The translations under genes and the position numbers were made by a program. Shown here one piece after another: positions 1 through 64,000 of a DNA stretch of 64,000 nt. The stretch comes from Neophaeotheca triangularis. Taxonomy: Eukaryota. The DNA is taken from assembly GCA_054600435.1 (NCBI GenBank), contig BAAIJX010000034.1:124001-188000 (forward strand). Direction: 5' to 3'. Within the stretch, counting starts at the first letter, position 1. The number at the start of each line of letters is the position of its first letter. The notes beneath the pieces are model-generated. The model was not told where the DNA came from. It searched no databases and was given only the letters and a program-made list of their open reading frames with translations.

Positions 1-788
1 GGCCTTGCTCTTCGTCCTGGGTGTACGGTAGTTTTCCGAGTTTATTGCTCCAAGACCGAAACTCCCGCAGACGAACATGGGCCTCTGGAATCAATTCCTC
101 AAGGCCTCGTCATCGACCACCCACGCCCGCCCAAGACTCGCGCAACCAAAACTATCTCTTCGCTCTGCGTGTCTACCAAGCGGAAAAAGCCTGCCTGCTG
201 CCAACAAAGTCCAATTTCAAGTCCAGGTGACGAAGCATCCGACAAACCCGTTTTTCAAATCTGCTCGTCCGCAGTCCGATCTGATGATCCGAGTATTCTC
301 GCAAAATTACAGAAGCAGAAGTGGACGTACTTAGATAAAATACAGAAGCAACCCTTCCCAAAGCGGAAGCCATGTCGTCTCATTTGGCTTTGGACTGAGT
401 CTTGGCGCGTACTGCTACATCGGGACATCAGGACATCAAGCTACTCTACCTTGCTATATAAATCGAACGGTCTTAACAGCTACCACAGCATAGATATCTC
501 GACGGGTATTCCTAGCCAGCTTACCTTATGCTGTTAAGGAAAGTGATTTACTGGTGTAGCAAGGTAATGGCAGTGGTAGCGGCAAATCACTCAAGCAAGA
601 AGAAACATGCGGTAGTTGTCATAGTAAAGAGACCTTTTGCTTTTTCATACAGGTCGTGAATAGTAAAAGAATACACAGAAGCTAGCATCCGCGTGTCATG
701 CCAAAGAAAGCAGCACCAGGTCTGGAGATTCTGTCGACGCTGGCCGTCCACCAGTACCCCTAGCCCGACGAAACCCTGCTGTACGGCC

Positions 789-808
789 CTCTCTCTCTCT
801 CTCTCTCT
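789..808. repeat. (CT)n microsatellite
   Basis: About 10 CT units seen directly. Confidence 0.9.
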
Positions 809-980
809 CCTCACGAAACAAGACGACAACCCAAAAACGCCGCGCCAGCTTGCATAACGCATCGAACCAAACCATCCAAGCCAAACCCGCGACACGCAAA
901 AGCCACAGTGGCGGGAACCCACACTCAAACAAAACACCTCAAATCAGTCCCAACCCCCCTAACCCGATCAAACCCAAACC

Positions 981-3537
981 CTAATAAGTATCCCCGACTC
1001 CCTCCCCGCCGTCTCCCAGATCATCCGTCCAACCCCCCTCACTAACCTCCCCCTCTTCAACACTCCTCACCCTCTTTCCGCCACCCCCTTGACCCTCATA
1101 ACTCAGCCTTTTCCCAGCTTGCTTCAAACCGTCATAATATCTCCGCTGCGGCTCAACTTCGAGCACGGATTCCTCACCATCGGTGTACGTCTCCCAGTTC
1201 TCGCTGCTGCTGGCCGGGTACGAGGTATTGCTGGAAGTGTTTGAGATTTGTCGGTTGGTGCTCGAGGACGAGGGCGGCGCCATGGGGTATTTGGACTGGG
1301 AGGGCGCGTAGGAGGAGGCGGTTGTTGGGCGTGAAGAGGTCGTCGTCGTGGACTGGGAGGTTACCGAGTCTTGGGAGAGATTGGAACGAGCTGGATGGGG
1401 GCGGGAGGGTGGTGGGGGCATGGCGTTGAAGACGGTTTGCGCGAAGGGGTGGGTGTGCGGATTGTTGCGGTATTTGGGTTGTGAGTGAGGTGTTTCCGAG
1501 TAGGGGTCTTCGGACTCGGCGTGGCGAATTACGCTTACGGATCGCGAGGGGTCGGTTTCGAGGCTGTTTTCTTTGTAGAAGGGGTTGGGGGTTGGGGTTG
1601 GCGGGATGAAGAGGTCTTTCATTTTTGGTGGAGGTGCGATGGCGGCGTGTGGTCTGTTACTTCCTGGTGGCGCCATACGGCTTCCTCCGCGGATTGTGCT
1701 GTTGAGGTCCTGGCTGCGGGTCTTGCTGTGTTGCAGGGTGTTGGCACTGTAGTGGCCGGCGGCTGCGGTTTGTGGGCGGTGAATGGTACGTTCGGGGGAA
1801 TTGTTGCCGTCACGCAGGTTGCTCATCGGGAGGCGAGAAGCTGTTGGTAGTTTGGATGGGCTAGTTCGCCCGGCACTCGCTGCTGAGACGGATGAGCCCA
1901 TGACCGAGCTGGACATGGTGGATGCGGACATGGGTGGTCCACGCATGGTGTTGGCGGTGGGAGTCTTACTCCGTTGTGGTGGTGGAGGACCGCGCATTGT
2001 GCCTGCTCTGCTGGGCGCTGCGCTTCTGCCGGCGCTTTTGGGAGGTTCCCTCGTAGATCCGAGCGCGTTTGGTGTCTTGCTGCGGGTCGGAGGTGCTTTT
2101 GCTTGCGCGGCGTCCAGGTCGTCGATGTAACGCTCACCGTGTACGCAGAAAGGACGGCCATACTCGTCCTCCCAAGCCTCCAACGTCTTGCGCAAGTCTG
2201 CTTCAACCTTTGGCAGCTCCTTCGCAATACGCTTGCGCATCTTTTCCTCGCGGAGGAGTTTTCCAGGATCACGCTTCTCGCCCTTTGCGCCCTTTGCCAT
2301 GAGCCTGCTCGCATCTTGAGAAGAGTTGGCCAAATCCTCGCGATCCTTTATCAGACTCCTGTGTCTTTCGATAGCGGCCAAAATCGGTGCGCGCTGCTCC
2401 TTCAGCGCTTCCAAACGCGTAATTTCCTGCTCGTGGGCCGAAAGCAATGCATCACTGTATACGTCTGAGAAAGCCGGCGCAAAGTCCAACATCTCCTCCT
2501 CGCTGAAATACAGCCCATCCCACAGCTCCTGCAACTTGAACCGAGCATCCTCAACGAAAAGATGCAAATTCTGCCTCTTGAGCTCGTTCAGCCTAGACAG
2601 CTCATCTTCAAACTCGTTGATCTGTCTCAGACCACAACCGCGATTCGCAGCCAGAAATTGTCGCCTCTCCGAATCTTCCACACTCAAACGATCCCAAAGT
2701 CCTTCGACCGTCGAATGCAGCTCTTTGATTCTCCGCTCTCTCTGTTGCTTCTCCTGCACCAGCTTGTCCCGCTTCATACGCAACCTCTTAAGATCATCCT
2801 GATGCAAGCCCAATTGCTCCGGAGCTGTGCGCGCAAACTCCACAATCTGACTATCAACCTGCGCTTGCGGTGTGCCGAGTTCAGACCAAAGATTGATGAT
2901 CTCGTCGGCAAGCTGCGAAGCATGTTCCACACGCTTGTTGTACTCCTCATACACGCGCGTAAACTCATCGTCCAGATTTTGCACATATGTCGGGCTGAGA
3001 TCGAATGTCGGCGGTACTTGCGCATTCGGGCTGGTGGGGGGGAGCTTGATTTTGACGAAGCTGGGTTCGAGATGCGAGGCGTAGCTTTCCAGCGCCTCAA
3101 CAAGTTTCTTCACCTGCTCGTAGCGCTCGCGGTGAAGTTTGGCGATGGTGTTGTGTTTTTGTTTGAGTTTCTGAATGCATCCGAGGAGAGGGTGGGTGAC
3201 TTCGAGGCTTTCGCCGTCGGAGCTGTAGCCATTGTTGGTATCGTCTAGCGAGCGTTCCATTTGTTTGATTGTTTTGATGAGGCGCGTGGCCTCTTCGGTG
3301 AGGTCATGTTTCTCCTTGGTGACGAGGGAGAGTTGATTGTGGAGGGTTTCGGAGAGAGCTGCGAAGAGCTGAGGATTCATGTCAGTATGTATATGAGGTA
3401 GCGAGCGAGGTGGTCAAGACAGAACATACCTCTGACTCCCTGGAGTCGCGTTGGTGGGTAGGCACGCCGATTTCATTGAAAAGGCCATGCAGGCGCTCGA
3501 TGATCGAGTTGACCTGCTGAGACAGTTGACTGTCCAT
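981..3537 (-). CDS. ASE1: Microtubule-associated protein, Ase1/PRC1/MAP65 family
   Basis: Exon 1 3537-3430 (MDSQLSQQVNSIIERLHGLFNEIGVP...), GT-AG intron 3429-3369, exon 2 3368-981. Coiled-coil N-terminal half with ELWDGLYFSEEEM and RDPGKLLREEKMRKRIAKELPK motifs typical of Ase1; Ser/Pro-rich tail. Confidence 0.9.
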
Positions 3538-4204
3538 TGCGAGAAGTAGAGGATTGGGTGCTGCCAGCAGCGCTCAAGAGCTATGGTACCATGCGAGGTC
3601 CGAGGAATGTAGATGGGATGTTGGCGCGCGCCTTTGGGTTGAGTTTGTCGCGAGAGTCCAATTCTTCCAGGAAAGCTGCAATTATGGCAGTCAAGAGGGT
3701 TTGAGTAAGATTGTAGCGAGAGATGAGAGAATTGAATGGTGGTAGTAGTGGCTGTGGCAGTGGCAGTGGCAGTTGTTATTGGCTCGCGAAGGGGGATGGC
3801 TGGCGTGTGAGGGTGTCAGTAGTCAGTCAGTAGTACTGTAAGGCAGTGTTTACTGTTTGTTGCTATGCCGCGGCTACTCCCGCTGGATTTACGCGGAAAC
3901 AACGACCGACACTAATAAAAAGCTTCGACGACAAGTCTAATTAGTAAGTTCAGGTGTCATGTTCCAAAGTTAAGGTATTTCTTATTATTTGCCTCGTGCG
4001 TGACAATCATGACGGTCTTTCTGTCTTTTCTCTTATTCACATGATATCGTGACTGCGATTGAAAGAGCCAGTCACGTCGACAAACACCTTTCCCATACGA
4101 CACTGGACAAGATGATAAGTGCCACTTTCCTTTCCGTCCGCAATCTTTTCTTCATCGCTTCCTTCGTCTTTCCTACTCCGCCTTGAAGAAACAGAAGAAG
4201 AAAC

Positions 4205-5242
4205 ATGTCCTACGAACATGGTGGCAAACTTTCCTATCATGAGAGTACCGTCTCTGCATCCTCAGAAGAAGACGGCACTCACCTCCCCCTTTCCGCCGAA
4301 ATCAACAAAGCCACCCAGTCCGCGCACACATCCCTCAACCGCCTCATCACCGCCCGAATCGAAACCTTCCTAGCCAATCGCCACAACCCCGAAGTCCTCG
4401 AAGTCTACAGCCTCGCCCTCATCGCCCTCCAATCCCTCTACGCCAATTTTGAAAACGCCCACACGGCCTTCATCCACAACCACACGTCCCAAACCCCTCC
4501 ATCCCCTTCCCCTCACATCCACGCCCTACACTCAGCCCTCACACACCTCCCACCGGTCAACCTCCCCCGCGCCCCCGCCTTCGCAGCCGACTACGCCCAC
4601 CTCCACGAACTCTTCTACCGCAGCCACGGCTGGGAAGCCGAAAACGCCGCCAGCAACCACGGCTACACCTACCGCGAATTCCGCGACTCCACGGCACGCA
4701 ACACGGCCTACATCCTCCGCCACCACAGCAGCTACCTCTCAACCCTCGCCCCTCGCCTCGCAGCAAGACCCCACCTCTATCTCGCCCACGCGCACTGCCT
4801 CTACATGGCGATTTTCAGCGGCGGGCGCTACGTACGCGCGCGCCTAGCCTCAGCCGGCCCGGATTTCTGGCTCGATCCCGGCCTCTTCACCGCAAAAGAG
4901 GAAGCAGAATTACGCGGTCTTTCCGGTACGCCGACCGCGATGCCCGGGTTCTCGTTTCTGAGCTTTCCCGGTGCGGATGATGGGCTAGAGTTGAAGCGGG
5001 TTTTTAAGGAGCGGTTTGCCGTTTTTGATGGGCTTTTGAGTGAGGGCGAGAGGAGGGAGATTGTGGCCGAGGCGGAGGGGGTTTTTGCGTTTTTGTTGGA
5101 GCTGGTGGTGAGTTTGGATGGGTGTTTGGGGAGAAGGCAGAGATGGGAGCGCTGGGTTTGGAGGAAGGGGCTCGTGTGGGCGGTTTTGTTGTTGCCCGTG
5201 CTTGTTGTGGCGGTTGCATTGTTGACTGAGGGTCGGGGGTGA
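4205..5242 (+). CDS. Heme oxygenase-like protein with C-terminal membrane anchor
   Basis: 345-aa ORF with LSAEINKATQSAHTSLNRLI (candidate proximal His helix), LAHAHCLYMAIFSGGRY (distal helix GG) and a hydrophobic C-terminal tail. Confidence 0.8.
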   Translation: MSYEHGGKLSYHESTVSASSEEDGTHLPLSAEINKATQSAHTSLNRLITARIETFLANRHNPEVLEVYSLALIALQSLYANFENAHTAFIHNHTSQTPPSPSPHIHALHSALTHLPPVNLPRAPAFAADYAHLHELFYRSHGWEAENAASNHGYTYREFRDSTARNTAYILRHHSSYLSTLAPRLAARPHLYLAHAHCLYMAIFSGGRYVRARLASAGPDFWLDPGLFTAKEEAELRGLSGTPTAMPGFSFLSFPGADDGLELKRVFKERFAVFDGLLSEGERREIVAEAEGVFAFLLELVVSLDGCLGRRQRWERWVWRKGLVWAVLLLPVLVVAVALLTEGRG

Positions 5243-8200
5243 GCTTGTGGTTTTGTGGGATAGAGTGAGGTTTTTTTGCTTGTGGTTCTCTCGCGTTTCT
5301 AGCGTCGTGATTGGTTTCCTGGGAGGGTTTTGGGAAATCTGTACTCGCGATTTGGATAATAAGAATCTACCTGCGTTTGCTTGCGCTACAGCGAGTGTCA
5401 CCCAGCATTTCGCCGTTTGACCAGAACCTCACAGGCCCACGCCCCCCATCTCAACCCCATTCCATTTGAACAGGGCATAGGGGACCAAAGATTCTCATCT
5501 TCGACTCCGTAATCCAAAGAACCGCCGAAACCACCAGAACGCCAAAACATCAGAGCAAGCCGCCAACATTGTCACGAAACTGCACAAACAATATACAGTG
5601 GAAGGCACATAAAAAGCCGAACCGCAATCTCGACCACCTAGCTCTTTGCGAGGTCGTCAACCGCGACCAAAGCCCACGACTCTGCGCAAAGAGCAGAGAA
5701 TCTACAGTCTCTTATGCCCTTCCCCGCATAGTTGAGGGCAGTAGAGAGCAGAGCAGCGGGTTTCGAGCATGTGTTCTGTGGTCAAGGGGTAGTGGCCAGG
5801 GCAAGGGTTTGAGTATCAAAGTGATGCAGAATTTCGAGTCGTCACCGTGGCTCGATTGCGACGCAGTTCAGAGAGTCGGCCATCGCCAGTTATGCGACTC
5901 CTTTAATCCAAATGGCGCTTGCGGCGGTAGTACTAATGCCTGGATGAGAACGTCTGCGGATTGGATTTCCCCGTGTCTTCTCGAGGGCGTGATACCTGCT
6001 TCGCTAGGTTGCAGCCCCGTGTACCTGTGCCTCTTCCCTGCGTCCTTGCCTACACACCCTCGCGCCCAGCACGCCCTTTTCCACGCCTGCTGTCGCCGAA
6101 GCATGTACAAATACCTTGCACGTCAATAAGGTATACAAGTCTACATAACACACACACCTAGGTACCCCGGTTCCTCTATACACAGTGCCGATTTGCACAG
6201 GTACTGCACTGCCAGAGCTTTATCTCCAACCACTCACGCCCCTAGTCTACAGCGAACAGACTACCGAACGACGAGAGTAGTAGCACCACCTTCACCTTGA
6301 CACCTTTGACGACAAACCACGATTCCGCGCGAGCTGCAACCAAGCCGTCCGCTTCAACCGTCACGAAGCGAGAATGCGCCGAGACGATGCCAGAAACTAC
6401 TACTGACAAGCTTGCAAAACTCCACGTAGCGGTGCAGCGGGTGGTGTTTGGGTGTGGTCGTCTAAAGTAGGTGCTAGGCAGGAGAGGCTGTAATTCCAGC
6501 GCGTGTCCGCCAGCTTGCGCGCCCTTACGATACCACGTAATAGACTCCAGACCACCGCAACCGCAAGAGCGACCTAGCTCTAGCTCCGCGGTGGTTTGGT
6601 TGCTGAAAACGCCCCGTTGGTTTCGGAGCGTGGTCGTCTCTCCTCGAGGCTTGGGCAAGAACCTTAAGAAAGGAAACACTACGACCTTGGGCAAGGGAAG
6701 AGAGACGGGAGACGGAAAAGGGCAGACGGCGAGCCCGACGTCGTTTGGGAAATCCCCGATGTTCTCGCGTTTTGCGCGCCGCGAGAAATAGCAGCTGCCT
6801 ACTGTACTACTACTACTACGAGCACACCTGCCGCTTTCGGTAGGTCGATCACGGGCTCTGATGCCGGAGAGCAGTACTACCTACTACTATCTCTGCGAGC
6901 CGAGGCCGCGCGCTCTTCGCAGCGGCTTGGCGGTTCCTGTTCGTCTTGGTAGGTTAAGGTAGGTAGATAGCGAGCGAGGTAGAGGCGTCTGGAGTGCAGA
7001 TGCTAGGACCTGGGTGAGCGGGAAAAGGGATCATGTCGATGGGGGCGGGCGCATACCCAGGTAGGAATGGTGGGGGAGGGTGGTCCGGTGGTGTGGTTAA
7101 GGTTGCTGTTGATTGTCTGGAGATGTGAGATGAGATGATGGGAGATAAGGGAGGATAGGATAGGAAGGAGAAAGGGTTGTTGTGAACGGTTGGCTGGTGA
7201 GAGGCGATACTGCTGCTGAGAGCCTCAGACTTGATAGGACGCGGCCGCCGTCGGCGGGTTACGCGGTGTCTGTTATCAGACGACTACTCTTTCTTCCTGA
7301 ATAATATTCCTAAGTTAATGCTACGTAGTTAGAATATTGATGGTCGTGCCTACTTCTTTGGTAATTTTTTTCTCAGTTTACGAGAGGATTATCATTATTA
7401 TTGTGTGTTACTGTCGTTCGGCTCGTTCCCAACAACAAACGGGCTCGGATATATCTCGCTGGGCGATAACAGGAGGAAGGCAGAGAGCAATTGCAAAGAG
7501 TCACGTTTTGAACATGTGCCCAATCCCAGTTCGCCGGGCGCCGGGGCAGGCTTGCGCGCCAATCACATTCAAGCTGATTAGGGACCCTGGCGATCGGGGC
7601 TAGAAGACGCACGTTTCTTCTTTACTAGGCCGAGTTAGGAAGGCCTGTACGTCAAGGTCGTCGCCCGCGGTGGATGACGGGAGGGATCCAGTGAAGTGGG
7701 CGGAGAAGTCGATGCTGGAGGAAAAATAGAATCGGGTTACGGGTAGCCGAGTACGAGAGTAGTAATTTATTAAACAGGGCGAAACAGTGAGTAGTGACAG
7801 CAAGGAATCACTACCTCCCTATGGTAAGGTAAAGTAGGTACCGGTGGTCGTGTGTTACCTTAGCATGGCGATTTCTTATCAGTTTGGCTTGGGTCAGCCG
7901 AAAGCCAACCACTCCCTGCTCATACTGTACGCGCTTCTAGTACTACCTACCTACCGTACCTACTCATCGTTCATAGTTATCTCTGTCTTCACTTCCCGTC
8001 ACTCTTGACTGCTCTCTCCTCTCCTTATATACATCTAGACCAGCACACTATTGGATATCCTCTCGCTCACGTTACTACAACACCGACCATTATACCGAAA
8101 CAAGACGATGCCGGACTGAGACCAGAGACCTCCACCATCTCCTACCCCTGGAGTCTAGTCGGGAATTACGACATAGAAACACGCGGGCCGCTTTTAGATG

Positions 8201-8588
8201 ACATTTATTGCAAACGACGTCGGAGGAAGCCCCAACAGGAAGAAGACGGGACTACTACTCTTGCTCAAGAGTCCGCGACAGGCTGTCCGTAACGTTAACG
8301 TTAACAACCGAGGCGTCCAGTGACAAGTCTGGAAGCCTTGACCTTGTTGCCGCTTCGGTACTACTACTACCATTACTACTCACTCCATCGGCGCGCCGTC
8401 GGCCCAAAGAGCCACACCCAAACCACACGAGCGACAGTGCGACAGTCCGAAGCTGCGACATCGTCCAGCCTACACACCCGACCCTAACTCACGACGTGGA
8501 GTCTCGTGGAGATCGCGTGACTAACCTCTTTCCCACCAACCCTGGCGCCCAACTCCACTACCACACTGCCTCTCTTTCCGCTTTCAAC

Positions 8589-10322
8589 ATGCTGGTCCAA
8601 CCTCGCTCTTTTAAGTACGGTAGCCCACCGCCCACGAGGGAAACCACACGAGACATGATTCCCAAAAAGACGACCCCTTCAAGGCCGACCATTACACGAC
8701 GAAGCGCATCTCCAAAGCGAGAGTCGTCGTCGTCGTCGTCGCTCGAGCAGCCTCTGCAATCAACATCTGCGCCGGTCGCGATCCCCTCGAAGCCGGTTGC
8801 CGTGCCTTTGCACTCTCAGCGATCGCAATCTGGAGGCAATACCAAGACAATGCAGACTGTACGATCGCGAGGACAACATGGCGGCAGGAGACGACCAACA
8901 ACGAATGCCGACCCGAGACACCGCGAAGACGCTCTCCCACCGGCGGTAGCAGCACTCCTCGCAGTGACGGCAATCCCCCCTCCCAAACCGAATCAATTCC
9001 GCCGTCGAATGTCGAGCAACAAACAAAACGTCTCTATTGACGAGTTGGTGAGCTCGTGGAAGAGCGAGGATATGCTCAACACAAAAAGTTGTAGCAGTAG
9101 CCTGACATTGAGCATGCTTTTGGAAGACAACGAGGTGATCGAACCGCGATCGGCTTCCCCGCGAGAAGACTACATGCACCACAGATCAACGTCGAGCGAT
9201 TCCATGCCTTCACTCGAAGCAGACGATCAATCCGTGCACTCCACAGCCAGCCCTTCGCCATCAACACCGGGCTCATCAATGCGCAGCCGCAATTCCAGCT
9301 TCAACTTCACAACCCAACAAAAGCCAGCAACAAAACCTAAACACCTCCCGCAACCCCAAGACTGCGCGCACGAACACCCGCTAGTCCGTAACCCCCTCGA
9401 CGACGACATCGAAGACGGTCTCCTCCAACCCACAGCCTCAAACACCCCTCTCAACCGCCAACCGCCCAAACCCCGCTCAACATTCCGCTCCAACCTCACC
9501 CTTTCCCTCCAAAACCTCAAATCCGCCGCCGCGAAGAAGTTCTCCCTCTCCCCTCAACAACAACAACAACCAGCAACCCCCAACTCCTCACCCACCACCG
9601 GTAAACCGCGCTACCCGGACTCCCTGCTCTGGTCACACCCGTACCTCTTCCCACGTTTCAGCTCCGAAACCCGACCAGCGCCCACCACGGCGCCCCCAAG
9701 CCGCGCCCAACGCCACTACCTCAACCCGCCACCGCCTCAAATTCAAAACCCCCACCACCACAACCATCAACAACCCCACTTAACCTTTGAAGAACAAGAA
9801 GCCCCCTTCCAACTCGCCCTGCACGCGCCCTACCTCCACAACCAAAACCAAAACCAAAACCCCACCAACCCAAACACCAACCCCACCTCCCCCCCCAAAA
9901 TCCGCTGGGTAGCCCTCCAAACCTACCACCCCCACCGCCGCAACACCCCCAAACCCCCCACCTCCACCCGCTGCCGTAGCTCCCCCAGCTCCCACAACAA
10001 AGCCCCCACAACCCGCTCTCCCGCCTCCTCCTCTTCTTCTTCTTCTCCTCCTCCTCCAACCTCCCGCCAAAGAGAAGTCCGCGAAAACTCCGATTTCTTG
10101 CGCGTCGTGGTGCTCGAGATGAATATGCGGCGGGGTGGGAAGTTGGAAGTGGGTGGTGCTGGGAGTGGGGGGAAAGCGAGGTTTTGGTTGCCGCCTAGGG
10201 CTGTTGAGACTGAGACTGAGGCTGAGACTGGGACGGAGGTTGGGGGTTTGGGGGATGGAGATGGGGATGGGGAGGGTAGGGGCGCGAGAGTTCCGAGGAG
10301 GTGGAGGGGGGTGAGTGCTTGA
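8589..10322 (+). CDS. Conserved fungal hypothetical protein, Ser/Pro-rich
   Basis: Long ORF; first ATG at 8589 (MLVQPRSFKYG). LPPAVAALLAVTAIP and REVRENSDFLRVVVLEMNMRR...ARFWLPPR look like conserved blocks within low-complexity sequence. Confidence 0.7.
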   Translation: MLVQPRSFKYGSPPPTRETTRDMIPKKTTPSRPTITRRSASPKRESSSSSSLEQPLQSTSAPVAIPSKPVAVPLHSQRSQSGGNTKTMQTVRSRGQHGGRRRPTTNADPRHREDALPPAVAALLAVTAIPPPKPNQFRRRMSSNKQNVSIDELVSSWKSEDMLNTKSCSSSLTLSMLLEDNEVIEPRSASPREDYMHHRSTSSDSMPSLEADDQSVHSTASPSPSTPGSSMRSRNSSFNFTTQQKPATKPKHLPQPQDCAHEHPLVRNPLDDDIEDGLLQPTASNTPLNRQPPKPRSTFRSNLTLSLQNLKSAAAKKFSLSPQQQQQPATPNSSPTTGKPRYPDSLLWSHPYLFPRFSSETRPAPTTAPPSRAQRHYLNPPPPQIQNPHHHNHQQPHLTFEEQEAPFQLALHAPYLHNQNQNQNPTNPNTNPTSPPKIRWVALQTYHPHRRNTPKPPTSTRCRSSPSSHNKAPTTRSPASSSSSSSPPPPTSRQREVRENSDFLRVVVLEMNMRRGGKLEVGGAGSGGKARFWLPPRAVETETEAETGTEVGGLGDGDGDGEGRGARVPRRWRGVSA

Positions 10323-11751
10323 AATTGAGGTTGAGGTTGTGGTTGAGGTTGTGGTTGTGGTTGTTAAGTGGTGGAGTGGAACGAACCAAGGCCGTGGGGA
10401 TGTTTGATCCCCCTTTGACGTTTTAGCGATTGGACGTTTATGGAGTTTTTTTGAATTTTTTTTTACTTTTCTCTCCTCGCTGCCTCGCTGCCTAGATGGC
10501 AAATTGGAGCCTTCGAGGAGGGGGAAGTTGGGATGTTTGAAAGATACGGTTACATACTTTTTTTTTCCCCCGACATAGCGCCCAATTACCACTTTTTATT
10601 ATCTACTGCGGCTAGATCTATCTATCTATGCCATTTATCTATACTCGTATGTGTCTGTCTGTGATAGTTACGTACCCTCCTTGACCGCATCAAATATCGT
10701 GGATGCATGGGTCATGATGAGTTAGTTAGTTAGTTACCCCTGACCAGCTTGACGCCTGCCTGCCTGCCTTTAACGCCATGTCTGCCTGGAGAGCTAGAGG
10801 TAGAGATGTGTAGATTGATTAGGGAGAGTAGTAGGTGAATCTAAACTACAAGCTGCTATAGGAGTGGGAGCTGTTTGCTTTAGTCGATAATTGATAAGAC
10901 TAGTTAGGTGGTAGGTATGTGATGATACGCGGTTAGGAAGAGAGGGTGTTTGAACGATCAGCTGTCTTCTCGAGCCGAGTCGTATAATGGTGGTTTTTTC
11001 CTTTTAATCACGGAGGTGAGATGACTTGATAGAATAATAAGACACTTACTCGATTTGCTCTTATTTCTAGGGTTTAACCAGTTGTCTTGCTCTCTTGCTT
11101 AAACCCCTAATAATTAACTCGCTACTCTCTTACTCTTCCTCGTAAATCGACCCGTTATAGACTAAGGTAGTAACTTACCGCCGTAATAAGTAGGGCTTCT
11201 TCACGGCCATCTATCACGCCTACCTCTACCATTTACCTTGCCTAAACTGTCACACATACACATCCCCCACTATCCCCCGAGCCCTAAATAACTTTTAGTA
11301 GATAGACGAGAGCTTCTAGACTACCGTCGGTATGTGACGCAGGCCGCGTCCTGCAATTGTGCGGCACGTACAGCTACTAATGAGTAAGTTACGACGCAAT
11401 CAATCTCGAAGCCCGTTTATTGTACCGAGGTTTCTTTGCCCGCCCGCTCGTTAGGCATATAAGAAGAAGAAGAAGAAGAAGGAGAAGAAGAAAAAGTAGA
11501 GAAAATCAATGCTCCGCTCCCCCTCGCCGCTTTGAAAAACATCTTCTCCCCGTGTTTTATCTCAAGTTAGAGCAAGAGATTCTTTCGGCCTGGTAAGGTT
11601 GGTTGTGGTTTCTGGCCCGAAGCGTCACGGCTGGCTAGCAAGCAAGCAAGCAAGCAAGCAACGGATAACAAAACTTTGTTCCTTGGGGGTTTCGGGTGGA
11701 ATGAAAGTCTAACCTTACCTGCCTCGTGTACGCTCGTGCTCCTGATCGATA

Positions 11752-13299
11752 ATGGCGCGGTCCGACGGCGGCTTTGCTGGTGATGTTACTACTGCTGCTG
11801 CTGCTGCTACTACTACTGCTACTACTGCTACTACTTCTACTACTTCTACTACCACCACTGCCGGCAGTTTTGTCGACGACTGCGAGGAACATGTCGAACA
11901 AGACCTGTGGCAAAGGGATTCAGGGAGCTTTGAAGAGTATCACGACAGCTTTTCGGATGTTGAGGCTTTAGGTCCGGAGTCTTTTGCTGGGTTTAGACGT
12001 TTGAGTGGGTTGAGAAAGGGGTTTTGGACGAGGGTCTTTGCGATGGAGGGAGGACTTAGACGAAGGAGGATTGCTCTTGGGGTGGATGACGGGGTCGATG
12101 GGAGAAATGCCTTGTTTCGTCGTCGCAAGTTGGGCGGTTCGAGTAAGAGTCTTTGGCTCTTTGTTGCACGCTTTGCGTTGGCTTTTGGGGCGGTGTCGTT
12201 TGCCTTGGTGTCAGTACCCCTTTTTGAATGTAGTGGACTTGGTGGATTCTAACTCAAATACAGCGGATATTACACCCTCGCATCCCTCCTCTTCGACGGA
12301 CCACTCATCTCAACCCCCTTCCTCCCCAACTACGGCCAACCCGGCGAAAACCTCTTATCCCACCTCTACGAAATCACCCGCAACACCACCCCCATCCCCT
12401 GCCACTCCCATAACGACTACTGGCGTCGCATCCCGCTCCTGACCGCCCTTCACGCAGGCTGCATCTCCGTCGAAGCAGACATCTGGCACTTTCCGTCCGA
12501 CGACAACCTCTACGTCGGCCACGACACAGCCTCGCTAACCCCATCCCGCACATTGCAAAACCTCTACATCGACCCCCTCCTAACCCTCCTCGACGCCGCA
12601 AACCCCAACACCACCAACAGCACCAACCACCCCCTCAACGGCGTCTTCACAACCCACCCAACCCAACCCCTAATCCTCCTCCTCGACCTCAAAACCCACC
12701 ACCCCACCACCCTCCCCCACATCCTCCACTCCCTAGAACCCCTCCTCTCAAAATCCTACCTCACAACACACAACCCCACGACCAACCTCCGCACCCCAGG
12801 CCCTCTAACCATAACCGCCACGGGCGCAACCCCCTACTCCGCGCTCCTAGCCCTGGAACCCACAACCCAGCGCACCATCTTCTACGACGCCAAACTCACG
12901 GCGCTCACGACCCCAGCCCCCGACCTCCCCCCCTACTCCCCCGCCACAGCTTCCACGGCTTCCGCGCCCCTGATCAAATCCCTAGGCCTCCCACTCTCCT
13001 GGCGCCAGTTCCCGCTCTTGTGGCAATTCTCGCCTTCCCAGCTCGAAATCCTTCGACAGCGCTTCAGGGAAGCTCGGAGTAGGGGGTTGGTGGTTCGGTA
13101 CTGGGATTTGCCCGCTTGGCCCGGGTGGTGGAGGAGGGCGGTTTGGAGGGGGCTGGTGCGGGTTGCGGGGGAGGTTGGGGAGGGGGGGAGGGGGGTTTGC
13201 GGGAGCGGAGGGGGAGGGGGGGTTGTGCCGGATTGCGGGGTTTTGCTTAATGTTGATGATGTTGAGGGGGTTGCTAGGGGGGAGTGGGGGGTTTGGTGA
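11752..13299 (+). CDS. PLC-like phosphodiesterase, AIM6 family
   Basis: Removing intron 12210-12263 (GTCAGT...CTAAC...CAG) joins the N-terminal TM segment to PIPCHSHNDYWRRIPLLTALHAGCISVEADIW, LILLLDLK and VRYWDLPAWP, which are AIM6-type motifs. Confidence 0.8.
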
Positions 13300-13325
13300 G
13301 GTGGGGTATCATGGGTTTGGGGCGT

Positions 13326-13422
13326 TTTCGTTTTCGTTCTTGTTCTCGTTCTCGTTCTCGTTCATGTCCTCGTCCTTGTTCTCGTTCTCGTTTTTGCTCT
13401 CGTTCTCGTTCTCGTTCTCGTT
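13326..13422. repeat. Degenerate (TTCTCG)n microsatellite
   Basis: Hexamer repeats seen directly. Confidence 0.8.
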
Positions 13423-15689
13423 AAAGCCGGGGAGGGGGTAATTTTTCTTTTTCTTCTTCTCAGAACCGGCGCACGTTGAGCGATGCTAATTCTAGAACGG
13501 TGCTGAATTAGAGTCGTCTTTAGCAACGATCGATATACCCGTGGAGTCTACCCTACTACTTCCCCTTACAGCAGGGGGTTTTGCGCTTCAATCTAAAGCC
13601 AGTCACTTTTTTTCTTTTCAGTTGCTCTTCGCCGCCTCTCTCCTCACTTCTTCACACCCTAGAGCAAGCGAGACCTCCTCCCCCTTTTCGTCTACAACGA
13701 CAATACGCAAGGGCCGCCGTCTCTACAGAGTTCTAGCTTCCCTACTAACCGCTAGAGTAGAAACCCACACAACTCCTAACTACCACTATCCCCTTGAGCC
13801 GCTAAGCCCCGTAAAAGAGAAAAAGAACGTAGAGAGAAAAGCCGGAAAAAAAAGGGAAAGCCTCTAGCAACTCAATCACCACAGCAAAACCAAACTTCCC
13901 CATCCCAGCGACGAGTCAATCTAGTTTTCAGCAGAGTTTGTTTCCATACCTGAGAACATCGGTGAACGCCTCCATCGCGGATTTGGTGTTTTGATCAAAG
14001 AATGGGACGGACGCGGGGATCGGAGTTCAGACTTCGAGGGAGACGAGGAAGGCGAGAGCGGGTTTGGGGGTTTTAGTTGTGAATGGCACGCTCGGACAGC
14101 CGATCAAGCAGCGGTAGGATGCGATGCAATTAAGGAAAGGAACTCCTGGTCGTCTGGACTGCAGGTCCGTCCGGGTGGGAGAAGAGTGAATGGATGGAGA
14201 CTTGTCGTGTTTAAGCGACTTGGGGGTTGGGAGAGTCGAGGTGGGAACGATATACCAGGCCAGCACTAGCGCAAACCTAGAAGGCAATCTCGGACCGCTT
14301 GTAGACGCTATGAGACGCATAGAGGGTCAGAAAGAAGTCGGGGTTGGCTCATCGCCAGATCCGTTTGTAAGCTTCCCGAAGGATATATGTAGTAAGACCC
14401 CAGCCCTCCAAGTCTCCGGCAACCTTTGCAGTAGACCCGTGCGGGTACGCGAAGCTAGCCCTCGAAGTAAGGAGGTTCGGTAGTCGTCATGTATCCAACA
14501 TGCCACGGGCAGTTAGTCTAAGACTTTCTAGCAGCTAAGATACCGTAGCCGTAGCGGCTCAGTCCTAGTCTCACATCGCTGGTAAGACAGCATGCTCCCT
14601 GCTCCTGGCCCTTTCCGCTAGCAGCCAGTCAGCGAGTGGAAACAGAGACCCCGCGTGAACGGCCGCATAAGGAATCAAATAGTAGCGCACCGCCATCTTG
14701 TTGTATGGGGCTCTCGAAATCAGGGCGAGAGGGAGCCTGCGCCGTGGAGTTCACAATGCCCCATGCCGCGGGACGATCGGCTCGGTATCGACAATGATCA
14801 GGGTGGAAGAAGCAGAGTGGGTATTGTAGCCGGATGTAAAGCAGTGGCGAAGAGTGGTTGGCTGGGTTAGCTACCTAGTCATAGTAGCCGGTGGAGTGCA
14901 GCTCTACAGGCGTGGTAGAGCTGCAGGCGACGCGTGCAGTGAAGACATTGAAGGCAAAACGATACTCGATGACTGAGAAGGGAGGGGAGTAGAGAAAGAG
15001 GAGGGAACAGAACAAGGAAGAGAAGCCGGAAGAGATGCAAGAAGAGAGACGGAAACGGGAAGAGAAGCATGAGATCGAGGCCTCCGAAAAGTATCCAGCG
15101 CATGGTGGAAAAGCCAACAGCGGCCAGATTCCAAACCACATGAATGAACCCCAAGGTTTCGAAGGAGGAGCTCAAGGGTGAAGTCTCTCGGTAAGTTGGT
15201 GGCCCCCAGCCTCCGATGACTTCTCACCAACGCACCTAAAGCACCAACCCCAAACACCTCGATCGCACGCAAGTTGGAAGGGGTTCAAAGCAAAGGGAAA
15301 GAAGGAAGGAAGGAAGGAAAGATAGAAAGAAAGAAAGAAAGAAAGAGGCCCTAACTCACTGGTTTACTCCAGCGCCATGCCAGAAGTCCAACAACCACGC
15401 CAGAAACGACAAAGAGACACAAGACGGAAAGCCACCAAACTATTCAAAAGCAGAAACCCGTTCGATTTCCCCGCTGTACGGTAAATAGGGAGGGATACGA
15501 GATGGGTCTGCCACTAGCGTAGATAGAGAGTCGAGATTAAAAAGAAAAAGGGGAGACAAAAAGGAAAAAGGAGCAAGGAGAAAGAAGAAAGGAGAAAGGG
15601 GAAAGACTAAGGTAGGCAGGTAGTTGAAGCTCTCTATCTAACCACCAAGAGGCAGAACCGCAGACTAGACTATACATATACGATTCGGG

Positions 15690-16031
15690 AGGGGTATACA
15701 GTTCAAGAGCATAGTGAGGTATATAGTTTAAGACGAGAATAAGGGTATATAGTTTAAGAGAAGAATAAGGGTATACACAGTTCAAGAGGAGAGCGAGGGT
15801 ATACAGTTCAAGAGAAGATTAATTGTATACATAGTTCAAGACGAGAATGAGGGTATACATCTCAAGAGAAGAATAAGGGTATACAGTTCAAGAGAAGAAT
15901 GAGGGTATACAGTTCAAGACGAGAATGAGGGTACATATACAGTTCAAGACGAGAATAAGGGTATACAGTTCAAGACGAGAATGAGGGTATACACAGTTCA
16001 AGAGAAGAATGAGGGTATACACAGTTCAAGA
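15690..16031. repeat. Minisatellite, ~26-bp unit GAGGGTATACAGTTCAAGA(G/C)(A/G)AGAAT, 13 copies
   Basis: 13 head-to-tail imperfect units counted by eye; no unique spacers. Confidence 0.9.
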
Positions 16032-16670
16032 GGCGAGAGAGATCTCGAGAGAGAGAGAGAGAGCAAAAACTCAAAACGCAAGACAATCGATTACCACCTC
16101 TACCTAACTAAGTACCACTCCCCTTGACATCCATCTCCTCGAGAGGGGATGGGGAAAGGAAAAAAAAAACGCAGCAATGGTATCGATGAAAACACCCACC
16201 TCCCATTACTCTTCCACCTAAAGATTAACAGAACGCGGCATAGAAAACAACAACAACATATGGAACAAGAAGGCTAACCGACCGACCCGCCCCCAAGGCA
16301 ATGAACACACCGGAGACCTAGAAGAGCCCCTGGGACAGACACAAACCGTTGTAGTGGAACAAGACTTGCGCGACCGCGGAGGAAGGATAGGACTAGGAAC
16401 GGTGTGTTGCATTGCAAAAGGGAAAACTGGTAGTGGTATCTTCTTCTTTCTTTCCCCCTCTCCTCCTAATGCCCTATCCATCTTTTCTTCTTCCCACAAC
16501 CTCGACCAAAGTGATGATGGGGAATTAAACATCCGAATTAATAACGCGTAAAGCATTGCACATCATAACGCAAGTTGGGGTAGTCGCTGTCGTCGTTGCC
16601 GTCGAAGTAGTAAAACATCGTCGTCGTCAAGAAAGCAAGCCGGGTCGGAAAAAGGTGTCGTGGGGCCAGC

Positions 16671-19600
16671 TTAGGCCTTGCCGTCAAAAACAGGGTTGTT
16701 GCGGCCGAGGGTGGTGTTGCCGTAGGGGTCCTCGGACGGGGGAGCGCCAGAACCGCTCTGGTTGAGACCGCCAGCAAGACCCTGGGTGCCTTGGTCGGAG
16801 AAGGCGTCGTTGACCTGGCTGGCGAAGCCTTGGTTGCTACCAGCGGGGACAGAGGAGCCGAATTGACCAGAGGACGAGTATTGACCGCCCATGCCGGAGT
16901 TGGTGGAGTCGGCACCGTAGTTGGCAGAGTCGGAGTTGGCACCGTAGTTGCCGCCAATGTTGCTGCCAGCCGAGTTGCCAGCCGCCTTGTACTGACGGTT
17001 CGACTGCGACGGGTCGCGCACACCACCTTGAGAGACGTTGTGGGGCTTGCGGGTGACCTCGGGAGCACTGGGAAGGTTGGACGACTCGCCAGCGGAGCCG
17101 ATGCCGAAAACGGGGGACTCCCACTGCTCGCCCTTGGCAGCCAGATCGCGGTACTCGGTGGCTTTGTTGGAGATGCCGCCGGGCAGCTTGATGTTGGGCA
17201 GGATGCTCTCGTGTTGGGTGAGGGCAACGTTGACCTTCTTGTCGGCTGTCTTCTCCTTGGCCTCCTCCTTCTTCTGTTGACCCTTGGTCATCTGGCGCTG
17301 GAAGGCGTTGAAGTAGCGCTGGTACATGTTCTGCATGTGCTCGGGGTCGGGGTTGCGCTTGGCCTCAGCCTCGGCGCGGTCGGCCTCCTGCTTGACAGCG
17401 TACAGCTGGGCGTCAAGCTTCTGTACGTTCTCGCGGACCTGCTTCTCGACCACCTTTTGGATGACGGGGCGCATGACCTTGAAAAGGAGAGGCTTGAAGA
17501 GGTTGAACAGCAGCTTGTGGTTAGACTCCTTGAGCTTGATGTCCATGTTCTTGATGTCGACAGTGACGGTGTTGATCTTGAAGAAGTGCGTCTGCTCGTG
17601 CTTGTCCGCAGTCTCCATGGCGACCTTGAAGCTCAGACCGGAGCCACCAAGGAAGATGTCCATGACACCCTTGTCCGTGATGCTAGGGAAGCCCTCCTTC
17701 TTCTTGATGTAGTAGGCGACGTCGCGGAGGTCGCACTGGATGCCAGAGACAGAGAGCATGACCTTGTTCTTGTTCTTGTTCTGGATCGACTTGCGGCCCC
17801 AGCGCCAGTAGTTGTCGCTGCCAAACTCAAAGACGTTGGGCGCGAGGTTGTCGCCCTCGATGACGAGGTTCTCGACGACAACGTCGGCCATGGGGTCGGA
17901 GTACTCGATACGTGGGATTGGCACGTAGCGAATGTTCTCGAAGACAGCGGGGAGAATGACCTCGGTAAGGTCCTTGACCAGGTGAGGCTTGAAGGCGGAC
18001 TTGCCGTTCTCGTCGTGGCCCAAGTCGTTGAACAATTTGTTCATCGAGTTGGCAAAGGACTTGTTCTGGGGGTCCTGGTCGAACTGGTCGCCAAGGAACT
18101 TGAACTCGTCGATGATGCGGTCGACGTCGCTGCGGTAGCGGTCGCGAAGGAGGAACTCGCCCTGGTCGTAGAGCCTGTTCCACTCCTCATTGGACGACTC
18201 TTGAAGCACAAAGCCCTGCTCCTTGAGGCACTTGCGAATGTAGCCGTTGAGGTCGCGGAAGAAGTTCTTGAGTTCAGGGTCCTCGTCTGCGTGCTTGTAC
18301 ATCTTGTTGATCGAGTCTGTGAGGTCATCGAAAGACGTGTTGTTGGCGAAGCGCTCAAGCAGAGTCTTCAAATTCATCAGCATAGGTTTGGTACGGTTGA
18401 CAAGATCTAAACACACCTTGAGGTTAGTCTCTGCAGTCTTGAGGGTATCCTGGGAGTGGGCACCTTTCATGGATCCTTGGCCTTGCTGGACGACGTTCCT
18501 GGTGTGGCCGTCGTACTCCTCGGCCAGACGAAGGATGGTGTCGATGGCCTGGTGGTCTGGGAGAAGGTTAGTCAAAGCTGTTCGTCAGCAGTGGATGATA
18601 CCGTGTAGCTTACAATCTTGATGACCCTGAATCTCGACAATCATCTTCTTGACGCGCCAGATGACCTGCTCGCGACGCTCCTTGGGCATCTTCTCGTTGA
18701 GGAAGTAGTTGTGGGCCTTCTCGCGGTTCTGGCGGAGTTTCTCCTTCTGCTCCTCGGACATGTTGGCAGTGGCCCTGTCCTTGAGCTTCTGAGCACCCTG
18801 CTGCGCGCCTTGCTGCGCATTGGCCTTGGAGGGGGTACCACCCTGGGTGCCCTGCTGTTGGTCCTGAGCAGCCTGGTCGGCGGCTTGAGCGGGGTCACGG
18901 GTGCCAGATGGGTGTGCTTGCTGAGTGGCATCACCGGCAGCCTCCTTGACGTCCTTCTTGCCAATAGGCATGCGGTTCTTGGCTTGGTTGCGGAAGTTGT
19001 CCTTGGAAAGGTCTGGGGCCTCGTGCCAGGTGTTGTCCTCGGCAGGGCGGTCAATGTCGTTGAGCTCCTGCTCAGAAGGCTTCATACGGTTGGCTGAGTT
19101 TGCAGCGGCGTCGCCGCCAATGTCGCGGAGAAGGGTGACACCGTCCTTGACTGTAGACCTGTTAGCGCGCGAGTTTGGGGGTAATTTTATTGCAGTGTTT
19201 GGAGCTTAAACTTACGAAGCTTGCGGAACTGGCCATTGGTGATGACGAGCTGACCGAGAGTACGGAGACCCTCCTTAGCCTGAAGGCCATGCTGCCTCGC
19301 AGTGTCCTTGTCGACGGGCGCGCCAGGCTTCTGCGCATCACCAGCGCCAATGCCCTGGGTCTGCCAGATGAAGTCTTGGAGGAGGTTGCCGTTGTTCTTG
19401 GTGAGCAGAAGAACCTTGGCTTGCTCAATAACATCCTTCAGGTCGCCGACGAGCTGCTGGCCTTCAGTGGAGAGCTTGTTTGACGGCTGGGCCAATGGCT
19501 TGGAAGCCATGGCACTGTTCATCGCCACATCGATTTGCTTGTTCTACGCGGGGTTGTTAGTGGGTGAGGTGAGGTGAGGTGAAGATGTCGCGAATGCGCG

Positions 19601-19834
19601 CGAGGAAGTGACTTACCGATGGGACCTTGCCCTTGGCGAAAGCTGTAGGGGAGTAGTGTCAGCGCAATTGCTCTAGCAGTTGTGATTCAAGCTCTGCGCA
19701 AGGGGGGGCGCGGCCAAGGAGGTAGGAGGGCGTGGTAAATAGGACGTACCTTCGTAGATGCCATAGAGCTGAAGCTTGGAGTTGATGTCCTGCTCCTTGA
19801 CCTTGGTGTTGGTGGGAGCGTTGACGGAACTCAT
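16671..19834 (-). CDS. DUF4449/DUF5923 (HAM1-like) family protein
   Basis: Six exons: 19834-19750, 19642-19617, 19543-19216, 19150-18614, 18556-18417, 18365-16671. Reads MSSVNAPTNTKVKEQDINSKLQLYGIYEAFAKGKVPSNKQID... and contains YVPIPRIEYSDP and FPSITDKGVMDIFLGGSG. Strong codon bias. Family name is from recall. Confidence 0.8.
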
Positions 19835-20040
19835 GGTGCCGGTTGCAAATGGTGTTGTTGCTGGGTATCAAAAGGTAGGCGGCGGGAGGAGTCGTGGGAG
19901 GAGCTGGGGTTGAGGTGCTATTGAAACACTCCGACGGCAAAGCAAATGCAGATTACAACTGTATTGGGTATCTTAAGAGAGTATGCCTCTGATGAAGGAA
20001 AGCAGTCGCTGAGGTGGAGTGGGAGAGAGGAGGGAGAAGA

Positions 20041-20066
20041 GTGTGTGTGTGTGTGTGTGTGTGTGT
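20041..20066. repeat. (GT)13 microsatellite
   Basis: Seen directly. Confidence 0.9.
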
Positions 20067-22215
20067 GGTGAGGAAGAAGTTGTTTGTGGGAGAAAGTAAA
20101 GTTGGTAGGAGGGAGTGAGAGAAAGAGGGGAAGGCAAGGTAAGGCAAGGCACGGCAGGGCAGGGCAGGGTGGGAAAAGGGAAAGCAATGGCGCAGGCGGC
20201 TGTGGCTTGGCAACAGCTGGACTGGACGGGAGCTGGAGCGGTCGTCGCTACGGATACCTGGCTACGTCAGAGCGTTAACTACGGTACCTACCTATACAGG
20301 TGAGTAACGAAAAACCTGGATATTCTCTACACCGTCATCACAAGCACACTACATGCCTTGAGGTACTAGTACACGCCATGATTCGCAAAAGGGGTTTGCC
20401 ATTCGGTCTCATTCTCCAACTTCAAACTAGGTACCCGGTCCAGACCACGACTACCTACTCGGTACTGTAGCTACCCAATAATCTGCCTACTGGAAGATCG
20501 GGAGATTATCGCCAGGATGTGAACGCGCGTAACGTCATTACGCCTGTGCGGTGGCTAGTAGGTAGGTAGGTACCTAGGTAGCTTAGCTTACCTAGCTAGT
20601 TAGGTAGGTAGCTATGCAATCCCGACGTAAAGACCCGTGGACAGCTTCAAGTTGCTGTAAGATTGCTTGCTTGTCGGACAAGAATCACCTTCTCGCTCTG
20701 TGAGACACGACTTTATTACTTGGTCAAAGTAATTCATTATACCCAGTATTCGGTATCATCTGTAGTTAGCAACAATGACATTAAATAATGCTGCCGCCAG
20801 CCGCCCCGAGTATGTCCCCCTGTCGTCCGGCCAACAGCACAGACGTGTGAGCTGGGGTGACAGCTACCAGGGTAAGATCGACGTCCGCCAATTCAAGCTT
20901 GCTAAAAGCTCTACTACCGAATAATCCATGAAACATTATGCACCGGTGGCTGTGGATGGCTTCAATATTCAAGCCTTAGGTTGCCTCGGGACCGACTGGC
21001 GACCTCACCGGGCTTGTAATCATGATGATGATGATGATGAGGCTGCTGATCGTGAGTAACGAGACCCTACTAGTAGTCCAAGCGCTATAGTAATACATAC
21101 AATACATGTGCCATGTCAATGTTCTGCCTACACTACTACTACTTTCAACAATGCCCGCTGTGAAGATTTTCCGCACCCCTTCGCTCATCTTCGGCCGCTC
21201 GACCTGAAGACAGTCCGAGCCCAACTAACTACTACCTAGGTAACTACCCACATTGGTTGCGACGCCGACGACGACGACAAGAAAGATGTTCACACCAGCC
21301 ACTGCAGTTACATTGAGTTTGCCCAATACCCACTGCCTGCCCCGCCGAGGCTGGGTAGTGGGGTCACTGTCGCAAACGTTGCGTGAGAGCTCTCGAGTCT
21401 CCAGCCTCCAGCCACAAACAAGCAGCCAAAATCATTGCATCCACTCCCTCGAGGACACTAGTCTTGGAAGCCACCAGCACAAGGCAGACCACTATCATGG
21501 CAGAATTGCAAGAGTAGTAGTAGTAGCCCGAGGGAGTCACAACCGCCCGACATCATCAAACAAAAGGGCGGTCAGAGTGACGTGATGATATAGCGCCGAG
21601 AAAGACGACGGGATCGTGGACCATCTACCGTGCCTCCATCGGAAGATGGCGCCCTCGCTCCCGTTCCCTGTTCGATTCGATCCTAGCATAGCCAGCGCCT
21701 GTTAGCTTGCAACGGTAGGTAGGTAGGTCCAGACTACTCCAGACTCCGAAACACATCAACTGCAATCTCCCAGTCGCGGGACAAACGAAATCGCGACAGG
21801 TTCGCTTTATTAATAGGAGGCCTCACAATAATAACCACAGCATTTGCTCGAGCATTTCGCGAACAAGGCATAATGTGAATGCCAATGCCGCGCTAAGGAA
21901 AAAGTAACGTTATGACAAGCTGTATTTCATCAGGCACAACTAAAAGGTACCGCGGGAGACGGAGAGAAAGTTGAGCTGAGTTACCGTATAATAATAATAA
22001 GTTATAGTTGACCATCTCGCGATGAGCTGTCAAGGATTGAATCGTCGCAGCTCTCGCACGCTTTTGCGCAATGCCAATCTCGATTGCATCACTTTTGCTG
22101 CGAAAGAAACCGCAAGTCTTATGTCCGCGATTCACATCTCATCCCCGGCGCTGATGAGCATCATGATTCACTTGGCCCGAGACCTACTGCATTATTAACG
22201 AGGTAGGTATAACGT

Positions 22216-22307
22216 ATTCCATGAGGCATAGGGCTGACGTGCTCCTAAGTAGTTGCGATTCATTCCATGAGGCACAGGGCTGACGTGCTCCTAAGTAGTT
22301 GCGATCC
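22216..22307. repeat. 46-bp tandem duplication
   Basis: ATTCCATGAGGCAYAGGGCTGACGTGCTCCTAAGTAGTTGCGATYC twice (22216-22261, 22262-22307), with two C/T differences. Confidence 0.9.
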
Positions 22308-23039
22308 ACTCCATTTTCTTACTAGGCTGAGGTGCTTGTTGATCGCGACTGTCGCCTTCTTACCCGCCTGAACTAGGTAGCCAAAATATCTAGGCCATTC
22401 TTCGATTGCCTGCGCCTCCGCTCAATCAGCCGCCAACACCATCTCGTTCGCGCTCTCATCAGCTGCTCGTTCCTCAGTAATACTAGTAACCCAAGGTAGG
22501 TTAGCACCCCACGCATGAGGTAGAACCGTCTCCTTCCAAAGTCCAGTCCAAAGCCACTCCCCGTCTCAGACTCGCCGACGCTCGTTTGATCAATCACCAT
22601 GGCACGCCAACCACGACGCAGCTCCAGCGCTCCACCGTGGCCGTATTCAACTAACAACCCCCTTGGCCACCTAATAAACTGCAATCCACCATCGCCTAGC
22701 CGCACGCGCAAGATGCCTAGAGACCAGACCACTCACGACCAAAGACCCCTCCCAACACGCCCACCCACCTACGGAAAAAGCCCAGCCCACCCCACACCCG
22801 TCCACCACAGCCCCCTCCTCGACCCTCTAGAAACCGCTACTACTAATGCCAGATTTCCCACTACAATCCTGAAAAAGCTCTACAACTACAACCCTTCCGT
22901 CGTGGTCCTCGACCTGGAATTGTAGGTGCACGAGCCCTTTGATATGCGCTGTGGAGTTTGCTTTGTTTTCTCTTTGTTTCTTTGTGGACGTTGGGGGTAG
23001 GGGGTGGATGGGATGCGGTTGCGGGTGAGGGAGCTGGTG

Positions 23040-23100
23040 GGTAGACAGGTAGGTAGACAGGTAGGTAGACAGGTAGGTAGGTAGGTAGGTAGGTAGGTAG
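23040..23100. repeat. (GGTA)n / (GGTAGACAGGTA)n compound microsatellite
   Basis: Seen directly. Confidence 0.85.
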
Positions 23101-23670
23101 GGGGATCTTGGGGTTGCGGTTTGGTGTTGCGGCTTGGAGGTAATTTAGGGGCGGGTGTGCTTGGCCTCGGATGGTTGGCTTGGTTCCAGGGGGGTGGAGT
23201 GATGTGGTTCTCCTTTTCATTTTTCGTGGAAGCTTGAGTGGCTAGCCGCCTGGCTGAAAAGGTTGGCCGTAAGGATGCATGGACGATGCTGCCGAGCTGA
23301 GAGTAGGAAGCGAAGATTGTTCATGGATAGAGTTGCGTGGCTTGCGTCTTTTAGTTTCGTAACATACGTTATTTGCTCATGCCTCCAAATAAGGCGGCTA
23401 TATGGTAGCCTGTCTATACCGGTAGCCTGGTTACATAGGTCTTTTCGTTAACCTCGCAGGCTGCACGCTATCAATATTCGCAAACTTGCCTTTCGAAGCG
23501 CCTTCTTCTGTTTCGGCCTTTGCTTTCTGTGCCAGGGTAGAGCGTGTGAGCTTCGTCATGACACTTTCCATGCCCATTACCGCATCCCAAACACAGCCCA
23601 ACCCTCCGTCGCATCCAAGTCCCTCCGTTCCTCCATCCCTCCACCCTTCCAACAACCCCCAATCCCAACT

Positions 23671-24329
23671 TCAAAAACCTCCCTCCTCATTCATCCTCCT
23701 AACCTCCCCCTCCTTCTTCTCATTCCACCGCCTCGTCAACTCCCCAGCCAACTCCTCCGCCTTCCCCCTCCCCTCCTCGGCAACATTAACCTGCAACTCC
23801 AGCACCACGAGCTCGTCCTGCGCATCCCGCAACATCTTGCTCTTGGCCCGTAACTCGTCGTCGCGGTCGCGGACTTGGCGTTCCAGAGTCGTGATTTGGG
23901 CTTGGAGAGTTGAGATGCGGGTGCCGGAGTGGGTCTGGGCGGTTTGGAGCGAGGAGAGTCGGGTCGTGAGGCTGGTGAGGTGGCTTTGCAGCGTGCTGCG
24001 CGCGCTTTGCGTGTGCGCGAGTTGGGTACGGAGGAGGGTTAGGTCTTCGTCTGGGGTTGAGGTGGTGGGGACGCGGGTGCTTGTTTCTGTGGTGGTTGGG
24101 GGCTTTGTAGGTTGGGATAGGGTGGGAGCGGGGGCGGCCGCTGTGCGGTCGGCGAGTTTGGTGTCTGCGGTTGGTTTTCTCTTCAGTCTACTGGTTTTTG
24201 GAAATGGGTTGGCGCTTCGGGGGCTCGACGGCTGGTCTACTCACAAGCGTCTATGTAGGGTTTGTTTGCTTTCTCGCGCGTGTCGCGTTCGCTGAGGGCG
24301 GAGGAGTATTGTTCTAGCCAGTTGCTCAT
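23671..24329 (-). CDS. ATG16: Autophagy protein Atg16
   Basis: Not in the ORF track. Exon 1 24329-24245 (MSNWLEQYSSALSERDTREKANKPYIDA), intron GTGAGT...CAG, exon 2 24164-23671 (YTKLADR...coiled coil...DAQDELVVLELQVNVAEE...ELTRRWNEKKEGEVRRMNE). Matches the Atg5-binding N-terminal helix and the C-terminal coiled coil of fungal Atg16. Confidence 0.85.
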
Positions 24330-25378
24330 GGTTTTGGGGGGAAGAGTTGGTGGGTGGCAGGACAGTGATTAGATTCGTTGGTTGCTACGGTTCCGACAAG
24401 ACTGCTGCTGTCTTGGAGGTGGTGGGGTCCATTTGGGCATGTTTTAATGGGTTGTGAAGGCAGAGCATGGGGGATTGCCTTGCTATACTGTTGCTTGCTT
24501 GCTTTCAAGTCATGTGCCAGGTATGTAGGACCTTTTGCAGGTAGTATGAGGAACAATCAATACTTGTGTTATGTTAGTGTAGCATAAGTAAGTACGGGCA
24601 TACCTAATAAGGTACAGTAGGTGTTGAATGTACCTACCTTAGTATACCCAGAGTACTGTACCTTACCCTCGGACAGCTTCTCTTCTACAGCTTCCACAGC
24701 TTCCTTGGCGTGTGTTTGCGGGGTGACGTCGGTCAAGTCGGTGGTCCGCGGTGAAAGCTTTCAAGGTTACAAAGATGATGGGGTTTCCGTTCCCGTTTCT
24801 CCAGAAAAAAAAAGATTAACGCAGTTAAGGGACTTTATCACGATCCAGACTTTACGAAGGTTACGACGCCTTTTACGAAAATAACACACGACTACCTCAC
24901 ACGACCAAGAAAGGAAGACTGCGCTGCTTTTAGATCACACTTGACCATGTACCCGGTACACGCTTCTACATTCTACATAATCCTATACACGCTCAGGTCT
25001 GGTCAGGTACCCGGCGGATGGACCGGATGCTGAATTTTGTGAAACTGGCACTGAAACCGAGTGCAAAGGTATCTAAAGTAGGTAATTATACTATTGTGAG
25101 TTTAGGTACCTCCACCATTATTGTTTGACCGCCGAAGTAGCGACCGCGAGTAGTGAGTCGAATTGTTTCTCTTTGTCTGCTTGACCTGACCCATTCCACC
25201 TTCATCCCTCTCTCTCCTCCTCCCTACCTCAACCTATTCCTTTATCCATCATCATTCACCAGCTAGCTACCTCATACACTCTCACACTCTATCCTCCGCC
25301 CCCCACCCCCAATCACACTACTTCATCCAAATCTAGCTCGCTCGGAAAACAACTTCCTCCCCTCGAACAATATTGACC

Positions 25379-26737
25379 ATGTCAAACGAATTCGCCAAAG
25401 CCTTTGACGCAGCAAACTACGAACACAAACCCCCACCATGGCACGACCGACCCTGCAAACCCTCCAGCATTGCCTCCGAATCCCAACGAGCAATCGATGT
25501 CTACATGATGTCCCAGCGACCCAATGGTGAAATGGGCGGAATAGGCTGGTGGCAGACGGCAAACGGCTACACCGCAATGGCCCTCCACGACAAATGGAGC
25601 GGACAACGCCAGAATTACCCCAAAATCGCCCAAGCCATGAAAAAGTGCGAATCGGAATGCCACAAGGACTTCATCAACGAATTCAACGACGATACTCTAT
25701 GGTGGGGACTGCTGTGCTGTCACATGTACGAGCTGGAAAAGGATGGCTGGTTCTTGGAAAAGGCAAAAGTAATCTGGCAGTACATCAAAAACGGCAAGTC
25801 CTGCTGCGGAAGAGGACAATACCATTTCAACGACCAAGACATGGAGGGTGCCGTCTTCTGGACAACCCGCCCCGGCGAAGGCCAAATCAACTCCATAACC
25901 ACCGGCCTCTTCGCCGAACTCAGCGTCCGCCTGGCCTTGATCGAAATGAAACGCGGCGATGCCACCCTGCACCCCAACAACAACAATACCAGCCGGCCCT
26001 CCTCCAAAGAACGCCGACCCTCCTCAAGAGATACCACCGAAGAAAAACGCAGCTCCTGGCGCGGCCTCGGCGGCTTCCTCAACTCGGCACAAAAAACTCT
26101 CAAAGAAACCACTACCCCTCTCATCACCCCTAACAAAGCACTAATCGAAACCTACCTCTCAACCGCCCGCACCTCCCTGGCCTGGATCCTCCGCTGCCGC
26201 TACCGCCCCCGCGAAGCCGTCGTCCTCGACACCATCAAGCTCAAAAAGCAAGAATCCCTCGACTGGGCCTTTACCTACCTGACCGGAGTCACTCTCTCCG
26301 CTTGCGTCCTGATGTACGAAGCAACACGAGAAAAGCTCTTCATGGTCCTCGCCTGCCACATGGCCCACCGCGCCATGCGCAACAGCGCGTGGGTCGAAGC
26401 CGACGGCGTGCTCACAGAATCCGGCGCTTACGGCAAGGGCAAACACAACCCCGTCGACAACAACGACAGCGTTGGTTTCAAATCCGTGCTCGTGCGTGCC
26501 CTGGGCGTGCTCCTGGCCGTTATCAGGCGCACCGGCTGTACCTTGCCCGAAGCACGCATGGAGGAGGCTTTGGTCGGCAAGTTTTTGGCTATCCAGTTCG
26601 AGGCGCTTAGGCATAGGAATTGCAATGATAGTGCGCAGTATGGCCCTTGGTGGGCGGGGCCTATGGAAAAGCCCACGAGTCATAGTCAGTTGGCAGTGCT
26701 GGATGTCATGGCTGCTGTGAAGTTGGTGGATAGGTGA
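25379..26737 (+). CDS. Glycoside hydrolase family 76 protein
   Basis: GWWQTAN, NEFNDDTLWWGL (catalytic DD), GAVFW, INSITTGLF, WAFTYLTG and FKSVLVRAL motifs. First ATG at 25379. Confidence 0.85.
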   Translation: MSNEFAKAFDAANYEHKPPPWHDRPCKPSSIASESQRAIDVYMMSQRPNGEMGGIGWWQTANGYTAMALHDKWSGQRQNYPKIAQAMKKCESECHKDFINEFNDDTLWWGLLCCHMYELEKDGWFLEKAKVIWQYIKNGKSCCGRGQYHFNDQDMEGAVFWTTRPGEGQINSITTGLFAELSVRLALIEMKRGDATLHPNNNNTSRPSSKERRPSSRDTTEEKRSSWRGLGGFLNSAQKTLKETTTPLITPNKALIETYLSTARTSLAWILRCRYRPREAVVLDTIKLKKQESLDWAFTYLTGVTLSACVLMYEATREKLFMVLACHMAHRAMRNSAWVEADGVLTESGAYGKGKHNPVDNNDSVGFKSVLVRALGVLLAVIRRTGCTLPEARMEEALVGKFLAIQFEALRHRNCNDSAQYGPWWAGPMEKPTSHSQLAVLDVMAAVKLVDR

Positions 26738-28455
26738 GGAGAGGCGAGGCACTAAAGGGGGGTATCGAAAAGGTCTTTTCAAGAAATCGGGATTCCAACG
26801 ATTGACTGGTCAAACTTTTGGATTCTGTCGGTTGGCGGTGAGTGGGGTTCTCGGCAGTGGCGATGGAACTAGACGGTGGCATAGACGAATAGATGGATAG
26901 ACCTTTGACTCTCAAAATACCCTCACCCTACTCTAAACCCCTCCTCTCATCTACCCAGCTCTACAGCACAGTCCGCCGCAAAAGCAAACCCATCCAATCC
27001 TTCCTTCTCCATCACGAAAAATCTCACCCCGCTCACCTCTGCGGACTGCCCAATCCCTTTTCCACCCCACATGCCCCTCTTTAAGTGCCGCAAGCAGTAG
27101 TCCCCAAGTAGGTGCAGTGCTAGCTCCGACTCGACTCCCACGGCCCCTGTGTGCGGCTCGAGACTTCTGGCGGCTATGCGGTTGAAGCCTCTTTTCCCCC
27201 CAAATCCCCTTGCTCTCGCAGTCTTTTTTTTTTTCTTTGATCCCTGGACACTATCGATTTTCTGGACGGGAAGTTTTTGCAAGCGTGTGGGTATGGGCAC
27301 TAGAGGTTGAAAGTTCTCCCCTCCCCCTTTCCCCGCAAGAGAAAAAAAAAAAAAAAAAAGGGAATCTGTTGGCACTCTCAAGGGGAATTGGGTCTGGCTG
27401 CGTTGTTCTTCAGTGCGGTTTTGAGTGAGGCGTGTTTTCGTTTCTTACTAGTTTACGGAGCTTTGAGCGTGCTGGTCGAGATGATTGACGCTCGTGGATC
27501 CCTATCGGTTTCTTTGCGGCGCGGCTGGTTCCAACTTGAGGCTATGGCGTGGAAGTCCGTGGGTTTACTTGAGTGGTTCGGTTGGAAGAGGACTGGGCTC
27601 TTGCTTTTTTTTTTTTTTTTTTTTGGTGTTCTTCTTCTTCTTCTTCTTCTTTTTACGGCTAGATGTTCAGTGGATTGTCGAGAGGTTTCATATCAGTCGC
27701 TCGTGGGGTCCTATGTTCTGGCCCTTCTATCTCAGTCGCTAGGTAGTGGTTCGAGACTTGCGGGTAGTGTTAGTGTATTGGAATGGGTGTGTGTTGAAGG
27801 GGAGTTTGGGAGGGATTTGTGGTGGGTTGGATCGTTGGCAGTGAATTCTTGCTGAATTTGCGAGCTCTTCGCGGAATGGAGAGGTAGGCGATCGATCTCT
27901 TTTTGGGAGGAGGGGCGGGGGTGGGTGCTAGAGAGATCTCCTGTGATCTCAGGGGTAACCAGGAGGATCAAAGCTTGGGTGGAACGCCTCATTTCTTCCA
28001 ATGCTTTTGCAAGCGTTGAAACATCACTGTTTTCCTACGATGGGCCTCTCAATTGTTGTTAGATGAGTAGCTAGGGTTTAAGTAGATGCAGCTGGAAGCC
28101 ATGCCTGTACCTTCGGGCCAGCTCGTCAGCTCTCCGCTCCATGATCCTATGCATTGCGAACTGACCTACCGGTTTCCCATTGCTCAGAACTGCGGATAGC
28201 TGCAGCTACCAGCTGAAAAAGGCTCCATAGAAAAGGTACATATCCGGTCCCGAGCAGACTCTGATTTCTACTCTTGATTGCTAATGCATTCAATAAATCT
28301 GCCGGCTGAATCGCACTAGCGCTGAGCTGTGTCATAATAATAGTGTCGATGTCTACTGCCAGTTCCAAGCTCCTTAGCCATTTCACATTTCAGGTTAAAC
28401 CCTCAAGGCTTTATATGTTCTTCACCCTTCTTCCCTACATCATCACTAGCGATTC

Positions 28456-28648
28456 GGATCTTTGGCGCAGTGGTAGCGCGTCTTGGTCAAAGGAGTAGTC
28501 AGCCCGAGAGGGCAGCCGGGACGCCGGCTTTGGGGGTACTTAATTGTACCCTTAGTGGGAGGTTCATCCTCCCATTAAGGCCATTGGCCCGTGTTTAGAC
28601 TGCTGCCGTCAATCGAGATGGTCCCGTGTTCGATTCATGGAGGATCCG
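28456..28648 (+). ncRNA. tRNA-like gene 1 with ~121-nt structured insert (nominal anticodon CAA, non-canonical)
   Basis: Acceptor stem GGATCTT/AGGATCC; D-arm GCGC-AGTGGTA-GCGC (A box); anticodon stem TCTTG/CGAGA; variable loop TGGTC; T-arm CCGTG-TTCGATT-CATGG (B box); TTTTT at 28657-28661. Confidence 0.85.
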
Positions 28649-29224
28649 GTCTCTTCTTTTTGTTGGCTTTTGCTTCTTGCTTTGAAAGTGTCCGTAAGGC
28701 GACTCTGGGAATCAGGAGCTTGAGCAGCAAAAGCTCGATCAGTCCTCGGGGATTGGGGGAGATGGGGCACCTAATTGCAGCGAACACAAGACGGTTTTGC
28801 CTGCTTCTGACTGCCAGATTGCTTTTTCTTACGCATTCGCGACCTTGCAATCTGCTCGTGTAGAGGCGGGAAGCGGCGGATTGATCTGTTGGGCTTTGGA
28901 TGGCTGACTTGATAAGCGTTGGCTGGCTTTGCAATGGTGACAGTGACCGTGTCTTTCGCTGCCAGCACATGCCTTTGCCCTTCACCAGGTTTCGTGCTCG
29001 AACCATAGAAGATCCATTTCTGATTGCAAGATCGCCCCCAGACAGCTTGCGGGCGTCGGGTCTCGAACTTTCAAATGGCATCCTCAGAGTAGCGGGAATA
29101 CAAATCGTCCAGGGGCTGCACTTTATGGTCTTCTGATCTGCCTCCCCCGCTCATCACTGATCTCCATCTGCAGTGACACCTCGAGACTACATTTAGACTC
29201 TCACCAACCTCTACTATCAGCCAA

Positions 29225-29391
29225 GGGTCGTTAGCGCAGTTGGTAGCGCGTCTCAGCTACAAAGCGATATCGTTCCCATGAACGCCGTCGTTGTCAAACA
29301 CCGGCGGGATTCGGCGTGTCCATCACCTGATGGGGGTAAATCGATCGCTGGCGCTTGAGGAAGGTCCCCTGTTCGAGCCAGGGACGACCTA
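29225..29391 (+). ncRNA. tRNA-like gene 2 with ~93-nt structured insert (nominal anticodon TAC, non-canonical)
   Basis: Acceptor stem GGGTCGT/ACGACCT; D-arm GCGC-AGTTGGTA-GCGC; anticodon stem TCTCA/TGAGG; T-arm CCCTG-TTCGAGC-CAGGG; TTTT at 29402-29405. Confidence 0.85.
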
Positions 29392-29879
29392 TTCGTATTC
29401 CTTTTGCATGTTATAATCATTTCTCGACTTTTGATTTTGTGCAAGTATTAGGATCGGCGGTGTGGACGTTGTTTGTTTATCGGCTCGGTTACATGCAGCT
29501 TTTTGTTTGCGCTCCCCGCTCTGACATCCCGCTCAACCAGGACACCTTTCTAAAGGGAGGCTAAAGCCGCACTTTCAAGGGTGCATGTGAGCTCAGGGGA
29601 ATGTGACTGCTGTCGCTAGCACTCGAAAAGCTCCCATACCCCGATTGGGGAGTATCTGTTAATGATTCTTGCTTCCGTTTAACGCACCAGGAGTCTGCCA
29701 ATCTTGAGGCTTATCATGAGAGCTGAACCGTGAACGTGAGAGTCCTCCTGCATACGTTTGGCCAAAACGGGACGTCCTATTTTTCGCCTACCGGAATTGC
29801 CATCCAGCTTCTGGGTGCGCTCAACCTTCCTGGACCCATGTCGCCCCGCCAGCCACAACCCATTCCCGTCGTCTCACCA

Positions 29880-30024
29880 GGGTCGTTGGCGCAGTGGCAG
29901 CGCGTCTAAGTTATCGTGGCAGGTTTGATCCTCTCGACCGGTTGCACCCTGTGGGACACTGCTTGGAGTGTGCGTCAAGCCGACAATCCCGAGGAAGCCC
30001 ACCGCTCGAACGGGTGACGATCCA
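29880..30024 (+). ncRNA. tRNA-like gene 3 (degenerate) with ~71-nt insert
   Basis: Acceptor stem GGGTCGT/ACGATCC; D-arm GCGC-AGTGGCA-GCGC; imperfect anticodon stem; imperfect T-arm CACCG-CTCGAAC-GGGTG; TTTT at 30029-30032. Confidence 0.7.
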
Positions 30025-30166
30025 GTACTTTTGTTCTTCCCTGCTGGTCTAGCCAGTTTTTGCGCGGGGATTAAAAGGTGTCCTTCACTTCCAGACTCTA
30101 AAGAAGATTGACTAGACCAGAACAAAAGTCCCCTCACCGAAGACAGGCCGATAGTTAAGGAAAACT

Positions 30167-31034
30167 TCATTTAGATTCCGATGAAAGCGCCTGCTGCTCC
30201 TGGGCCTCCTGCTTTGCCTGCTGCTCCCTCAAAGCAGCGATCTTGTCCTCCACAACCGCCAACTCAACTTCGACATTCAACATCTTCTTCCTTAGCAAAG
30301 CCTCGTACTCGCCTTCCTTCATGACAGTAACCGGACTCCACTTGCGCTCTGCCAGCCAACGCAGAAAACCCCCCTTTCCCTCGCTTTCCGTCTCCACCCT
30401 CCCATCCCAACGATCATACAGCGCCTGACCCATCCATCCAAAAACCCCGAACATAACCGCTCCGGGCAATACATTAGCGCGCCCACGGAAAACGGCGCCC
30501 GCGATACCTCCAGTTGAGGCTCCGGCGACGGCGGAAGCGGTTTTGATGTCGCTCGCGTTGAGGCCGGAGTAGCTGCCTCCCTGTTCCTGTCCTGGGGCTT
30601 GGGGGGTTTGTGGTCGCTGCCAGGCTGAGAGCAGTAGACTGCGAGTCGCCCAGAAACCGGAGCCGAGACAGAAGGTTTGGATGCCTGTGGCTGTGGCGAA
30701 GAGGGTTGGAGTTGTGGATTTGAGGATTCCTGCTGTGCCGCCTAGGAGGAAGCCTGTGGTGCCTGGGTTTGGGATGTTTGTTAGAGAGAATGACGTTGTG
30801 GAGAACAAGAGCTCCTGTGGGTAGTGTTGTCGCTGTCACGTGCAAGCTAGAAGTAACACATGGACTTGCCAGCGTATGGCCCTGTCTGTATGCCTGATGT
30901 AGACTTGCTTGATTCTTTCGCCACCACCTTTGCCGTCAAGGGGACTTACCTGTGAATGCACCCACCTTCAAGGCGGGCCCGAGGACAGCCGCCACCGAGT
31001 CCCGCGGCAATCCATTATGCTGGCTATTTGCCAT
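30167..31034 (-). CDS. Conserved fungal membrane protein, Tim17/Tim22-like Gly-rich TM helices
   Basis: Exon 1 31034-30950 (MANSQHNGLPRDSVAAVLGPALKVGAFT), GTAAGT...CTAAC...CAG intron, exon 2 30762-30167 (GTTGFLLGGTAGILKS...GRANVLPGAVMFGVFGWMGQ...KWSPVTVM). The family call is an inference. Confidence 0.65.
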
Positions 31035-31428
31035 GACCAAAGGCTCATCCAATCATTGGCTCGATAAATCACACGGGAGAGTGCAGATGCATGATGCCGA
31101 GTGGCAGTTTAGAAGCTGTCAATAGTAACGTTATGCGAATGGCAGAAGGGGGAAAACGGGGGAAATGGCTGAAGCTCATGCGAACTCAAGTTCGCCAGAC
31201 GTCGACGTTTTTTGGGAGCACGGGCCACCCTCCTTGCCAAGAGGAAATTACGATTCTTTAGCAGCTTGTCCTCTCCGACGCCGTCGACTTCACCTGGGCC
31301 CAACGCGAAAATCGCACCTTCAAATACCCTCAACTTTCGACGAATAATAACCGAGCGCGACTTACTAGCGCTCATACTACGCGACTGAAGGAAGAGAAGA
31401 GCAAGCAGCGACTGCAACAACCGCAAGC

Positions 31429-33368
31429 ATGGCGCCCAAAAAGAAGCAGCAGGAGAAGATGAACTTGGGCACGTTTTTGGCGGATCAATGTAAGAGATAT
31501 ACGCGCTGTGGGAAGTAAAGTGCGCTGGACATTTGGCTAACACTTGTACAGCGCTCGGATCGTGGGCCGATGAAATGGATTCGCAGCCTCTGCCCTCTGC
31601 GCCCTCGTCGGGTTACAGCAGCATGAACAGAGACGGAGGCGGAGAAAGGCGTGGCTTCGGCACGGGAGCCTGGGAGCGCTCGGCGAGTGGCACGGGAGAT
31701 CGTGCTGGCAGCGGCTATGGTAAGTCAAGGACAGACGAATGAGAATGAGAATTCCGCGCATTTATTAACAAAGATATTTTCTACAGCCCGCACTGAAGGA
31801 TATGCCCGCCAGGAACGTCAAGAGCTGCCCCTCCCGTCCAAGCCGCCGTACACTGCGCATTTGGGCAACCTCGCCTTCGACGTCAGCTCGGGAGACATTG
31901 AGAGCTTCTTGGGCGAGTGCCAAGTCACCAACGTGCGCATTGTGGAGGACAAGCTTGACCACAAGCCCAAAGGCTTCGGCTATGTCGAATTCGCGACACT
32001 CGACGGCTTGAAGAAGGCCCTCACGCTTACCGAGACAAACTTCATGGGGAGGAACATTCGTATCAGTGTTGCTGATCCACGTAAGTCGTGCCATCCCGAT
32101 ACTCTCCACCTCGCGCACAATTAGACTGACAATATGAAACAGCGAAGGACCGTGGCGGCGACTCGAACCGTGACTTCTCCGACTGGTCCCGCAAGGGGCC
32201 TCTCCCAGACCTTCCTCAGAACAGCCGCAGGCCGAGCGATAGGGGTGCTGGATTCGGTGCTGCGCGCGGCATGGATAACGCTTCAGATGCTGGTGGTGAG
32301 CGCGAAGGCGGTGACAGGAGAAGGCCGGGATTCTTTGAGAACGACAACAAAGTTCGTGACTTCGGCAACTGGGAGCGCAAGGGGCCTCTTACCCCGGCAC
32401 CTGGCGCTGCCCCACCCATGCGCGACGGCGGCAGACTGAAGGAGGGCGGGCCACCCATGGAGAGAAGAGCAAGCCCGGCTTGGGGTGAGGGCCGTTCAGA
32501 GGCTGGATCTAGACCCCCACGCAGGGAGTTTGTCGAGCGTCCGGCTCCCGAGCGCGCCCCAACCGCCGCCGAGCAAGACAGCCAGTGGCGCTCCAAGATG
32601 CGCCCTGACCCCGAGCCAGCCGCGACTCCCGAAGTGTCCACCCCCACCTCTCCCGCCGCCCCCGCCGCACCCAAGGAGCGCCCACGTCTCAACCTAGCCA
32701 AGCGCACCGTCTCTACCGCCGACCCCAGCGCCCCGCCCGCAACCGCTGAAGCCACCGAATCCTCCTCCAAAGCCTCTCCGTTCGGCGCCGCCCGCCCAGT
32801 CGATACAGCGACGAAGGAAAAAGAGATGGCCGAAAAGCGCGAACAAGCCGCCAAGCAAAAAGCCGAAGCCGACGCTAAAGCGCGCGAAGAAAAAGCCGCC
32901 AAAGACGCTGCTGCCCGTGCAGATCGCGCCGACCGCGCCGACAAAGGCCAAGGCGACGAGACCGTTAAATCCCCCACCACCGAGACGGCGCCGCCCACCG
33001 GCCCACGTCGCCCCTCCCGCCAACAACAACAGCAAAATTCCAACAAAAACCCAAAGGAAAACGTCGACCAGCAACAGCGCGAAAAACCCAGTTTCAGTAT
33101 CCTGCAGCGTGATGCCGGCGGCGATGAGCACGATGAAGCACCTTCCGGCGCCGACGCCGAGAACGATGCCAACGGTGCTATCGTCGGCGACAAGGAGACC
33201 AAACCACAGGAAGTCGTGCGTGAGGTTCCCAAGGATGGAAGCGGAGCTACTGCTGAGGAGACGACTGCTGAGGCTATGGATGAGGATGGCTGGAGCACTG
33301 TTGCTGCTAAGCCTAAGACTGGACGCAGGGGTGGAGGGGCTGGCGGGGCGAGGGCGCTGGCTTCTTAG
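31429..33368 (+). CDS. TIF3: Translation initiation factor eIF4B (RRM)
   Basis: Exons 31429-31489, 31552-31719, 31787-32080, 32143-33368. MAPKKKQQEKMNLGTFLAD, SWADE, PPYTAHLGNL (RNP2), KGFGYVEF (RNP1), DW.RKGPL repeats and SPFGAARPVDT. Confidence 0.9.
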
Positions 33369-35364
33369 GTGGGAGTTGGTGATGGCTTTGCTGCGAATGG
33401 GAAGGGGAGAGGTGGTAAAGGTGATGTGCTTGATGATGGTCGCAGGGACTCTATCAGGGGTTCTTGATTGATCGATTGTGTGTGGCTGTGGCTGTATGTA
33501 GGTTGGCGAGGGGGTTGTGCTGACTGAGAGGGTTGTGATGAGCGAGTCCGACGACGCCTTTTCTTGATTCCGACCACGAACAGAGTATAGTTGGTCGGAC
33601 GCGGGAGGAAAACCCGTGGTTTTGACAAAAGGCAAGATGGTATAGCATGGCTATGGCGCTTCAAAAATTTGGTTCTTCTTTCTTTCTCTGTTGGGCTGCC
33701 TGTTTCCCATTTGCCTACCTAGGTATTGTCAATTGTCTACTGTGTACCTATTGTCTGCTGAACCTCTTAAGGACGTAGTATCTAGTGGTGTGTCAAAGGT
33801 TTACGTTCCCGTCAATTCATACTGCAGATTCTGGCTTCGACTTCGGTCTGAGGAGCTTGGTTGAGCGAATCTTGCATTCACCAAAAGTTGAGGTGCCGTC
33901 GTTCCCCTCGTCGAATTTTGGGGAAGTAGACCGGACTCTTCTGCCTTGTCAGTGGATTTGAAGCTGGTGGTGAGACGCAGGTTCACCATCTTTTCTCTTC
34001 TTCTCTGCCCAGATTCCTCACCTTTGCCGCCTCTTTCCTTCATTTGAGGTGGGTGTCTGGCTGAGAGTATTCCACGCTCGATCGCTCGTGGGCCTGAGCG
34101 ATGGGTTACATTCTATCAGATGGTGCGGATGTAAGGCAGGGTGACAAGCACAATAGCCAAGTGGGCACGAAAAGGTTTGATAAGTCAAAGGAACGGCTTG
34201 CTGTCATCTATCTCATTCCTTGTTCTCATGGCTGCCCCCTAATTGCTTCCTCATCTCCTGAGTTTGCTGGCAAGAATCTCTCCATCATTTCCAAAAACAC
34301 CAAGGACTCTTCTATGTGGCCACAATCTGACAGCTGCATGGGTCTCTGTAGTGGCGCCAATGCGGATCGTGCATTGCTTTAGCCAGCTGCACCAAATATC
34401 GGAGACCTTGCTATCCCCGCCAAGATCGCCCGCAAAGATGGCTTTTGGGCACTCTGAGAAGGGGGTCTGAGCCTGTAGCCTGTTTCTTGCCGATACGACA
34501 TGCACTAGTAGGGCTGGTCAATGACAAGGGATTGTTGTTGAAACGATTGCCGTGGTGGTCACGTACTGATGCCCCAGAAACCACGGTAGCACTGCAGAGG
34601 CGACTGACGGAGGAGTCGCTGTTGTCGGCTACTCTACGATTCATGGTCAAACGTTTACCCTTCCTGAGAGTTTGAACAGTGCGTAGCGTTTGCGATGAAG
34701 CTTTACTGCAGGATTATGGCGGATCAACATAGGTCAAGGCATCGACTGTCGAAAGGCTTCATGGTGGAGTCACGGTCTTCGAGCGAACATTCCAATAACC
34801 CCAGACGAGCTGCTCTTTACCCCTTTGGGCTCCAACGGCTGATTTGGCCCTGAGAACGGGACCTGGCCGGTGCCGTAGCCTGTTGCTGCTGGCCTGACTG
34901 CGTACCTTCCCTGTGTGCGCATCAGCGCAGCCATAGGTACAGGTCTTCGTCGAAGCAGTTACGGCGTGTCTCATTGGTCACGGCGAGGAGATGAGGTTTC
35001 CAGACCATTGCAGACGTCCGATCAAAGCATGCTTTCCGTTGTCACTGTGTTTGCATCAGATTGAGAGCGCGAGTGCTTCTTCGCCCATTGTCTCTCGTTG
35101 GGCGACCTCTTGGTACTGTTGTCTTGCCAGTCGCGACCCGAGCGCCTGCGAAAGCGCTGGATGTGCTCAGGAGCTATCCGACCATGGTTCGTGGGGTTCT
35201 TCCTCGTCCACATTTTACCCATCGTACGCAGGATGCTGGTCCAAAGTTTGAGGGCGTGCTCCGGGAAGTTTGGAGCCGAGTGACTTGAATCTGATGCATC
35301 TCAGACTGAATGCTTACGAAAGCTGAGCAAAAGCACACTCGTCACAGTGAAGACGAGCGGTCTC

Positions 35365-37248
35365 TCACTTTATGTAAACGTCGATTGATTTCCCGGTCGG
35401 GTCTGGCCAGTATCCAGCAGATCGTGTGTATACCAAAGAAAAAAGCTTCTCTTCGTGTGCCAACCGACGTAGTACCAGTACAAAGGGTTCCCATCTTTCA
35501 TGCGTGTCCCGTTTATTACAACGTATAGGAGAGAGTCGACAGACTAGGTCGCTGGCGACAAGTTGAGGGCCAGGGTAGGTATCAGGTTGGTCATCACAAT
35601 CGTCGGAGCTATCGTAGTATTCGGAGTCTTCACACTCGTCTAAGTTGTACCTTGACCACACCAGGCGCCCATTCCTCATGACCGACAATTGCTGGTCTTC
35701 TCCGCCATAGGTTTTCTTCAGCTCCACAAGATGGTCGTCTTGCATGACAGACAGTGATCGGTCTGTCCTGCCTGGGGTCTCCTTCACTTCGCCATAAATC
35801 TTGACTGTGCATTTCAGCACGTTGTTGGTGTCGACTTTCACTTTTAACCAACGCGTCAAAGGGCTGCTGCCGACGAATGGCAGCCGCAGATCGGGTACCC
35901 AAGACGGTAGGCCCTCTAAGGGGCTGTCTATCAGTTCAATGAAGGTGACCTCCCGGACCTTGCGCCACCGCTTTGGAGGGTTGAACGTTTGTATCAACGT
36001 GCTGAAGATCAGATTGGCCAAGCCTTTCTCGACGAGCATAACCGCGAAGATAGTGTAACTTTCGGCAGCACTGAGACGGTAGTCGGGCTGTAAGTTGAAT
36101 TTAGGATCAATGCTGGCAAGCGCAAAGATTCTGTCGCGAGGATCGCTACACTGCTGACTGGAACAGAGTTGCAGTACTATTGGCAAACGCCCATCAGGTC
36201 TTTCGGGGTAGTTCTTCGGGGTTGAAATTTCATCAGCATCTTGGCAGTTCAAGACACTATAAAGCCCATTCCGAAAAAACTGCCAGGCGTCCTCAAATCG
36301 GCGCAAGCGCCTGCTATCCCAGTTACTTATGGCCAAATGGCCCCGAGAGTGTTTTAGGAGTTCAATGGGACGTCGCAAGAAATAATAAACCCGGAGCTCG
36401 TTGAATAGAAGAAGTGGAAACTTGCAAGGCCCCCAGGCTGCCTCTAAAGTAGACGGATCTGAATAGTAAAGTTCTTGGCACATCCAGCGTCGAAAAAAGT
36501 ATCTCCGGCCGAACAAGGCACGCAGAAGTCTTCCAACTTCAAAGATATCCTCACGAAGTTCACTGTCGTGGCATTCAAACAGAGAAGCCCTCTGCTCGTG
36601 TGTCCGCTTGCTTAGTGCCCATTTGAAAGTAGCAACCAGGTCCACCATCTGCCCGTTGTCCTTTGCCCACTCGTGGTCTTCTATGCCCTCATCTCCTGGC
36701 CAGCTAAGGTGCGGGAACCTTTGTTGGTCCAATTCGTGCAGCCTGCGATGGAAATCACGATCTTCTTCGTCTTCGATGTAGGTCATCTCATGCATCAAGA
36801 AATGGAAAAGGCTCGAAATAGCAAGGTCGTCCTTCTCAGATTCGCCTTCGCCAAGCCAGGCAATAGTTCTGGCCGCGTTCGAGTAGATCTCCGACATACG
36901 AGCAACCTGATGATTCTTCTCCTCCAGATCAGACTGGTCGATGCACACGGCATCCACCCATAGTCGTACTTCGCTATCAGGGCGTCTGATTCTTTTGAGA
37001 CCCTCGAATAGATTCTGCGTGATGTCCAGGGTTCTGCCAGACACCTCGATTGTGCGAGAGAGGGAAGCATCTCCGTCTTTGTTCATCCCCCAGCTGTATG
37101 AAAGTGCAGCGTACGGATCGGCAGCATCGCGGCGTGTCACTTCGAGACCACACCGGACAGGGTCATCGTAATTGTCGCTTGGATGTAAGACTAGTATGCG
37201 TATGCGGTCGGCATCTGGTAAGGGTGTGTACTCGAACTTGTCGGCCAT
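35365..37248 (-). CDS. HET-domain (heterokaryon incompatibility, HET-6-like) protein
   Basis: 627-aa ORF with IRILVLHP, YAALSYSWG, ITQNL, LWVDAVCIDQ, QVARMSEIYSNA, YFFRRWMCQE and CSDPRDRIFAL motifs. Confidence 0.9.
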   Translation of the reverse strand: MADKFEYTPLPDADRIRILVLHPSDNYDDPVRCGLEVTRRDAADPYAALSYSWGMNKDGDASLSRTIEVSGRTLDITQNLFEGLKRIRRPDSEVRLWVDAVCIDQSDLEEKNHQVARMSEIYSNAARTIAWLGEGESEKDDLAISSLFHFLMHEMTYIEDEEDRDFHRRLHELDQQRFPHLSWPGDEGIEDHEWAKDNGQMVDLVATFKWALSKRTHEQRASLFECHDSELREDIFEVGRLLRALFGRRYFFRRWMCQELYYSDPSTLEAAWGPCKFPLLLFNELRVYYFLRRPIELLKHSRGHLAISNWDSRRLRRFEDAWQFFRNGLYSVLNCQDADEISTPKNYPERPDGRLPIVLQLCSSQQCSDPRDRIFALASIDPKFNLQPDYRLSAAESYTIFAVMLVEKGLANLIFSTLIQTFNPPKRWRKVREVTFIELIDSPLEGLPSWVPDLRLPFVGSSPLTRWLKVKVDTNNVLKCTVKIYGEVKETPGRTDRSLSVMQDDHLVELKKTYGGEDQQLSVMRNGRLVWSRYNLDECEDSEYYDSSDDCDDQPDTYPGPQLVASDLVCRLSPIRCNKRDTHERWEPFVLVLRRLAHEEKLFSLVYTRSAGYWPDPTGKSIDVYIK

Positions 37249-38709
37249 GATCTCGTATATGCTTGGTGGAATTGGGGCGGTTGACTATAGGAAAGCAAGA
37301 CAAGGAAGATTCAGAGAGGAGAGAAGCGAACGACTTGTACTGCTAGCTCCACCTCCAGCTCCGGTTCAAATGAAACTGAGTGGTTATGTCGCGAATAGCT
37401 GCAGCCCAAGCATTTTTAATATGTTCTGCGGCTTACTCTTGCACGCTGCAGCAGCTCTTGCGTAGCAGGCTGAAATTCTTGTGAGATCGTCCATGCTTGA
37501 AGCACTCATAGGCTACATGTGTCTAGCGATGAGCGCAAAGATAAGATGCGTTTGTTGTCGAAGACAGACCAAATACACTAGTGTATGGCAGCGAAATCAT
37601 TCGCCGAGCGATTTAAAGAGTGTACACCAAATTGCTATGTACTACTCTCACTGGAAGAAATGTCCTCTCCACATCAAGTCCACCCCAGGCGATGTGCGAG
37701 CCCGAGGAGACAAGCGGCGGAGAACCCCTGGAAGCGAGCCTTTTGGGACTCTTACTCCCAGAGGCTTGTTCAATTTTGCAACTCTGTCCACACCGCGGCA
37801 TCCTGTGGAGGTGTCGATGCTGGGCTCTAGCTAATTTGGTTGCTTGAGGAAGGGAGGGTAGAGGGGGAAGGAATAATGAGCCCAACGCGGTCGGGATGCC
37901 TGACGTGCACGTGGCTATTCGAAGTGCTCGCATACGACCGTACAGCCTCTCTCGGATGATCTATTCTTACCTGGTACAGCAGCAAGGCTTGGGCCAAGGG
38001 AAGGATGAGGCTGTGCTGTCGAGACGTGTGTGGGCGTTCCTCAGCTCTCAACCATCGATACTGCTTCCAGCAACCAAGTGCGGCACCGGGGCCCAGCAGG
38101 CCAGAAGCGTCAGACGAATACTGACTCTTTCAAGCGGCGTGCACCGAGGATCTTGGGCACACGATCTTGATCTTGAGATTGATTTGGATTTTGGAAAGGT
38201 GTTGTTGTTTGGGCTGAAACAGAGAGAGAAGAAATCTGCAACGAGGATTGTGAGAGGTCGTAGGTACTAGTAGCTGTGCCCGACTCCCGACAGTCTTGGC
38301 AGCTTACATAGATAACATCACGTGCAGTCAGCTCGATGACCCTTTGAAGGTTGCGCCCGCCCGCCGTCAGCACTACCTAAGGTACTTCACAAGTTCACCC
38401 GTCTTGTCACTCGTGGGAGGCTGGCGCAGTCGTGAAACGCAACTGCGACGGTGACAGCGATGCAAATGTACCACGGTCACTATTATGACACGCCTTGACA
38501 CCTTCTCCTCGTTACAGGACTGTATTCTATTTTGTCACTTCTGACATGGTCGTTTCGAAGGTAGGACCGCACGCAGCATCATTACCTCCGTCTCCCTAGG
38601 TCTACTCGCGCCTCCACGGCTATGGCTCTTGGTTTTCGCGCATTCATGAAAGAAATGATAACGTGGCAGTGAATCGGGTCGGTTGCTGTAAGAATAGAAC
38701 GAAAGAGAT

Positions 38710-41700
38710 ATGTCCGAACACGACAACAATGAAGTGGGGAGGTTGCCTGGTGAGGACAGGGATGATGGCGCATCGGGAGAACAGCAGCCTTCTGGACACA
38801 CCACACAGCGAGAGCGCGCAGCAAGATCCATTTTCTATGAGGGGGTGCGAGGTGCTGTAATCTTTCCGCCGAGTCCGGTGAGGCCTGATCATCTCGCTGA
38901 GCCGCTATCTCCAACGCCTACATGGCCCATCCGGACTGGCTCGACACCGGAACCAATGGACGAGCCTCGCGTCCAAGACTCTGAGCTCACGCACCGAGCT
39001 TTCTCTCAAGGGAGGAAAAGGAAAAGCGACGAGTACTTGCAGGAATCGTCTGGGAGCGAGGGCGCATCTGCGTCCTCATCTAGGTCTAGGCGTCCGGAAA
39101 TGTCGATCAACACCCAGGCAGCGGCGCCAACAATAGCCAGCACGAATACAGGATCGAGGTCGCCTCAGTCAGCGTCGGTAGCACCACCTATTCCGTCGCC
39201 TGCACCAACATCGCCTTTGTCGCCGCGGGTCCGGCATACTAGAGGCATGTCTTTGCGCTCGAACCTCTTCAACAAGAGCCTTGCACAGAAGTCCAGCAAC
39301 AAGACGGACATTGAAATGCGCGAAGTCGGCAACCCTCCACCACCTACTCCACCGAAAGACAAGCCGGCTAGTGTCACCGTTTCGCCATTGCCTGGAAGAG
39401 GCCAATCGATTTCCGATCTCCCATCTCCGCCGAGCAGCAAAGGCAAACTATCTTATCCAGAGTATCGACGGAGCCTTCAACGTCAGACGCGACGAGTTCT
39501 GCCCATTGACCGACTTACCACCGCTTACCATAGAGTGCGCAAGTTCGTATTGCGCATTCACGACATCCCACCATCCAAAGACGGTAGACATATCGAGCTG
39601 GATAATTACAGCAAAGAGCCGCTCATCGACGAGAGAACTGGGAAGCCTTTCGTCGGCAACACGATAACCAGCTCAAGATACAATGCGTGGAACTTTCTCC
39701 CCAGACAGCTTTATGCGCAGTTTAGCAAGCTGGCCAACTTTTACTTTCTATGTATCAGTATTCTTCAGATGATACCTGGACTGTCCACCACTGGAAGATT
39801 CACAACGATAGTTCCATTGATGGTCTTTGTAATGATATCCATGGCGAAAGAGGGCTACGACGACCTACGACGGTATCGACTGGACAAGGAAGAGAACAAA
39901 CGAGAGACTAAAGTATTGCATGCCTATCAGCCAGTGATATATGGTCCTCGTGGTGATGTTGAGTCTGCGCCCGCCAACAAAGTGCGCGGCCCTCTCGTAT
40001 GGACGCCTACCAAGTGGCACAAGCTTCGAGTTGGAGATGTGGTGAAGCTTCACCGAGACGATGCGGTGCCTGCTGATCTGGTCCTTCTCAACAGTAAAGG
40101 ACCAAACGGAGTCACGTACATTGAGACTATGGCCTTGGACGGCGAGACCAATCTCAAAAACAAACAGGCTACACCCTCGTTGATCAAGAAGTGCAAAAAT
40201 GACGAGGACGTTGCGGCCTGCAAAGCTCAATTCGTTGTCGAAGACCCCAATACCGACCTTTACAACTTCGAGGGCCGAGTCACCGTCGATGGTGAGACAG
40301 CTCCCCTCACCAACAACGAAATTGTCTATCGCGGTAGTGTTCTCCGCAACACCCCCGAAGCAATCGGCATGGTCATCTACACTGGTGAAGCGTGCAAGAT
40401 CCGCATGAACGCCAACAAGAACCCTCGCATCAAGGCCCCCACGCTACAAAAGACTGTCAACCGCATCGTTATCATCATGGTCTTCTTCGTTTTGTTCTTG
40501 GCCTTCTTCAACAGCATTGCGTACGAGCTTTGGCGCACCCCCAACGAACTAGTCTGGTATCTGCAGGATGCACGAGTGCCCTTTTCTCACGTCTGGACAT
40601 CTTTCGTCATCATGTTCAATACCTTGATTCCTTTGAGTTTGTACGTGAGTCTGGAGATAGTCAAGGTCTGTCAAATGGCCTTACTGAACGACGTCGACAT
40701 GTACGACCCTGTCAGCGACACGCCGTTCGAAGCCAGGACTTCTACCATCAACGAGGAGCTTGGGCAGGTCAGCTACATTTTCAGCGACAAGACTGGTACT
40801 TTGACCGAGAATGTGATGCGCTTTCGCAAATTGAGCGTGGCCGGGACAGCATGGTTGCACGCTATGGATATAGACGAAAATGGTGCGGAGACCGAGAAAA
40901 GACACCAGAAGCAGCTGTCCAAAAGCGAAGGCAAACGACCAGTGTACGAGTCTCGCCAATCAACTACCTCAGCCATGACGCACGAACGGCCACGACTCCC
41001 TCGCGCATCGAGTTCCTCGTCCCAATGGACGTCATCAGCAAGACCTATGAAACCACAAATGGAGATGTCGACGGATGAGATGCTCCGCTACATCCAACGC
41101 CGCCCAAACACTAATTTCGCACGCAAGACCAAGATGCTCCTGATCTCTATGGCTGTCTGCCATACCTGCATTCCCGAACGAGACGCTCTCACCGAAGCCG
41201 TATCCTTCCAAGCCTCCTCGCCAGACGAGCTGGCCCTGGTAGAGGCAGCACAAGATCTAGGCTACCTAGCCTGGGACCGACAGACTTCGAAACTAACCAT
41301 CCGCACTTACCCCCGCGGCACCTCTTCTCCGCCCGTCGAAGAGAGCTACGAAATTCTCGACGTGATTGAATTCTCCAGCAAACGCAAACGCATGTCGGTC
41401 ATAGCACGCTTACCCGACGGGCGCATCTGCGTCTTCTGCAAAGGCGCCGACAGCGTTGTAATGCAGCGCTTGCGTCTGGCGGATCTCGCAGGCCAGAAGA
41501 ATGCAGAAATCGAAGCACGCGCAGCCAAGCGGAAGAGTGCCGAAGCCGCGCAGGCGGTCGAGCGTAAGAGTCTGCAAATCGATCGGAGTGGGAGCGTGGC
41601 AACTTTCCGGACAGCGAGAGAGAGTCTGGAAGCGCATTCTAGGAAAAGCGGCGTGGGGAGGGAGGAAGTCACGAGTTGGTTGGATGAAAGGGAGAGTGAT

Positions 41701-43841
41701 GTTGGGGATGCTACGCAGGCTGCGGGGTTGGCGAGCTACAGTCCGAGGTCTTCGACGCAGATTGGAGGGAGCAGACCGTCGATGGGAGATACGAGGCAGT
41801 CGCATCAGTCTTCCAAGCACCAACAGCAGGGCGAGGAAGAAAGCGAAGAGTTGGTCGAAGAGGCGCTGGTTGTGGATGAGCCTGCGGTTATTGAGAGGTG
41901 TCTTCAACACATCAACGACTTCGCCACCGAGGGTCTTCGTACGCTTCTGTATGCGCACCGCTACCTGGACGAAGAGGAGTACAGCAACTGGAAAAAAATA
42001 TACCACGAAGCCAATACCTCTCTCGTGGACCGACAAATCTTGATCGAACAAGCAGGCGAGCTGATTGAACAACGCCTCGAACTCGGCGGTGCGACAGCCA
42101 TCGAAGACAAGTTGCAGGAAGGCGTACCCGAAACCATCGACCGCCTCCGTCGCGCTAGCATCAAAATGTGGATGCTCACAGGCGACAAACGTGAGACCGC
42201 CATCAATATTGGTCACAGCTGCCGATTGATCAAGGATTACTCCAACGTGACAGTACTCGATCACGAAGTCGGCGGTCTCGAAGAAACAATCTCCACAACC
42301 ATTCGCTCCATCGGCCTTGACGGCAGCATCGCCCACTCCGTCGTAGTGATCGACGGCCAAACTCTCGGCATCCTCATGGCTGATCCAGCCCAACATAGCC
42401 TCTTCCTCGAACTCGCCATCCTCGCCGACAGCGTCATTTGCTGCCGCGCGAGCCCAAGCCAGAAAGCAAGCCTCGTACACGAGATTCGGCAGCGTGTGGG
42501 CAAATCGGTGACGCTAGCGATTGGCGATGGTGCGAACGACATTGCTATGATTCAGGAGTCGCATGTCGGGATTGGTATCACAGGCAAAGAAGGCACACAG
42601 GCTGCGCGTACTTCGGACTACAGTATTGCGCAGTTTCGGTTTTTGGCCAAGCTGTTGCTCGTGCATGGGAGGTGGAATTATGTTCGCACTTGCAAGTATG
42701 TGGTGAGTATTACCCACTACCCTTTTCTCTTGTTCTGAGCGATGATATTTCAGCTACATTTCTCATCGCAAGCATGCAATGGTCCCAAAGACATCGAACT
42801 AACGAGCGGCTCTTCTTTCTTCTCTAGGTTGGTACTTTCTGGAAAGAAATGACCTTCTTCCTAACCCAAGCCTTCTACCAACACTACACCGGCTACACGG
42901 GCACCTCGCTCTACGAACCATGGTCCCTCTCCATGTTCAACACCCTCTTCACCTCACTCCCCGTAATCTTCCTCGGCATCTTCGAACAAGACCTACGTCC
43001 CGCGACCCTCCTCGCCGTCCCCGAACTCTACACCAAAGGTCAAAAATTCGCCGGCTTCAACACCATAATCGACGCCGCCTGGACTTTCATGGGCGTTAGC
43101 GAAGCCGCTCTCGTCTTCTTCCTTATGTGGGGCCTCTACGGTTCGGCAGTCTTTACCGAGGACCAGGGTGTATATGCCATGGGTGTCGCGTGTTTCACGG
43201 CCATTGTCACCCTTATTGCCACCAAGTTGCTGCTCCTCGAAATGCACAATCTCACTTACATGAACGCCATTGGCTGGGTCTGCAGTGTCGGTGGCTGGTA
43301 CCTTTGGAACCTGATTCTTAGCCAGACGTACGCGGCTAACGGACTTTACCGCGTCCGGGATGCTTTTACGCTGAGTTTCGGCCGCAGTTTGTCGTGGTGG
43401 CTGGTGGTCGTTTTGATGGTTTCGGTTTGCGTGGTTTTTGAACTGGGGATGAGGGCTGTGAAAGCTGCTTTCTGGCCTACGGATGAAGAGGTCTTTAGGC
43501 TTTTCCAGAAGGATCGCGGATTGATGCAGCGGTTCGAGCTCGCTGGACGGATGTGGTTGCGCCAGGGATGGGAAGCCAAGAGTGCGGCGCCGGCGTGGTA
43601 CGGCGGTAAAGGAGAAGTGGAGGTAGCGGAGGAGGCGCAGGCGAAGAGGGAGGCCGAGGTCGGGGAGTTGTTGGAGAGGCCGCGTACCATGTCCCCTGAG
43701 GCGGAGGTTGTCAGCCCAGGTGCGAAGTATAGCGTGCAGACGGATGAGAGGCCGATTCTTTTGCATCAGGGCGGGAGGACGTTGGATGTTAGGAAGACTC
43801 TGGCGAGGAGGTTCGGGAGGGGGAGGAATCAGACGCCGTGA
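38710..43841 (+). CDS. P4-type phospholipid-translocating ATPase (Dnf3-like flippase)
   Basis: DGETNLK, PLSLYV, DKTGTLT, SPDE, KGAD, LTGDK and GDGAND motifs. Intron 42703-42827 (GTGAGT...CTAAC...TAG) joins the C-terminal TM exon 42828-43841. Confidence 0.93.
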
Positions 43842-44235
43842 GCTCTGTGTTTTCATTTGTTGTATAAACCTGTGTTACGAAGCTTGCCAGGCGCTATTTG
43901 CTCGTCACTGCTCGTCACGAGAATGGGTCTTTGGTATTTTGCCGCCCCGCATCAGTATCTTGTGTTGGTCGCCGGAAGATTTTAACATCGCTTTCGCCAG
44001 TCGTAAATCTGACGAAACGAGCATGCCGTTTTCATGCAAGTTCGCCGGTTACTGATGCGAAAGGGGCGCGAGCAGCAGAGGACGCTGAGTAGAGTAAAGA
44101 CGTTTCCCGTTGGCACTTTCTGGCAAGACGCAGCAGTATCCTAGCGCTAGAGGTCTTGATACCAGCTGACGGCCGATGACGGGAGTAGAAGCCTACGTGC
44201 CATGTTCAGGGAACGTCGACAAGCGATCTCACTAT

Positions 44236-44551
44236 CAGCTCGTTCGTCGCCAACGAGTTGCGAGAGATCTAGGAGATGACTGTTTTCGGGGCGAGAGATC
44301 TAGGAAATAACTGATTTCGAGGCCCGCAACGCCGACGTGATTTACTTTAGCTTTTCCGCTAGAAGAATTTCAAAGGTATACGCATTGGAATCGCGATGCA
44401 GATCTAGTCTTATCAGCGGCACAAATGTTATATTACTCCTATACTTGAAATGGCCGGTTGCTCTAGCAACTCTAAACCTATCGCCTCTTCTATCTAGTAC
44501 ATTGTCGATGTAGTGATGACCATCATATACATTGATCGCTGGGGCAGGCGC
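44236..44551 (+). pseudogene. Inverted, degenerate fragment of a sugar-porter CDS
   Basis: Colinear with the coding strand of 45865-45559 (CAGCTCGTTCGTCGCCAACGAGTTGCGAGAGATC...GATCGCTGGGGCAGGCGC), with stops, deletions and an internal ~31-bp duplication. Confidence 0.85.
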
Positions 44552-44806
44552 ATAGTTATAGCAACAAATGTCGTGAATAGAATATCGGTAGATAAATATA
44601 TAAGTACTGCCACCTCCCTCCAAGAATCGATCCAACTACAAACTGCCGTGCAATGCCTCAAACGAGCAATCGCAACATCAGTTCTTTGTTCTAGGAGAAC
44701 ATTCTTATCCCCTCGAGGCAGCCAAAAAGAAAACCGAAGCCATAATTTGCTTGTTCTGACAGTACCGAGGACGCAAAGTGTACATTGGAGAGTTGTAGTA
44801 AAGCCC

Positions 44807-46702
44807 TCAAACGGTCTCCTTGGTCGGCGCGGCCTCGTGATGATCCGGAGAGTCGTCACGTATAGCGGACTCCTTCTCATTGGCGACATGGCCAGACGCC
44901 TCCATCGCCTTGATACGCCTGTGGTCATTGCGGGTCTTCCAGGCCGGTGTGCCAATGTATGGGATCCCGTTGGGATCCTCGAAGATGGCAGTGGTCTCTT
45001 CCAGAGTGCGCGATGCCGTCTCGGGGAACATGAAGAAGACGTGAATCCACGCGGCCACGAGGAAGACGCCGAAGATGATGTAGGTGCGCCAGGCGATTTC
45101 GGCGAAAGACTCTGGCACGAAGGCGCCGAGGGCGGTGTTGAATGCCCAGTTGGAACTCGTAGCCTGTGTGATTGGTCAGTAACTACCCGACAGCGTCTCG
45201 GGTTTGTTTGAAAGTGTTCGACTTACAAGTGCAACCGCTTTGCCTCTCAGACGCTGCGGGAAGAGCTCAGGGGGATACGCTGTATTTTGTTAGCCTTCTG
45301 CATTCTTCCGGCCTTTGACACAACGTTTATGCTGAGTTGCAACTCACCCCAACTGACTGGGCCCCATGTGGGCGCATAACTTGCCACGAAAAGATAGGTC
45401 GAGGCAATAAGAGCATTGGCAGCCGCACCATCGAGCCTCTGGGGGGCCGACTCGTTGCCGTTGACACCCCCTTCGACATATGTGCCATGAGCCGCCAAGA
45501 CACCGGCATTAGTGAACATCCAGATGGCCATGAAAAAGGCGCCAATCAAAAGCGTAGGGCGCCTGCCCCAGCGATCGATGTAAATGATGGCCGGAACAGT
45601 CATCACTACATTGATAATGTACTGGATAGAAGAGGCGATGAGGTTAGAGTTGCCAGAGTAACCGGCCATTTCAAAGACATAGGTAATGTAATACATCATC
45701 ACATTCATTCCCGTAAGCTGCGACCAGATCTGCATGGCCATTCCAATATGGGTACGGTTAATATTCTTCCAGCGGAAAAGCTCGAAGTAAGTCACGTCGG
45801 CGTTACGAGCCTCGAAAGCAGTCATTTCCTGGATCTCTCGCAACTCGTTGGCGACGAACGAGCTGTTGGGGTCGCCTTTGCTGTGAATGAGGTTGAGTAC
45901 ACGCTCGCAATCCTCCCACCGGTCTTTGCGGGCCAACCAGCGAGGCGATTCTGGCAAAATGAGCATGCCGCAGAAAAGAATAACTGCCGGGATCATTTGA
46001 AGACCCCAGGGAAGCCGGAATGCAGTGGTCGAGTAGGTGTCAGGAGTGTTGCCGCCAATGTAAGAAGCGCCAAAAGACATGTAGTACATGATCAAGATAC
46101 CCCACGTAATGGCCCATTGTTGGCATGCAACAAGACCGCCACGCTTTGATGGAGGAGCGCACTCGGAGATGTAGACCGGCACTTGAGCCGATTCGATACC
46201 AACGGAAAAGCCATTGATGATTCGACCAACGACCAGCATAGGGATGTTAACGGAGGCACAGGTTATAATCGAGCCGACGCACCTAGCATCAAACAGTTAG
46301 CACGTGTGGCTTTGTTCATCGAGCGTTGCTTTCACGACAGCCTACCAGATCACTGCGCCAGTCATGATGGCCTTCTTGCGGCCCAGGATATCAGATACGT
46401 AGCCAGAGATTAAAGCGCCTAGCCAGGAGCCAGCAGGCATGGCAGCAGTGATGCCGCCCTGTACGGATGGAGTTGGGCCGCGGCAATTGCCATCATCCGT
46501 TTCTCCTTGCTGATTGTAGTAGCATCTGTAAGGTTGCGTTCCGATGATGGCAGACATGGATGAAATGTCGAAGCCTTTACAAGCGTTGGTGTTAGGCTAC
46601 CGACCTCGCATCGCCCTGTTGTTCAAAGATTTGCTTACCGAAGAGTGCACCGCCCACGACTGCGATGGCCGCGATCACGTAGATGTTACCCGTCTTCCAC
46701 AT
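44807..46702 (-). CDS. MFS sugar porter, HGT1-like high-affinity glucose transporter
   Basis: Exons 46702-46639, 46574-46346, 46282-45348, 45279-45227, 45163-44807. GGALFGFDISSMS, SDILGRK, PVYISE, PESPRWL, QLTGMNVMMYY, DRWGRR and PET motifs. Confidence 0.92.
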
Positions 46703-49700
46703 GACGAAGAGCTTTTTCCTAGAAAGCGGTTATTGTTAGGCGGCTTCGTCGCCAAGAGCGTGTTACAGTAGGAGAAAAAAATTGGGGAGGGGAAAAATAC
46801 AGGAGGTCGTCGGCGGCGGAACCCTAATATATACAGATGCGCGGAGTATGTGGAGGGACCGATGAGATGCGGTCCAGTGGCCCCAGCACAGCTAATAAGT
46901 TGCTTTGGACTCCTTCGGTACATCGGTAGCGCCTATTAGCATGTGAGAGTCACGAGGTTAACTGAATAGTTTGTGTCTTGTTGCGGGTTCCCTTGTCAGC
47001 AACGTCGACATGCAGACATCGGGACCGTGTTACTGTCTGGTCAGCCAATAGCATATGCATACTTTAAGCGAGAGTATGTTACCCAAGGGGCGCGAGAGGC
47101 GTTTGTTGGCTGAAGCCACCCGCAGCTCCACATCTCCAAACGCGATCCCCGCACCCCTACCCCTACTCCCCCGCCCACCTTTCCTTTGCCTCTGCATATC
47201 GGTTACCAAGGTACCTGTTTGTGCCTCTATCGAATCCTTCTGGCAACACGGAGCGGCATCGTTGATATGCGAGCAAAGGCGCCATGGTCGTAACAATAAC
47301 ATTCACGAGAATCCTTCGCAGCAAGGCACAAGGATGATTTCCCCCAGACTCCCAAAGAGGCTAGGTCTGGCTTCCGGACGGCTTGATCCCGCTTAGCCGC
47401 CGGCTCTAAATGAACGTCGGCGACGGTACTGACTTGGAATGAGCTGGAAGATGCCTACTTTGTTCTGGCAACATCAAAATTCTAGATAGGAGTAGAACTT
47501 CAGAACTGGTAGTAACTCGAGCTATTGGCTAGATACTCAAAAGCACAATCTGCCGGTTCCTGATCACGACAGGCTTTTCCACGTGCGAAGAAACATGCCG
47601 TGCTAACCGTGTCAACCTGGAGTTTGATGAAAGGATTCGGGTAAATGCCTCCCGAGCTTCGCCGTCTCTCCACGAGTCACGTTACAGCACTGTACACCAA
47701 CGACCACAGGAACAACGAGGGCAACACGGTGCTGTACCCCCAGCATCCAGCCAGCCACCTCAAGAGCTTGTCCTTGTGGGTTCCTCCTCTCCCCAGGTCG
47801 CCGCTGCCCCGGAACCCAGAGAATCAAGGAACAGTCGCGAGGCTCACGTCACACCTTGCCGCCTTCTTGCGAGGAAGAGCATGGTATCATTCGATGACTC
47901 TGCCTCGAGTCACCCGATGCGAATCGAAAAAGACGTCAGCCAATTCTTCTCACGCATCCACTCGATGAGCTGCATGATGCGTGGCGTCTACAAGCATTCC
48001 ACCCCCGCATCGATACCTCCGCTTCCCGGCACTGGGCAGTCGTTTGGCTTGAAGGATCGCAGTTAGGAATGCATGGTCAAGGTATTGAAGTCTAAGCATG
48101 ACCTCAGCGTACCGAAAGCTCGCGAGACTAGATACGAAGAAACACAAAGATACTAAGTATTGTAACGGTAGCGAGGTTGATCTTGCGAAGCAATTGCTTC
48201 GGGGATAGCAGGAGTCTGGACTCAGCGACCTCACATTGCACATGCCCCTTTTCTCCCCACAGATACCCACGTCTTGCAGCTTGTCTCGCGTGTTTTCAGA
48301 GCTTTACTCTTTTAAGGTTCATCCTCCCCGGACGACGACACCATAGCTGGGTTCAGTTTTCCGCAACGGCAGGATCTCCAAAATTCATACGTATACAAGC
48401 GCCCAAAATTTAGAAACAAAAAGCACGCGAAGAGCAAATTCTGAACAGCATTTCCCAACCCAAGCTTGCAACGATTGCCAAAGAAGCCAGTCAAGCCCGC
48501 GGAATGGCAGCCCCAGCCAAGACATTCGGTCTTGTCGCCAAGGTACATCTCCACCCTCCACGACAGACCTGACTCGGCTCTCGGCACTCTTGAGTCTTGA
48601 GGTGCTCCTTTCGGGTGCCCACATGGAGGTTGTTTTACTGATCACCACATGTCGGTTTGTCACTGTAATGCTCTGCGCTGAAGCAGCCCTTTTCTAAACC
48701 ACAGGCAGCTGAGATCGACAACATCGACACTGTTGCAGCGACAGTCGCATAGATTACAGTAACCACGAGTAACACCACGTGGGCAGCTTGAAATAGGACG
48801 ACGATCAAACCGGGACCAAGGGCGTGGTGCGCGCCTAACTGTATGGCGATAACGCTCCTCAAATGCGCGAGGCTCGTAGAACGCCAAGTACCATTGACAG
48901 GCCTCGGATGCTGCTCAGAACTTCGTCAGAGAACTGTTCGCATTGTCAAGCATCTCGACAGCGCCTCGGTGCGGTCGATTAAAGTATTCGATATCATCTA
49001 TTTCTGGTTATGCCTCGAGTTCGTTCGCAGGAAAGAGCAATACCCGCTGTCCACATGGCACTGACCTACTAAAATCTGGTTCTTGCCTCTCGCTAGCCGT
49101 ATCCTAGCAACAGAGCCAACGATATAGCACCCTCTATCGTATGCTCTGCTGCCGTCTCAGCCCATCAATGACCTCCCCCTTGTCGAATAGCCCTACGAAT
49201 AGCAGGAGCTGCTTTGACTGTCATAGCTGGCAAGAACAGACAGATATAGATAGGGAGGGCCTTTTCAGTTAACTGCAAATTGAAGTGGAAGTGATAGAGA
49301 CCTGGCGGAGGGAACGTCTGACTTGACCTGAAATCTCTCCTGTCCTCGTGGTAGCAGGCGGTGTTTTGGAAGGACAGTCCTTGAACAACGAGTACGGACT
49401 AGTAAGCCTGTAACGTGATCGCTCTAAAGATGAAGAAGTCTCCCTCCTTGTAGCCTGAGGAAGCGATGAGCCGACAGGCATGTCTCTTCTGGTTTGCAGC
49501 AACTACTAGAACGATACCATAGCTGGCCAGGTGCTATTAGAGAGCAGCGCAAGATGGGACGCCTAGTTATACCTAGGTCTTGGGCGATGTTACTAGGACG
49601 TATGTTTTCGACAAGCCGAAGTTGGTGACACGGGTCAGCACATGTAGAAGATCTCGACATCCAAACACTGAGCAAGCGAGAAGTCCAACAGACCCGTCGA

Positions 49701-49931
49701 ATCGAGGTTGTCACAAACCCACATTCTGTTCGTCCCCGACCTTGAAAGTTTATCGCAACCAGTAAATGCTGGAAAAAGTCCAACACGTGACGCTGGACTT
49801 TCGTTTCGATACGAAAAAGAAGTTGCGGCTTCTTCGGCAATGCCAAGCCTTGACGCCTCGAAGATTGGACGACTCCAAGCGACACTGCGTCGACAAGGCA
49901 GTCGCCCTCCTAACAATCGATACCATATACG

Positions 49932-51820
49932 ATGCGGCGAAAACCCACGAGCGTAGTGCCGCCCGCGCACCAGCACGGCCAGGTCATCTACGCCTACTGC
50001 CACATCCGCACAAATCAGGTCATCTACTCATTAAGCCGACGACTAAATGTAAGAAACTCACCATCCCATTAACCCGCCCCCACCGCCGTCCTAACATATC
50101 TGGCCAGAACAACCGCGCCCTCCGCCAACTCCCCGACGTCGGCGCCAACAACAAACCCACCTCCCTGCGTAAAGATCTCTGGCGCCCCCTCTACACGCTC
50201 CACCTCCCCGCAACCGCCACAGGCGCCGCCCAGGGCCTGCACGCCTACAAACGCCTCCACGAGCACCGCAAAGTGCACGAAATAGCATGGAAATCTTCAC
50301 CCTTGCTTTCGCGCCCTTATAGCGATGAACACATCGAGCAGCTGAAGAAGAAACTCGAGAACCGTGGCGGTGCGAAGGAGGAGAGCGTTTTCGATATTAT
50401 CAAGCGCTTGAAGAAGAAGATGCGGGTGAAGGAGATTATGGATCAGAAGGCGCGGAGTGTGGCGGATTTGGCGACCGTGCTGGGGGAGCAGGAGGGGATG
50501 GCGGGGAGATTGGAGGAGGTTAGGGAGAGGGAGGCACGGATGGACAGGCAGCGAGTTGTCGAGGAGATGGTTAGTATGGCTAAGAGGATGGAGAAGGGGG
50601 GTGAGGCGGTTTTGGAGGGGCTGAGGCAGGGGTTAGGGGCTTTTGAGGAGAATGTCCAGGCGAAGAGGCGGGAGGGGAAGACGCCGCAGAGACAGATGGT
50701 GCATCAGGAGGAGAGGTTGGAGGGGTTGAGGAGGAAGATTGCGAGGTTGGAGTCTGCGCCGCAAGTGGTGAGGGAGGCGAGGGAGAAGGCGGATGAGGCG
50801 TGGGAGAAGGAGGTTGTGGGTTCAAGTGCTGATAGGGAGAAGCGGTATAAAGAGGTCCAAGAGGCGAGCCAGAAGAAGTTGGAGTCTATGAGATCAAAGA
50901 GGGGACCTGGGGCGAAGAATACCGAGGAAGAGATCCGCGAGGTCGAGAGGGAGGAGCAAAAGGCCAAGGACGTGACTGAGAAGTCCACACCTAAGCAGCC
51001 CAAGGACTACTTCCACAGGTTCCTTCCCGATTGGCCGGAAGCGTTGCAATACAGTGGTCCATCCATCACTCCCAAGCGCGGGTTTTGGCGCAACAAGTTC
51101 AGGAATGCGCAGAAGCAAGCCTGGGCTCTCGACGGCACCACCGTCCACTGGGCCAACACTCTTGACGCCGAATACGCCGGAGAATGGCCCGAAGCCGTCG
51201 CTCACGAAAAGCTAGTCTACTCGCGCCACACGGCACCCGTGTTCGACGAAGAGGCGCCCGAAGACACCCTGGACAAAGCGGCCCAAGATGCCGCCGAAGC
51301 CGCGATCGACGCGCAAGAAGCCGCTGAGCAAATCGACCAAGTCAACCAGCTCACGCAAGAAACCATCGACGCCAACAGCGCGCAGACCATCGCGCACTAC
51401 CAAAGCCGCCTGCAAAAACTCTCCGAGATGGAGGCGGCGGAAAACACCAAACTGCAAGCGAGCAAGCAAGGCAGTGCAGAAGCGAATGTCGCACAAGATC
51501 AGCTCAAGAAGTGGCGCGAGCAGACGGCATGGGTGCGCCACAAATTGGACGTCCACAACCAAGTGCAGAAGCAAATCAACGCGACTTGGCAGGAGTTTGT
51601 CGCGCAAGAGGTTGAGGCGTTGCCAAAGTTGGCTAATGAGTTGGAAGCAAAGGAGAAGGCCAGTTTTGGCAAGAGCTTTGCTTACAGGCAGCCTGTTGTG
51701 AGGGACGTCATTCGAAAGGGGTTGAGGAGTGGTGTTCCTCAAGATGCGGCTGACGCTGGGTCTGCCATTGCTGAGGAGGGGGAGGTGAGGAGTGCTGAGG
51801 CACCTGATGCGAGGATCTAG
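49932..51820 (+). CDS. MHR1: Mhr1 / mitoribosomal mL67 family protein, extended
   Basis: Exon 1 49932-50048 (MRRKPTSVVPPAHQHGQVIYAYCHIRTNQVIYSL), intron 50049-50107, exon 2 with LRQLP...PTSLRKDLWRPL, MDQKARSVADLA and VHWANTLDAEYAGEWPEAVAH. Confidence 0.8.
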
Positions 51821-51957
51821 ACAAGCCCGTTCAATTAAGGGTTTGGCTGGATGGTAGTGAGGCTTGTAGTCTGGACCTGGCGCTGGATAGATGTAACATT
51901 ACATTGTAACTTTTCACAGCCATCTTTCCTATTTCTCACATGACACCCGCTCAACCT

Positions 51958-52683
51958 TCATACCGCATTCCGACTCCCTGTACCCTGCTCCTTCCAAGCA
52001 CTATCAGCATCAGGATGAATCTCCGGCACCTCAATCCCCCTCCTCCCCTCCGCCTTCACCCTAAAATCAACCCCAAACCTCCCATCCCTCTCCCCCACTG
52101 TCCCCTCAAAATCCGGAAACTGGCTCTCATGAGTAAAACTCGTCATCAACCTCGGCTCCCCCAGGGGCAAAGTATCCCCCCTCTCCGTCTGCCACAAATG
52201 ATAAACCTTGCCATACAGCACCACCACCTCCTCCATCTCAGCATTTTCCGCAACCTCCCACGCCTTCTCGCCAGCAATTCCCGCAGCTTTCGCGGCTCCA
52301 GGGGTCGGCATGACTAGCATCCCGCTCTTGACCTCGAACACATGACTGTGCCACAGCCTCCTCTCTTGCGCGTCGAGACTCTCGTACAGGTGCGGTTTTA
52401 TCATGTACTCGACGCCGATCAACCGGGCGTCTGCCGCGTCCGAGTCGTATAGGATGCATTGCCGCACATCTTCGTTGAGGTGTGCGCAGTAGTGGTTTGC
52501 TTCGACCGCGACGGAGCCCGGGGCAGCTGCGGGCGTGTGGTAGGCGTTTAGGTGGGCGCAGAGGCGGGAGACGGGGGCAAAGGATTGGGAGAGGGAGGCG
52601 CCGGTTTCGAGGGTGCGGTTTTTGAGGCTTTCCGCGTGGCCGGCGACGTTGTTGTCCGTGGTGGGGGTGTTTTCTAGGGACAT
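51958..52683 (-). CDS. DUF1264 / oil-body-associated protein-like
   Basis: EANHYCAHLNEDVRQCILYDS, LIGVEYMI, LWHSHVFEVKSGMLVMP and YGKVYHLWQ motifs. Confidence 0.88.
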   Translation of the reverse strand: MSLENTPTTDNNVAGHAESLKNRTLETGASLSQSFAPVSRLCAHLNAYHTPAAAPGSVAVEANHYCAHLNEDVRQCILYDSDAADARLIGVEYMIKPHLYESLDAQERRLWHSHVFEVKSGMLVMPTPGAAKAAGIAGEKAWEVAENAEMEEVVVLYGKVYHLWQTERGDTLPLGEPRLMTSFTHESQFPDFEGTVGERDGRFGVDFRVKAEGRRGIEVPEIHPDADSAWKEQGTGSRNAV

Positions 52684-53385
52684 GGTTTGCGGTTGGGCTT
52701 ATGGGTTTTGGTGTTCTGGGGTAGTGGGGGTGAAGTTGTTGGTGGCGGTTTGTGTTGTGGCTCTTGTGGTTTTGCGGGAGTTGGATTGTGGAAGTGCATG
52801 GGGAAGTACTTGCCTCTTACTTTGGCTCATACGAGGGTTCAGGTAGGTAGGTACCTTACTGCGAGCTGTCTGTTACGTCACGGAGCATCAGCTCGGTGTC
52901 GTCGCCGGATGCTGTCAACATGATATGCGTGGACTTCACAGGTTGGTGGAAGCAATCTTTCTCATTCAGGTAAGGTAGTCTGATGACGGCTTATGATGCT
53001 ACGACATGCCTTCCGTATTAGGCATCGCCGGTGAAGTCGAAAGACAAGTCACGACGGTGATGATTGATAGTGCCGGAGGCGGCTGAAGCTGCCGAAAGTG
53101 GCTGCATGGCGCACGCGACCAATCGGCAAGGGTTTGCCCGTTTGTTCGAGAAGGCCGCGTCGAAGGTTCAAGGTTCATGTGTTTGACAACCTCAGAATAC
53201 CTTACTCTCCCGATCTTTACATTCCACATCACACATTAGGTACCTTCGCTTTTGGACACACCTCACCCGACATCTTGGATAAGATATTCTTTCTTCACGA
53301 CATATCCCTCGCTCCATCGACCCCGCCCGCTCTCACTCCCTCCACACATGCATCCTCCCCGCCGACAGCCACCCTTCGCCTCAAC

Positions 53386-54940
53386 ATGAACAACCTCTTC
53401 AACAACAAAGCTGCGTCGGCGGCAAACGCAAAGAAACCCCCCGTCCGTCGAGAAGCCGCTTCCAGACCATCCCCTTCGGTCCCAGTCAAACCACCAACAA
53501 ATCGTTTCCAACTTTCCGCAAACAAAAACAGCAGACAGTCCCTTCAACCCCCGTCCAAAGTCGCTTCCCGCGCAGTCGCTCCCAAACGAGGGGTGAAGAG
53601 GAAGAGTGCGACTCCCCAACCCGCCTTCAGTAGCGACGAGGACAGCGATGGCAGTAGTGATGCGCGAGGGACGAGTGATTCGGATGCTTCGCGGAAAAGG
53701 GTCAAGAGCAGTGTCACGTCAATCGACAGCGGCCGGCGCATAAGTTTGGTTCCCTCATCGAACGGAGAAGAGCAGGAAAAGATCCCCGATATTGTCCATG
53801 GAGCCGACTTGACTTCTGGTAAGTATCGAGTGGCGTCAATTCAGACTTGATCCCACTAACACCATTCAAGGCAACAACGCAGACAAATTTATGATCCCAT
53901 GGGATGCGGACAGTTTTGAAGAAGTCGAGCTGCAATACCCCGGCAGTCTGCAAGCGAAGGAGCGCTTCCAACTCGTCTGGCCTTGCGACGACAAACAAGA
54001 CGACTACAAGCCCTTCGAAGACATTACGGAAACAATCCGCACAATCTGCACCGAATATCTCCCCCCACACCTAGCATCCCTCCACCTCGACGAGACCACC
54101 GGCTATGCCCGCCGCTTCAATCGCGCCTGGCAACGCAACTCGGTCCCAGAATTCCTCTCCATCATCCAAGACTTCAACACAATGCTCCTTCCTCTCCTCA
54201 CCAACGGCACCCTCGCCACCCATCTCCGCGACCGCTCTTCCCTCTCCCTCGACTGGATCAAACGCATCCTCGACCAAATCTACGCCCGCACCGTCTCCCC
54301 CAAAGTCGAAACCCTCCGCGCCTACGAGAATGGCTCCGACAACGTCTACGGCGAGCTCCTTCCCCGCTTCTGCAGCGCAATCTTCGCCGAAACAAACCTC
54401 ACTCACGACCAGAAATTCATCGACCTCGGCAGCGGTGTCGGCAACGTCGTCCTCCAAGCCGCGCTCGAAACCGGCTGCGAAGCCTGGGGGATCGAAATGA
54501 TGCCCAATCCATGCGCGCTCGCTTCCCTCCAAGCCCGCGAATTTCCCCACCGCGCCGCCCTCTGGGGTCTCGACGTCGGACAGGTCCACCTCCTCCAAGG
54601 CGATTTCACATCCTCCCCCACCATCTCCCCCGTCCTCCGCACCGCCGACCTCGTCCTCGTCAACAACCAAGCTTTCACGCCGGCCCTAAACGACACGCTC
54701 CGCTACATGTTCCTCGACCTCAAAGACGGCTGCAAAATCGTCTCTCTCAAACCTTTTGTCCCCGAGGGCTGGCGCATCACCGAGCACAAGCTTAGCGATC
54801 CCGCCAACCAATTCGTGCAGGTTCGGAAGGAGTATTTTAGCGAGAGTGTTAGTTGGACTGATATGGGGGGGTTTTACTATGTTGCTACCAAGGACCCTGG
54901 GCCGTTGAGGAGGTTTATGGGGAGGAGGGGGTTGAATTAG
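53386..54940 (+). CDS. DOT1: Histone H3K79 methyltransferase Dot1
   Basis: Exon 1 53386-53818, intron 53819-53870 (GTAAGT...CTAAC...AAG), exon 2. NVYGELLP, FIDLGSGVGNVVLQAA, VLVNNQAF and SVSWT motifs. Confidence 0.93.
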
Positions 54941-56421
54941 AAGTTCCAGGCTGTTGGGGGGAGGACTAGGGCAAAGGGGGGGTTAAGGGGGAAGAGCTAG
55001 GTAGCCAAAGGGCTGACAATGGCTGGGCTAGGCTGGAAGATGAGTGGGCGAACTCAGGAAGCATTTGTGGGACCTCGCTCTTGTCGAACGAGGTTTGTTG
55101 GCGGGCTACCGCAACCGACGGATCCCACGCTTTGTCCCCTTGCACGCTTTCGACAAAGCGACATGCCGACCCATCTTCTTTTGGCTCGTGACTTGCTGCC
55201 AGGTGAGGCTTCGGCGGCAGCATGCGTTCTACCACCTTCTTAGGATACTGCCTCCCCTTGCTTCATATTTCTTTGAACTGTTTTGATCACGGTCTGCATC
55301 GATACCCCGGAGAGACTGGGGGAAATTTGGGGCGTTGGGCAATCGGAACTCGGTTGGTGCATTAGGTAGCATGGCATTGCACTGTCTTGCATTGCGTGGA
55401 CAACAGGGCATGGCATAGAGGGCAGAAGCATTACGTGTGCTAGCCCTGGCACTAGCACATTACATCCCACCGCGCGGGTCTGCAATAAAACACTACGTAT
55501 CATGACCCTTTATTCTTATCGCTTGCATTACTGTTTTGTTACCCGAATTTTTTTTTGGACCCTAGATAAAATCTACGAGAAAAAAGGGGCGAGGAGGGCA
55601 TCGACTGGGTTGTAAGTGCGAAGGGACTTGGGCAAGCGGTGTCGTGTACTAGCACCCTCTCACGGGCGCCGGGCCTGTTATTAGACGAAGATGGGCGGTT
55701 TGGGGCATTGTCGGCTTGATTTGAGGTCGAAATTAAAACTTTTAACAGCGTCTGCGCCTGACGGGACTGCCGGTACGACGAAGACGATGATCGGTGGAAA
55801 AGCCTTTGTGAGCGAGGCAGATGAGGAGTGAGGGTTTGGGATACCCACGGATCGAGAGTACGATCTTGGCTACCTACTGTAGGTACGCAGTATCCGTTTC
55901 AATTTCATAGTCGCGTGGTTTGGCAGGGGTAAAGTGGTGTCATTTTGGATTGAATTTTTTTTTTAAAAAAGGCAGGCTTAAAGGAAACGTTTCTGCGTAT
56001 TTGACAGCTTGAGATTCCTTACGACGTGTCGTGCTCTGTTTGCTGGTAGATGGCGTGGGTGCTTCGTCACTCCTTTTCTCTTTGGTGCTACGTGTATGCT
56101 TGCGAAGATCGCGAACATCCCGCCGATACTACCCTCTCTTCGTTCAAGCTGAAGGATGGGGCGGTGGCGAATCTCTTGATCATGTAAAGGGAGCCTCTAG
56201 AGCGTGGAATTCGGTAGCACGCTGGCTGCTTTGGATCGCCCGCAAACTTCCTCCCTATTCCTTATTCTTCATACATCCTCGCCCGTGCTCGCAGGCAAAC
56301 TTTCACTCCTTCGTCCCAAATCTAAAGCGCCACATCCACCGCATAAAACCCCTCAAAACGCCCCCCCTTCCTTGTATTAAACCTCCCGGCCCTGCCCCCA
56401 CACACGGAATCACGCCCATTC

Positions 56422-58245
56422 TCAAACCCCCTCATTCGCAATCCGATGCACGACGGGCACCGAACTCGGCGGCAAACTGCCATACTCACAGATAACCATT
56501 CTCACAGCCTCAGCAGGCGTAACATCATACATCAAATTCAACAACTGCAGATTCGGCACCCCTTGCCAATCCGCCAGCGTCTTCTCCTTCTTAGCTTCGT
56601 CGTCCTCGCTCCCACCGCCGCCCACAGCAGCAGTCGCATTCGCCTTGGTGCTCGCAGCGGGAGAAGCAGTAGCCGGCAAGAGCAGCTCATCCGCGGGCGC
56701 AACTTCGTTAAGCACGACGGAGTCGAGAGCGACTTTGCCGCTGAACTTGACGCTCTCGCAGCAGACGATGACGGGGACGTCGGCGATGCTGGCGGCGGTC
56801 GCGAGACTGGCGGTTCCCACGCGGCTTTGCAGGCGGCCGTTGGAGAGCATACTGTGAGCGCCGAGAAGCACGAGACTGGCGTCCTTGACGGCGTGTGCGA
56901 TGCCGCTGAAGGGGAGGTAGGTGACTTCTAAACCGGCGCGCATGAGAGTTGTGGCGAGGTTTTTGCCTTCGAAGAGCGGGCGCGAGTCGACGATGGTGAC
57001 GCGGAAGGGGGTTCCGAGGGTTTGATGAGCGTGGAGAATGGTCTTTTCCACGAGCGAGGATTTGGCGAAAGTAAGGACGGTGGCGTTGGGTTTGATTTGT
57101 TTGGCGGCCGACGCCGCGATGACAGTGTCGGAGACGGTGATGCGCTCGCGGATGAAGGTGTCGATGGCGGTTGTGAGCTCGGTTTTGGCTTCGCTCTCTG
57201 GTGTTGAGGGGTCGATGGATATGATGAGTTTTTTTAGCCAGCGGATTGCGTTGCCTTGAGATTCGGAGATGGGGCGGCAGGATTTGAGGAAGTCGATTTG
57301 GGGGGAGAGGTAGTGGGAGGTCATGTGTCGGGCTAAACTTGTACCGCTTGGGGTGCTGTAGCTGGAGATGGCGTCTTTGAAGGCGAGAAGCATGGCTACA
57401 CAACGGGCGCTACTTCCGCAAATCTCGTAGCTGGCGATTTGGAATCCCAGGGCGAGTACCGAAGGGTGGACATCCTTATGGGCGCCCTCCAGGGTTGTGC
57501 GTCTAGGATTTGAGTAGAGGTGGCTGAAGAGCTCGACTTGTTTGTTCTCGGGCTTCTTTTGAGCTACCTCGGATTGAGAGGGTCTTCGTTTGAAGCTAGG
57601 GGTCGGTGGCGCGGCTTGCGAGCCTGTTCGCTTGTGCTGGGGTTGGTGTTCGCCCTGCTTTTGAAGAGGCGCAGGTGTCTGTTGGCCTTTTGTATGCTGC
57701 TGCTGTTGATTGCTCTTGGATTTTGCGTCGCCTGCAGTCTTTTGTTGCTTGGGCGCTCCTTGTGCCGATGCGCCGTTTGTTGCTGCCTCTTCAGCACCGC
57801 CGGTACCTCGCTGCTCTTTCTCTGCTGCTCTCCTGGCTTGTTTCTCCGCTTTCGCGCGCTTCTTCAGCTCTGCAGGTGACAGTTTGGCATCCTCACCCTG
57901 GAGCTGCTCGCCTTTGCCCGCATTTTGCGCCGGCTTTGCGTCTGGCGCTTTACTCGTCGATTGGTCGCCCTTTGCTGCCTGTTGCGCGGACTTTGTGTCT
58001 GCTGCCTGCCCTTGAAGCTGCTTTACCTCCTCACCGCTCTGCTTTTGTTGCGCCTGCTGCGACACTTCTTTTGTGACAGGCGCCGAATCTGAAGGCGCCG
58101 CCTTCTGCTTCACATCTGCTCCGGTTGGTTTCCAGCCACTTCCCGGTGCCGCATTCTGCCTTGAATCTAATCCAGGTAAATCCGAATCCCTATTGCCTTG
58201 CGGTATCTGACAGAGCGCGCCGACTTGATTGTGGTGGCTTTGCAT
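56422..58245 (-). CDS. GCD2: Translation initiation factor eIF2B delta subunit
   Basis: LFSHL, VHPSVLALG, CRPIS, VDSRPLFEG, LLGAHSMLSNG, VCCESVKF, NLMYDVTP and LPPSSVPV motifs. The start (first ATG, 58245) is uncertain. Confidence 0.9.
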   Translation of the reverse strand: MQSHHNQVGALCQIPQGNRDSDLPGLDSRQNAAPGSGWKPTGADVKQKAAPSDSAPVTKEVSQQAQQKQSGEEVKQLQGQAADTKSAQQAAKGDQSTSKAPDAKPAQNAGKGEQLQGEDAKLSPAELKKRAKAEKQARRAAEKEQRGTGGAEEAATNGASAQGAPKQQKTAGDAKSKSNQQQQHTKGQQTPAPLQKQGEHQPQHKRTGSQAAPPTPSFKRRPSQSEVAQKKPENKQVELFSHLYSNPRRTTLEGAHKDVHPSVLALGFQIASYEICGSSARCVAMLLAFKDAISSYSTPSGTSLARHMTSHYLSPQIDFLKSCRPISESQGNAIRWLKKLIISIDPSTPESEAKTELTTAIDTFIRERITVSDTVIAASAAKQIKPNATVLTFAKSSLVEKTILHAHQTLGTPFRVTIVDSRPLFEGKNLATTLMRAGLEVTYLPFSGIAHAVKDASLVLLGAHSMLSNGRLQSRVGTASLATAASIADVPVIVCCESVKFSGKVALDSVVLNEVAPADELLLPATASPAASTKANATAAVGGGGSEDDEAKKEKTLADWQGVPNLQLLNLMYDVTPAEAVRMVICEYGSLPPSSVPVVHRIANEGV

Positions 58246-59000
58246 CTTAGACACTGTCCTCGAATTCGCCGTGTCCGTCACCGGGGAAGAGTCTTTGTTT
58301 TGTCTTATCGTCGTTTGTTCGTACGCAGCGGTTTTGTTCTTCTCCCAAACGACGTCATCTTTAAAAGGCGGCCATGATGAAAGGCTGAGTAGTGTCTAGT
58401 AGTATGGAATTTGGTGAAGCTCGCGGTCGATTCAATCGATCCTTCAGGGTTCAGACAATGCGCAAGGGTCTCCGGACCTGATGACAAAGTTCAGTTGGGT
58501 CTGAGGATGGCAGTTCAATCGGTGGTATTATCGTTTGACGTTGCGCAAGGGACGTGATGTTACCCAAGTCTCGAGTCTGTGCGAGGCGAAAGGGAGAGGG
58601 AGAGGGGAATTGAATTGGAGTTGGAATTGATGGAGACTCGGCATCAAAACGCAAAAGTCGAGCTTGAGTCATGCTTCGCTTGCCCTTCCTTGCCTGCTGA
58701 AGCTTTCACAAACGCCGCCACCGCCGACTACATTTGATTAAGACTCGACTCAACTTCATTGACCTCACTTGAACACGGTCAAATGCTTTCAATTAGTTTT
58801 GATTGTGATATTAGGTAGATACAAACCGTTGGGAGAATACAGAAGCAATTCCGGAGAGCTCTACAAGGTATGCAAGCTGTTTATACACACAATGGTAAGT
58901 CTGAGCCTCACACCACAAGGTAGGTTTCGCCTCTCCATTCCAGTCGCAGAAGTCTTCTCTTTTGCCATCGTTCCGTTCACCTGCCTTTTCATCGCCCAAT

Positions 59001-60047
59001 ATGAAGTCTGCGCCCCCTGACGAAGACCCACCATCTGATCCCATCACCACCCTTCTCACAGCCTACAGCGAGCTCAACCCCTCCCATGTCGACGAACTCA
59101 GCTTCTGGCCGACCCCCCTAGAGTTCATGCGCTACGTAGCCAAAAACCGCCCCTTTATAGTCCGACGCGCCGCCGCAGACTGGCCAGCGGTCCAAGACTG
59201 GAACGCTGCCCATTTGCTCGAGACACTTGGCTCCCACCCAGTCAATGTCAGCATTACTCCCCATGGCAACGCCGACGCCATCGTCCCCAACCCACCCGAC
59301 AATAACGGAGCCATCTTTGTCGAACCCCACGAGGAAACCGAACCTTTCGACCAATTCCTCTCGTACGTCCAAAATCAAGCCAGGCAACCCCCAGCCTCCC
59401 CCGATAGGGGCAACGTCAAATACGCGCAAACACAGAACGACAACCTACGAGACGAGTACTCCTCGCTCTTCACCTCAGTCCCAGCCACTGTTGACTTCGC
59501 CACCGAAGCCCTAGCTCAGCCACCAGACGCCATAAATTTCTGGCTAGGAAACCGGCACTCAACCACCGCCCTCCACAAAGACAACTACGAAAACATCTAC
59601 GTGCAAATCCGGGGAACCAAAACCTTCACCCTCCTTCCCCCAATCGCACAAGCCTGCGTCAACGAGGCACAAGTCCGTACAGGCCGCTACGTACCTTCGG
59701 TTCCGACAACCAACACTAACACCAACACCACCCTCTCAATCCAACCCTCCACCCCCACCTCAACAATCCCCCAAACCCCCCTCTGGGACCCCACCTTCCC
59801 AACCTCAAATCCCACGCCCTACACCCCACTAGCGTCCGCCGTAACCCTAAATCCCACCCTCCGCGAAGGCGATCTCCTCTACCTACCGGCGCTTTGGTAC
59901 CATCACGTCACACAAACCGAGGGAGACGAGGGTTTCAGCTGTAGCGTGAACTATTGGTACGACATGGAGTTTTCCGGGTCCTTCTGGGCGGGCATGGGGT
60001 TTGTACGGGATGTGGGGGAGGCGGGCCGAGTGCAGGGAGGGAAGTAA
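59001..60047 (+). CDS. JmjC/cupin-8 protein, JMJD7-like 2OG-Fe(II) oxygenase
   Basis: PTPLEFMRYVAKNRP, YAQTQNDNL, NFWLGN, TALHKDNYENIY (HxD), LYLPALWYHHV and VNYWYDM motifs. Confidence 0.88.
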   Translation: MKSAPPDEDPPSDPITTLLTAYSELNPSHVDELSFWPTPLEFMRYVAKNRPFIVRRAAADWPAVQDWNAAHLLETLGSHPVNVSITPHGNADAIVPNPPDNNGAIFVEPHEETEPFDQFLSYVQNQARQPPASPDRGNVKYAQTQNDNLRDEYSSLFTSVPATVDFATEALAQPPDAINFWLGNRHSTTALHKDNYENIYVQIRGTKTFTLLPPIAQACVNEAQVRTGRYVPSVPTTNTNTNTTLSIQPSTPTSTIPQTPLWDPTFPTSNPTPYTPLASAVTLNPTLREGDLLYLPALWYHHVTQTEGDEGFSCSVNYWYDMEFSGSFWAGMGFVRDVGEAGRVQGGK

Positions 60048-60628
60048 GAAGCAGGGCGCTGGATTGCTGATTGCTAGTGCGTGCTATTGCTGCTGCTGCC
60101 GCTTTGGTTACTGTCTTCTCTCGGCGGTAGCTCCAAGGTCAAATACCGTAGCTGCTCACGTAGACGGCAGGAGAGATAGGTGCCCTATTTAACTGATTCA
60201 CAACACTACAAAGGAAAGCATCATGTTGATGGCACGTACCAGTGGGTTATACTGAACAATCGTTGCCGCTGTCTGGGCGATGTTGGAGCGTCAGGGTCTA
60301 AAGGGTACCCGGGAACTGCCGGTCTAGGAGTGCGAAGTTTTGGAAACGAGCTCGTAAGGAAAGAAATTCAACATTGGCGCGTACTCGATGCAAAAAGTTT
60401 CACAGGGTATCTCCGCACGCACGCACGCACTATAAACAATATTCCGCAGAAGCAGAGAACAAGACAAGCAGCAGTCATCCAAGACAGTAGCCCTTCAACC
60501 AGCCTCTGCGACCCCAAGCCCCTCCCAGATTCCTTTCATTACCAACCTACCAGTCCCCCCAAGAACCTCCCCTCCGCCCACGCCGCTCGCCAGACCCTCC
60601 CAGGCCCCCTCTTTACCCGCTTAAAACT

Positions 60629-62488
60629 CTACTTCCGAACCTTGACCCCACTGACAGCTCTCACGCTGGCCCAAACAGTTTCCCCGACTTTTGTGGGCAA
60701 TTTCCTGCCCTTGAGCCGCTGGTCTACGAGCCACAAACCTACTACGAATTCTTCTTTGGAGAGCTGATGGGATTTGCGGGTGTTGACCAGGTCGTAAATG
60801 GTTTCGAGCGTCTGAGTGGGGAGCCGAGAGCGGAGCCAGAGATCGCGGGCTACGATTGAGGAAACTTCGTCTGAGGGGTTGGAGGGCGCTGAAAGAGGTT
60901 TGGGCAGAGGGTCGGTGGTGGCGGTGTTGCCGGTGGTGTTGGGGGTGAGAGCGGGGTCGGGTTGTTGCGGTGGTTGGGAGGGCGGCGAGGCCGCGCAGTA
61001 GATTGCTCTGTTCGCTGCCCAGACCCCTTCGTACCGTTTGCGTTCGCGCTCCGTCACTGCATCGCGCCAGCGTTTACGGTCGCCTTCGTTGTGTTTGTTC
61101 GGGTGACGGCGGACTAGACGCTTTTTGCGGTGCTTGCCGTACGGGTGGTTTCCTTCGTCGCTGTCGTCGTCGGAAGAATAATCTTCGGTCGGTCGAAGTG
61201 TTTGCCGCATTCCTTTTTTGACAGGGCTGGCTTTGCGACTGTCATGGTGATGACGGTGTCTACGGGTGGGTACTGGGGGAGGCGGCGGTTTGTGGGGTGA
61301 AGGAGCTCTAGAGGAAGCAAGTGAAGAAGCGATCATGGCGTTGGCAAGCTCGTCACCGGTAGTCAGGGGTGAGACGCGTCGAGGGTTCAAGTAGCGCCAT
61401 TCGGCTGCTAGGGATCTGCTAGGAAAGGGTGACTGCGCACGTTCAGGAACGGCCCGTGGTGGAGCAAGATTCATAGGAGCGGTGCTGGAGGATATGGGGC
61501 GACGCAGTGGTGAAACGCCAGTCCTTCGATGAGTACTCATACTTCTTTGTCGGCCAGGCTCCAGCAAATTCGAGTCACTCGAGGAAGTAGGTGCCCGCCT
61601 CGGAGACGGAGCAGCCGGAGATTTCTTTGGGGAGGCCAAGTCTTCTGCCGCTGAAGCGTACGCAGCCTCATCGTCTGAGGAAGCACCATCAGATTGTGAC
61701 AATGCCCTGCAAGACGTGCCTATTCGACCCCGCGACGGCTCCCGAGAGTCGTCCTCTTCAAGCTCCAATGTGAACATCGAGGTGATGCCGCTTCCAGGTT
61801 TGGAGGACTGGATAGATCTCGCTGAAGTCGGTCGCCGTGCAGGACTGGTAGAAGCCCTGCCACTCTTACTTCTCACCGGCGTTGTCTCGTTCGACTTCTG
61901 CTCGAACATCCGCACTAATGATTTTGTCGGTTGAACGTGCTCGGTGTCGGGCGATTGTGCCCGGATGTCTCGAGAGACGGTTGAGCTTGAAGACAGTCGC
62001 CTGGGCTTGGGCTTTGGGATGAGCTTAGACCGCGCTTCGGCAGCCCGACTTGAAGCGACTGCTGCGGATTGTCCATAGCTGTCGTTGTTTGTAACGCTCC
62101 GCCTATGTAATGCTGCCGCAGCCGCCGCCTGGTGAGAGGGAGATTTGGAGCGTTCTCTCACGTCCCGCTGCGGTGGCCGGAGACTGGGTGTAGTTCTCGT
62201 TCCTAGGAAGGCAGAGGAGCCCGGTCTCGCTCCAGCTGGGGTTCGTTTCGCCGGTACCTCCCGTTGATCAGGAGAATTGTTGACATACCCACTCTTCGGG
62301 CTCTGTGTCATCCCGACTCTTGCTGCCGCTGCAAGAGCGCCATTGTTATTATTCCCTACCAGTATAGCCTTTGACTGTGGGCGAGCAAATGCCAACGCGG
62401 CGCCAGCGAGAGCGGCATTTCTATTCGAAGCCGCAGTATCTTGGCCGACATTCGACGGGGCTCGTGACGGAGCTCGCGGGCCCGTCAT
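60629..62488 (-). CDS. IRS4: Irs4/Tax4-like EH-domain protein
   Basis: AALAGAALAF N-terminus, HNEGDRKRWRDAVTERERKRYEGVWAAN, and a C-terminal EH-like domain (LWLRSRLP...LSKEEFVVGLWLVDQRLKGRKLP). Confidence 0.85.
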   Translation of the reverse strand: MTGPRAPSRAPSNVGQDTAASNRNAALAGAALAFARPQSKAILVGNNNNGALAAAARVGMTQSPKSGYVNNSPDQREVPAKRTPAGARPGSSAFLGTRTTPSLRPPQRDVRERSKSPSHQAAAAAALHRRSVTNNDSYGQSAAVASSRAAEARSKLIPKPKPRRLSSSSTVSRDIRAQSPDTEHVQPTKSLVRMFEQKSNETTPVRSKSGRASTSPARRPTSARSIQSSKPGSGITSMFTLELEEDDSREPSRGRIGTSCRALSQSDGASSDDEAAYASAAEDLASPKKSPAAPSPRRAPTSSSDSNLLEPGRQRSMSTHRRTGVSPLRRPISSSTAPMNLAPPRAVPERAQSPFPSRSLAAEWRYLNPRRVSPLTTGDELANAMIASSLASSRAPSPHKPPPPPVPTRRHRHHHDSRKASPVKKGMRQTLRPTEDYSSDDDSDEGNHPYGKHRKKRLVRRHPNKHNEGDRKRWRDAVTERERKRYEGVWAANRAIYCAASPPSQPPQQPDPALTPNTTGNTATTDPLPKPLSAPSNPSDEVSSIVARDLWLRSRLPTQTLETIYDLVNTRKSHQLSKEEFVVGLWLVDQRLKGRKLPTKVGETVWASVRAVSGVKVRK

Positions 62489-62938
62489 GGCATGGACAGA
62501 GGTTGTTGGTGAGACCTGTACATCGTCCCAGCTAAACGAGCGAGGGCTGAGACGATGGTGTTTGTGGGGGAAGAAGAAGAAGAAGAAGAAGAAGAGAGGC
62601 TTCTGTAGAGGAACGGGTGAAGTCGAGTCGTTGTCAGCAAGACAGCCCTAACAAACGACCCCGGGGCTGAAGATGAGGCTGAACCGGGCGTCTGGAACGC
62701 GTCCCACGTGACGGCGTGTCAGCAGTCTTGGCAATTCTGCTGCCTAAGTCTGCGTTACGAGGTATGACCGCCGCACTCGCATACCTACCTCCTTACTGTA
62801 GGTTTTGTAATATACCTTTACCAAGAAACCAATGAACTTTCACTCTCACTTTTTGCCGTCGCTGTTGCTGTGTTTCATCGTTGATTTCGCTACTGGCGTG
62901 CAAGCTAAATAATCTCTACCACAAACTGCAACTTCAAC

Positions 62939-64000
62939 ATGGCAGACAGCAACGGCGACATCGAAATGCGGGATAGTGAAGCTATTCGAGAAGAGCACAT
63001 GATGTATGGTCATGGTGCAATGACTGAAAAGGAGCTCGATGAGAAGTACCCGCAAAGACCGCACATCCACTCCAAAACGCTCCCTTTCCATGAACTGCTC
63101 TTCACCCTTTTCAACCCCTTGAACGACAATAAAAAGAAACCGACAGGTCCGACTGTAGCTCGCAAGAAGATAGGTCCTCATGGCACTCGCTCGGCTCCTC
63201 ATGATATTCGCAGACAAATCATCATCAGATTCATCGCCAGATGGCGGAAAGATGTGGGCAACGACATATACCCAGCGTTTCGTCTCATCACGCCTGAAAA
63301 GGATCGAGATCGCGGCATGTACGGTCTTAAAGAGCTTACTCTGGGCAAAATCCTCGTCAAAGTCATGAAGATTGACAAGAACAGCGACGATGCTTATATG
63401 CTGCTGCATTGGAAGTTACCGGGCGCCAAATCGTCGAGTACAATGGCTGGCGATTTTGCAGGCCGCTGTTACGAAGTTATATCCAAACGCCCGATGCGCA
63501 CAAACCCCGGCGACATGTCGATTGCAGAGGTCAACGAACTTCTGGATCGCCTTTCTGTCGCTCAGAAGGAAGAGAACCAACGGCCAATCATCGAAGAATT
63601 CTACAAACGCATGAATGCTGAGGAGCTTATGTGGCTCATCCGCATGATCTTGCGACAGATGAAAATCGGCGCAACAGAGAAGACGATATTCGATCTTTGG
63701 CACAAGGACGCCGATAATCTCTTCAACATCTCCAGCAGTCTGCGTCGAGTGTGCTGGGAGTTGTACGATCCTGACTTTAGACTGGAGGGCGACAATTGCG
63801 GCATCAACCTCATGCAGTGTTTTCAGCCTCAACTTGCCGCTTTCCAGATGCGTTCGCTGGACAAGGCAGTCGCAAGGATGAATCCGACAGAAGACGATCC
63901 CCACTTTTGGATTGAAGACAAGCTCGACGGTGAGAGGATGCAGCTGCACATGATCGAGGATGCCGAGATGCCTGGGGGTATGCGCTTTTCTTTCTGGTCT
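62939..64000 (+). CDS. LIG4: DNA ligase IV (5' part, truncated by window end)
   Basis: Open frame from ATG 62939: KYPQRP...TLPFHELL, PEKDRDRGMYGLKE, MAGDFAGRCYEV, WLIRMILRQMKIGATE, FQPQLA and the adenylation motif FWIEDKLDGERMQLH. Confidence 0.93.
   Translation, partial: MADSNGDIEMRDSEAIREEHMMYGHGAMTEKELDEKYPQRPHIHSKTLPFHELLFTLFNPLNDNKKKPTGPTVARKKIGPHGTRSAPHDIRRQIIIRFIARWRKDVGNDIYPAFRLITPEKDRDRGMYGLKELTLGKILVKVMKIDKNSDDAYMLLHWKLPGAKSSSTMAGDFAGRCYEVISKRPMRTNPGDMSIAEVNELLDRLSVAQKEENQRPIIEEFYKRMNAEELMWLIRMILRQMKIGATEKTIFDLWHKDADNLFNISSSLRRVCWELYDPDFRLEGDNCGINLMQCFQPQLAAFQMRSLDKAVARMNPTEDDPHFWIEDKLDGERMQLHMIEDAEMPGGMRFSFWS

Follow-up and report, generated by a model that had tools for sequence, protein, structure and literature searches.

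Three co-oriented, tRNA-shaped elements on the + strand, here called E1 (28456..28648), E2 (29225..29391), and E3 (29880..30024), lie in the 64-kb stretch of DNA that we analyzed (the window), and their sequence features suggest, at a confidence that we would call moderate, a small, old family of Pol III genes that derive from a tRNA gene, lie in tandem, and are diverging, with long introns of the ordinary kind and loops that do not decode. On this best reading, the inserts would be fast-evolving introns at the canonical position, by-products rather than the selected product, and the three genes would be tRNA paralogues on which constraint has relaxed or shifted, rather than a scaffold family built for the purpose. 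A first-pass annotation had proposed instead that the tRNA shell is a kept scaffold for expression and processing, that the structured insert RNA is the functional product, and that the elements form an undescribed ncRNA family. Its observations stood in part: the three elements are real, but the inserts are not structured in all of them and E3 is not intact. Its interpretation agrees with E1 and E2 in that processing features are kept while the decoder loops are off, but it fails for insert release in E2 and E3 and for the E3 shell.

Results

The elements start at 28456, 29225, and 29880, 769 and 655 bp apart, in the orientation and at the spacing first described. The cluster occupies a roughly 3-kb stretch without credible ORFs; the reading frames in and around it matched no Pfam family at E≤0.01 and resemble chance frames. 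Gene families in the window (HET domain, MAP65/Ase1, P4-ATPase, and eIF2B family) indicate a filamentous-ascomycete host, and the locus is also present in a related strain, X2 (roughly 96% identical). The common 5′ half reported at first pass is indeed near-identical in E1–E3 and absent from the rest of the 64 kb; its D-arm block, GCGCAGT(T)GG(T/C)AGCGCGTCT, has exactly three matches in the window, where dinucleotide shuffles expect about 0.05–0.06. Despite this one 5′ half, the nominal anticodons differ among the three elements (CAA in E1, UAC in E2, and UAU in E3).

The idea of one shared body holds for the 5′ half but not for the whole exons. Pairwise exon identity among E1–E3 was 67–73% versus a shuffle mean of 0.50 (sd 0.03), with the 100-nt flanks between elements at shuffle level, but these values (0.67–0.73) compare with 0.66–0.74 to unrelated bacterial tRNA-Ala/Val genes picked up by the same D-arm pattern. 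A metagenome scan with that pattern returned at least 117 loci, and ARAGORN tRNA calls came from 102 of the stretches extracted; almost all were tRNA-Ala(CGC) of the bacterial type, alongside some Val, Pro, and Gly tRNAs, and no relative of the E1–E3 family was among the matches listed. The scan incidentally uncovered a tRNA-headed SINE in contigs from marine metagenomes. Such tRNA-derived SINEs share with E1–E3 a tRNA-like 5′ head containing internal Pol III boxes, but a SINE has an unrelated body or tail and dispersed copies, whereas the window holds three local copies and no other in 64 kb, each with a matching 3′ tRNA half that closes the acceptor stem. Within this window, the SINE alternative raised at first pass is not what we found. 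Neither the three D-arm strings nor comparable fungal genes were found in the literature text covered by our word search, and this holds for that search only.

Folded as a cloverleaf with stems of 7, 4, 5, and 5 bp, E1 and E2 each form 21/21 stem pairs and E3 forms 18/21. E1 consists of a 5′ exon (positions 1–37; 28456..28491), an insert (28492..28612), and a 3′ exon (positions 38–73; 28613..28648), with a 5-nt variable loop and discriminator G; E2 has its 5′ exon at 29225..29261, its insert at 29262..29354, and its 3′ exon, with a 6-nt variable loop and discriminator A, at 29355..29391. U8, A14, G18G19, G53, T54T55C56, A58, and C61 are all present in both. The unconstrained minimum-energy fold of the whole E1 gene is the cloverleaf (z −6.2), as is that of E2, at a z of only −0.8. 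Seven stem pairs differ between E1 and E2 and none is broken (four changed on both sides, three on one side), which argues that the tRNA fold was under selection after the two diverged. Because the paralogy of E1 rests mostly on the 5′ half, however, these “compensatory” changes could predate any loss of decoding.

E3 is a decayed copy of the family. Its acceptor stem is complete, as are those of the others (7/7 in all three), but the T-arm that had been claimed for every 3′ half is defective in E3, with a G53-G61 mismatch in the T-stem and C54 opening the T-loop; its anticodon stem has three of five pairs, and G3 faces U70 as a G:U pair. The minimum-energy fold of E3 is not a cloverleaf (−51.0 unconstrained vs −39.8 cloverleaf-constrained). 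An alternative 5′ strand for the anticodon stem (UCUCG, 29932–29936) was rejected at −42.5 kcal/mol, well above the −51.0 minimum; chance alone would supply a complementary 5-mer about 0.6 times per 73 nt.

With internal boxes and a downstream T-run, E1–E3 have the features of putative Pol III type 2 units. TTTT starts 9, 11, and 5 nt past the ends of E1, E2, and E3, respectively, in a T5 run that is the likely terminator of E1 (28657..28661) and in T4 runs 3′ of E2 (29402..29405) and of E3 (30029..30032). Positions 8–19 of the elements read TGGCGCAGTGG or TAGCGCAGTTGG, an A-box-like block, and no element comes within one mismatch of the strict B-box GGTTCGANYCC (two mismatches in E1, two in E2, and four in E3). 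The assertion that promoter and processing features are kept is supported for E1 and E2, which have the A-box-like block, T-arm, perfect stems, T-run, and 37/38 insert.

Decoding tRNAs carry a pyrimidine at position 32, U33, and a purine at position 37, and the elements break these rules: all three have G32, E2 has C33 (loop G32 C33 U A C A37 on a 5-bp anticodon stem), and E3 has C37 (loop G U UAU C). The G at position 32 noted at first pass is therefore real, and it is able to pair with base 38. Such a 32–38 pair lengthens the stem by one base pair and disfavors codon pairing, according to the available part of one source (PMC7293025), and in all three elements it would leave a 5-nt loop.

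These loops bear on the proposal that E1 and E2, perhaps along with E3, are true decoders, tRNAs with unusually long introns whose odd loop is tolerated or corrected; we consider this quite improbable. In its favor are the perfect cloverleaves and invariant tertiary bases of E1 and E2, the introns that yeast tRNAs with CAA and UAU anticodons carry, and A73 and A35 of E2, which presumably fit valine identity. ARAGORN at default settings found 0 genes in the window, and with introns allowed at the default threshold it called E1 and E2 but not E3; lowering the threshold (-ps80) raised the count to 169 calls, which we set aside as noise. E1 was called as tRNA-Leu(caa) (28455–28649, 121-nt intron), and eukaryotic tRNA-Leu has a long variable arm and A73, whereas in E1 the CAA anticodon stands alongside a 5-nt variable loop and G73. 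E2 was called as tRNA-Cys(aca) (29225–29391, 91-nt intron), and ACA is, to our knowledge, not a normal eukaryotic Cys anticodon. The shifted register of that call (C32 U33 ACA A37 C38) is the sole one that satisfies the loop rules and illustrates how a different cut site could be one route to a decoder, but it requires the D and anticodon stems to be separated by two bases, and among the splice registers enumerated by eye none gives U33 and a purine at 37 consistently across all three elements. C33 in E2 and C37 in E3 likewise count against decoding.

At the canonical 37/38 position we found inserts of 121, 93, and 73 nt, given 5-bp anticodon stems, as compared with the 121, 93, and 71 nt originally claimed; the difference lies in E3, whose insert spans 29916..29988 by the exon limits used here. 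ARAGORN likewise set the introns of E1 and E2 within the anticodon loop. That the inserts are mutually unrelated was upheld, since similarity between them is at shuffle level; searched against the whole window, inserts and spacers gave just 11–17 nt chance matches. The claim that each insert is structured survives for E1 alone (z −6.15, versus −0.47 for E2 and +0.71 for E3). The E1 insert folds at −66 kcal/mol, into five perfect hairpins closed by a 9-bp stem, and 0 of 200 shuffles did as well; for the E2 insert, which a 6-bp stem closes when the whole gene is folded, 66 of 200 shuffles folded at least as well. Relative to X2, the E1 insert has at least seven differences in its first 84 nt (∼8%), between 28527 and 28575, of which the seven listed comprise two in loops, two that keep predicted pairs, and three that break them. 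Upstream of the insert, 15 differences are listed in 794 nt, and among those listed none falls between 28412 and 28527, a span that includes the E1 5′ exon. These counts draw on 40 of the 168 tabulated differences, those up to position 28575.

The proposed pairing of G32 with an intron C at −3, next to a 3-nt bulge, can form in E1 (6.3 kcal/mol above the minimum-energy fold) and in E2 (1.3 above) but not in E3, where −3 is A under the exon limits used here and the pair is unavailable. With C at a frequency of 0.27 in the window, finding it at −3 in two elements is no surprise. None of the three forms an archaeal-type bulge-helix-bulge (3-nt bulge, 4-bp helix, 3-nt bulge): the minimum at the E1 splice junction is a 4x4 internal loop, E2 at best forms a relaxed 3-nt bulge, 3-bp helix, and 4-nt bulge at 1.3 kcal/mol above the minimum, and E3 forms no bulge-helix-bulge. 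Inspection by eye found neither spliceosomal-type limits (GTRNGT...YAG) nor C/D or H/ACA snoRNA boxes. No Rfam family matched at gathering score across the whole window, although the Rfam tRNA model may miss half-molecules split by 73–121 nt; at E≤10, the region 28300–30200 gave four chance-level matches, none of them tRNA or snoRNA.

The strongest case for the scaffold proposal is E1, where the insert is a compact five-hairpin domain whose paired ends could slow exonucleases, and the E1 and E2 shells are intact while their loop rules are broken. No insert contains TTTT, but 43% of random segment triples are likewise free of it. Precedent exists in the available parts of two reports, in which heterologous structured inserts at the tRNA intron position were excised in animal cells (10.1101/497545) and introns released from yeast tRNAs can regulate mRNAs (10.1101/2025.11.19.689297). 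Because shuffled sequences fold as well as the E2 and E3 inserts do, however, release of the insert fails as a general statement of purpose. The inserts share nothing with one another or with the rest of the window, Rfam offers no match even at E≤10 beyond the chance level, the E3 shell is broken, and even the E1 insert has diverged from X2 by ∼8% over its first 84 nt with three of seven listed changes breaking pairs. The scaffold idea is possible, mainly for E1, and as an account of the whole family we judge it unlikely. A released insert would be linear in a fungus, because Trl1-type ligation is used.

Discussion

Under our preferred reading of drifting tandem paralogues, the ancestor would have been an intron-containing tRNA gene. 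In E1 and E2, TFIIIC would bind the internal A and B boxes, which are 110–160 bp apart because the insert lies between them, transcription would stop at the T-run, RNase P and RNase Z would trim the ends, the tRNA splicing endonuclease would cut at 37/38, measuring from the intact body, and Trl1 would join the halves. In the accessible text of two sources, the eukaryotic endonuclease TSEN uses the tRNA body as a ruler and makes few demands on intron sequence (PMC4090602; PMC10485636). The spliced product would be 72–74 nt long and tRNA-shaped and would match no isotype cleanly; because G32 can pair with 38, and with C33 in E2 besides, it would be a poor decoder or none. E3 would be a copy already decaying, showing that members of the family can decay.

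The elements resemble genes with canonical 37/38 introns, which are processed by TSEN and, in fungi, Trl1, in several respects: the insert begins one base beyond the 3′ end of the nominal anticodon, E1 and E2 keep an intact cloverleaf in the mature domain, the base at intron position −3 is able to pair with 32 in E1 and E2, the intron sequence is unconstrained and fast-evolving, and all three lengths fall within the 6–133 nt given for canonical eukaryotic tRNA introns in the part of PMC4090602 available. They differ in having G32, and C33 in E2, in isotype features that mismatch the nominal anticodons, in the three nominal anticodons borne by one 5′ half, and in the E1 intron, a multi-hairpin domain far more ordered than chance. 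Eukaryotic tRNA genes are known to change anticodon while the tRNA body is kept (Rogers and Griffiths-Jones 2014, PMC3923123), and the likeness is that related bodies carry different anticodons after duplication, but the shifted genes described in the accessible portion of that work stay canonical decoders. Because the loops of E1–E3 break the rules for positions 32, 33, and 37, a functional anticodon shift is doubtful here.

Three observations sit poorly with the drifting-paralogue reading. The E1 insert structure (z −6.15, five perfect hairpins) is not predicted by a neutral intron, whole-exon identity among E1–E3 is no higher than that to unrelated tRNAs with the same D-arm, and the strict B-box consensus is missed by all three elements. 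In addition, if G32 is ancestral, neutral decay should have broken stems in E1 and E2, and none is broken, which fits a retained RNA-level function. It is a tentative possibility, on the unlikely side, that E1 and E2 represent a lineage-specific fungal Pol III class whose non-decoding shell is kept by selection, either for release of a folded insert or as a closed-loop RNA with a non-translational role; such a selected shell predicts the pair-preserving evolution of all four stems together with the common G32.

A related alternative, in which the insert is not the product, seems to us very doubtful: the selected product would be the spliced tRNA-shaped RNA in a non-decoding role, whether as a primer or as a decoy or substrate for enzymes that bind tRNA, or else the DNA itself, as a clustered TFIIIC/Pol III site that forms a chromatin boundary separating the neighboring genes. 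The stems of E1 and E2 are kept by pair-preserving changes despite non-decoder loops, three Pol III-type units lie within a roughly 3-kb stretch without credible ORFs, and the locus is retained in X2, all of which would suit it. For a role at the DNA level, however, A and B boxes suffice and stem complementarity would not be kept, while for an RNA-level partner we saw no positive sign; E3 is decaying, and the sample is one locus in one species pair.

The closest parallels to an insert with a life of its own are metazoan tricRNAs (10.1101/497545) and yeast fitRNAs (10.1101/2025.11.19.689297), in which, as far as the available text of these reports goes, the tRNA gene supplies the promoter and the frame for processing, and its intron persists after excision, as in the scaffold model. 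The host tRNA there is a normal decoder, and the intron is an excised RNA, whereas any stable RNA from the E1–E3 inserts is hypothetical. TricRNA circles need RtcB-type ligation, reportedly absent from fungi according to the part of PMC4090602 available. More distant examples, in which a second small RNA is delivered within a frame that is a tRNA or resembles one, also differ from E1–E3. By eye and by Rfam, E1–E3 show neither C/D boxes nor a family match. The archaeal tRNA-Trp intron encodes a C/D box guide RNA, and the tRNA-like/pre-miRNA Pol III units of the herpesvirus MHV68 place their hairpins downstream of the tRNA-like part, not inside the anticodon loop.

If E1–E3 are drifting paralogues, they would be a tidy example of long-intron tRNA genes that lose decoding while keeping Pol III and processing signals, and a warning that loci of this sort are mistaken for tRNA-Leu or tRNA-Cys genes. 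If instead the shell is selected without decoding, the family would be a naturally occurring fungal analogue of engineered tRNA scaffolds and animal tricRNAs, and would offer organisms with Trl1-type ligation a new way to make small structured RNAs.

Results

Three co-oriented tRNA-shaped elements lie on the + strand of the window, each split by an insert: E1 at 28456-28648 (5' exon 28456-28491, insert 28492-28612 of 121 nt, 3' exon 28613-28648), E2 at 29225-29391 (29225-29261, insert 29262-29354 of 93 nt, 29355-29391) and E3 at 29880-30024 (29880-29915, insert 29916-29988 of 73 nt, 29989-30024). Within the 64 kb their common D-arm block has exactly three copies, where shuffles predict ∼0.05. 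Their exons are 67–73% identical to one another, compared with a mean of 0.50 (sd 0.03) for shuffles; the inserts, like the 100-nt flanks, are no more alike than shuffles, and neither inserts nor spacers have a match elsewhere in the window. The first-pass annotation spoke of one shared body; the likeness is concentrated in the 5' halves. Over whole exons the three elements resemble unrelated bacterial tRNA-Ala/Val with the same D-arm (0.66–0.74) at least as closely as they resemble one another, so that the phrase overstates the case.

The source is, to judge by its coding content, a eukaryote of the filamentous ascomycetes, where it is placed by a 627-aa heterokaryon incompatibility (HET) domain ORF found by domain search (35365-37248, minus strand); other long ORFs encode MAP65/Ase1, a P4-type phospholipid ATPase, an eIF2B-family domain, Mhr1 and GH76. 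GC content is ∼0.54 across the whole window. The cluster occupies ∼3 kb without credible coding sequence: no Pfam family was found for ORFs in or around it, and the longest of them, a minus-strand ORF of 148 aa, appears to be a chance frame. The upstream sequence contains simple repeats only, A18, T20 and (TTC)7.7, at 27342-27359 and 27605-27651, ∼0.8–1.1 kb before E1.

All 21 stem pairs form in E1 and in E2, and both retain U8, A14, G18G19, G53, T54T55C56, A58 and C61. Seven of the 21 pairs differ between them and none is broken, both sides having changed at 3:70, 6:67, 31:39 and 51:63 and one side in the other three. This pair-preserving divergence shows that the tRNA fold was selected after E1 and E2 split. 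Folded without constraint, E1 adopts a cloverleaf at minimum energy, its insert forming a domain apart (z −6.2); the minimum-energy fold of E2 is also a cloverleaf, yet no better than shuffles (z −0.8). E3 forms 18 of 21 pairs, having lost 30:40 and 31:39 in the anticodon stem and 53:61 in the T stem, its T-loop starts with C, and at minimum energy it does not fold as a cloverleaf (−51.0, versus −39.8 with the cloverleaf forced). ARAGORN made no calls without introns; with introns allowed it assigned E1 to Leu(caa), the intron being 121 nt long, and E2, in a register shifted by one, to Cys(aca) with an intron of 91 nt; E3 was not called. No Rfam family matched at gathering score, and hits at E≤10 were not relevant, although the Rfam tRNA model may fail to bridge such inserts.

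If the anticodon stems are taken as 5 bp, E1 has the loop G32 U33 C A A A37 followed by U38, E2 has G32 C33 U A C A37 followed by U38, and E3 has G32 U33 U A U C37 followed by C38. In each element G32 could pair with base 38. Eukaryotic leucine tRNAs have a long arm and A73; the CAA of E1 is combined with a 5-nt variable loop and G73. Inspection by eye found no alternative splice register giving a canonical loop in all three, and the earlier claim that decoding features are not kept therefore holds. According to PMC7293025, an additional 32–38 pair makes the stem longer and pairing with the codon less favourable. The G32 common to all three and the isotype mismatches speak against ordinary decoding, and it is quite improbable that these elements are genuine decoders.

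The A-box-like block is intact in E1, E2 and E3, and the strict B-box pattern is missed by two mismatches in E1 and in E2 and by four in E3. TTTT begins 9, 11 and 5 nt past the respective ends; because the chance of this, estimated from TTTT density, is a few percent per element, its presence at all three is unlikely to be accidental. None of the three inserts contains TTTT, but 43% of length-matched random triples lack it as well. The inserts are placed at 37/38, described in PMC10485636 and PMC4090602 as the intron site in organisms whose TSEN is heterotetrameric; this enzyme takes its measure from the mature body and requires little of the intron beyond the proximal anticodon–intron pair. 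Pairing of 32 with intron position −3 is possible in E1 at 6.3 kcal/mol above the minimum-energy fold and in E2 at a cost of 1.3 kcal/mol, giving a relaxed bulge-helix-bulge-like junction; in E3 it cannot form. All three insert lengths fall within the 6–133 nt that PMC4090602 gives for canonical eukaryotic tRNA introns.

Only the E1 insert is structured as the first-pass annotation had described for all three: a 9-bp closing stem encloses five perfect, mismatch-free hairpins (4–10 bp stems; 28492-28612), with a fold of −66 kcal/mol (z −6.15) equalled by none of 200 shuffles. The inserts of E2 (z −0.47) and E3 (z +0.71) fold ordinarily. The proposal that the tRNA shell is a scaffold expressing and releasing a structured insert RNA is kept alive mainly by this extraordinary E1 insert, but with two of three inserts unremarkable we consider it unlikely.

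One DNA contig set of a related strain, X2, spans the entire locus at ∼96% identity: positions 27662-29556 hold 74 differences along with 27 gap letters, and positions 29564-31500 a further 78 differences; the comparison skips the simple repeats A18, T20 and (TTC)7.7. Among the differences listed by position, which reach as far as 28575, at least 15 fall in the 794 nt upstream of E1 and none between 28412 and 28527, so the E1 5' exon is clean. At least seven lie at 28527-28575, all within the E1 insert (∼8% of its first 84 nt). Mapped on the predicted fold, these seven comprise two in loops, two that keep a pair (G-U to A-U, G-U to G-C) and three that break one; in this small sample the modelled structure does not look strongly conserved. 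Perfect palindromes and fast change could reflect a hairpin-creating mutational process rather than selection. Between E2 and E3, at 29556-29564, X2 has seven letters replaced by 316 others, which may represent a mobile element or a further member of the family.

A D-arm search of metagenomes for relatives of the fungal elements yielded, among the matches listed, nothing but bacterial tRNAs and a marine SINE, and a literature search with the D-arm strings and on long tRNA introns in fungi turned up no account of genes of this kind. The marine repeat family (contigs L006, L009, L014, L018, L036, L051, L066 and similar) has the same D-arm in its tRNA head; behind this come ∼150 nt of conserved non-tRNA body and a tail rich in A/T. 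It is a SINE-like element from some marine eukaryote and is not related to E1–E3. On a 20.8-kb freshwater contig, L074, the 5' part of a bacterial-type tRNA-Ala(CGC) is normal through the variable loop, followed by ∼45 extra letters and a T-loop-like GGTTCGAAGCC; ARAGORN did not call it, and one possible explanation is an insert within the T arm of a tRNA gene. A short metagenome stretch, L087, carries a tRNA 5' half with an anticodon-loop CAT context in two copies 47 nt apart, possibly a tandem partial duplication.

Discussion

The selected fold, the shared G32, the isotype mismatches, the decay of E3, the two unremarkable inserts and lengths all in the known range lead us to favour, at about even confidence, a family of tRNA-derived Pol III genes that lie in tandem and are diverging. 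Probably E1 and E2 would still be transcribed and spliced via the normal pathway; the resulting tRNA-shaped RNAs would decode poorly if at all, and the inserts would be ordinary introns. Another non-decoding role, or one at the DNA level, seems quite improbable. E3 shows that members of the family can decay. The intact stems of E1 and E2 are what one would expect from a retained function at the RNA level.

What the first reader, a model, noticed from the sequence alone, without database searches (positions are those of the whole stretch)
28486..28613. Insert of element 1 folds as five hairpins on one multiway junction
Seen: closing stem AGTAGTC (28494-28500) / GACTGCT (28598-28604) encloses GCCC-GAGA-GGGC (GNRA tetraloop), AGCCGG-GACG-CCGGCT, GGGTAC-TTAATT-GTACCC, AGTGGGAGG-TTCAT-CCTCCCATT and GGCC-ATT-GGCC, placed almost end to end. 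Inference: near-complete pairing into a six-way junction is more order than a disposable tRNA intron needs and suggests a functional RNA domain. If spliced and charged, the shell would put a CAA anticodon on a short-variable-arm, non-Leu body.
Basis: partly seen in the sequence, partly recalled or inferred. Interest (0 to 1): 0.8.

Follow-up and report, generated by a model that had tools for sequence, protein, structure and literature searches.

The report
Hairpin-packed long intron in fungal tRNA-like gene
A tRNA-shaped gene in a filamentous fungus is split at the usual intron site by a 121-base insert that folds into five tidy hairpins, which is rare but not shown to be functional because its three neighbouring sister copies carry unrelated, unstructured inserts.

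Summary
Bases 28492-28612 fold as a closing stem plus five hairpins, a six-way junction (MFE -66 kcal/mol, z -6.15, 0 of 200 shuffles as good). It is the most stable 121-nt stretch on either strand of the window (best of 8518 windows).

The insert sits at the canonical 37/38 intron site of a well-formed class-I tRNA shell, 28456-28648. ARAGORN with introns calls it tRNA-Leu(caa) with a 121-nt intron. The DNA is nuclear DNA of a filamentous ascomycete.

The gene is the first of four tandem tRNA-like paralogues within 1.6 kb. The inserts do not align above chance, apart from one weak local match between E1 and E3. The "anticodons" differ (caa, gat, aca, atc), two shells are decayed, and no other insert folds better than shuffles.

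No orthologue, expression data or Rfam match could be obtained.

Best reading: a lineage-specific tRNA-derived Pol III gene with an unusually long, compact canonical-type intron. A functional RNA domain is possible but unsupported. The CAA anticodon on a non-Leu body is real as sequence, but it more likely marks a drifting gene family than a recoding tRNA.

The parts
28456..28491 (+). 5' exon of tRNA-like gene E1: acceptor 28456-62, U8 G9, D arm 28465-79 (GCGC/AGTGGTA/GCGC; A-box-like 28463-73), G26, anticodon stem 28481-85, loop G32 U33 C34 A35 A36 A37 (28486-91)
   Evidence: ARAGORN with introns; sequence
28492..28612 (+). 121-nt insert at canonical position 37/38: closing stem plus five hairpins (six-way junction)
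   Evidence: MFE = centroid, -66 kcal/mol, z -6.15; most stable of 8518 windows
28492..28500 (+). 5' strand of closing stem, pairs with 28598-28607 (G28605 bulged)
   Evidence: pair probabilities 0.90-1.00
28502..28513 (+). Hairpin H1, GCCC-GAGA-GGGC (GNRA-type loop)
28514..28529 (+). Hairpin H2, AGCCGG-GACG-CCGGCU, abuts H1 with no spacer
28533..28552 (+). Hairpin H3, 7 bp including one G-U, loop UUAAUU
28553..28577 (+). Hairpin H4, 10 bp including one G-U, loop UUCAU, abuts H3; weak similarity to the start of the E3 insert
28579..28589 (+). Hairpin H5, GGCC-AUU-GGCC
28598..28607 (+). 3' strand of closing stem
28608..28612 (+). Last five intron bases GUCAA: C28610 can pair with G32 (A-I pair), leaving A28611, A28612 and U28613 as a 3-nt bulge around the 3' splice site. 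They also directly repeat GTCAA at 28486-90.
   Evidence: Inspection; the constrained fold with this pair costs +6.3 kcal/mol over the MFE
28613..28648 (+). 3' exon: U38, anticodon stem 28614-18, variable loop UGGUC 28619-23, T arm 28624-40 (loop TTCGATT; B-box-like 28627-37), acceptor 28641-47, discriminator G 28648
28657..28661 (+). TTTTT run 9 nt after the discriminator, the expected place for a Pol III terminator; there is no TTTT inside the gene
   Evidence: Inspection
28878..29016 (+). E4: strongly decayed paralogue (acceptor like E1); found only at the 70% ARAGORN threshold, as 'Ile(gat)'
   Evidence: nhmmer 3'-half hit E 0.022; fold z +0.13
29225..29391 (+). E2: intact tRNA-like paralogue, 'Cys(aca)', 91-nt insert at the same site, TTTT at 29402-05
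   Evidence: insert fold z -0.47
29880..30024 (+). E3: partly decayed paralogue (2 of 5 anticodon-stem pairs and 1 T-stem pair broken), 'Asp(atc)', about 71-nt insert, TTTT at 30029-32
   Evidence: insert fold z +1.12

Best explanation
E1 (28456-28648, + strand) is a tRNA-derived, Pol III-type gene in the nuclear genome of a filamentous ascomycete. It is the best-preserved of four tandem paralogues.

Its 121-nt insert is a canonical-position (37/38) tRNA intron that has become an unusually compact six-way junction.

Proposed course (inferred, not shown):
1. Transcription starts from the internal A and B boxes and stops at the T5 run.
2. The ends are processed.
3. The splicing endonuclease, measuring from the intact tRNA body, cuts at 28491/28492 and 28612/28613. 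It is helped by a G32:C28610 anticodon-intron pair that leaves the 3' site in a 3-nt bulge.
4. The fungal ligase Trl1 joins the exons into a 72-nt class-I tRNA with loop GUCAAAU.

The excised intron would have its 5' end buried in the closing stem. It should therefore be harder to degrade from the 5' end than ordinary fungal tRNA introns.

The hairpin architecture is specific to this one copy. I take it to be a young, lineage-specific feature whose function, if any, is unproven. The CAA triplet on a non-Leu body reflects a family whose anticodon loops are drifting, not a selected decoder.
For: Structure: z -6.15 with 0 of 200 shuffles as good. It is the best of 8518 windows. Mean pair probability is 0.96 with 3 G-U pairs. 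The + strand folds 13.5 kcal/mol better than the - strand.

tRNA shell: ARAGORN at its default threshold with introns allowed finds a 74-nt cloverleaf with a 121-nt intron in the anticodon loop. By inspection the shell has U8, A14, G18 G19, G26, a 5-nt variable loop, G53-C61 and a TTCGATT loop.

Removing 28492-28612 leaves a 7-nt loop. The cloverleaf and the insert domain co-fold.

The T5 run is 9 nt downstream and there is no TTTT inside the gene.

Host: a eukaryote. Hits include HET, MAP65/ASE1, P4-ATPase, eIF2B and GH76, and the best named hits are Dothideomycetes.

Family: three further copies share the 5' and 3' halves, all on the + strand, with an insert at the same place.

Literature: predicted eukaryotic canonical introns span 6-133 nt (PMC4090602, section 3 read). 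The endonuclease uses a ruler plus the A-I pair (PMC10485636, passages).
Against: No expression or splicing data. Laying four public runs returned nothing.

In the MFE the 3' splice site lies inside an extended anticodon helix (G32-U38, U33-A28612). The A-I/bulge conformer is 6.3 kcal/mol less stable.

G32 and G73 are unusual for a decoder (recalled), and the anticodon does not match the body.

Two of the four family members are visibly decayed, so E1 itself could be a recently dead copy.

Rfam's tRNA model does not report it, even at E up to 10.
Confidence: 0.5

Rival explanations
1. The insert is a functional RNA domain. Either the excised intron persists as a stable linear or circular small RNA (a fungal counterpart of Drosophila tric31905 or of yeast free tRNA introns), or the tRNA shell serves as a natural promoter and processing scaffold for it.
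For: The fold is exceptionally well defined. The three wobble pairs and the GNRA loop favour the transcribed strand. The closing stem brings the two intron ends together. The shell is kept intact while the anticodon is free to vary.

Precedents: a 113-nt intron with covariant pairs in a Drosophila tRNA-Tyr gene (PMC4536317, passages), and Trl1-dependent circularisation of the yeast tRNA-Trp intron (PMC13079951, passages).
Against: Among the paralogues, 0 of 3 inserts fold better than shuffles. None aligns with E1 above the shuffle range, except a weak H4-like stretch in E3 (score 26 versus shuffle mean 18.8, sd 3.5, maximum 29), and that stretch has an uncompensated mismatch.

There is no Rfam family, no second copy in the window, and no match in the three collections scanned beyond chance hits.
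Confidence: 0.2
2. The whole cluster is a set of dead tRNA pseudogenes. E1 is simply the youngest copy, and the perfect hairpins are DNA-level products (small inverted duplications or template switching) with no RNA role.
For: E3 and E4 are decayed. The anticodon triplets are all different and include types not used by eukaryotes, such as ACA and ATC (usage recalled). The stems are nearly perfect palindromes that also fold well on the opposite strand (z -4.78).
Against: Both E1 and E2 keep all cloverleaf pairs and conserved tertiary positions. Each of E1, E2 and E3 is followed by a T run. All three non-Watson-Crick pairs in the E1 fold are G-U on the + strand.
Confidence: 0.2
3. The 121 bases are a small mobile hairpin element (MITE-like) that landed in the anticodon loop. 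GTCAA would be the target-site duplication and the closing stem would be the terminal inverted repeats.
For: GTCAA occurs at 28486-90 and again at 28608-12, directly flanking the stem-closed insert.
Against: Removing one repeat plus the insert leaves a 6-nt anticodon loop. All four paralogues have different inserts at the same site. No other copy of any part of the insert is in the 64-kb window. The scans of other collections gave only chance hairpin matches.
Confidence: 0.07
4. After splicing, E1 is a working tRNA that reads UUG with an amino acid other than leucine (natural mistranslation or recoding).
For: A CAA triplet sits in a correct 7-nt loop on an intact class-I body with a 5-nt variable loop.
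Against: The paralogues show that the triplet is not conserved. G32 is atypical (recalled). Ordinary genes in the window translate into long Pfam-matching domains under the standard code.
Confidence: 0.03

Closest known systems
Canonical nuclear tRNA introns of eukaryotes (position 37/38, removed by the Sen/TSEN endonuclease and, in fungi, Trl1)
   Same: The position is the same. An anticodon-intron pair is possible, with a 3-nt bulge at the 3' site. The tRNA body is intact for the ruler mechanism. The length lies within the reported 6-133 nt range (PMC4090602, section 3).
   Different: It lies at the top of the length range. It folds as an autonomous six-way junction, where these introns usually form one helix with the anticodon. 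The host gene has an anticodon that does not fit its body and sits in a cluster of decaying copies.
Drosophila tric31905, the 113-nt intron of tRNA-Tyr gene CR31905 (PMC4536317)
   Same: It is an unusually long, highly structured intron at the canonical site of a eukaryotic tRNA gene, of similar length.
   Different: tric31905 is conserved among Drosophilids with covariant pairs, is shown to be circular and abundant, and sits in a bona fide tRNA-Tyr. Here none of this is shown, and the paralogous inserts are unrelated. In metazoans RtcB-type ligation makes the circle; fungi use Trl1.
Yeast free tRNA introns (fitRNAs) and their turnover (PMC13079951)
   Same: The host is also a fungus with the Trl1 pathway. 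Excised introns can persist, act in trans, or be circularised (tRNA-Trp intron).
   Different: [quoted passage not shown] The E1 insert is almost fully self-paired.
Archaeal tRNA-Trp intron carrying a box C/D small RNA (cited in PMC4090602, section 3)
   Same: It is a functional RNA nested in a long tRNA intron.
   Different: That case is archaeal, with a strict bulge-helix-bulge motif and C/D boxes. By inspection, E1 has no C or D box and only 2 of 4 central-helix pairs.

Membership tests
Eukaryotic nuclear tRNA gene with canonical intron | Cloverleaf with conserved positions (U8, A14, G18 G19, G53-C61, T-loop TTCRANY) | tested here: met
   ARAGORN -i at its default threshold; positions read
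Eukaryotic nuclear tRNA gene with canonical intron | Intron between positions 37 and 38 whose removal restores a 7-nt anticodon loop | tested here: met
   Removing 28492-28612 leaves GUCAAAU. ARAGORN places the same 121 nt one base further 3'.
Eukaryotic nuclear tRNA gene with canonical intron | Anticodon-intron (A-I) pair between position 32 and intron base -3, with the 3' splice site in a bulge | tested here: inconclusive
   G32:C28610 can pair and leaves a 3-nt bulge. This conformer is 6.3 kcal/mol above the MFE, which instead pairs G32-U38 and U33-A28612.
Eukaryotic nuclear tRNA gene with canonical intron | Pol III signals: internal A and B boxes, downstream T run, no internal T4 | tested here: met
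   By inspection: A-box-like 28463-73, B-box-like 28627-37, TTTTT 28657-61. The consensus sequences are recalled.
Eukaryotic nuclear tRNA gene with canonical intron | Anticodon consistent with the body's isotype | tested here: not met
   CAA on a body with a 5-nt variable loop and a 4-bp D stem. Isotype-specific models (tRNAscan-SE) were not available.
Eukaryotic nuclear tRNA gene with canonical intron | Transcribed and spliced in vivo | not testable with these tools
   One RNA run held 7% of the sampled words, but nothing could be laid.
tRNA-Leu (class II) | Long variable arm | tested here: not met
   The variable loop is UGGUC, 5 nt.
tRNA-Leu (class II) | Discriminator A73 (recalled identity element) | tested here: not met
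   The discriminator is G28648.
Conserved structured tRNA-intron RNA (tric31905 type) | Structure conserved across relatives with compensatory changes | tested here: not met
   Only paralogues were available. 0 of 3 inserts fold better than shuffles, and alignment is within the shuffle range. No orthologues could be obtained.
Conserved structured tRNA-intron RNA (tric31905 type) | Stable (circular) intron RNA detected | not testable with these tools
   No usable RNA data.
Archaeal-type bulge-helix-bulge intron | Two 3-nt bulges separated by a 4-bp helix | tested here: not met
   Only 2 of the 4 central pairs are possible (G32:C-3, C34:G-5), by inspection. The MFE shows a 4x4 internal loop.
Any Rfam family | Score at or above the gathering threshold | tested here: not met
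   0 matches in the window. At E up to 10, 4 matches in 28300-30200, all far below gathering.

The most novel reading that the evidence does not exclude
A fungus uses a tRNA-shaped Pol III gene as a delivery vehicle. The tRNA body supplies the promoter, the end processing and the splicing-endonuclease ruler, and the real product is the excised 121-nt six-way-junction RNA, which persists in linear or Trl1-circularised form. That would be a fungal, independently evolved analogue of metazoan tricRNAs, with the drifting anticodon showing that decoding is no longer the selected function.
Probability: 0.15. Interest if true: 0.7.

Novelty: new variant of a known kind. Interest (0 to 1): 0.4.

Why it matters
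Eukaryotic tRNA introns are usually short and poorly structured. The one well-studied long structured example, Drosophila tric31905, turned out to make an abundant circular RNA.

A 121-nt autonomous multi-hairpin domain at the same site in a fungal tRNA-like gene would, if expressed and conserved, extend that idea to fungi, which use a different ligase. It would also give a natural example of a tRNA scaffold.

If instead it is a by-product in a dying gene cluster, it shows how quickly compact RNA-like order can arise without selection. That is a caution for structure-based ncRNA discovery.

Tried and rejected
- Default ARAGORN (no introns) and Rfam at gathering thresholds found nothing in the window. 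Rfam at E up to 10 over 28300-30200 gave only four noise-level matches.
- No whole genome is held for this window.
- The search for sequencing runs listed 4 runs: one probable source, one related DNA run with 27% of the words, one marine metatranscriptome with 7%, and one with 0%. Laying all four on 28200-30200 returned no contig at all, so nothing can be said about expression, splicing or strain variation.
- A metagenome scan with a 19-mer spanning the D stem to A37 gave 2 loci. Both are coding-like DNA with no tRNA features, so they are chance matches.
- A genome-contig scan with the H4 20-mer gave 1 locus, an unrelated hairpin in an archaeal MAG.
- A viral-contig scan with the exon-intron junction 18-mer gave 0 loci. 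The H3 18-mer gave 10 loci, all phage terminator-type hairpins followed by T runs, with no similarity beyond the 18-mer.
- Earlier findings of this scan: none for this genome or sequence. A word search returned only archaeal and phage cases.
- Paper searches for the D-arm 17-mer and 15-mer as text found 0 papers. Searches for long tRNA introns or tRNA-like inserts in Pezizomycotina or Dothideomycetes found no paper on such elements among the 24 listed.
- The 148-aa ORF 28635-29081 (-) that overlaps E1's 3' end and E4 has no Pfam match and no homologue. I treat it as spurious.
- Identifying the shell's isotype: from memory the D arm and variable loop resemble fungal tRNA-Cys or tRNA-Lys. No tool here could test this, so it is left open.
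- 5S rRNA (similar length), snoRNA boxes and hammerhead motifs were considered and rejected: Rfam gave no match and the motifs are absent on inspection.

Full report
**What is in the sequence**

The stretch 28456-28648 on the + strand reads as a tRNA gene interrupted in its anticodon loop. ARAGORN in its default mode finds no tRNA in the 64-kb window. Rfam at gathering thresholds finds no family.

With introns allowed, ARAGORN at its normal threshold reports two genes: tRNA-Leu(caa) at 28455-28649 with a 121-nt intron, and tRNA-Cys(aca) at 29225-29391 with a 91-nt intron.

The E1 shell has these parts:
- a 7-bp acceptor stem
- a GCGC/AGTGGTA/GCGC D arm
- a 5-bp anticodon stem
- a 5-nt variable loop (UGGUC)
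- a CCGTG/TTCGATT/CATGG T arm
- discriminator G

ARAGORN shifts the same 121 nt by one base.

A TTTTT run lies at 28657-61 and there is no TTTT inside the gene.

**Check of the observation**

The fold is a nine-pair closing stem (one bulged G) enclosing five hairpins with loops GAGA, GACG, UUAAUU, UUCAU and AUU.

- There are 40 pairs (27 GC, 10 AU, 3 GU), so 80 of 121 nt are paired, with mean pair probability 0.96.
- The energy is -66 kcal/mol against -42.1 +/- 3.9 for 200 dinucleotide-preserving shuffles, z -6.15, with none as good.
- The reverse complement folds to -52.5, z -4.78. The order is therefore partly a property of palindromic DNA, but it is better on the tRNA-sense strand, where all three non-Watson-Crick pairs are G-U.
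- As an empirical background I folded 8518 windows of 121 nt (both strands, step 15) across the whole window. The mean was -28.5 (sd 9.8). The best window was the one overlapping the insert (-64.0), the best unrelated one was -58.3 at 66% GC, and none reached -66.
- In the full gene, the acceptor, D and T arms and the insert domain form together (-93.8; 192-nt version z -5.29).

**Host and context**

Large ORFs in the window carry eukaryotic and fungal domains: MAP65/ASE1, P4-type phospholipid ATPase, HET, Mhr1, eIF2B and GH76. The HET protein's named relatives are Pezizomycotina, the closest being Dothideomycetes. This is nuclear DNA of a filamentous ascomycete at 54% GC.

The interval around E1 has no Pfam-bearing ORF. 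The 148-aa ORF that overlaps it has no homologue. It is most simply intergenic.

**A tandem family**

The 5' half of E1 recurs at 29225 and 29880. Profiles built from the three 5' halves and three 3' halves find those copies plus a weak fourth 3' half at 28987-29015 (E 0.022).

ARAGORN results at lower thresholds:
- At 90% it reports E3 (29880-30024, 'Asp(atc)'). Two of five anticodon-stem pairs and one T-stem pair are broken.
- At 70% it reports E4 (28878-29016, 'Ile(gat)').

Four tRNA-like units therefore lie head to tail within 1.57 kb. All carry an insert at the same position. E1 and E2 have intact shells, while E3 and E4 are decaying.

E1/E4 and E2/E3 share acceptor sequences pairwise. 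The triplet in the anticodon position differs in each copy: caa, gat, aca, atc.

**The other inserts**

Local alignments between inserts fall inside the range of shuffled controls. The one exception is a weak match of E1 hairpin H4 to the start of the E3 insert (score 26; shuffles 18.8 +/- 3.5, maximum 29). In that match E3 has an uncompensated C-C mismatch.

None of the other inserts or genes folds better than shuffles:
- E2 gene z -0.79, insert z -0.47
- E3 gene z +0.43, insert z +1.12
- E4 z +0.13

The six-way junction is thus a peculiarity of E1, not a family trait.

**Can it be spliced?**

Eukaryotic splicing endonuclease measures from the tRNA body. It needs a pair between position 32 and the intron base three nucleotides before the 3' site, with that site in a bulge (PMC4090602, section 3 read in full; PMC10485636, passages).

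- In E1, G32 (28486) can pair with C28610. That leaves A28611, A28612 and U28613 as a 3-nt bulge, cut after its second base.
- In E2, C32 can pair with G(-3), followed by U33-G and A34-U. That is closer to a bulge-helix-bulge.
- These pairings are by inspection.
- In E1 the conformer with the A-I pair is 6.3 kcal/mol above the MFE, which instead extends the anticodon helix through G32-U38 and U33-A28612. In E2 the difference is 4.1 kcal/mol.

Splicing is therefore plausible but not assured.

The length of 121 nt lies inside, but near the top of, the 6-133 nt range reported for predicted eukaryotic tRNA introns (PMC4090602, section 3).

**The shell's identity**

The CAA triplet sits on a class-I body with a 5-nt variable loop and a 4-bp D stem, so this is not a tRNA-Leu architecture. 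G73 instead of A73 and G32 also speak against a normal Leu decoder; those identity rules are recalled, not tested.

I could not run isotype-specific models. My impression that the core resembles fungal tRNA-Cys or tRNA-Lys is from memory only.

Because the triplet differs in all four paralogues, and two of the triplets (ACA, ATC) are types eukaryotes do not normally use (recalled), I read the anticodon loop as unconstrained in this family. I do not read it as evidence for recoding.

**Search for relatives and expression**

- No whole genome is held.
- The run search listed a probable source run, a related DNA run (27% of the words), a marine metatranscriptome (7%) and a fourth run (0%). Laying all four gave no contigs.
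- Exact-pattern scans of metagenome, prokaryotic-genome and viral collections gave only chance matches. The ten viral hits to the H3 18-mer are phage terminator hairpins with no wider similarity.
- Earlier notes of this scan hold nothing on this genome or sequence. The word search gave archaeal and phage cases only.
- Literature searches found no description of such elements in Pezizomycotina and no paper containing the D-arm motif as text.

**Interpretation**

- Shown: the fold, its statistical exceptionality, the canonical position, the intact shell, the tandem family and its decay, and the absence of structure in the sister inserts.
- Inferred: Pol III transcription, splicing at the predicted sites, and greater stability of the excised intron because its 5' end is base-paired. 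In yeast, linear introns are cleared by 5' phosphorylation and 5'-to-3' exonuclease, and one intron is circularised by Trl1 (PMC13079951, passages).

My probabilities:
- 0.5: E1 is a lineage-specific tRNA-derived gene with a long, compact, canonical-type intron of unproven function.
- 0.2: a genuinely functional intron RNA. The closest precedent is Drosophila tric31905, 113 nt, with covariant pairs (PMC4536317, passages).
- 0.2: a silent pseudogene cluster with DNA-level palindromes.
- 0.07: a hairpin mobile element with a GTCAA target duplication. Excision would leave a 6-nt loop, and all paralogues have inserts at the same site.
- 0.03: a recoding tRNA.

**Verdict**

The interpretation as a functional domain is not supported by the only relatives available, and it cannot be settled without orthologues or RNA data.

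It is best filed as a new variant of a known kind, a very long and highly structured canonical tRNA intron. Its setting, a drifting tandem family of tRNA-like genes, tempers its significance. Interest 0.4.

Noticed in passing
window 29225-29391 (+): E2 is a second intact tRNA-like gene with triplet ACA in the anticodon position and a 91-nt insert. Its splice-site region is closer to a bulge-helix-bulge than E1's (C32:G, U33:G and A34:U pairs with the intron end, and a 6-bp closing stem AGCGAU/AUCGCU). The insert is not unusually stable (z -0.47).
   Followed up: partly
window 29880-30024 (+): E3 is a partly decayed paralogue. Its acceptor stem has G3:U70 with discriminator A73, which is the alanine identity signature (recalled). 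TTTT follows at 30029-32.
   Followed up: partly
window 28878-29016 (+): E4 is a strongly decayed fourth copy between E1 and E2. It lies inside a 148-aa ORF on the opposite strand (28635-29081) that has no homologues.
   Followed up: yes
window 28486-28490 and 28608-28612: A direct repeat, GTCAA, sits at both edges of the E1 insert. It could be a target-site duplication or a footprint of how the intron arose. Excision by the repeat would leave a 6-nt loop.
   Followed up: partly
L004-L013 (viral contigs), position 301-318: The 18-nt H3 hairpin of E1 is letter-for-letter identical to hairpins in ten phage contigs. In most of them a T-rich stretch follows, like an intrinsic terminator. Nothing beyond the hairpin is similar, so this looks like convergence of a simple stable hairpin.
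   Followed up: yes
window 30496-30631 (+), 32506-32700 (-), 52426-52546 (+), 37651-37786 (-), 48466-48586 (-): These are the next most stable 121-nt folds in the window (-55 to -58 kcal/mol), mostly in GC-rich stretches. No exact inverted repeats of 12 nt or more were found in the two regions checked (37600-37820 and 48400-48650).
   Followed up: partly
window 35365-37248 (-): A HET-domain (heterokaryon incompatibility) gene. Its best homologue is only 40-41% identical, which is typical of a fast-evolving fungal allorecognition gene.
   Followed up: partly
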